Shown here: positions 1 to 27,639 of the stretch, one piece after another
Numbering within the stretch: position 1 is the first letter of the stretch
Layout of the letters: each line of letters starts with the position of its first letter
From: Candidatus Zixiibacteriota bacterium
Lineage (GTDB): Bacteria; Zixibacteria; MSB-5A5; CAIYYT01
Length of the DNA: 27,639 bases
Assembly: GCA_040235515.1 (NCBI GenBank)
Contig: JBECKX010000149.1
Location: 1-27,639 of the forward strand
Direction of reading: 5' to 3'
Notes under the pieces: generated by a model
Database searches by the model: none
What the model was told of the DNA's origin: nothing
What the model saw: the letters and a program-made list of their open reading frames with translations, nothing else
Position numbers and translations under genes: made by a program

Positions 1-1
1 C

Positions 2-241
2 CCCTGGCTCGATCGCAAAACTCGGCTCAAACAGATCGCCATCTTCACGCGCACTCACAATGGTAACGACATCGCTGGCGGTGAAATCAGATCAGTCGAT
101 GAAGTGGTAGCTGAAATCAGCGCCGAAGTCAGAGCTCTGGGCCCCATGCGGCGAGCTGCAATCTCCGAGCAATATGGCCTGCTAAGAACGATACAACTGG
201 TCGTGTCGGGATACGTTGCTCCGGTTGTGACCTGCAGTTAG
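2..241 (+). CDS. 3' end of a hypothetical protein (partial, begins before the window)
   Basis: Frame 2 is open from the window edge (PWLDRKTRLKQIAIFTRTHNG...VAPVVTCS) to TAG at 239-241. No recognisable motif. Confidence 0.45.
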   Translation, partial: PWLDRKTRLKQIAIFTRTHNGNDIAGGEIRSVDEVVAEISAEVRALGPMRRAAISEQYGLLRTIQLVVSGYVAPVVTCS

Positions 242-356
242 CCCCTTTGTCTTCGTCTCCCCACTCCTCCCGCGCCCACCTCTCAGGAAAATTCCGATTG
301 CCCACACCCAACAATCCGTATATTAGGAGAGAAGAGGGCAGTTCAGAGGAAAACCT

Positions 357-692
357 ATGTCGCTAACCGATACCAAATCCAAATTGCGCCAGCTAAAGAC
401 CGCTTCAATCCCACTCACCCAGCGTAAGACCGCATCAATCAACAGCGCAATTATCGAGACATCCCTGAAGCGCATCCAGCAGGACGCTGACTTTCGCAGC
501 AAGATCTTCGATAAGATCCGCGCGCTCACCGGAATCGAGGATGTCACCCTCGCGCACGTCAGGGAGTACTTCGCTCAGTCCCTCAGAACCGAGTCGCCCA
601 AAAAGAGCGGAACCAAGAAAACTCCAGCCGCAAAGACGCCGAAATCGAAGAAATCCAACAGCAAACAGAGTACTAGAAAAACCGAGTCTTAG
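357..692 (+). CDS. Small basic hypothetical protein with a Lys/Ser/Thr-rich tail
   Basis: 111-aa ORF with GAGG about 7 nt upstream of the ATG. Its TAG directly abuts the ATG of the next gene. Confidence 0.6.
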   Translation: MSLTDTKSKLRQLKTASIPLTQRKTASINSAIIETSLKRIQQDADFRSKIFDKIRALTGIEDVTLAHVREYFAQSLRTESPKKSGTKKTPAAKTPKSKKSNSKQSTRKTES

Positions 693-1322
693 ATGCCGAC
701 AATGAGGGGCACGGATCGCTACGAAGACAATGTCTTCATCAACTGTCCATTCGATACGCAATATAAACCACTGTTCCGATCCGCCGTTTACACCGTCTAC
801 GACTGCGGCTTTATCCCACGCTGCGCGCTCGAACTCGACGATTCAAGCCAGACCCGCATCGACAAAATCGAAGAGCTGATCGAGCAATGTAAATACGGTA
901 TTCACGATATCTCCCGCACCGGCCTCGATGCCGCCAATCGGCTGCCGCGATTCAATATGCCGTTCGAACTGGGATTATTCCTCGGCGCCAAGCGCTTCGG
1001 TGACGAGAGACAACAAGCGAAACGCTGTGTCATTCTCGACAAGGAGAAGTACCGCTATCAGATGTTCCTCTCTGACATCTCCGGGCAGGATATCAAGTCC
1101 CATGGCAATGAACCGCGCCAGTTAACGGGGGAGATTCGTGACTGGCTCACCAACTCATCAGGCCGTCCCACGCCCGGGCTGAACGAAATGTGGCAGCGGT
1201 ATGGACGATTCAGCCAGGACCTTCCTCTGATGCTCGCGAAGACCAAAGTCCTCCTGAGCGAGATGACCTTCAATGAGTACCGTCTGCTGATCCAGGGCTG
1301 GCTCAAAGTCAACACGCTCTGA
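693..1322 (+). CDS. TIR-like / nucleoside 2-deoxyribosyltransferase-like Rossmannoid protein
   Basis: Motifs VFINCPFD, RIDKIEELIEQCKYGIHDIS and RFNMPFELG follow the pattern of TIR/NDT-like nucleotide-processing domains, with a conserved Glu in ELG. Confidence 0.65.
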   Translation: MPTMRGTDRYEDNVFINCPFDTQYKPLFRSAVYTVYDCGFIPRCALELDDSSQTRIDKIEELIEQCKYGIHDISRTGLDAANRLPRFNMPFELGLFLGAKRFGDERQQAKRCVILDKEKYRYQMFLSDISGQDIKSHGNEPRQLTGEIRDWLTNSSGRPTPGLNEMWQRYGRFSQDLPLMLAKTKVLLSEMTFNEYRLLIQGWLKVNTL

Positions 1323-1449
1323 AGTTAACACTCCGGCACTCGACCGGTAACTCTTGCGGTTTCAACGGCAGCAGCTAACTTAAAGTATTGCGCTCAAACC
1401 GCCGGCGCAGAAAACTTCACCTCACTCCTTAACACCGGAGAGTGGTTTC

Positions 1450-2361
1450 ATGGAAGAGTTTGTAAACAAGTATCTGCTCGATCCAACCGTTGGACGCCTC
1501 GTTACCGCTGCAATCGGAATTGTGGTGGTGGTCGTGGTGGTGCGCTTCCTCCAGCGACTATCTTCGAAATATATCAAAGACTCTAACAGCCGCTATCGAG
1601 CGAGAAAGGCCATGACCTTCCTCGGCTACATCCTCGCAGCCGTCGTGGTCGTCACGGTCTATTCCAATCGCCTGGGAGGGGTAAGCGTAGCGCTCGGCGT
1701 GGCCGGGGCCGGGATCGCCTTCGCCCTGCAGGAACTCATCGCCAGTGTCGCCGGCTGGTTTGCCATCGCGTTCGCCAGATTCTACAAGACCGGTGACCGC
1801 GTTCAGCTTGGCGGCATCAAAGGTGATGTTGTCGATATCGGAATGTTGCGCACCACGCTGATGGAAATCGGCGGGTGGGTGAATGGCGACCTCTACAACG
1901 GCAGGGTTGTGCGCATCGCCAACAGCTTCATCTTTAAAGAACCGGTGTTTAATTACTCCGGTGACTTTCCATTCCTCTGGGATGAAATCGTCGTTCCTGT
2001 CAAGTATGGAAGCGATGTCGGGTTGGCGCGGAACCTGTTGAGCGAAACAGCGAATGAATTCCTGAGCGAGTATGCAGCCGATGCCCGCGTTGCGTGGGAG
2101 GAACTCGTTAAGAAGTACCCGATCGAGAATGCCCAAATCGAACCCCTGATCACCGCGAGCTTCGATGAAAACTGGATCAGCTTTACTCTCCGGTATGTTG
2201 TCGATTTCAAGAAACGACGCACCACAAAAGATCAACTCTTCGCGCGCATCCTCGCCAAAATCGACGCCTCAGGTGGGGCAGTGAAAATCGCGAGCGCAGC
2301 GATGGATATCACTCTCCAGGAGCCGCCGCTCCGCCAGAAAGAAATGGCTGAACAACAATAA
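1450..2361 (+). CDS. mscS: Small-conductance mechanosensitive channel (MscS family)
   Basis: Three N-terminal TM segments, GVAGAGIAFALQE, GDRVQLGGIKGDVVDIGMLRTTL and the FNYS beta-domain motif. GGAG RBS upstream. Confidence 0.92.
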   Translation: MEEFVNKYLLDPTVGRLVTAAIGIVVVVVVVRFLQRLSSKYIKDSNSRYRARKAMTFLGYILAAVVVVTVYSNRLGGVSVALGVAGAGIAFALQELIASVAGWFAIAFARFYKTGDRVQLGGIKGDVVDIGMLRTTLMEIGGWVNGDLYNGRVVRIANSFIFKEPVFNYSGDFPFLWDEIVVPVKYGSDVGLARNLLSETANEFLSEYAADARVAWEELVKKYPIENAQIEPLITASFDENWISFTLRYVVDFKKRRTTKDQLFARILAKIDASGGAVKIASAAMDITLQEPPLRQKEMAEQQ

Positions 2362-2368
2362 AAATATA

Positions 2369-2397
2369 TTGACAAACGATAAGGATATTCCGATACT
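2369..2397 (+). promoter_or_regulatory. Sigma70-type promoter for the DUF2975/YozG-like operon
   Basis: TTGACA (2369-2374), 17 nt spacer, GATACT (2392-2397), about 30 nt upstream of ATG 2429. Confidence 0.55.
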
Positions 2398-2428
2398 CGA
2401 TGTATCACTTCCAATCGAGGTATCCAGA

Positions 2429-2911
2429 ATGTCACGTGGTTCAACTCTCTTTCTAAAGATCGTAGTCTTCTCAATCGGAATCGCCGCCCTCGCAATCTGC
2501 GTCTTCTATTTGCCGGGAGCTGCGAGCCGCGATGCCGCCACGCACCCCGAGACTGCCTACCTGAAGTACCCATTCCTCATCAGTTCCTACATCCTGGCCA
2601 CGCCCTTCTTTATCGCGCTCTTCCAGACTCTCAAATTGTTAACGTACATTGATGCCAATGATGCCTTCTCGGGGATCTCCGTGCGTTCACTTAAGGTTAT
2701 CAAGTTTTGTGCGATCACCATCGTCGGCTTGATGCTTGCAGGTCTGGCAGCAGCCGTATCTCTATTCTACGGCGAAGACATGGCGGGCCCGATTATGCTG
2801 GGATTGATGGTCATCTTTGCCTCAAGCGTCGTCGCCACCATCGCGGCAGTGCTGCAGAAACTGCTGCAGAACGCCATCGATATCAAATCAGAAAACGACC
2901 TCACGGTCTGA
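2429..2911 (+). CDS. DUF2975 (YoaS-like) four-TM membrane protein
   Basis: GAGG RBS at 2417-2420 favours ATG 2429. Four hydrophobic segments and the characteristic C-terminus LQKLLQNAIDIKSENDLTV. Adjacent to a YozG-like HTH gene. Confidence 0.88.
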   Translation: MSRGSTLFLKIVVFSIGIAALAICVFYLPGAASRDAATHPETAYLKYPFLISSYILATPFFIALFQTLKLLTYIDANDAFSGISVRSLKVIKFCAITIVGLMLAGLAAAVSLFYGEDMAGPIMLGLMVIFASSVVATIAAVLQKLLQNAIDIKSENDLTV

Positions 2912-2921
2912 TGAGGTTTGC

Positions 2922-3143
2922 ATGAGTATCATAATCAATATCGATGTCATGCTCGCCAAACGGAAGATGAGCGTAACGGAGCTTTCGCAGCGCGTCGGAA
3001 TCACTATGGCAAACCTTTCCATCCTGAAGAATGGCAAAGCCCGCGCGATTCGTTTGTCGACGTTGGAGGCAATCTGTAAGGCGCTGGAGTGTCAACCGGG
3101 GGAGATTCTTGAGTACAAAGCGGAGGAAGCTGCGCACGAATAG
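2922..3143 (+). CDS. YozG-like Cro/C1 helix-turn-helix transcriptional regulator
   Basis: MSIIINIDVMLAKRKMSVTELSQRVGITMANLSILKNGKARAIRLSTLEAICKALECQPGEIL is the typical YozG-family sequence. GAGG RBS before ATG 2922. Confidence 0.92.
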   Translation: MSIIINIDVMLAKRKMSVTELSQRVGITMANLSILKNGKARAIRLSTLEAICKALECQPGEILEYKAEEAAHE

Positions 3144-3243
3144 GGGGTTGACGACCCAGCAGCTTCTGACTCCTGAACAATCCCTCCCGCCACGACGCAA
3201 CCACGACTGACGTGATTGATGCCGTTTGCGCAGCCAACGACAC

Positions 3244-3272
3244 TTGACTTCAATCACCTTATCCCGTAACCT
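3244..3272 (+). promoter_or_regulatory. Sigma70-type promoter
   Basis: TTGACT (3244-3249), 17 nt spacer, TAACCT (3267-3272), upstream of ORF 3320. Confidence 0.45.
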
Positions 3273-3319
3273 ATCGGAAGCAAAATACAAACGCTCAACA
3301 ACTCAGTGGGGATATTCGA

Positions 3320-4219
3320 ATGAAGGCAGATCAGCTATCAAAGGATGCGGCTAGCGGGGGGATGATGCGTATGCTCGCTACTCTCCTCCTTGCCGCCACA
3401 ATTGCCTCTTGCGCTTCCAGTCATACGCAAAACTCTTTTCAGCGACCCGTGCGCTGGGAACCGCAGCCGCTCTCGCAGCAAGACTCACTCTGGCTCGATA
3501 GCGTGACGTTAGATCTTTTCCACTGCACCAAGAAACTGGATAATGGCGGAAGCTACGGTTTCTTCCTCGTCGGCGAGGTCCACTTGTACAATTCCTCCAC
3601 CTCTCGCTTTGCCGACTCGCTCCTTGCCCTGATGCAACCCGGCCATTTCCTGTCGGAAGGCGCCAAATTCAGCGGCGATACGACAGAAATGGACCGCAAC
3701 TTTCTTAAACTACGGGAGTTCGCCGGCGAACACGGTTTAAATGAGCCGGAACTCTCAAAACTCGCAGAACTACGAGGCATCCCGGTGGTGTTCCTGGAAC
3801 GGCGTGACTCAGTTACTGGCACCTACGAAGGCGTCACACCCGATGAGTCCGTCGCGCTGGAGGCGTCCCTGAAAGCATTCAACAGGGTTGAGGGTCGCCC
3901 ATCCCGGATTATGAGAAACTTGATGTTGCAAATGATGGAGGATCCGGAGAAGCTCTTCGGGCAGGTGCTCAAGATGATGGAGGCATTCGGGATCGACTCG
4001 ACCACTCTGATGAACATAGAAGTCCCCAGGTCGGGAATCATCGATACCCGCAACGAAATCATGGCGTCACGCGCGTTGCCCTTTGTCGACCCCGATAGCG
4101 GTTGCACCCTGATCCGCTTCGGCAAGGCACACGTGCAGGGAATGATAGAACTGCTGAAAAACAACGAATGCGATTGCGAACCGGTAAGCCTGACCGAATG
4201 GTTCACAGCCAACCGCTAA
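3320..4219 (+). CDS. Putative lipoprotein of the TraB/GumN/Tiki-EreA metalloprotein superfamily
   Basis: Hydrophobic signal with a lipobox-like IASC. Motifs LVGEVH, PVVFLE, RNEIMA and FGKAHVQGM occur in the order typical of this superfamily. The true start may be one of the downstream Mets. Confidence 0.6.
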   Translation: MKADQLSKDAASGGMMRMLATLLLAATIASCASSHTQNSFQRPVRWEPQPLSQQDSLWLDSVTLDLFHCTKKLDNGGSYGFFLVGEVHLYNSSTSRFADSLLALMQPGHFLSEGAKFSGDTTEMDRNFLKLREFAGEHGLNEPELSKLAELRGIPVVFLERRDSVTGTYEGVTPDESVALEASLKAFNRVEGRPSRIMRNLMLQMMEDPEKLFGQVLKMMEAFGIDSTTLMNIEVPRSGIIDTRNEIMASRALPFVDPDSGCTLIRFGKAHVQGMIELLKNNECDCEPVSLTEWFTANR

Positions 4220-4689
4220 TCCAATCCAGCAAGCCCGGAGATCAATGAGCAGGCGCTTGACACGATGCCTTTCGATTTGCCACCAGTGGGTGACACCGAA
4301 CGACAGATACCGACAGGACAAAATTCTACTTGACAATAACTGACATTCGCGTATAGATAACTTCAAAGTTTGGTTGGCAGGGGGCTAAGACGGTGATGCA
4401 CGATTTTCGAGGAAGGATGGGCAACTGCTGGGGGTCTAAAGGGTCTGGTTTGTTTTCAATTGCATCGATTACCAATAGTAGCAATTCCTAAAATCCGAAA
4501 TTGGCATTAATACAACATCCAGTCGCTCTCTAAGAGCGTTCTTGATCAAAAAGTCCGGGCTTCGGCAGATACTCACGCTTGTCCGCGCTGTTTCGGCGTA
4601 GCTACGCCCAAGCTCGATTTTCGGAGTTCGTGGAGGCACGAATCTCCTCGGTTTCTTACTTTTACAGGATTCATCCCAGGAGTACTACT

Positions 4690-5562
4690 ATGAGACTTTT
4701 TCGAAAGAGGCAACAGTCGACAGAAGACCTGAGGCTACGGTTCTATGCTGCACAGGCTGGCCAAAAGGGAAAAGAGGAGGCTGCTGCCCTTCTGTCTGCA
4801 GTAAATGGCCGAATATCAAACTTGAGTAACGACTCGGAAAAGGTGAAGCGCCACTTTCAGGCGATGAAAGCTCGCTGGAATGACGCACCGCCAGATGTCG
4901 ATGAGACCCCGGCGCTGAACCAGGAGGAGCATACTGACGCCAAGCGTTATCGGTGGGGCGCTATGCTCTCTGTTGCATTGGAGATGGCGCTCGGTGTTTA
5001 TCTTACGGTCTCCGGCATGCGAGTCCCGTGGATACTCGGAGTTTTCATAGGAATTCTTGGCGCCATCGCGTTGACGCTGGTTTTCAAGGCCGCTCCGTTC
5101 GGGGTTCTGGTAGATAAGGACAATCCTGCCAAGAGCTTCAGAAGATTGCGGATCATCTCCTTTGTATTGGCTTTCTTGTGCGCTATCTGCCTTCTTCCAT
5201 GGTTCTTCTCGCGAACACTGACTCTCTTCGGATGGCTTCTGCCATGGACTGCCAGCATCTGTGCACTCCTGCTACCCGGTCTCTCAGCAGCGCTTCTGTG
5301 TGCGGCTGAATTGAAAGACTATTCAAGAAGAAATTCTGATTTGTACTCCAAGCTCACTCAAGAGAGAGATGAACTGATTGCGCTTCGGACTCAGATCAAC
5401 GACTACCTGAGAGAGTCGGAGGAACCGGCAGAGGTAGCCGTTCGGCGGGGAACTCGGACTCCAGAAAAGGTAGTAAGAAGAGCAAAGAAGTCTGTCGGTC
5501 GATCAAAAGCAGTCACTGAGAACTTAGACACCGGTGAGAAAGCTCATGCGAAGGATAAGTAA
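4690..5562 (+). CDS. Hypothetical four-TM membrane protein with flanking coiled-coil regions
   Basis: AGGAG at 4678-4682 favours ATG 4690. Four hydrophobic stretches lie between charged helical N- and C-terminal regions. Confidence 0.7.
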   Translation: MRLFRKRQQSTEDLRLRFYAAQAGQKGKEEAAALLSAVNGRISNLSNDSEKVKRHFQAMKARWNDAPPDVDETPALNQEEHTDAKRYRWGAMLSVALEMALGVYLTVSGMRVPWILGVFIGILGAIALTLVFKAAPFGVLVDKDNPAKSFRRLRIISFVLAFLCAICLLPWFFSRTLTLFGWLLPWTASICALLLPGLSAALLCAAELKDYSRRNSDLYSKLTQERDELIALRTQINDYLRESEEPAEVAVRRGTRTPEKVVRRAKKSVGRSKAVTENLDTGEKAHAKDK

Positions 5563-6355
5563 GCTCTGTCTAACTTCAATACTGCTAACACTTGCAGTAG
5601 GTGTTTCATCGAACTTGGTTGGCGAAACCAAGTCTAATATGCCAAATCGAATCCTGGTGTTCGCTGATACGAGTGGCTCGCTCGACAGCTATTACTTCGG
5701 AAAAGCGATGGAGGCTGTGTCTGGATTTCTTCCGGACCTGTTTCGAGATTACAGTGTGGATCGGGTGTCGATAATACCCTGGTCAAACATAGGCTCTGTC
5801 TATTCCCTGGCCGCGCACACAGTCACTCTACCGCGAGGCGAATTCACGACCTTTCAGCCAGACTCAAGCATTGAGGGTGAATTGGCACTCTTCACTGGCT
5901 ACTTTGAGGAGCATCTAAGGCAACAACATGACCGCTTTAAAGTAGATAGCACTGTTGCGGCCATTCACTACGATTCGCTCCTCTCAAGCTCCATTGATAC
6001 TTGCGAATCACTGCTTTCGTCCGTACGCCAGGGAAAGTCTGACTGTACAGCGTTCCAGAGCCTTATGAGGCGTATTGCTAACGATGAGAAGGACGCTATC
6101 TGCTTCATTGTGAGTGATGCAAAGGCAGAGTGCCAAACGATGGAGGCAATACCAAAAAGTGCGACGAGTTGCTGTGTTCTCTTCCTGGTTCCGTCGCAGG
6201 GTGAGCTGGCAGAAGACCGCGCAATGCAAGGCCTGTTGGAAAGGCGCGAACTTCTTGGCGAGCTTTACCCTTGGCTGATTGTAATCTCATGGTTTCAATT
6301 GGAAGACGTTAGCTCCGCCAGAATACAATCTGATCCGAGAATGAGCGCCAAGTAG
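5546..6355 (+). CDS. Exported von Willebrand factor A (vWA)-like protein
   Basis: Signal-like N-terminus (MRRISKLCLTSILLTLAVG). MIDAS DxSxS motif in ILVFADTSGSL, with later CTAF and FIVSDA. Overlaps the stop of the upstream gene. Confidence 0.65.
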   Translation: MRRISKLCLTSILLTLAVGVSSNLVGETKSNMPNRILVFADTSGSLDSYYFGKAMEAVSGFLPDLFRDYSVDRVSIIPWSNIGSVYSLAAHTVTLPRGEFTTFQPDSSIEGELALFTGYFEEHLRQQHDRFKVDSTVAAIHYDSLLSSSIDTCESLLSSVRQGKSDCTAFQSLMRRIANDEKDAICFIVSDAKAECQTMEAIPKSATSCCVLFLVPSQGELAEDRAMQGLLERRELLGELYPWLIVISWFQLEDVSSARIQSDPRMSAK

Positions 6356-6372
6356 GTTCGAGTGCCGGTTGA

Positions 6373-6582
6373 GTGTTCGCGCACATTCTCAATGGCTACA
6401 AAACTGGAGAGCCACTTATGATAGGCTGCGCAATGGTGTTCGGAGTACTCAAACTTGTGGCTCTTGTCGTGATAGATATTCTTTGGATAGTAGGGGTAAT
6501 CCCTGCGCCTTGGTGGCTGGGGACACTGCTCATCATCTATACGGTGATCTATTTGGTTGCCATAGTAAGCGTAGTGGGTTGA
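6373..6582 (+). CDS. Small two-TM membrane protein
   Basis: 69-aa strongly hydrophobic ORF starting 17 nt after the vWA gene on the same strand. Confidence 0.5.
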   Translation: MFAHILNGYKTGEPLMIGCAMVFGVLKLVALVVIDILWIVGVIPAPWWLGTLLIIYTVIYLVAIVSVVG

Positions 6583-6751
6583 ACAACTGCACCGGATGGC
6601 CTGAACCACCGCAAGTAGAATTAAGCAGCAGACTCACCGCCCCCCCCAGCCGTAGCGACAACCATAGACAATCTCTCCGGCCACGTCGCAACGCGCGCTA
6701 CTCGATAAAGCTGAAGTTTCCCGTTCCTGACTGCTGTCGCAGGCTTGCCGC

Positions 6752-6796
6752 CTACGGACAGCTCGGAGCCGGTCCACCGCCAAAGATAAAGTTGAT
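6752..6796. repeat. Copy 1 of a 45-bp near-identical direct repeat (3' ends of two dockerin-tagged genes)
   Basis: cta[c]ggacagctcggagccggtccaccg[c]caaagataaagttgat matches 7797-7841 at 43/45 positions. Confidence 0.85.
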
Positions 6797-7576
6797 CAGG
6801 AAAACTGCATCAGCAATCGAGATGTTACCGCTGCTATCGGAATCCCCTCGTGTGCAGCGGGTATTCGTTATCTGTCCTCTAATCTCGCCGATCGGTGCCT
6901 CAGGCGTGTGAATGAGTACATAGAGATTTCCCGCGAACAGGTCATTAAGAAGGTCCGAAGTCATTGGCAAAGTATCTGTCATTGGGCTATGCCAATCATC
7001 AAACGTCAGGATGGGTGGTCCGTTAACGCACGGCGGGCCAACATGAACATGTGCGAACATCGCACTGTCAATCGTATGCACTACCGAAATCCTTAACTCA
7101 CTGCTGTCTGCTGTAAGCACGGCGCTACCAACACCGACATCGGGGCTGCCGGTCCCGTAACAGTCACCGGCTTGATCGCCATTGAGTAAGAATCCGTACG
7201 GGATACCTTTCGGAGCGCCCGGCTTTAGCTGCAGATGCAGGGTGTCCTTCATTGTTGTGGGATGCACAGAGCAATAGTAAGGATAAGAACCGGCTTGATC
7301 ACTCGTGGTAAACACGATTTCCAGCAATACCCCGGGAGTATTCGATACACCCGAATCCCACGCCTTCGGTGAACTCGCCTCAGATGTCGTCGAATGCGTC
7401 CCATTGACCAATATCCACCGAACCGTGTCGCCTTGAACCACTGCTTTATTACCTGGCGAAAATGAAAAATCCGCGACCTCGATTTCGTGAACCGTCGCCC
7501 GCGCGGGTTCAGCCACCAAAGCTATATGGAAGGAAATCGCAGCGATTATGACACAACGAGTTACACTACGCATCAT
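6752..7576 (-). CDS. Secreted plastocyanin-like cupredoxin + CHRD domain + dockerin-like C-terminal tag
   Basis: Signal peptide. Type-1 Cu ligand pattern: His in GTHST plus YYCSVHPTTM. CHRD motifs AHVH and GNLYVLIHT...GEIRGQI. C-terminal GDSDSSGNISIADAVFLINFIFGGGPAP. AGGAGG RBS. Confidence 0.85.
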   Translation of the reverse strand: MMRSVTRCVIIAAISFHIALVAEPARATVHEIEVADFSFSPGNKAVVQGDTVRWILVNGTHSTTSEASSPKAWDSGVSNTPGVLLEIVFTTSDQAGSYPYYCSVHPTTMKDTLHLQLKPGAPKGIPYGFLLNGDQAGDCYGTGSPDVGVGSAVLTADSSELRISVVHTIDSAMFAHVHVGPPCVNGPPILTFDDWHSPMTDTLPMTSDLLNDLFAGNLYVLIHTPEAPIGEIRGQITNTRCTRGDSDSSGNISIADAVFLINFIFGGGPAPSCP

Positions 7577-7796
7577 GCAGCCTCCTGCGGATGAGAAGTA
7601 GACTTCAGGTTTTGGGCGATTGGTCCCATTTCCAAGATACAGAAGTCAACCGTTTTTGGAAACAGCTACTTCATGGATGATCGTTTCCTATTTTGGGGCG
7701 AACAAGAATAGCGAGAGATACTAGAAAGGGCGCAAACGTCGTAGTTTGCACCCTGTGTACGCAGAAGTAACTGGTTTCGATCAGTTGTTGAAGTTG

Positions 7797-7841
7797 CTAT
7801 GGACAGCTCGGAGCCGGTCCACCGGCAAAGATAAAGTTGAT
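7797..7841. repeat. Copy 2 of the 45-bp direct repeat
   Basis: cta[t]ggacagctcggagccggtccaccg[g]caaagataaagttgat. Confidence 0.85.
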
Positions 7842-9959
7842 AATCGCCACTGCATCACCGATCGATACCGTGCCGCTGTTGTCAGCGTCACCGTTGCACG
7901 GGGCTGGACCGCCACCGAATATGTAGTTGATGATAAACACCGCATCACCGATCGAGACAAAACCATCACCGTTGGCATCACCACACGAGCAGGTCGGACC
8001 GATGTCGAGTTTGACCACGCGCAATCCGACGTAAGGACTTTGAGAAGGTGTCGTCGCGGTTCCGCTGAAAAATCCCACGTTCGACTCCGGTGGATCGGGA
8101 AAATCGCTGTGTGATCCGATCAGCGGCGCAAGGATGAATCCGCCGCTCATGAACTGATCCTCTGTCCACTCCGCCACATTGCCACCCTGATCGTAGGTGC
8201 CGTAATGGCTGACCGAAAGCGGTCCGGCGCCACCGACTGTCGTCAGGTTACCCGTAACACCATTCCAGATCGCGCCATCACCGTAATTGACCACGTTCGC
8301 ACCCGGATTGCCGACATCCCCGCTCGCGGTTGCAGTCGCCTTGGTCGGCGGCGAGGCATCACTGCTTGTGGGCAACAACCAGTAATCGGGGGTGCCGTTA
8401 CCATCGGCCGCCGGGTCGAGCGGATCGTAAAATGCCGCCTTGTAAAGCTCATCCACAGTCGCCACCGCCCACTTCGCCCCCGGCTTGCGCGCATAAATGC
8501 CTCCTACCGGGCTGGTCATGTCATAGGCGCCATCCTCGGTTGTCGTCGAATCCTGATCGCCGACCGGCATGCCGTTATGAAGCCAGTTGCAGAAACGCAT
8601 CGCGTCATGCAGCGTGATGAAGTTCACCGGCTTGTTTGCCATATCTGGTTTGGTGGTGTATGTCTTGTTCGGACACCCCCCGGTAAGAATAATCCCACCC
8701 ATCGGATCGACCGCCTGGCTCGGATCAAACAACTGGTTGATGTCACAACTGCCGACAGCATTCAGGCACGCCACCCATTGCTCGTTGGTGATTTCATACT
8801 TGCTGATCTCGTAATCATAGCCCACGCTGCCATATCCATTAACATCCGCCGCGTTGTTGGCATCTCCCACCGGGACTGTCTCGATGAATACGATATCATT
8901 GTCGATATTTGTCAGGCTCGACTGCCCGATCTCCCCGTCATAACAAGCATCATTGGAACTCGCGGTACCGCGCACGTGATAGAGGCTGTCGCCATCCTGC
9001 ACGGCATCATCCTGTCCCACCACCCAGAAGTATTGCGGTATCGGCGCTGTCGCCTGCGTGAAAATCAGTTGTGTTACACTAGCAAGCCCCTCGCCGGGAG
9101 CCGTTGTGATGATATCCACGAACACGGTGTCAGTGGGTACAGCCGTGATCATGCACTCGATCTCTACCGAGTCACCGTCCTCCGAAGTCAGATTTCCACC
9201 TGTCGGTACGACATTGACATAGCAGGGCGCGCAGTTGAGCAGGTGAAGTGGCCGCAGCACGGGAACCCTGTTGAGATAGGGAGCCGCCGCGATATTCTGG
9301 TAGTCCTCCCAGGTTTCCGACGAGTCAAATGCCTCGTGCACGGCAACGATCCCCTCGCCGAGCACACCGGGCGTCACCTGTACACGGGTACCCATGCAGG
9401 GGTTCGGGGCGCTCGGGAAGTACAATTCCAGCCATACCGAGGAATAGGGGGTGGTATCGTAAGTCGTATCAAGCTCAACCACCACGAAGTCAGTGGCGGT
9501 GATGGCTCCCGGCAGGGTGACAGCCACGGCATCCAGGAGAATCCCGGGCCGCAGGTCCCCGAACGCCAGGTTATCGTTCGCATAGACACGCAACTCTGCA
9601 GTCGAGTCAGCCGGTGTTGGGCGTTGCGCCTGCAGGGCGACATAATTTAGCTGCATCCCGAGCGCTACGTAACGAGCGCAATGGCTGACTCCAAATCCAT
9701 GATCCGTAGCACCCGCAATCTCAAGCGGCGCCGCCGAATTCGGATCATCAAGGCGATACCCGTAGTCAACGCAACGATTCGCCGGCAAACTTAGCCCGCT
9801 CAAACAGGTCGGTTGACCACCGCCACCGCACTGTACCGCGGTCGCAAACGTCTCCCCGCTCAAGACCGCTATCAATGAAATCGCCAGACAAGCAGGGAAC
9901 CAGAGTGCCGAAACGTGACCACGCTTCAGCAAGCTGCTCCTTCGTCTCGAAATACTCAT
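7797..9959 (-). CDS. Secreted multidomain protein: Calx-beta-like + SUMF1/FGE-sulfatase (C-type lectin fold) domain + duplicated dockerin-like repeat
   Basis: Signal peptide. Calx-beta-like segment TSEDG...VVGQDDAVQDGD...NIDND. FGE-type motifs ISKYEITNEQW, PVNFITLHDAMRFCNWL and YGTYDQGGNVAEW. Two dockerin-like repeats (GDANGDGFVSIGDAV and GDADNSGTVSIGDAV). Confidence 0.85.
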   Translation of the reverse strand: MSISRRRSSLLKRGHVSALWFPACLAISLIAVLSGETFATAVQCGGGGQPTCLSGLSLPANRCVDYGYRLDDPNSAAPLEIAGATDHGFGVSHCARYVALGMQLNYVALQAQRPTPADSTAELRVYANDNLAFGDLRPGILLDAVAVTLPGAITATDFVVVELDTTYDTTPYSSVWLELYFPSAPNPCMGTRVQVTPGVLGEGIVAVHEAFDSSETWEDYQNIAAAPYLNRVPVLRPLHLLNCAPCYVNVVPTGGNLTSEDGDSVEIECMITAVPTDTVFVDIITTAPGEGLASVTQLIFTQATAPIPQYFWVVGQDDAVQDGDSLYHVRGTASSNDACYDGEIGQSSLTNIDNDIVFIETVPVGDANNAADVNGYGSVGYDYEISKYEITNEQWVACLNAVGSCDINQLFDPSQAVDPMGGIILTGGCPNKTYTTKPDMANKPVNFITLHDAMRFCNWLHNGMPVGDQDSTTTEDGAYDMTSPVGGIYARKPGAKWAVATVDELYKAAFYDPLDPAADGNGTPDYWLLPTSSDASPPTKATATASGDVGNPGANVVNYGDGAIWNGVTGNLTTVGGAGPLSVSHYGTYDQGGNVAEWTEDQFMSGGFILAPLIGSHSDFPDPPESNVGFFSGTATTPSQSPYVGLRVVKLDIGPTCSCGDANGDGFVSIGDAVFIINYIFGGGPAPCNGDADNSGTVSIGDAVAIINFIFAGGPAPSCP

Positions 9960-10184
9960 GGCCTTACCTTCCTGTAATTGTCAGTAGTTTTTTGGCTCTT
10001 GCGAGTATGGTTTTTCTGATTTTGCTATTCGAGGTGTTCCTTTAACGGTATTCTAATAATAGACCAGATTACTCAATTAGTCAATCGAAAATCTCTATCA
10101 GAACGACCCATTATGACTTGAATATCGGCTCAACCTGCCGCCCCCGCTTTCGCTCCCATCGAACCGGCAAAGCAGAGGTAGCGT

Positions 10185-10213
10185 TTGACTTTCTGTATTG
10201 AGCGATATAGATT
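10185..10213 (+). promoter_or_regulatory. Sigma70-type promoter of the tRNA gene
   Basis: TTGACT (10185-10190), 17 nt spacer, TAGATT (10208-10213), 11 nt upstream of the tRNA. Confidence 0.6.
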
Positions 10214-10224
10214 TAGCCCGCTGT

Positions 10225-10296
10225 GCCCCCATGGTGTAACGGATAACGCGTCGGCCTCCGGAGCCGGAAATCCAGGTTCGATTCCTGGTGGGGGTA
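10225..10296 (+). tRNA. tRNA-Arg (anticodon CCG)
   Basis: Acceptor stem GCCCCCA/TGGGGGT, D-arm with GG, anticodon arm TCGGC-CTCCGGA-GCCGG, T-arm CCAGG-TTCGATT-CCTGG, discriminator A. CCA is not encoded. Confidence 0.95.
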
Positions 10297-10417
10297 CTTT
10301 TACATTAGTGATGCCTGTCCGTGCCCTCACACGTCAACTAATCCCCGTTTTCCTTGACAAAATCGACAATGAAGGTATGTTTCGGCGGAGGGGTGCCATT
10401 GTGGACTGGAGGCTTAG

Positions 10418-11548
10418 TTGACACCACGCTGCAGCTTCACGACTTCTATCGCATTGACTCGTGAATGCCTCAATCTATGCGCCGCAATCTGCCTCCTTAT
10501 CCTGACCATTTGTCCCACGGCTTCAGCTTTCCATGAAGGGGGAACCGCCTCCTGCCAGGCATGCCACACGATGAAAAACAGCCAGGACGGCACACCGGTC
10601 GATCCGGGAAATCCATCCGGCAACGAGTGGCTGCTCAATGGTGAGACTGCCAGCGATGTCTGTCTCTCCTGTCACTCAGATAAGTTCGGCGCAGTCCTCG
10701 GTGGTGACCCAACCAATCCGCCGCCGGAGAAGGGTGCCGGGAATTTCGTATTCCTCTTTGAAGATAATATCAATGATGCTCCGGATGGCATGACCAACCA
10801 GCTGGCGGGGCATGCCGCTGGCCACAGCATCGTCGCACCCGCCTACGGCCTCTTCCCCGATCCGGAGTGGAGTACCGCACCCGGTGGAGATTATCCAGCC
10901 GCCGACCTCGGCTGCACCAGTTGTCACGATCCACACGGCAACGGCAACTTCCGCATGCTCTATGGCGCAGGACCGATCCAGGAGGGGAGCTTCACCTTTC
11001 TTTACCCGGCTCCGACCGCCGCAGGTATCGATCTGCTGACCGGAGTCGAGTCGCAAACGAGTCATTCCGCTTATCATAATGGAATGTCACAGTGGTGTTC
11101 CAACTGTCATGGGGAGTATCACGACGCCATCTCGCTCGGCAGCTTCGAGCATCGCTTCAACCATCCTCTCTCCGCACGCTATGCCGGTGAATACAACAGC
11201 TATAACGGCACGGCAGACCCGGATGGAGGGGCTCAGGCCACCGCATACCTGCCGCAGGTTCCCTTCGAAGAACCGACCATGCAGACCTCCTCGACATCGG
11301 GACCGTTTCCCTCAAGCCGCACCAACTGTCTTACCTGTCACCGTGCGCACGCCTCCTCAGCTCCGCGCGCAACTCGCTGGGATACGAGAGTGACCACGCT
11401 CGGCCAGGATGGCGTTGTGTCCGGCTCCTATGCGCTCCCCAATCCCTACGCCGACCCCGCACAGGAACAGCTCTGCCGCAAGTGCCATGAAACCGATCCC
11501 AACGACCAGGGTCCGGTGGCCGCTCCGCTCACATCGCCATCAGATTAA
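10418..11548 (+). CDS. OmcS-like secreted hexaheme c-type cytochrome
   Basis: GGAGG RBS and TTG start. Signal peptide ending ASA-FHEGG. Six CxxCH motifs (CQACH, CLSCH, CTSCH, CSNCH, CLTCH, CRKCH). OmcS-like contexts FHxGG..CxxCHTM, SCHDPHG, GMSQWCSNCH, VPFE and CLTCHRAHAS. Confidence 0.88.
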   Translation: MTPRCSFTTSIALTRECLNLCAAICLLILTICPTASAFHEGGTASCQACHTMKNSQDGTPVDPGNPSGNEWLLNGETASDVCLSCHSDKFGAVLGGDPTNPPPEKGAGNFVFLFEDNINDAPDGMTNQLAGHAAGHSIVAPAYGLFPDPEWSTAPGGDYPAADLGCTSCHDPHGNGNFRMLYGAGPIQEGSFTFLYPAPTAAGIDLLTGVESQTSHSAYHNGMSQWCSNCHGEYHDAISLGSFEHRFNHPLSARYAGEYNSYNGTADPDGGAQATAYLPQVPFEEPTMQTSSTSGPFPSSRTNCLTCHRAHASSAPRATRWDTRVTTLGQDGVVSGSYALPNPYADPAQEQLCRKCHETDPNDQGPVAAPLTSPSD

Positions 11549-11574
11549 CATCTCCGAACCCCACCCACAGCACG

Positions 11575-11889
11575 TTAACGAAAATCCTCCCGCACCGGCT
11601 GGAACACATCGATGACATAACAGTCAGTCACAGCGCGCGCCGCGTGCGGAACATTCGACTCCAGCACGAAGTAGGAACCGGCACTCAGTCGGTGCGTCAC
11701 CCCCGCCACCTCCAGATCCATCGTGCCCGAGATCACGTTCACGATTTGCTCGTGTGGATGCGTGTGCTCAGGCACCGTCGCGTCCTTCTCCAGGGTGACG
11801 TGCGAGACTGTCATCGACTCGGAATTGATCGCACGAGCAGTGATGCCCTCGGCGAGTGTTAACATCTTCAGTTCGTTTATCGTAGCCAT
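11575..11889 (-). CDS. Cupin domain protein (Cupin_2-like)
   Basis: AGGAG RBS before ATG 11889. Metal-binding motifs PEHTHPHEQ and NVPH. C-terminal DVFQPVREDF. Confidence 0.9.
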   Translation of the reverse strand: MATINELKMLTLAEGITARAINSESMTVSHVTLEKDATVPEHTHPHEQIVNVISGTMDLEVAGVTHRLSAGSYFVLESNVPHAARAVTDCYVIDVFQPVREDFR

Positions 11890-12024
11890 AGTGCTCCTGA
11901 CTTGGAGGGCCATCTGACAGCTCTCCGGCTTAGCCCTGACGACTTTACCCTTGTAATTGAGTCCATCTCTACCGAGATTAGAATCGGGGATACCTGGATG
12001 CAAGTCAATTGGGGAGTGATGCCA

Positions 12025-12612
12025 ATGGCACATAAGTTGTGGAAAAAGGAATATCATGCGCTTCTGAACACACTGCAGCAGCAGTGGAATGCGGAGATAA
12101 GCACGCCGAAGCTGCCTGATCGGAATGTTCCCCGTGCAGTCGCATCCAGCTACTTCTTCTATCCGCGACTTCTCGCGGATATGGATACACGCAGAATCGT
12201 ACTCTCACTTAACGAAGTCCCGGCCGGCAAAGAGGTCCCGGAAACAGGCGAAGAAGACGAGTATCTGCATTTCACGGTCGTCGGGGAATTCCCGGCTACC
12301 TTCATCGTCACACACGAGAACTTCCTCTCCCGGCTTAAGAAGTTTCTTCGGATCGATCATGAATTTCAAACCGGCAATCGGCAATTCGACGACGACTACT
12401 ACTTGATCGCTTACTCCGATGCGGCTAAGGCGAAGCTGCGGGAGCCGTCGCTGCAGGGTGCGATTCGCAGTCTCGAACCCTTCGTTGCAATCGAGTTAAG
12501 GGAGAAGACAATCGAATTGTCGCGCGGTGTTGCAACTGCTAGTGACCTGCAACCGGAACCGCTCGAACAGACCTTCAAGAACCTGATCGCAATCGCAGAG
12601 CTGCTCAGCTAG
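12025..12612 (+). CDS. Hypothetical protein
   Basis: Long ORF with GGGGAG 8 nt before ATG 12025. No confident family assignment. Confidence 0.65.
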   Translation: MAHKLWKKEYHALLNTLQQQWNAEISTPKLPDRNVPRAVASSYFFYPRLLADMDTRRIVLSLNEVPAGKEVPETGEEDEYLHFTVVGEFPATFIVTHENFLSRLKKFLRIDHEFQTGNRQFDDDYYLIAYSDAAKAKLREPSLQGAIRSLEPFVAIELREKTIELSRGVATASDLQPEPLEQTFKNLIAIAELLS

Positions 12613-12629
12613 GGCATTTCAAATCCTGG

Positions 12630-13016
12630 CTACTTCGTTCCCAGACAAGCCAGCACAAACTGTCGCGATTTCGCCTCCGTCCAGGAGTGGGTCTTGCTCA
12701 GCGCGAATTCATTCGGGTTGAACTGCGCGGAATTGCTGGAACCTTGCTGCAGCGGGCCCTTCCACTTGATCGGGTACGCATTGACTCGCTTCGACACCGC
12801 CCTCACAGGTGTTCCCGACTCATTGAATAACGTGAACTTCTCCGTAATCCTCTTCAGCAGCGTCTTGCCTTCACTGATCCCTGAAAGCTTCATCACTCCG
12901 CGCGCAGCCGTGTTGATGCCAGCCTGGCCGCCGGATGCGACAGCTATGATTCTGGCGAGTGCCTCTCGCGGCGAAACCGTGGTCTTGATATGCAATTCTT
13001 GAATTTCAACTGGCAT
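12630..13016 (-). CDS. Small mosaic protein carrying contractile-injection-system-like peptide motifs (DUF5908-like N-terminus, Afp7-like and gp19-like motifs)
   Basis: AAGGA RBS. Motifs MPVEIQELHIKTTV, ITEKFTLFNESGTPVRA, NAYPIKWKGP and QFNPNEFALSKTHSW. Confidence 0.75.
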   Translation of the reverse strand: MPVEIQELHIKTTVSPREALARIIAVASGGQAGINTAARGVMKLSGISEGKTLLKRITEKFTLFNESGTPVRAVSKRVNAYPIKWKGPLQQGSSNSAQFNPNEFALSKTHSWTEAKSRQFVLACLGTK

Positions 13017-13050
13017 TCTTGATTCCTTTCAAATCTCCTGAATTCGCGAT

Positions 13051-13416
13051 TTATCGTTTGCTGCTGCCACTGCCGTATCGATAAGACTCAGCCACCTTCT
13101 GCGCCTGACTGCTCGGCATGCGCTTGCCGGTCATGCCGTCACCAAACTGAATCGTCGAGTTGCCGGCCTTGGACCTGCTGAGCTTGTAGCTGCCTCCCGG
13201 CTTCGACTTCGCAGGACCCGCATTCAGCTGGCTGAGCTGATATGCCGCCTTCAGCGCCTTCATCCCTTGCGGGGTCGTCGACAAATCCTGGATCATTCTG
13301 ACTGCCTGAGTGAATCCGGCAGGGCCGGAATTGACTAACTTCGTCAGCAGATTGTTCAGATAGCCGACGTCGGGCCCCTGAATCTTGTTCGGCCACGCGG
13401 TGTGAATAGGTGCCAT
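13051..13416 (-). CDS. Small mosaic protein carrying gp19 tube-like and baseplate J/Afp11-like peptide motifs
   Basis: Strong AGGAGGT RBS. Motifs AWPNKIQGPD and IQFGDGMTGKRMPS...YRYGSG. Confidence 0.75.
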   Translation of the reverse strand: MAPIHTAWPNKIQGPDVGYLNNLLTKLVNSGPAGFTQAVRMIQDLSTTPQGMKALKAAYQLSQLNAGPAKSKPGGSYKLSRSKAGNSTIQFGDGMTGKRMPSSQAQKVAESYRYGSGSSKR

Positions 13417-13678
13417 TTTACCTCCTCTGCGAATTTCTGTTTACAGTTATTGTCGTGCGTGGTTGCGATTAGTTCGGTGAGTGACGGAACTATTATCGAC
13501 ATTGTTGCTCTAAATAGGAAATAAAATGGCACGATCGTCGCGCGCCGCGTGCTTCCGCTGCGGCGGAGATTCCTATTGACTATGCCCCTGAACTCTATAA
13601 CTTCCTTCAATTCTGAGACTTTCCGCGAATCGGGCTCTCCGGCGATTCGCAGTTCAATATGACCGAAAGGCTTCAAAT

Positions 13679-15400
13679 ATGCTCTGGACGAAGACATACA
13701 TCCCGACCCTGCGCGAGGACCCGGCTGACGCCGTCCTGATCTCGCACAAGCTCCTGCTCCGTGGCGGCTTCATCCGTAAACTGGCGGCCGGCGTCTACAA
13801 CTACCTGCCGTTGATGCAGCGCACGCTCAACAAGACTATCAATATCGTTCGCCAGGAAATGGATCGCTCCGGCGCAATCGAGATCACCATGCCCGTTCTG
13901 CATCCCGCCGAATTGTGGCAGGAATCGGGTCGCTGGGATGTCATGGGTAAGGAGCAGATGCGGATGCAGGACCGCCACAAAAACTGGATGGTGCTCGGTG
14001 GGACTCACGAGGAAGTCGTCACCAATATCATTCGTGGCGAATTGCGCAGCTACCGGCAGCTTCCGCTCAACCTCTACCAGATCCAGGTCAAATTCCGCGA
14101 CGAAATCAGACCACGCTTCGGATTGATGCGTGGACGCGAGTTCCTGATGAAGGATGCCTATACCTTCGATACCGATCCCGAAACGCACAAAGTCGCCTAC
14201 CAGAAGATGGTTGATGCCTACTTCGCTACCTTCCAGCGCTGTGGCCTCGAAGTGCGCAAGGTGGAATCTGACACCGGCGCGATGGGCGGCACGATGGCGC
14301 ACGAGTTCATGGTGATCGTCACCACCGATGGTGGCGAGGAAGTGATCTTCTTCTGCGAGAACTGTGACTACGCCGCAAATATCGAAAAGGCTGATTCGAT
14401 CAGTACCAGCAAGGTCGAAACCGAGTCGCCCAAATTGCTGGAGAAAGTCCCGACCCCGGGCGCTGCCACTGTCGAGGAAGTCACCGCATTCCTCAAACTC
14501 CCGGCGCAACGCCTCGTAAAAACCTTGCTCTATGTCGCGGATGGCGACCCGGTTGCGGCACTGATTCGTGGCGATCGGCAGATCAATGAAATCAAGCTGA
14601 AGAACCACCTGAAGTGCAACGAACTTGAGATGGCCGATGCCGCGACTGTTGAGCGACTCACCAATGCCCCCGTTGGCTTCGCCGGCCCGATCGGACTCAA
14701 GGGCGTTAGGATCATCGCCGACCCCGAGGTCGGCGAGCTGACCAACGTCGTCGTCGGCGCCAACGAAAACGAGACGCACTACATCAACGCCAATATCGGT
14801 CGCGACTTCGAGATCAAAGAAACCGCACCGATTCGTTCAGCCGCCGAGGGCGAAATCTGCCCGAACTGCCGGAAGGGCCATTTGAAGGCACAGAAGGGCA
14901 TCGAAGTCGGCAACACCTTCAATCTCGGCTACAAATACTCCAAAGCTCTGGGCGCAACCTACAGCGATGACGAGGGCAACGAACACCACATCTACATGGG
15001 ATCCTACGGTATCGGCGTTACCCGTACGATCCAGGCAGCCGTCGAGAAGTACAATGATGACAAAGGGATCATCTGGCCGGCCCCGATCGCGCCATACAAT
15101 GTCGAAATCGTTCCGCTCTCATCGCAGGATGATGAGGTCAATAAGGCGGCGTTCGATCTCTATGAGAAGCTGAATAGGGCGGGTGTTGAAGTGCTCATGG
15201 ATGACCGGGACGAACGTGCCGGCGTCAAATTCAACGACGCCGATCTGATCGGAATCCCGCTTCGTGTCAACATCGGCAGTAAGTCGCTCAAGAATGGTGA
15301 GATCGAATTGAAGGAGCGTGCCAAATCCGAAATCGAGATGGCCTCCGTCGACTCCGCCGCAGAAACAATCAAAAAAGTCATCGACCGCCAGCTAGGGTAG
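13679..15400 (+). CDS. proS: Proline--tRNA ligase (bacterial type with insertion editing domain)
   Basis: Motifs SHKLLLRGGFIR, THEE, KFRDEIRPRFGLMRGREFLMKDAY, GIEVG, MGSYGIG and GVKFNDADLIGIP. 573 aa. Confidence 0.98.
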   Translation: MLWTKTYIPTLREDPADAVLISHKLLLRGGFIRKLAAGVYNYLPLMQRTLNKTINIVRQEMDRSGAIEITMPVLHPAELWQESGRWDVMGKEQMRMQDRHKNWMVLGGTHEEVVTNIIRGELRSYRQLPLNLYQIQVKFRDEIRPRFGLMRGREFLMKDAYTFDTDPETHKVAYQKMVDAYFATFQRCGLEVRKVESDTGAMGGTMAHEFMVIVTTDGGEEVIFFCENCDYAANIEKADSISTSKVETESPKLLEKVPTPGAATVEEVTAFLKLPAQRLVKTLLYVADGDPVAALIRGDRQINEIKLKNHLKCNELEMADAATVERLTNAPVGFAGPIGLKGVRIIADPEVGELTNVVVGANENETHYINANIGRDFEIKETAPIRSAAEGEICPNCRKGHLKAQKGIEVGNTFNLGYKYSKALGATYSDDEGNEHHIYMGSYGIGVTRTIQAAVEKYNDDKGIIWPAPIAPYNVEIVPLSSQDDEVNKAAFDLYEKLNRAGVEVLMDDRDERAGVKFNDADLIGIPLRVNIGSKSLKNGEIELKERAKSEIEMASVDSAAETIKKVIDRQLG

Positions 15401-15490
15401 GGGCGAGTGGTATTCGCCCAGCCACTCAAGTAGGTCAAGCCCTCTTGGGGCTTGACAGGGCCACGGGCTTGACAGGGCCACGGGCTTGAC
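15397..15490. repeat. REP-like GTAG-hairpin cluster plus a 17-bp tandem repeat between convergent genes
   Basis: GTAG-GGGCGA-N7-TCGCCC (15397-15419). GTAG-GTCAAGCCC-N5-GGGCTTGAC (15430-15456). GGGCTTGACAGGGCCAC about 2.5 times (15448-15490). Confidence 0.7.
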
Positions 15491-15498
15491 CGAGCCAC

Positions 15499-16254
15499 CT
15501 ATCCCACCAACACCGCACCACCATTGACATTTAATATCTCACCGGTGATGAAGGTGGAAAGGTCGGAAGCCAAGAACAAAATCGGACCGGCAAGTTCCTC
15601 CGCCGTGCCCGCGCGACCGAGCGGAATCAAGCTCAGGATCTTCTCCTTGTCGGCGGCGACTAACGCATCATGGCTCATATCGGTGTCGACCCACCCCGGT
15701 GCGACACAATTGCAGAAGATATTGTATGGCGCCAGCTCCGGAGCCAGTGACTTGGTCAGACTGATGATCGCACCCTTCGAAGCCGCGTAATGCGAATGAA
15801 ACGCCTCACCGCGTTGTCCCGCCGTGGAGGCCAGATGAATAATCTTTCCACTCTTCTGCTGCTTCATCTGCTTCACGACTTCACCCGTGACATAGAATAC
15901 GCCCTTGACGTTGACCGCAAGCATCTCCTCGAGTTGCGCCTCCGTCATCGCGTCAATCGCAGCTTCCTTCCATATCCCCGCGTTGTTTACGAGTATATCG
16001 ATTCGTCCGAAGTCGCTGACTGTCTTCTGCACCAGCGCCGCCGCCTCCGCACGATTGGCGACATTCGCCTTGTAGGGCAGGGCGCGGACTCCCTGCGCCT
16101 CGCACGCCGACACCACCTCCGCCGCCGCAAGCTCATTGGAAGCATAGTTGATAACCACATCCGCTCCCGCTTTGGCGAACATAATCGCAGTGGCACGACC
16201 GATGCCGCGTGATGCACCGGTGATAAGCGCTGTCTTACCTGTAAGTGTAATCAT
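15499..16254 (-). CDS. fabG: Short-chain dehydrogenase/reductase, 3-oxoacyl-ACP reductase-like
   Basis: TGASRGIG, NNAGI, YAASK catalytic motif, PGWVDTDM and ITGEILNVNGG. The exact substrate is uncertain. Confidence 0.85.
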   Translation of the reverse strand: MITLTGKTALITGASRGIGRATAIMFAKAGADVVINYASNELAAAEVVSACEAQGVRALPYKANVANRAEAAALVQKTVSDFGRIDILVNNAGIWKEAAIDAMTEAQLEEMLAVNVKGVFYVTGEVVKQMKQQKSGKIIHLASTAGQRGEAFHSHYAASKGAIISLTKSLAPELAPYNIFCNCVAPGWVDTDMSHDALVAADKEKILSLIPLGRAGTAEELAGPILFLASDLSTFITGEILNVNGGAVLVG

Positions 16255-16281
16255 AGAAACTCCGTCGTTATCCCAATGCTG

Positions 16282-17730
16282 CTATTCAATCTTAGTTACC
16301 TGGCCGCAACTGCTGCACTTTATCCTGTCTGCCGAAAACCCGGGCGACAACTGTAGCGTGTGCCCGCAGCGACACCTGAACGATTCCCAACCATGGCTCA
16401 TGCGCTTGTACCTCTGCATCTCACCCGTTGCACCGGCTGCAGTCTGCTTCTGACCCTTCTCGATCGCTTCCAGCGCTCCCGACACCATCGCCAGTTCAGC
16501 CACCGGCACCTGGTTCTCACGATTGCAGCGCGGACACTTAACATGATCCCGTTTGAAATCAGGCGGGATTTTCATCTTCAGCCCGCAGGCGCAGGTGAGG
16601 AACAGGAAACCGTTAGCCGCACGCATGATATCGCCCAGCTCTCGCTTGCCCCCGGCCGGCTTCGATGCAGCAGCGGTCAAATCCGCCAGCGGACCGCGCA
16701 ACGCAACATTTTCCTTCTCAGCCAACGCCGATGGGGGAATCAACGACTGCCGTTTACCGCGCACCCTCTCGTAGGCACTCTGGTAGTTCAGATAACCGGC
16801 CCCGCCCGCAATCGCGCGCAATATCTTGATTCGCTCATCGATCGGAGGATGCGTCGCGCTGAGATTGCTCAGCCTGGCGCCCGCTGCCTTCAGCGGGTTG
16901 ACGATAAACATCGGCGCCGAGGCCTTATTCACACGGGGGAAATCTGCGGTCGACTGCGATAGCTTCTCCAGCGCGGATGCCAGCCCTTCCGGGTAGCGTG
17001 TGAGCCGCACCGAGGTTGCATCCGCCAGGTATTCACGCCGCCGCGAAATCGCGTAGTAGAGGATCTGCGCCAGGATCGGCGCGAGAATCGCAAATACGAT
17101 CGCCACCACCATCGCAATCGCCTGACCCTGACCGCCACCATCCCGCGAACTGCGTGAACGATAGCGCGCCGAGCGACCACCGCTGAACCAGAGGCTGCGC
17201 AGGAAACCTTGCGAAATGATGATCACCGCACCCAGCATCACACCGGCAAACGTGATAAAGAGAATGTCGCGGTTTAAGATGTGACCCACCTCGTGCGCCA
17301 CCACACCCTGTAGCTCGTCACGGTTCAGCTTGGCCAACAATCCCGCGGTCACCGCAACCGCCGCCGTTTCCGGGGAACGACCCGTGGCGAAAGCGTTCAT
17401 CGCGTCGGTCTCGATGATGTAGACCTTCGGCATCTTCGGCAGGGAGGCCGCAATCTTCATCTCTTCAACAACATTGTACAATTGCGGGTGGATATCAGGG
17501 CTGACCTCCCGTGCGCCCGTGATCTTGAGCATCACGCTGTCGCCCGAGAAGTATGCCACCGCCGCCAGGATTATCCACAGAATCAGCGCCAGCCCGACAC
17601 CGACAGCGCCGCCACCCTCAGGGCCGGCATACGCCGCACCCACGATGTAACCCAGCGCCAGCAGGACGATGCCCATACTGACGAACAGGATGACCGATTT
17701 TCGTTTGTTCGATTGGATCAGTTCCCACAT
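16282..17730 (-). CDS. htpX: HtpX-like M48 zinc metalloprotease with C-terminal zinc-ribbon extension
   Basis: Motifs NAFATG, HEVGH, SRRREYLAD and THPP, with four TM segments. C-terminal CACG...CPRC and CRCG...CSSC. Confidence 0.93.
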   Translation of the reverse strand: MWELIQSNKRKSVILFVSMGIVLLALGYIVGAAYAGPEGGGAVGVGLALILWIILAAVAYFSGDSVMLKITGAREVSPDIHPQLYNVVEEMKIAASLPKMPKVYIIETDAMNAFATGRSPETAAVAVTAGLLAKLNRDELQGVVAHEVGHILNRDILFITFAGVMLGAVIIISQGFLRSLWFSGGRSARYRSRSSRDGGGQGQAIAMVVAIVFAILAPILAQILYYAISRRREYLADATSVRLTRYPEGLASALEKLSQSTADFPRVNKASAPMFIVNPLKAAGARLSNLSATHPPIDERIKILRAIAGGAGYLNYQSAYERVRGKRQSLIPPSALAEKENVALRGPLADLTAAASKPAGGKRELGDIMRAANGFLFLTCACGLKMKIPPDFKRDHVKCPRCNRENQVPVAELAMVSGALEAIEKGQKQTAAGATGEMQRYKRMSHGWESFRCRCGHTLQLSPGFSADRIKCSSCGQVTKIE

Positions 17731-17772
17731 GGTTCGGTGCTGCAGGGTAGGTACGAGCGTGGCTCGAACAAC

Positions 17773-18330
17773 CTACGAGAAATCCACCTTGGGAGCTTCA
17801 CGTTCACCTTCATCCTCGATCTCGAAGAATTCACTCTTCTGGAAACCGAACATGTTGGCGACCATTACTGCGGGAAAGCTCTCGACCTTCGTGTTATAGC
17901 CCAGCACCTGGTCATTGTAGGCCTGGCGGCTGAAAGCGATCTTGTTCTCGGTCGAGGTCAACTCCTCCTGCAACGACAGGAAATTCTGGTTCGCCTTCAG
18001 ATCGGGGTAGTTCTCGACCACCAGCAGGAACTTGTTCAGCGCACCACTCAGTTCGCCCTCCGCCTTCGAACGTTCCGCCATCGAGTCGGCTCCGATCGCC
18101 TTGCTGCGCGCCTGCGTAATGTTCTCCAGCGTCTCGCGCTCATGCTTCATGTAGCCTTTCGCCGTCTCCACCAGGTTGGGGATCAGGTCGTGTCGCCGTT
18201 TGAGTTGAACATCAATCTGCGACCAGGCATTGCGTACCTGGTTGCGCAACCGCACGAGGCCGTTGTAGAGACCCACCAGCCACACGATCACGATAAAAAG
18301 TATAACCAGCAGAACAATTGTACCTATCAT
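17773..18330 (-). CDS. lemA: LemA family protein
   Basis: N-terminal TM, AWSQIDVQLKRRHDLIPNLV, ENYPDLKANQNF and TENKIAFSRQAYN. Confidence 0.97.
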   Translation of the reverse strand: MIGTIVLLVILFIVIVWLVGLYNGLVRLRNQVRNAWSQIDVQLKRRHDLIPNLVETAKGYMKHERETLENITQARSKAIGADSMAERSKAEGELSGALNKFLLVVENYPDLKANQNFLSLQEELTSTENKIAFSRQAYNDQVLGYNTKVESFPAVMVANMFGFQKSEFFEIEDEGEREAPKVDFS

Positions 18331-18390
18331 CTTACCTGCCTTTCAGCACAACTATATGTTTGGAATCTGTTTTGGCCATGCACCCTGAAT

Positions 18391-18777
18391 CTATCTCTCC
18401 TGCTCGAACATCCCCGTGAGCAGTGTTGTTACCTTCTCCGCTCCCTCGATCGAAATCGACCTGGCAACCTGAAGCAGTTCCCCCTTGTCGAACCAGAGGC
18501 CATGACCGCGCTCACAGCGGTCCAGCTCGATCGCACCCTCCGGCAACTTCACTATCTGCATCCGCCGGGAACAGATGGGGCACTTGCGCGTCCCCTGCGC
18601 CGTGCCGGCCTCACCCGCCACCGGTATCAACTGGTCCTCGCGAAACCGGTCTTCGCCCAGCGCAAGTTCCAATTCGCCGGAATCAAGCCAGATCCCGCCA
18701 CAGTTGTCGCAGTAGTCTATCTCAAGTTCTTCCAATTCAAGCGCGAGCATCGACTCGCCACAATTAGCACAGATCAT
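18391..18777 (-). CDS. Tandem zf-TFIIB-type zinc-ribbon protein
   Basis: Two repeats: CANC...IDYCDNCGGIWLDSGEL and CPIC...LDRCERGHGLWFDKGEL. AGGAG RBS. Confidence 0.9.
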   Translation of the reverse strand: MICANCGESMLALELEELEIDYCDNCGGIWLDSGELELALGEDRFREDQLIPVAGEAGTAQGTRKCPICSRRMQIVKLPEGAIELDRCERGHGLWFDKGELLQVARSISIEGAEKVTTLLTGMFEQER

Positions 18778-19005
18778 ACCACTCCTGCCTGCTCACAGAG
18801 ATTGTACTGCAAAAGAAGTAATATTGTTACATCTCTGTAAAGCCATCTTTTGCAATCTATCTCTACCAAATCGATATTTGTTGCTATCTTGTCCTGCAAT
18901 TGCTAAGCTAACGACAAACCGGTCGGGCGTCGCAACGGCTCGGTTGTTGCCCGTTCCCGATTCGATCTTGTCCGGAATCAACCTGTGGAGAGAGACACCC
19001 CGACG

Positions 19006-20181
19006 ATGTTTCGCGCATTTTCAATAGCACTGATCTTGACCATCCTTCTTCCCGGACTGGCAAGCGCTCAGTTCGATGAGAAACCCGTGAAAGTCTTTGG
19101 CTACTTTCAGGTGAGCTTCCAGCAGTACGACAGCTCCCAGTTCTTCTCGAACTCGAACTCCTTCGCACTCCAGCAACTCGATATCTGCCTGCAACGTGAC
19201 CTCGACCCTAACCTCAGGGCATTTGTCAACCTGGAGTTCATCAACAACTACTCGTCGAGCCACCACTGGGGTGGGTTTGAAGTCTCCGAGGCATGGCTGA
19301 GCTATCGCTACAGTCGCGCCATCAACCTCAAGGCGGGGCTGCTGCTGCCGCGCTTCAATTTCATGAACGACATCAAGAACAAGACCGCGCTGCTCCCATA
19401 CATGATTCGTCCCATCGCGTACGAGTCATCCTTCAATGAAATCATTCGACTGGAAGAGTACGTGCCGCAACGCGCCTACATCGAACTCTACGGGAATCAA
19501 CGCGTCGGCAGCGGAACGGTGAACTACAGCGCCTACGTCGGCAACAGCCCGAATATCAATGCTGACCCCTTCTACGGACAGACCGGCATCGATACGACCG
19601 ACACCTTCCTGATTGGCGGCAGACTCGGATTCGACTTCGAGTTGATTTCCGGCGGCTTCTCCACCACCTATGACCGTACCAACAGGGTGGCAGAGGCGGT
19701 CCAGGTGTTCGACATCAAACCGCAACCGTTACGCGAAATCCCCCGGATGCGACTGGGGGCGGATCTGCGCGTCCAGGCAGGCCCCTTCGCGCTCGAATCT
19801 GAGTGGATCGACGTCAATTACGATGAAGACTACGACTACGAAAACCTCGAATTCGACTTCGACCTGCAGTTCTATTACTACACACTCTTCATCGAACCGA
19901 CCTACGGCCTGAAACTCTACAATGGTTATTGGTACAGCAAAGAGAAGGCGATTGATATTGCCGGCCCCGATGCCCAGTTTGCCACGCCGATTCTCGGTGA
20001 CTTCGCGCTCGAACTGCGGATCCCGACAGCAGGGCTGGCTTACTCGATCCGTGATAAGGTGACCCTCAAAGCTCAATACGCCCGCGTCAGAGAAAAAGTC
20101 GAGTTGGTCACCGACAGCGGTACCCTGAAGCTCGATGACGAATTCAATTACATCGCCCTTGGCTTCTCGGCGTTCTTGTAG
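19006..20181 (+). CDS. Putative outer-membrane beta-barrel (porin-like) protein
   Basis: Signal peptide ending ASA-Q, then VFGYFQV and EAWLSY...INLKAG. Alternating aromatic beta-strands and terminal YIALGFSAFL. Confidence 0.75.
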   Translation: MFRAFSIALILTILLPGLASAQFDEKPVKVFGYFQVSFQQYDSSQFFSNSNSFALQQLDICLQRDLDPNLRAFVNLEFINNYSSSHHWGGFEVSEAWLSYRYSRAINLKAGLLLPRFNFMNDIKNKTALLPYMIRPIAYESSFNEIIRLEEYVPQRAYIELYGNQRVGSGTVNYSAYVGNSPNINADPFYGQTGIDTTDTFLIGGRLGFDFELISGGFSTTYDRTNRVAEAVQVFDIKPQPLREIPRMRLGADLRVQAGPFALESEWIDVNYDEDYDYENLEFDFDLQFYYYTLFIEPTYGLKLYNGYWYSKEKAIDIAGPDAQFATPILGDFALELRIPTAGLAYSIRDKVTLKAQYARVREKVELVTDSGTLKLDDEFNYIALGFSAFL

Positions 20182-20190
20182 GAAGAGATA

Positions 20191-20637
20191 ATGTCAAAGC
20201 TCGCAACCCTCATATCCTACGCTTTGATCCTGCTTCTCCTGACGAGTAGCGGGCTCTTCTCCGCGACTACCGTGCTGGTCATCGCCCACAGCAAAGTCCC
20301 TGTGGATACTATTACCAAAGTCGACCTGCGCGATATCTATCTCGGGGATATCCGCCAGTGGAAGGACGGTACCGAAATCGTCGTCGTCGATACCAAGCCG
20401 CGCAACAAAACCAAAGAGTGCTTCTATTCTTATATTGGAAAAAGCCCCTCCCGCATGAAGTCAATCTGGATCAAGAAACTTCTCTCCGGTGAGGGAAACC
20501 CGCCCGAAGTCGTCGAGTCTGACACCGATGCCGTTCATAAAGTCGCCTCCACTCCCGGTGCAATCGGCTTTGTTACGAAAGGAACGCCGTTAGACAGTGT
20601 TCGGGTGATCGCTGAAATTGTCGATGATGGCGACTGA
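20191..20637 (+). CDS. Small periplasmic protein of the phosphate-ABC substrate-binding-like family
   Basis: Signal peptide, VIAH...LRDIYLGDIRQWKDG and VASTPGAIGFV. Confidence 0.8.
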   Translation: MSKLATLISYALILLLLTSSGLFSATTVLVIAHSKVPVDTITKVDLRDIYLGDIRQWKDGTEIVVVDTKPRNKTKECFYSYIGKSPSRMKSIWIKKLLSGEGNPPEVVESDTDAVHKVASTPGAIGFVTKGTPLDSVRVIAEIVDDGD

Positions 20638-20720
20638 CGCGAAATGTCTGCCGTCTCCCCGGCAGTCCTCCGCAGTCAGCATGACCCAGGCTGGTGGCGT
20701 CCGACTGAACTGACTCCGCA

Positions 20721-22385
20721 ATGAGTATTCGTGATCTAAAACTCGGTACCAAACAGGCCGTTGCCTTCGGGCTCGTCCTCTTTCTCATGGGCGCAGCCGG
20801 CATCGTCACGATGGTATCGATGCAGTCAATCAAGGTCAACATCGAACACACCTCCCAGCTCTGGCTCCCACGCGCAATCACGATTTCCGAGTTAAGCCTC
20901 TTTACCACCGATCTGCGCCGTCAGCAGATTCAGTTGACCGTCACCGAGAGCGCCGATATGCAGGAGGAGCTGAAGCGCCAGATTGTCGCCACCCTCGATA
21001 AGATCAACGCCGCCCGCGACCGCTACGAAGAACTCCGCGAACTGGCTGTCGCCGAAGGACTCTACTCAGACCAGGAACGTGCCCTCTACGATAACTTCGA
21101 TCGCCAGTGGGAGGGCTATCAGGATCTCACCCTCGACTGGATCGTCCTGCTGCGCGACGAAGGTCAGCAGGCGGCATCGCAAATCCTGACCGAGGATGCC
21201 CGCAGGCGCTCCCAGGACTTCAGACAAAATCTCTCCGAACTGGTCAGTATCAGCTCGGTCGAATCACAAAAGGCGGCGATGGAGGCCGACAGGGCCTACT
21301 CGCGCACGCATGGATTGACCCGTATACTGATGATCATCGCTATCGGCGTATCGGTGCTGTTCATCATTGGCCTGATCAGGCTCGTCACATTTCCGGTCAA
21401 ACGCCTCGCCGACGCCGCTTGCCGTGTCGCCGGCGGTGACCTTGATGTGCAGATCGAAGCGCGTAGCAGGGATGAAGTCGGGACCCTCGCCGACTCCTTC
21501 AATCAGATGACCCACTCGCTACGGGAGGCCCGCGCCAAGACGGAAGCACAGGAAGCAGCCCTGCGCAAACAGAACGCTGAATTGGAAGCTACCCTAAGAC
21601 AGCTCCAGGAAGCCCAGCAGCAGCTCGTCATGAAAGAGAAGATGGCGTCGCTCGGCAATCTCGTGGCCGGTGTCGCGCATGAAATCAATAACCCGGTCGG
21701 TGCCGTCAACAGCTCCTCTGACAACGCCCGCCGCGCAATGGAGAAACTGGATCGGCAATTGCAACAATGCGCTGCCGATGGCTGCTCGGTCAATTCCCGT
21801 GTTTCCAATGTCATGGGGGTTCTGGGAGACAGCATCGAAGTCATCTCAATGGCGGGTCAGCGCATCGCTCAGATCGTAAAGAGCCTCAAGAACTTCGCAC
21901 GATTAGATGAAGCAGAATATCAAAAAGCCGACCTCCACCTCGGACTCGAGAGCACGCTCACATTACTTCATCATGAATTGAAAAATCGCATCACCATCGT
22001 CAAAGAATTTGGCCAGCTGCCCCTGGTGAATTGTTATCCCAATCAAATCAACCAGGTGTTTATGAACCTCCTGATCAATGCCGCTCAGGCAATCCACGGC
22101 GAAGGGACGATCACCATCTCCACCCGCACCGTTGGAGAGGATGTTGAGATTGCCATCTCTGACTCAGGCAAAGGAATCCCGCCCGAAAATCTCCCGCGCA
22201 TCTTCGATCCCGGCTTCACCACCAAGGGGGTCGGTGTTGGCACCGGGCTGGGGCTCTCGATCTCCTACAACATCGTCCGAAAACATGAGGGCAATATCTG
22301 GGTGAAGAGCGAGCCCGGCAAGGGCGCCACCTTCACCATCCGCCTCCCGATCGACCCCGGCGATGAAACATTGTTGAAGAGCTAG
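20721..22385 (+). CDS. Membrane sensor histidine kinase (four-helix-bundle sensor, HAMP, HisKA, HATPase)
   Basis: Two TM segments. HAMP DEVGTLADSFNQM. H-box VAHEINNP, N-box NLLINAAQA, and G-boxes DSGKG, FTTK and GTGLGL. Confidence 0.95.
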   Translation: MSIRDLKLGTKQAVAFGLVLFLMGAAGIVTMVSMQSIKVNIEHTSQLWLPRAITISELSLFTTDLRRQQIQLTVTESADMQEELKRQIVATLDKINAARDRYEELRELAVAEGLYSDQERALYDNFDRQWEGYQDLTLDWIVLLRDEGQQAASQILTEDARRRSQDFRQNLSELVSISSVESQKAAMEADRAYSRTHGLTRILMIIAIGVSVLFIIGLIRLVTFPVKRLADAACRVAGGDLDVQIEARSRDEVGTLADSFNQMTHSLREARAKTEAQEAALRKQNAELEATLRQLQEAQQQLVMKEKMASLGNLVAGVAHEINNPVGAVNSSSDNARRAMEKLDRQLQQCAADGCSVNSRVSNVMGVLGDSIEVISMAGQRIAQIVKSLKNFARLDEAEYQKADLHLGLESTLTLLHHELKNRITIVKEFGQLPLVNCYPNQINQVFMNLLINAAQAIHGEGTITISTRTVGEDVEIAISDSGKGIPPENLPRIFDPGFTTKGVGVGTGLGLSISYNIVRKHEGNIWVKSEPGKGATFTIRLPIDPGDETLLKS

Positions 22386-22527
22386 ACCAGTCAGGCACAG
22401 TAGCGTTGGCTCAGATTTTGGAAAATCGCAATTGCGGTATCCCGGTAACTTTCGCAACTTTATCTCAGGAATTCAGTGGAACAGGGTCAGACTCTCAGTC
22501 TGGTTCATAATCACAGGAGAGGGATTT

Positions 22528-23352
22528 ATGGTAAGAAAACTCTTGGTCGCTCTGGTTTTGGCGGCCGCACTCCTCGCAGCCGGCTGCTTCGACTATCAGG
22601 AGTATGTAGTCCTCAAGAAAGATGGCTCCGGCACTCTTGATATGCGCATCGGAATGCAATCGGCTATGCTCGATGGCCTGCTCGGAATGGCGCAGGCATT
22701 CGGCAATCAGGATGAACCCGCCGAAGAAGACGAAGCCTTCATCTCGAAAGCAGGTATCGAAAAATACCTCGCTGAGAACGATGCCGGTGTCAAGATGCTG
22801 AGCTACGAAGAAGCTGACGAAGGTGAACTGCATGTCTGGAAGATCAAATACTCTTTCAATGACCTGAGCAGCATTCACCATATCACCGAATCGCTCAACG
22901 ACGACTTTGATGCGATGGAGGATATGGCCGGCAACGGTGAGCCGGAGGAAGAAGATGCCGACATGCAGCCGGAGCTGAGCTTCACTCAGCAGGAGGATGG
23001 CACCTGGCTCTTCGAGCGCGGCATGGAAACCGATGGACAAATGCCCGGTATGGGAATGGGTGACGAGGAATCATGGGAGGATGATGCCGAAGCCGCCGAG
23101 TCAGAGGACAACGAGCCAGCCCAAGCGGCTGACGAAGAAGCGGAGGGGGGCGATGGCGCCGACGAAATGACCCAGGCAGTCGACCAGATGACCGCTGCAA
23201 TGGGTAAGTATGGCATCAAGCTCACCGTTGAATTTCCGGGTGAAGTGATCGAATCGAATGCCACTACGGTAGACGGCAACAAAGCAACCTGGGCGTTCAA
23301 ACTTAACGAGATGGGCAAGTTCCCATCTAAACTGCGCGCCGTAATTAAATAA
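22528..23352 (+). CDS. LppM/DUF3153-like lipoprotein with an acidic insertion
   Basis: GGAG/GAGG RBS before ATG 22528. Lipobox LAAGC, KKDGSG and C-terminal FPGEVIESNATTVDGNKATW. Confidence 0.75.
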   Translation: MVRKLLVALVLAAALLAAGCFDYQEYVVLKKDGSGTLDMRIGMQSAMLDGLLGMAQAFGNQDEPAEEDEAFISKAGIEKYLAENDAGVKMLSYEEADEGELHVWKIKYSFNDLSSIHHITESLNDDFDAMEDMAGNGEPEEEDADMQPELSFTQQEDGTWLFERGMETDGQMPGMGMGDEESWEDDAEAAESEDNEPAQAADEEAEGGDGADEMTQAVDQMTAAMGKYGIKLTVEFPGEVIESNATTVDGNKATWAFKLNEMGKFPSKLRAVIK

Positions 23353-23408
23353 CCGTTAAGCGCTTATGCGTGAACGTTAGACCGATTCTTTAGAGAAAAT
23401 CACACCCG

Positions 23409-23446
23409 AAGAATAGTGCCGTCAGCCGACGGCACTATTCTTTTTT
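23409..23446 (+). terminator. Rho-independent terminator
   Basis: Perfect 15-bp stem AAGAATAGTGCCGTC / GACGGCACTATTCTT with a 4-nt loop, running into a T tract. Confidence 0.9.
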
Positions 23447-23485
23447 GACCGCTCCGCCCGCCCACCGACACCCGCCGCCGGTCGC

Positions 23486-23524
23486 TCAGCCGATGACTTC
23501 AGCCGATCACTTCAGCCGACCACT
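23486..23524. repeat. 13-bp tandem repeat, three copies
   Basis: TCAGCCGATGACT TCAGCCGATCACT TCAGCCGACCACT. Confidence 0.75.
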
Positions 23525-23965
23525 CCAGCGCCGCCTGCCCGGAGTTGCAAGCTGTTTCTTAAAGCTACACCTCGTACAAGGCGCGGTCAGTTTTCCCCGC
23601 CGCATTCCGGTTTGAACAGGTCTCACTATAGGATTCTCCCCATACCGCTAACTTAAACCGCTGCAACGCAACCCGCTCTTTTCACGCGAAAACCTCCCCG
23701 GGCTCTAAAGATTCAAACGTTTCAAGGCGATAACATGAAGAGAGTGTGCTGGCGTGAAAGCGAGTGGGGAAATCTGCTTCTTTGCATTCCCCCGAGTTTC
23801 CGCCACGGATTTTTTGAGAAAGATAAATCTAAACTTAACAGCCGATTAACTGGAGCATCGAGCCGGAAATCTTTCCGGTCCAACTTTGCATCCACCAACT
23901 CAGTTCGGCGGAAGGTCGCGTATGAGACCGGCCAATATGGAACGGTTTCATGACCGGAGGATATC

Positions 23966-24928
23966 ATGACTGAATCGCAGAAGAACCAGGCTCATTCCGT
24001 ACCGGTTTACAAGAGAGGCAGCAAGCTGGTCTCTGTAATGGCTACGGCGGTAGTCCTTGTAATTTCGGCTTTCGTAATCTGGCAGATGCATTCGAATGCC
24101 ACCAACAAGATCGACCGAATGCTCCAGCAGGACGCCGCTCAGGGTCAGACCATCGAGCAGGCAAAGCAGCAGGCGTTGGCCGAAGTCTCCAAAACCGACC
24201 CGGTCGGATTCGACCTCGCCAACTACATGCAGGCCAACTACGACAAGATCGTGATCGTGATCTACTTCGTGCTCGCCGCGCTCGCGTTGGCCGCCGTCGC
24301 ACGCTTCATCATGTTCCTGGTCACGACCAGCAAGCGTGAACAATACTATCCCGATAATCAGGCGATCGACTACTTCGTTAGTCATGATGTTCACTCGTGG
24401 GATGAGTTCTATCAACTCGCCCTCGCGCAGGAACACAGCAAATCAAAGTTCTGGCGCATCCTGCGCGACTCCGCGATGGTTTCGAATGCATCCGGCCGTT
24501 ACGACCACATGTATCTGCATTTTCGCAACCGAATCGATCGCATCACCGAGTACCTCAACGAGATGACGCTATACGATTCAATCGCTACAGCATCCCCGGC
24601 AGCGGGATTCTTCGGAACCCTGGTCGGATTGCTCTTCATCTTCAGTCAGGCGCAGGGCTCGATGGCTGGCCTCTCATCCACACCGCAATTCGCGATCGGT
24701 ATGAAGGTCGCTATCATTACCAGTCTCTGGGGCCTCTTCAACATGGGTCTGGCCATTCTCTCCTCATACTTCACCCGCCGCATCGTCGATCAAATCCATC
24801 ACCAGATGGTCGTGCGCGCCGTGGCAGTGTGTGAAGTCGTGGAGTCTCTGAAGATCCTGCACAACCGTCGCTCAGGTGATACCGAACTGACGCCGAGCGA
24901 GGAGGAGCGTCTCCGTGTCAACGCGTAG
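23966..24928 (+). CDS. MotA/TolQ/ExbB proton-channel family protein
   Basis: GGAGG RBS. TM motifs ATASPAAGFFGTLVGL and GMKVAIITSLWGL. Extra N-terminal TM and loop. Confidence 0.88.
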   Translation: MTESQKNQAHSVPVYKRGSKLVSVMATAVVLVISAFVIWQMHSNATNKIDRMLQQDAAQGQTIEQAKQQALAEVSKTDPVGFDLANYMQANYDKIVIVIYFVLAALALAAVARFIMFLVTTSKREQYYPDNQAIDYFVSHDVHSWDEFYQLALAQEHSKSKFWRILRDSAMVSNASGRYDHMYLHFRNRIDRITEYLNEMTLYDSIATASPAAGFFGTLVGLLFIFSQAQGSMAGLSSTPQFAIGMKVAIITSLWGLFNMGLAILSSYFTRRIVDQIHHQMVVRAVAVCEVVESLKILHNRRSGDTELTPSEEERLRVNA

Positions 24929-25403
24929 CAGAAAAAACAGCATGACGCCATACATCATCGGCGCCTCCGATCTGGCGTTCATCCTGCTCTTCTTCTTCAT
25001 CGTGGTAGGGCAGGGCTCGCAGAAACTCGAAAACATTGAGATGCCGCATAAAGAAGCAACGACCGCCAGGCCCGAAACCCAGGCGCCGTTCAGGATTGAA
25101 GTCTACGACCAGAGCGCAACCTCCGACTCAAGTCGGATGGCGGTGATCTTCACACGCGCAGAGCCCAACGAGACCCTGTTCGTGTCGGTCGATAACCGCG
25201 ACCTCGCGGAAGCCGGAGCTTACTCCGCGGTCTTCGACAACGTTTCTGATTTCATCGCTTCCCGGCCGGTCGAAACCGACTCCGTGCGGGTGGATGTCTT
25301 CAGCTCAGCCTATTCGTACTACGGCCTGATCGCACTCGCCGTGGCGGCATGCAATCAGCTCCAGTATCCGTGCAACCTGGTATATCGCACCGAGGCCGGC
25401 TAA
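24915..25403 (+). CDS. ExbD/TolR-like protein (divergent)
   Basis: Single N-terminal TM with the conserved Asp (SDLAFILLFFFIV). Overlaps the ExbB-like gene. Confidence 0.78.
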   Translation: MSTRSRKNSMTPYIIGASDLAFILLFFFIVVGQGSQKLENIEMPHKEATTARPETQAPFRIEVYDQSATSDSSRMAVIFTRAEPNETLFVSVDNRDLAEAGAYSAVFDNVSDFIASRPVETDSVRVDVFSSAYSYYGLIALAVAACNQLQYPCNLVYRTEAG

Positions 25404-25433
25404 CGCCGCTCGGAAACCCTGATCGAGGCAGCA

Positions 25434-26495
25434 ATGCAGGCATACTTTGATCGTGACGATGCTAATCTGGAAGCCGAAGCGTTACTGACGCAGTCAACCT
25501 CGGATCGCGATGCCGGTGATGAGGTGGCCGATTTCGGCAGACGCCGCTACCTGAACCTGCTCGGCTTTACCGTCGCGCTGGGATTGATCGCCGTGTTTCT
25601 CGCTGTACATCTCGGATCGATCGAACCGGCTCTCAGCTATCAGGAACCGAAGTTCGAAAAGCCGGAAGTCCGGTTCGAAATCGAGATTCCGGAACCAGAG
25701 GTGGAACAACCCAAGCCAAAACCGAAACCCAAGGTTGAACCGCCTAAACCGGAACCGGAAAAAGTGGAGCGGTTGCGCAGCGTGCCCGATCAGAAAATCC
25801 AGAAAATCCGGCAGAACGAAAAACTGGATGAACGTCGGGAAGTCCGCGAAACCGATCGCGACGTCGAAACTGAAGTCGTCAAGAACCGCGTGAATGATAA
25901 AATTCGCGAACGCAACGAAGTGCGCGACAACGAGCGCGATGTCAAGACTGAGTCTACCAGCGAGCGCTCGCTGCCCGCAGTGCGAACTCCGAAAATCGTG
26001 GCGCAGGAAACCGTCGCGGACCGCGACGTGAGTCACGAGAGCATCCGCCAGTCAACCGTTTCCGGTCTGGCCAAAACCACCGGAGACTTCGTCGATGAAA
26101 TCGCCCCGCAGGTGAATCGCGGCGGTCTACCCGAGGAAGGCCTCTCGCGCATCAAGCTCGATCCCTACACCTACCAGATGGTGAACGTCTGCCTGCGGCT
26201 CTGCGCCCAGTCGATGTTTACCCATACCGGTATGAGCGGGGAAGCGCAGGAAGGCTCATCTCGCTGGCTCAAGGTCTCGCGCGGATCAGGTGGAAACTCA
26301 TTCTCCTATCGCTTCAACGAGCGCTGGGTCAACGTTACCGTCAACGTCAATTCGTTGACAGATATCTCAAACCTGAATTTCATCAGCATCCCATCAGACC
26401 TGTCCGGTAGCGGGAAAGCGGACCAGTTCCTTAAGGAAGTCACCCGCAAACTCTGCACCCTGCTGGGGTACGATGATTGTGTTCAGAGGCTGTAA
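25434..26495 (+). CDS. TonB/TolA-like energy transducer with atypical C-terminal domain
   Basis: N-terminal TM containing His (LAVHLG), then a Pro/Glu/Lys-rich linker PEPEVEQPKPKPKPKVEPPKPEP. Follows exbB/exbD-like genes. Confidence 0.68.
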   Translation: MQAYFDRDDANLEAEALLTQSTSDRDAGDEVADFGRRRYLNLLGFTVALGLIAVFLAVHLGSIEPALSYQEPKFEKPEVRFEIEIPEPEVEQPKPKPKPKVEPPKPEPEKVERLRSVPDQKIQKIRQNEKLDERREVRETDRDVETEVVKNRVNDKIRERNEVRDNERDVKTESTSERSLPAVRTPKIVAQETVADRDVSHESIRQSTVSGLAKTTGDFVDEIAPQVNRGGLPEEGLSRIKLDPYTYQMVNVCLRLCAQSMFTHTGMSGEAQEGSSRWLKVSRGSGGNSFSYRFNERWVNVTVNVNSLTDISNLNFISIPSDLSGSGKADQFLKEVTRKLCTLLGYDDCVQRL

Positions 26496-26574
26496 GGAAG
26501 CACAAGAGGATAACTAATCGTCGGTGCACGCTGCACTACTGGGTCAGTTGCACCGCAAATCGATGGATACTGAA

Positions 26575-26613
26575 AAGATACTCTAAGAAGACACTCTAAG
26601 AAAATACTCTAAG
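26575..26613. repeat. 13-bp tandem repeat, three copies, upstream of the last gene
   Basis: AAGATACTCTAAG AAGACACTCTAAG AAAATACTCTAAG. Confidence 0.8.
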
Positions 26614-26636
26614 TTTCTCTATACGAGGTGTGTAAC

Positions 26637-27639
26637 ATGTTTAGCTGTTTATTCTCCCGGAGCGGGTACGCCGTCGCAGCGCTTTTCCTGCTGGCGACTA
26701 TGCTCCTGCTGACCGGATCGGTGTTCGGGCAGTCGTCAGCCAAGGGTTACCTTGACTATCTCGACTCCTACTACCAGACCGGCGATCCCAACGACCTTTC
26801 ACTGGCACGAGCTTCCATAAAGACAGAGCTGGACCAGTCAGCCGCTCTGCGTTTCCAGGGCTACTACTACAACGCGGAGATCCAGTACCTCCTGGCCCTG
26901 GAGGAATTGAAGCGCGATCCAAAGAACGTTGAACTGCAGGATAAGCTGCGCGCTTTGCTGCTGCAGCTCTACAGCCGCTACCTCGACGCCTACTACAAGG
27001 TCGACCAGTCGCAGCTGCAAAGTTCCAACGTTCCGGGCAACACCGCCTTCCTCTTCAAGGATATCATGATGGCCGCGACCTTCATTCCCAACGCCAACTC
27101 CTGGTCGCCGTTGGTGAACAACGTGCTGCGTCGCGCCAATCGTGAAGGGCTCTATGATCGCGACAACAGCTACGTCGCCAGCGTCAACGATATGCTTGGA
27201 ATGGAATACCCGAATCTCTTCGGAGTCGCCAACCTGGTGAAGTCTGTCTGGCTCAATGACAAATTCATCGGCATCCAGAACGAAAGCGCCGAAAAGGACT
27301 CCCTGCGTCAACTCGTGAACTATTACGCAGCGATCGCCGCGGATACTCTGAAATCAGGCTACGGCAAGACCATCGCCTTCTTCCTGCTGGCCGAGACCTA
27401 CGCCGGTCACGACAACGACATGGCATGGGATTACTTCAAGAAGTGCCTCGATCTTTACAAGGCGGAATCGGTCAACGCGCAGGGCTTCTACGCACGCAAC
27501 TACAACCGCGAGATCTACCTCGCCACCGCCGTTGCCTTCCTCCCCAAGTATGCCGAATACCTCTACAGCAATGGCCGTCACGCGGAAGTGCTGATGGGCG
27601 CGAAATACCTCGTCGACAGCGGCATGCTCGATCGTGGCA
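26637..27639 (+). CDS. Exported helical, TPR-like protein (partial, runs off the window; absent from the ORF track)
   Basis: GAGG RBS and ATG 26637. MFSCLFSRSGYAVAALFLLATMLLLTGSVFG-Q signal. Frame open to the window end, with TPR-like segments such as FFLLAETYAGHDNDMAWDYFKKCL. Confidence 0.8.
   Translation, partial: MFSCLFSRSGYAVAALFLLATMLLLTGSVFGQSSAKGYLDYLDSYYQTGDPNDLSLARASIKTELDQSAALRFQGYYYNAEIQYLLALEELKRDPKNVELQDKLRALLLQLYSRYLDAYYKVDQSQLQSSNVPGNTAFLFKDIMMAATFIPNANSWSPLVNNVLRRANREGLYDRDNSYVASVNDMLGMEYPNLFGVANLVKSVWLNDKFIGIQNESAEKDSLRQLVNYYAAIAADTLKSGYGKTIAFFLLAETYAGHDNDMAWDYFKKCLDLYKAESVNAQGFYARNYNREIYLATAVAFLPKYAEYLYSNGRHAEVLMGAKYLVDSGMLDRG

Follow-up and report, generated by a model that had tools for sequence, protein, structure and literature searches.

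Why should a bacterium keep two small genes that look pieced together from short peptides of contractile injection systems (CIS), at a place in its chromosome where no such machine is encoded? This question is raised by two open reading frames, here called ORF A and ORF B, in a window of 27,639 nucleotides, which is the whole stretch of DNA that was analysed and which comes from an uncultured sediment bacterium. In the following, G000 denotes the genome of the window, g1 its genus (including the genome G001), g2 and g3 the sister genera, and f1 the family to which it belongs.

The gene pair and its surroundings

The two genes have the same orientation and are separated by a gap of 34 nt:

13051..13416, minus strand: ORF A, intact open reading frame of 121 aa
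12630..13016, minus strand: ORF B, intact open reading frame of 128 aa

Shine-Dalgarno-like sequences precede both start codons (GGAGG 7 nt before the ATG of ORF A, AAGGAA before the ATG of ORF B), and the first description of the locus, as two intact co-oriented frames with good ribosome-binding sites, is accurate for both. The G+C content is 0.556 for B and 0.579 for A, with 0.55 for the genome. The genes around the pair are ordinary chromosomal ones and encode prolyl-tRNA synthetase (ProRS), an SDR protein, an M48 peptidase, LemA, a multihaem cytochrome, a cupin and an unknown protein of 236 aa. Pfam and the annotation of the neighbourhood reveal no CIS genes in the window, as had been stated from the sequence alone for CIS and phage structural loci. 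Neither a prophage nor a satellite or defence island was found around A and B, PADLOC and PHROGs gave no match for either protein, Rfam none for window positions 11000-15000, and a promoter and terminator scan yielded nothing exceeding shuffles.

Two smaller observations concern the immediate neighbourhood. The listed 236-aa ORF (window 11575-12612) shares about 155 nt with the cupin ORF; because of this overlap its true start probably lies later, compare the 206-aa form in G001. The protein itself has no family match in Pfam, PADLOC or PHROGs. In the 5′ leader of A on the minus strand, window positions 13410-13426 and 13516-13532 are predicted to form a long-range helix of 17 bp which would sequester both the Shine-Dalgarno sequence and the start codon of A (z -3.83; 0 of 200 shuffles equally stable). 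The G001 leader has no comparable fold (z -0.56).

A and B are real genes under purifying selection. The ortholog of B in G001 is 53% identical (dN 0.43, dS saturated), and the neighbouring genes of G000 and G001 diverged to a like degree (cupin 52%, 236-aa protein 50% identity). For the A-like genes of G017 and G003, dN is 0.124 and dS 1.83, giving an omega of 0.068. The doubt whether the two frames are genes at all is answered by these dN/dS data. The pair stands beside ProRS in both g1 species, while the cupin gene and the unknown gene are together inverted between G000 and G001. Two further homologs of B are metagenomic (P0002, P0004), and all three B sequences scanned, ORF B and two others, match both CIS_tube and DUF5908. 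What varies in B are the short linkers; the set of motifs is identical in the four B sequences known (4/4). Given this constancy, together with the fixed place beside ProRS in both species, the earlier idea that the locus records fragments captured from encountered machines finds no support.

Motifs of four injection-machine families

Six motifs had been named from the sequence alone, two in ORF A and four in ORF B:

13372..13398, minus strand: A aa 7-15, tube-type motif AWPNKIQGP (genome-wide pattern search; no HMM match)
13063..13152, minus strand: A aa 89-118, baseplate-J/Cis11 hairpin of the form FGDG...YRxGxG (BLASTP, TIGR02243, AF2 hairpin)
12963..13016, minus strand: B aa 1-18, strand like the N-terminus of the Cis6/DUF5908 plug (Pfam, genome scan, PDB profile, hhalign)
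12801..12860, minus strand: B aa 53-72, Cis7/CIS_tube beta-hairpin motif KFTLFNESGTPVR (PF19266, BLASTP, hhalign)
12753..12782, minus strand: B aa 79-88, tube C-terminal motif NAYPIKWKGP (tube-protein alignment, genome-wide pattern search)
12663..12722, minus strand: B aa 99-118, Cis7 N-terminal strand motif FNPNEFALSKTHSWTE (BLASTP)

The N-terminus of B had been likened to the eCIS-associated DUF5908, and residues 1-18 indeed align with positions 1-18 of the 55 positions of this model (PF19265) at 26.9 bits and E 9e-6, with a curated cut-off of 27.7; in the genome scan the score was 27.4 bits. In a PDB profile search residues 1-17 align with residues 1-17 of the AlgoCIS 'inner protein' Alg6 (chain 7aef_t, E 0.38), and hhalign aligns the N-terminus of B also with a real Cis6. 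The two motifs assigned to Afp7-like tube initiators were recovered at 60% identity each: aa 53-72 match residues 125-144 of Cis7 (BLASTP E 1e-6; hhalign probability 94%), and aa 99-118 match residues 32-51 over 20 aa (BLASTP E 7e-7), the Cis7 sequence used being a Cis7-like LysM tube initiator from a metagenome contig. The hairpin region is found by Pfam as well, since aa 51-75 match positions 119-143 of the 158 positions of CIS_tube (PF19266) at 27.3 bits, with a cut-off of 27. As the N-strand motif comes after the hairpin motif, the order of the Cis7 motifs is permuted in B.

The likeness of NAYPIKWKGP to tube proteins also holds. In a PDB profile search aa 57-108 align with CIS tube proteins of solved structure, in their C-terminal third (E 0.0014 at best), and aa 61-93, which include the motif, are 44% identical to a Cis1 tube in hhalign; the match of B to Phage_T4_gp19 (PF06841) is weak (15 bits, cut-off 28.2). 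For its counterpart AWPNKIQGP in A the outcome is divided. The motif has no HMM match and is absent from the homologs of A, but just two places in the genome, one in ORF A and one in ORF B, fit the pattern A[WYF]PxKxxGP (2.18 million residues in open frames of at least 100 aa). The FGDG motif of A, compared earlier with baseplate J/Afp11 proteins, is 53% identical over 30 aa (aa 89-118) to a TIGR02243-type baseplate protein (BLASTP E 6e-7). A itself matches positions 414-450 of the 659 positions of TIGR02243 with E 0.021 and 13.3 bits, where the cut-off is 155.8, and three A-like homologs match about positions 407-454 with E values from 1.9e-7 to 1.7e-11.

Separate segments thus match separate CIS families (Cis6, Cis7, Cis1/5 and Cis11), and the pieces, of 10-35 residues, are far below the size of the parent domains, in line with the description of fragments from about four genes that lack their parent fold. 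Both ORFs stand outside all of the parent families: B shows no whole-barrel tube match (about 130-160 residues) and A no match to PF19266 or PF06841 at all, B does not match the whole DUF5908 model, and A does not match a full-length baseplate J/Cis11 wedge, with no match to PF04865.

Judged by sequence comparison, all six named motifs exceed chance, because of the matches in Pfam, TIGR02243, PDB, BLASTP and hhalign and because of the tube pattern that is unique to A and B. Chance similarity would be suggested by the shortness of the single matches and by the several scores at or below curated cut-offs. It is nevertheless highly improbable, as is the view that the ORFs are not genes, given that the significant matches come independently from Pfam, NCBIfam, PDB, BLASTP and hhalign and that the orthologs are conserved under purifying selection. 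By this selection, the BLASTP matches and the restriction of the tube pattern to A and B in the genome, such a reading is effectively refuted. The motif pattern is real and unusual; a role of A and B in injection machines is a putative one, read from these sequences.

It is useful to compare the pieces with the intact parts. The plug (Alg6/Afp6) is described as a protein of about 53 aa in which a strand is followed by a loop and by a helix that trimerises (PMC8894135), whose N-terminal strand lines the spike cavity and contacts Alg7 (PMC8894135) and without which no particles are formed; trimerisation is by the C-terminal helix (PMC8894135; PMC12546770). Like the plugs Cis6, Afp6, Alg6 and Pvc6, B begins with the N-terminal strand (its first 18 residues) and has a predicted end helix (aa 114-125); unlike them it is 128 aa long, with about 95 extra residues in between, and its end helix has no sequence match to DUF5908. 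With the Cis7 and Cis1/Cis5 tube proteins (PF19266, PF06841) three tube-fold motifs are shared by B and one by A, whereas only about 25-50 of some 150 residues are matched, the Cis7 motifs are swapped, and AF2 predicts no tube fold. In eCIS loci the genes cis5, cis6 and cis7 adjoin each other.

In G000, which is 100% complete on 218 contigs, CIS_tube and DUF5908 match ORF B only, and gp19, Baseplate_J, gp25 and eCIS_core have no match. The genome is thus without eCIS or myophage-type parts.

A shared three-helix core and its family

Between the motifs lies a further element, which the sequence-only reading had missed:

13234..13371, minus strand: A aa 16-61, shared three-helix core (hhalign, alignment A4, AF2)
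12837..12974, minus strand: B aa 15-60, shared three-helix core (hhalign, alignment A4, AF2)

When the B family is compared with the A family, hhalign gives a probability of 95% and E 2.6e-8 over 38 central columns, and by this sequence relationship A and B are paralogs with a common core of 46 residues. The core alignment (A4) comprises 14 sequences and 46 columns with no internal gap. Its hallmarks, an SGPxG turn and a TxEG turn, are present in A and in B, which score 74.8 and 65.4 bits against the profile, both being among the sequences that built it; the hhalign comparison of the two families supports the membership independently. AF2 predicts helices at residues 16-27, 31-45 and 48-60 of B (pLDDT 76-86) besides the terminal helix (114-125), with the tube-like stretch 72-106 below pLDDT 50, and helices at 16-29, 32-46 and 49-65 of A, followed by a hairpin in the FGDG region (88-92/97-101). 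These models are weak because of the very shallow alignments of 4 to 5 sequences. A Foldseek search of the B model against the PDB gave 0 matches at E <= 0.001 and generic helical repeats only, the ESM Atlas held no usable match for A or B, and PDB profile searches with the A family and with the A-prime family (see below) returned chance helical matches only. The predicted complex of A and B scored 0.00, a value that counts neither for nor against binding.

The distribution of the core was studied in 285 genomes of the class (a query at phylum level gave the same 285). The core profile matches 18 of them. In the family f1 it is found in 17 of 21 genomes when G000 is counted and in 16 of 20 without it, and elsewhere in one of 264. 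This sole match outside f1 (G152, family f7) is a protein of 93 aa that seems to consist of nothing but the core and in which no C-terminal module can be recognised.

The core is followed by C-terminal parts of at least four kinds. The commonest is the eCIS_core zincin (PF13699, formerly DUF4157), which in g2 and g3 makes up, together with the core, proteins of 128-134 aa; the paralogs of these two genera match PF13699 with E values of 9e-19 and 1.5e-18. A core match is found at the paralog locus in 3 of 4 g2 and 11 of 13 g3 genomes, the zincin itself being confirmed in 10 g3 genomes with G019 left out. The second kind is the baseplate hairpin (in A and in three of the 13 g3 genomes), the third the tube and Cis7 snippets with the plug strand (in B), and the fourth an 'A-prime' tail (G001, G009, P0014 and P0015). 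A plug-like N-terminus of A-prime was a visual impression that found no support, Pfam giving no match. For the zincin (HExxH) no PF13699 match exists in A, B, G000 or G001. The zincin-bearing sister paralogs make the A/B pair part of a protein family that is confined to one bacterial family, and the core which A and B have in common with small eCIS_core proteins makes them relatives by descent of cargo-like injection-machine proteins. In the g3 genomes G007 and G013 the gene for core and zincin lies in the same neighbourhood, not in a CIS locus, flanked by genes for a 198-aa and a 304- or 348-aa protein which by eye are LpoB-like and TolB-like.

B itself is much rarer, and within the genome set it is restricted to g1. 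An exhaustive HMMER search with the B profile through 1.84 billion representatives gave six matches at E <= 0.001, namely P0004, P0005-P0008 and P0009, among which P0004 is the one true full-length relative; P0005-P0008 are repeat proteins and were judged spurious. A word-index search with B likewise found one relative, a search of genome contigs for related loci with B alone as query found none, and in a metagenome scan nothing came up beyond the locus of the G001 type and ordinary eCIS loci. The A family comprises 7 clusters in 5.8 billion proteins.

The family can be compared with known cargo. The eCIS cargo proteins Cgo1 and Cgo2 consist of an N-terminal domain predicted to be disordered, DUF4157 and a variable C-terminal domain, the N-terminal domain being needed for loading (bioRxiv 10.64898/2026.05.27.728243). 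DUF4157 is described as a marker of eCIS and T6SS effectors (PMC8894135; PMC8213781) and as a core marker of eCIS that is linked with toxins (PMC8213781). Like these AlgoCIS proteins, the sister paralogs are composed of an N-terminal region and eCIS_core, and A and B share that N-terminal region. Unlike Cgo1 and Cgo2, however, A and B have neither a zincin nor an effector domain, their N-terminal region is predicted to fold as a bundle of three helices, and none of the genes lies in a CIS locus.

Short pieces on a helical core could also be domesticated relics. Pieces of a long-lost eCIS or prophage cluster would have been fused to the core and would today have a task that has nothing to do with injection machines, with the motifs kept solely as the small beta-sheet of A and B themselves. 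We consider this somewhat unlikely. The housekeeping surroundings and the absence of eCIS-type genes elsewhere in the genome would fit it, as would the presence of the Cis7 N-strand together with the hairpin of Cis7 in B, a self-contained mini-sheet if these two pair in the parent fold. Conservation is moreover even over core and motifs: 24 of 57 positions are invariant in the CIS-like segments of B and 24 of 71 elsewhere (p 0.36). On the other hand, five or six motifs from four gene families whose members neighbour each other in eCIS loci (cis5-cis6-cis7, cis11) would be much to retain by chance, the invariant residues of the B hairpin are those conserved in Cis7, and the sister paralogs carry a further CIS-linked domain, the eCIS_core.

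The host machine and possible roles of A and B

The sequence-only reading had suggested looking for an eCIS locus elsewhere in the genome; no eCIS-type parts are there, but a T6SS is encoded, with TssB, TssC, ClpV, VgrG, TssG, TssK and a TssF-like protein. Its locus is split over the starts of two contigs (C177:1-4700 and C108:1-6000). The start of C177 contains TssC, TssB and ClpV, the latter as two ORFs (473 and 361 aa); the start of C108 contains VgrG, cut by the contig end, a 115-aa ORF, the TssF-like protein of 585 aa, TssG and TssK. Hcp was not detected in G000; the sequence missing between the two contigs may contain its gene. The TssF-like protein is without the FGDG motif, and an origin of the FGDG region of A from this TssF of its own T6SS was rejected (hhalign probability 0.1%). 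Directly after the T6SS baseplate genes C108 encodes a DO-GTPase2-like protein of 637 aa and a GAP1-N2-like protein of 297 aa (L035:6974-9835). T6SS-like genes are widespread in f1, TIGR02243-like baseplate proteins of about 505-520 aa are found in five g3 genomes, and a true DUF5908 in two of the 284 other genomes of the set.

Since paralogs tend to remain in the same pathway and the cell encodes a T6SS, we favour, with a probability of roughly 35%, the reading that A and B are cargo- or adaptor-like proteins with a docking site on the hub of a contractile machine. A and B are selected, small cytoplasmic proteins of a lineage-restricted family built on the 46-residue three-helix core, and from their anatomy and descent we infer the following course. 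The core is probably a module inherited from cargo-like ancestors. In g1 the zincin would have been replaced by short beta-strand motifs from an eCIS-type hub (the plug strand, the strand and hairpin of the tube initiator, the C-terminal motif of the tube and the hairpin of the baseplate wedge). Layers of tube and sheath are described as stacking by intercalation of beta-loops and beta-strands (PMC12546770), and the strand motifs may dock in such a way onto the spike cavity, the tube base or the wedge. Their role would then be that of small factors resembling cargo or adaptors, perhaps also the plug, and the simplest candidate for the machine they serve is the T6SS of the host.

The layout of the sister paralogs, an N-terminal region followed by DUF4157 as in known cargo, argues for docking, and so do the motif matches, the common core, the purifying selection, the synteny with ProRS and the T6SS in the genome. 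Several findings speak against it. The motifs are of eCIS or myophage type and G000 lacks those families, the host TssF has no FGDG motif and Hcp was not detected; B is restricted to g1, whereas T6SS-like genes occur widely in the family. The N-terminal domains of known cargo are predicted to be disordered and the core of A and B to be folded. The CIS-like segments of B are, as seen above, no more conserved than the rest, and its Cis7 N-strand and hairpin could pack together and be conserved with no outside partner. If the strands do dock on a hub, A and B would be a natural small scaffold that displays assembly-interface peptides of injection machines, which bears on the way in which cargo or plug-like factors reach the spike cavity, on blocking tail assembly and on eCIS engineering.

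A partner of the motif type would be foreign, because the host does not encode these families. That its own machine does not show this type of motif favours another reading, in which A and B are dominant-negative mimics that bind to hub components of eCIS-type machines or myophage tails of foreign origin during their assembly in the cytoplasm. B may, for example, sit in the spike cavity where the plug belongs and thereby keep the tail from nucleating. As the plug is described as essential for assembly (PMC8894135, PMC12546770), a competitor for its site would be effective. The patchy spread, with homologs of A in three of 13 g3 genomes and B in g1 only, is in keeping with such interference, and blocking of tail assembly is a defence already described for Tab (PMC10884400) and Tai (PMC11364771). 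Like Tab and Tai, A and B are small proteins, and these give a precedent for proteins that stop tail assembly. Unlike A and B, which lie beside ProRS, cupin, SDR and M48 peptidase genes, Tab and Tai are described from prophages, PICIs or satellites with counter-defence genes, and their abstracts mention no mimicry of structural motifs.

We regard interference as unlikely. The neighbours are housekeeping genes (ProRS, cupin, SDR) with no prophage, satellite or defence island; PADLOC and PHROGs know neither protein; and the synteny is stable over two species with saturated dS and low dN/dS. The core is furthermore shared with small zincins that are near-universal in the bacterial family, and within the genome set true DUF5908 was found only in the two other genomes mentioned. 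It is equally doubtful whether A and B are purpose-built interface mimics, whose stable helical core would display hub-nucleating strands of eCIS and myophage tails (plug strand, tube-initiator strands, tube motif and wedge hairpin), compete at these interfaces and abort the assembly of foreign tail-like structures. If they were, they would represent a chromosomal defence by structural-peptide mimicry that is not known to have a described relative. Taken as a whole, the interpretation first given to the locus is partly supported, in that the mosaic of short pieces and the reality of the genes hold; poisoning or decoying of assembly and titration of sensors are putative roles.

Even with no function assigned, the locus shows that motifs of four neighbouring eCIS genes can be recombined, change their order and stay under selection in a genome from which the machine was lost or in which it never existed. 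Structural parts joined to another module are known from the specialised ('evolved') Hcp, VgrG and PAAR effectors, in which whole structural domains are fused to a toxin. A and B resemble these in joining structural parts to another module but differ from them in using snippets of 10-35 residues and in having no toxin. A larger combination is seen in the metagenomic protein P0009 (444 aa), in which a gp19-like C-terminal part (positions 80-133 of 134) is joined to a CIS_tube domain, and this tube-tube fusion sits behind a hydrophobic N-terminus.

Follow-up and report, generated by a model that had tools for sequence, protein, structure and literature searches.

The described systems closest to the proteins reported here are parts or cargo of eCIS, or proteins that act on phage tails. 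The Alg6/Afp6 plug (DUF5908, PDB 7aef_t) is a protein of ~52 residues with a C-terminal trimer helix, and its N-terminal strand is a contact element that lines the spike cavity (PMC8894135, in excerpt). DUF4157 (eCIS_core, PF13699) occurs in cargo such as Cgo1 and Cgo2 of AlgoCIS, together with a disordered loading sequence and a C-terminal effector domain (PMC8894135, PMC11297309 and bioRxiv 10.64898/2026.05.27.728243, each in excerpt). Tab and Tai, which are encoded by prophages or satellites, block tail assembly and target phage tails (excerpts of PMC10884400 and PMC11364771).

The family described here differs from each of these systems. Its member P0002 begins with the same N-terminal strand motif as the plug, but is 128 residues long, continues after this head with a core and tube peptides, lies in no eCIS cluster and ends in a helix that does not score as the trimer helix of the plug. 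Subtype A of the family passes the Pfam cut-off for DUF4157 and keeps the HExxH motif, but lacks positions 1–10 of the model, stops ~10 residues past HExxH and has a predicted helical core, with neither a loading sequence nor an effector domain. Tab and Tai act on the assembly of a tail-like machine, the mode that we propose below, a likeness that comes from descriptions and not from sequences; borrowed structural peptides are not described for them in the excerpts of the two sources, and the core family, unlike them, is not in a prophage or satellite in the window or in the flanks read in relatives. Compared with the targets of diversity-generating retroelements, the core family has no hypervariable region, and a reverse transcriptase (RVT_1) was found in 0/5 carrier genomes tested, including that of P0002. 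A T6SS is present in the host, yet the family genes, unlike those of T6SS cargo, are unlinked to vgrG, hcp or an immunity gene. By the features tested, the core family is not an eCIS gene, a plug, a cargo, a retroelement target or a member of Tab/Tai; by analogy with the latter, it might act by blocking assembly.

The window, by which we mean the whole stretch of 27,639 nucleotides analysed (contig JBECKX010000149.1 of a Candidatus Zixiibacteriota bacterium), carries two members of the family, both on the minus strand and pointing away from proS. Gene 1 (P0001, 121 aa; 13051..13416, minus) encodes a tube-like head peptide, the core and a baseplate-like tail (subtype B), and gene 2 (P0002, 128 aa; 12630..13016, minus) a plug-like head, the core, tube and tube-initiator peptides and a C-terminal helix (subtype C). 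Read from the sequence, each is preceded by a ribosome-binding-site-like element, GAGGAGG for gene 1 (13421..13427, minus) and AAAGGA for gene 2 (13024..13029, minus); a promoter scan stayed at chance level and no common upstream motif was evident by eye in 19 members. The neighbours of the pair in the window are proS, a cupin and a gene of no known type. The gene at 11902–12612 has no Pfam match, is convergent with gene 2 and is retained beside the pair in a same-genus genome. Further along lie a multiheme cytochrome c gene (10418–11548) and, at 6752–9959, minus-strand genes for secreted-looking proteins with similar C-terminal repeats, which we take to be dockerin-like, where short plus-strand ORFs are probably shadows. 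The host genome (G000) is 100% complete by markers, and phmmer and core profiles return P0001 and P0002 from it and no further paralog. When 13,822 short ORFs are ranked by their eCIS-like peptides, these two take the first two places. One DNA contig spans both genes with zero differences and may be the source sample; among RNA data sets, none was listed as containing them, a result that does not bear on expression.

An earlier note on this DNA had reported a gapless match of 10/26 identities between residues 31–56 of P0001 (13249–13326) and residues 30–55 of P0002 (12852–12929), which we reproduce. For the pair alone the match is marginal: its Smith-Waterman score of 42 is equalled or beaten by 72/5000 shuffles (p ~0.014), 57/5000 shuffles reach at least 10 identities in any 26-residue diagonal, and DNA identity across the match is 40/78. 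It becomes clear through orthologs. A full-length P0002 query retrieves orthologs at 60% and 54% identity, and two P0002 orthologs, picked up independently with full-length P0002, score 64 and 66 against P0001, values that 0/3000 shuffles reach. When 49,619 six-frame ORFs are searched with a profile built from eight rows of another genus, which were themselves found with P0001, P0001 is the top match (E 6e-10) and P0002 comes next (E 0.037); with just the five DUF4157-type rows, P0002 is returned at E 0.24. When profiles of the P0001 and P0002 subtypes are compared, the core alone aligns (94%, E 1e-7; 0/60 column shuffles), and the P0002 subtype aligns with three other subtypes over 35–56 columns at 91–95% probability (0/60 column shuffles each), one of the four P0002-type rows in these comparisons having been found with the core profile. 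Together, these results confirm that P0001 and P0002 share a real core.

The core covers residues 18–62 of P0001 (13231..13365, minus), as located by sequence and profile comparison with helices inferred from models of two relatives, and residues 16–60 of P0002 (12837..12971, minus), as located by profile comparisons, with predicted helices at 16–27, 31–46 and 48–60 and pLDDT of 84–92 in blocks across residues 11–60. The proposed constant helical core is accordingly shared and helical by prediction, but its length is ~45 residues plus a C-terminal helix and not the 26 first suggested. A recent tandem duplication of genes 1 and 2 does not fit the low DNA identity given above or the fact that the P0001 core is nearer the DUF4157-type cores (~40%) than the P0002 core; a tree of the core, built from 31 rows and 51 columns, has poor resolution and neither shows nor rejects a tandem-gene clade (p-AU 0.20). 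An origin of the core as an eCIS fragment (gp25 or Peptidase M91-like) is not supported, as no match was found among 213 eCIS-locus proteins (best E 0.33) and 17 cores have no Pfam family in common. Peptidase M91 matches arise from whole subtype A proteins, so that the core may have a remote link to that family.

The first core profile gave matches in 18/285 genomes of the phylum. After divergent members were added, 36 matches (E 1.3e-4 or better), 19 of them already in the profile by construction, were obtained in 23/285 genomes; a further 11 weaker rows (E 0.005–0.04), of which the four inspected were noise-like, are excluded from this count. All 36 sit in open frames of 97–195 codons, and the carriers are the host genome, 19/20 relatives of the same taxonomic family and 3/108 genomes of another family. 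A search of 1.84 billion representatives with the core returned 22 matches. Of these, 16 are proteins of 93–174 residues (E 2e-8 or better); the other six are longer and match in several stretches, and we regard them as noise. A word-seeded search aimed at longer proteins returned 16 matches among 7,997 scored. Since these are all of 101–134 residues and the six long matches are judged noise, neither search shows the core as part of a large protein. The profile search proposed in the earlier note has in this way recovered a family, in which P0001 and P0002 are old paralogs among conserved small proteins with one predicted helical core. In the main texts and abstracts searched, no description of the family was found, and it is apparently unreported.

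The same note held that the flanks of the core carry different CIS-like peptides. We scored 12-residue windows against the 213 eCIS-locus proteins and eight size-matched decoy sets, and found six windows in P0002 and two in P0001 above all decoys. Six of the eCIS loci had been fetched with P0002-derived patterns, and the test was repeated without them; in this independent set the P0001 baseplate peptide scores 62, three P0002 peptides score 39–43 and the P0001 head is weak at 30. In P0001, residues 6–17 (13366..13401, minus) resemble the AWP-K strand of the eCIS tube (gp19/Afp1–Afp5; 37 vs a decoy maximum of 28) and residues 77–118 (13063..13188, minus) the FGDG..G region of the eCIS baseplate wedge (TIGR02243, E 0.021; 12-mer 55 vs a decoy maximum of 33). 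Three P0001 relatives have the TIGR02243-like tail at E 1.5e-11 to 1.9e-7.

In P0002, residues 1–12 (12981..13016, minus) form an N-terminal strand like that of DUF5908, the Alg6/Afp6 plug family (Pfam E 9e-6); this head finds no partner in the independent eCIS set and is supported by Pfam, and for one DUF5908 protein a search finds Alg6 (chain 7aef_t) at E 0.004. Residues 57–73 (12798..12848, minus) resemble the C-terminal hairpin of the Afp7/Alg7-type CIS_tube, both by window scoring and by PF19266 (E 3.4e-6, over the cut-off). Residues 79–90 (12747..12782, minus), which are predicted to be disordered (pLDDT under 50 at 75–97), resemble a gp19 tube strand (PF06841, E 0.022; 49 vs a decoy maximum of 38), and subtype C matches a PDB tube protein at E 0.0035. 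Finally, residues 97–113 (12678..12728, minus) resemble the N-terminal FNP motif of CIS_tube (46 vs a decoy maximum of 31; 40 in the independent set), so that the N-terminal CIS_tube motif follows the C-terminal one, the reverse of the donor order. The best coverage of the tube, initiator and baseplate profiles is 25/158, 43/134 and 37/659 positions, and no full-length domain is present. Pfam, profile and decoy-scored windows agree that the flanks of the two proteins carry different CIS-like peptides, the N-terminal tube-like peptide of P0001 being the weakest.

The grafts define subtypes. Subtype A, in which the core is joined to a shortened DUF4157 (absent in P0001 and P0002), is the commonest, with 15 ORFs and one contig-edge fragment in 16/20 family genomes; 15 family genomes have one copy, and minimal forms of 93–95 residues occur in three distant genomes. 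Subtype B, with the baseplate-wedge motif after the core, comprises P0001 and three relatives, and subtype C, with a plug head before the core and CIS_tube and gp19 peptides after it, P0002 and three orthologs. Members of subtype D have a head like the C-terminal strand of gp19, one of them also having a peptide like a spike-type protein (48 vs decoy 30) that is not repeated in the independent eCIS set, and subtype F has a different gp19 motif as head, followed by a divergent core. Two members have no recognised graft, one by scoring and one by eye. A 37-residue ORF in G017 (L108:1477-1590) retains a subtype F gp19-like head and last residues and has lost the core. The sole member detected in G006 (L122:1302-1616) is without a recognisable graft, and the sheath gene of this genome is in pieces, possibly through assembly errors.

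The same-genus genome has an ortholog of gene 2 and matching flanking genes, yet its gene 1 is of subtype D in place of B. The cassette in one syntenic slot thus differs between two species that share a genus; either the cassette was exchanged or one paralog replaced another. Among orthologs of gene 2 (L002:1495-1869 versus P0002 and P0003), the tube-strand versions best match different tube genes, with scores of 75 and 57, which may reflect repeated re-acquisition.

Within the subtypes the sequences are constrained. pN is below pS in core and flanks for 15/15 gene pairs, the distant pairs being saturated at synonymous sites; flank pN/pS values are 0/0.41, 0.010/0.30 and 0.12/0.68, and 0.32/0.83 for P0002, whose intact orthologs are 52–60% identical. 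The flanks are under purifying selection, which speaks neither of decay nor of rapid diversification. The variable cassettes suggested beside the core stand in so far as the peptide sets differ between paralogs; they are not hypervariable, and within a subtype are conserved like the core. That the pair is what remains of a decayed eCIS, its core match being due to chance, would agree with the marginal statistics of the pair alone (p ~0.014) and with each peptide being a fragment, but the intact orthologs, the purifying selection, the family-wide core and the absence of eCIS remnants beside P0001 and P0002 in the window make this hardly credible. A diversified paralog family rather than random decay, as first proposed, is what the core profile, the intact orthologs and the selection indicate.

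The AlphaFold2 model of P0002 (mean pLDDT 74) contains, beside the three core helices, a predicted fourth helix at residues 114–125 (12642..12677, minus). In the modelled subtype A protein these three helices recur, together with one extra helix and a C-terminal helix, within which the HExxH segment lies. The models predict a helical bundle that bears the peptides in loops and termini. As a candidate plug helix the fourth helix of P0002 was rejected: a profile of the plug C-terminus (seven usable rows) gave zero positive scores in 31 members. Fold searches with the predicted bundles gave no clear match, the best Z scores (4.8 and 6.2) being of the size that widespread helical arrangements give; in the ESM Atlas, P0002 had no usable match and a graft-free member just leads at 0.79–0.80, and a PDB sequence search with subtype A gave nothing beyond weak HExxH matches. 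Most of the 31 members are basic, and none (0/31) has a hydrophobic, signal-like stretch.

The position of HExxH in the modelled C-terminal helix, and the prevalence of the DUF4157 type, would fit a history in which a truncated DUF4157 gene had been domesticated as a small helical protein for an unrelated task and later paralogs had patched loops and a fourth helix with eCIS fragments, with no binding to any machine. Members without recognisable peptides, and neighbourhoods unrelated to injection systems, also fit such an exaptation. It leaves unexplained, however, why the grafts derive from at least five eCIS genes and hit conserved motifs, and why peptides predicted to be disordered are nonetheless conserved across four orthologs; we regard it as somewhat unlikely.

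No eCIS was found in the host genome: gp19, eCIS_core and Phage_sheath_1 are absent, there is no TIGR02243 among the matches listed, and CIS_tube and DUF5908 matches are confined to P0002. In G007, the gp19 locus (L054–L055, G007:C19) is a prophage whose tubes are gp19-like and whose baseplate is TIGR02243-like, and the gp19 loci of G003, G011, G015 and G017 are classed as prophage by likeness to it and not from a gene-by-gene reading. The peptides are nearer to eCIS than to resident prophage tail proteins in 15/15 windows, several of which are near background in both sets, and the sets differ in size (33k vs 64k residues). The window and the flanks read in relatives contain housekeeping-type genes, with no prophage and no evident defence island.

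These observations bear on a role inside the cell, in which the proteins would serve as decoys for eCIS parts or cargo that enter the cell, or would block the assembly of eCIS-like tails encoded by incoming mobile DNA, in the manner of Tab and Tai. Blocking tail assembly is a known defence (PMC10884400 and PMC11364771, in excerpt), and the missing export signal, the lack of a detected eCIS in the host and the six phylum genomes that have full-length DUF4157 cargo and all lack the core would suit it. The distance of the peptides from resident prophage tails in all 15 windows and the location of the genes outside prophages and evident defence islands argue against such a defence, which we consider unlikely. 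A baseplate is, moreover, not expected among injected parts, and this too counts against it.

The assumption that the hosts are without any contractile machine was abandoned when a VgrG-like match led to a T6SS locus. The host T6SS, which is presumably of a Bacteroidota-like subtype, has TssB-, TssC-, VgrG-, TssG- and TssK-like genes, most below NCBIfam cut-offs; Hcp was not found in the host assembly, and no paper on T6SS in Zixibacteria was found in the literature. A T6SS (L131–L134, host contigs C108 and C177) is kept in 21/21 family genomes, with the ClpV-like gene apparently split. Many weak TIGR02243 matches in 550–600-residue frames, one of which was checked, are probably the T6SS baseplate protein. 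The TssC-like sheath gene is present in the host, in 20/20 family genomes and in the three carriers outside the family; it is also present in 6/40 non-family relatives, G004 and G143, none with the core, kin not being independent. This distribution is compatible with a link between the T6SS and the core family. The core is absent from 39 genes of four T6SS loci, the neighbourhoods of family genes vary and lie outside T6SS loci, and no conserved partner or immunity gene was seen in those read.

Host T6SS proteins are unmatched by the peptides except at the head of VgrG. Among 18 VgrG starts, five have a plug-like head that scores 28–38 against the subtype C head, compared with a background maximum of 25 in 5,086 ORF starts; the other 13 have no clear head of this kind, and most of them come from genomes in which subtype C is likewise missing. 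The five proteins (L132:5172-7025, L137, L139, L140 and L141) belong to one genus and have an acidic run after the head. Subtype C was not found in these five genomes, and in G001, the sole carrier of subtype C whose VgrG start could be read, VgrG has no plug-like head. Judged from sequence, the plug-like head of VgrG is the only sign, and a hint at most, of a strand of this type functioning on the spike of the host itself.

We tentatively propose, as a possible reading, that the family members are T6SS-associated baits that dock on contractile-injection parts and jam eCIS assembly in neighbouring cells. Peptides of different eCIS proteins would be carried as baits on one predicted helical core, where they would have become fixed after rare recombination events with eCIS genes of foreign origin; the baits would leave the cell by the host's own T6SS and dock on eCIS parts in neighbouring cells, whose assembly would be jammed. 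The presence of plug, CIS_tube, gp19, baseplate and DUF4157 peptides on the same core, under purifying selection, argues for this reading, as do the contact role of the plug strand, the sheath gene in every carrier, the plug-like head of five VgrG proteins and the lack of a hydrophobic stretch in the 31 members. Against it, peptides of only 10–15 residues that come from beta-sheets may be unable to bind, and the 75–97 region of P0002 is predicted to be disordered; the genes lie outside T6SS loci with no conserved partner or immunity gene seen, the peptides match no host T6SS protein apart from the VgrG head, two members have no recognised peptide and the T6SS link is weak. The broader conception of a natural peptide-display scaffold, onto which contact motifs of rival machines are repeatedly grafted to give an inherited library of mimics for T6SS-delivered sabotage of eCIS-armed neighbours, seems to us rather doubtful.

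A contig of a gammaproteobacterial MAG has a 144-residue ORF (L115:3001-3435) in which plug-, CIS_tube- and gp19-like motifs are strung together but the core is missing, and no eCIS genes were found within the 6 kb read around it. The same motifs on an unrelated frame outside any eCIS locus would fit signal mimicry, in which displayed peptides would let the cell or its debris pass for eCIS-bearing, whether to a predator that avoids armed bacteria or to the immune sensor of a rival. Bacterial sensors of tail tube proteins do exist (Avs16; PMC13581612, in excerpt), but those of the Avs16 type are described as reading folds over extended interfaces, and eCIS is unmentioned in the excerpts of that source. 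Together with the missing export signal and the failure to find a receptor for the peptides, this makes signal mimicry improbable.

If the bait reading is true, conserved motifs of a rival's weapon are grafted onto a scaffold that can be used again and again, and bacteria maintain the resulting mimics; we have not found such a grafted-mimic mode of protein evolution and conflict described in the literature. A lone DUF4157, DUF5908 or CIS_tube match could then mark these mimics instead of an eCIS. The family itself is a natural swap series, with the same core, different grafts and graft-free members, with which the role of the borrowed eCIS peptides can be tested directly where the system is tractable, as in AlgoCIS.
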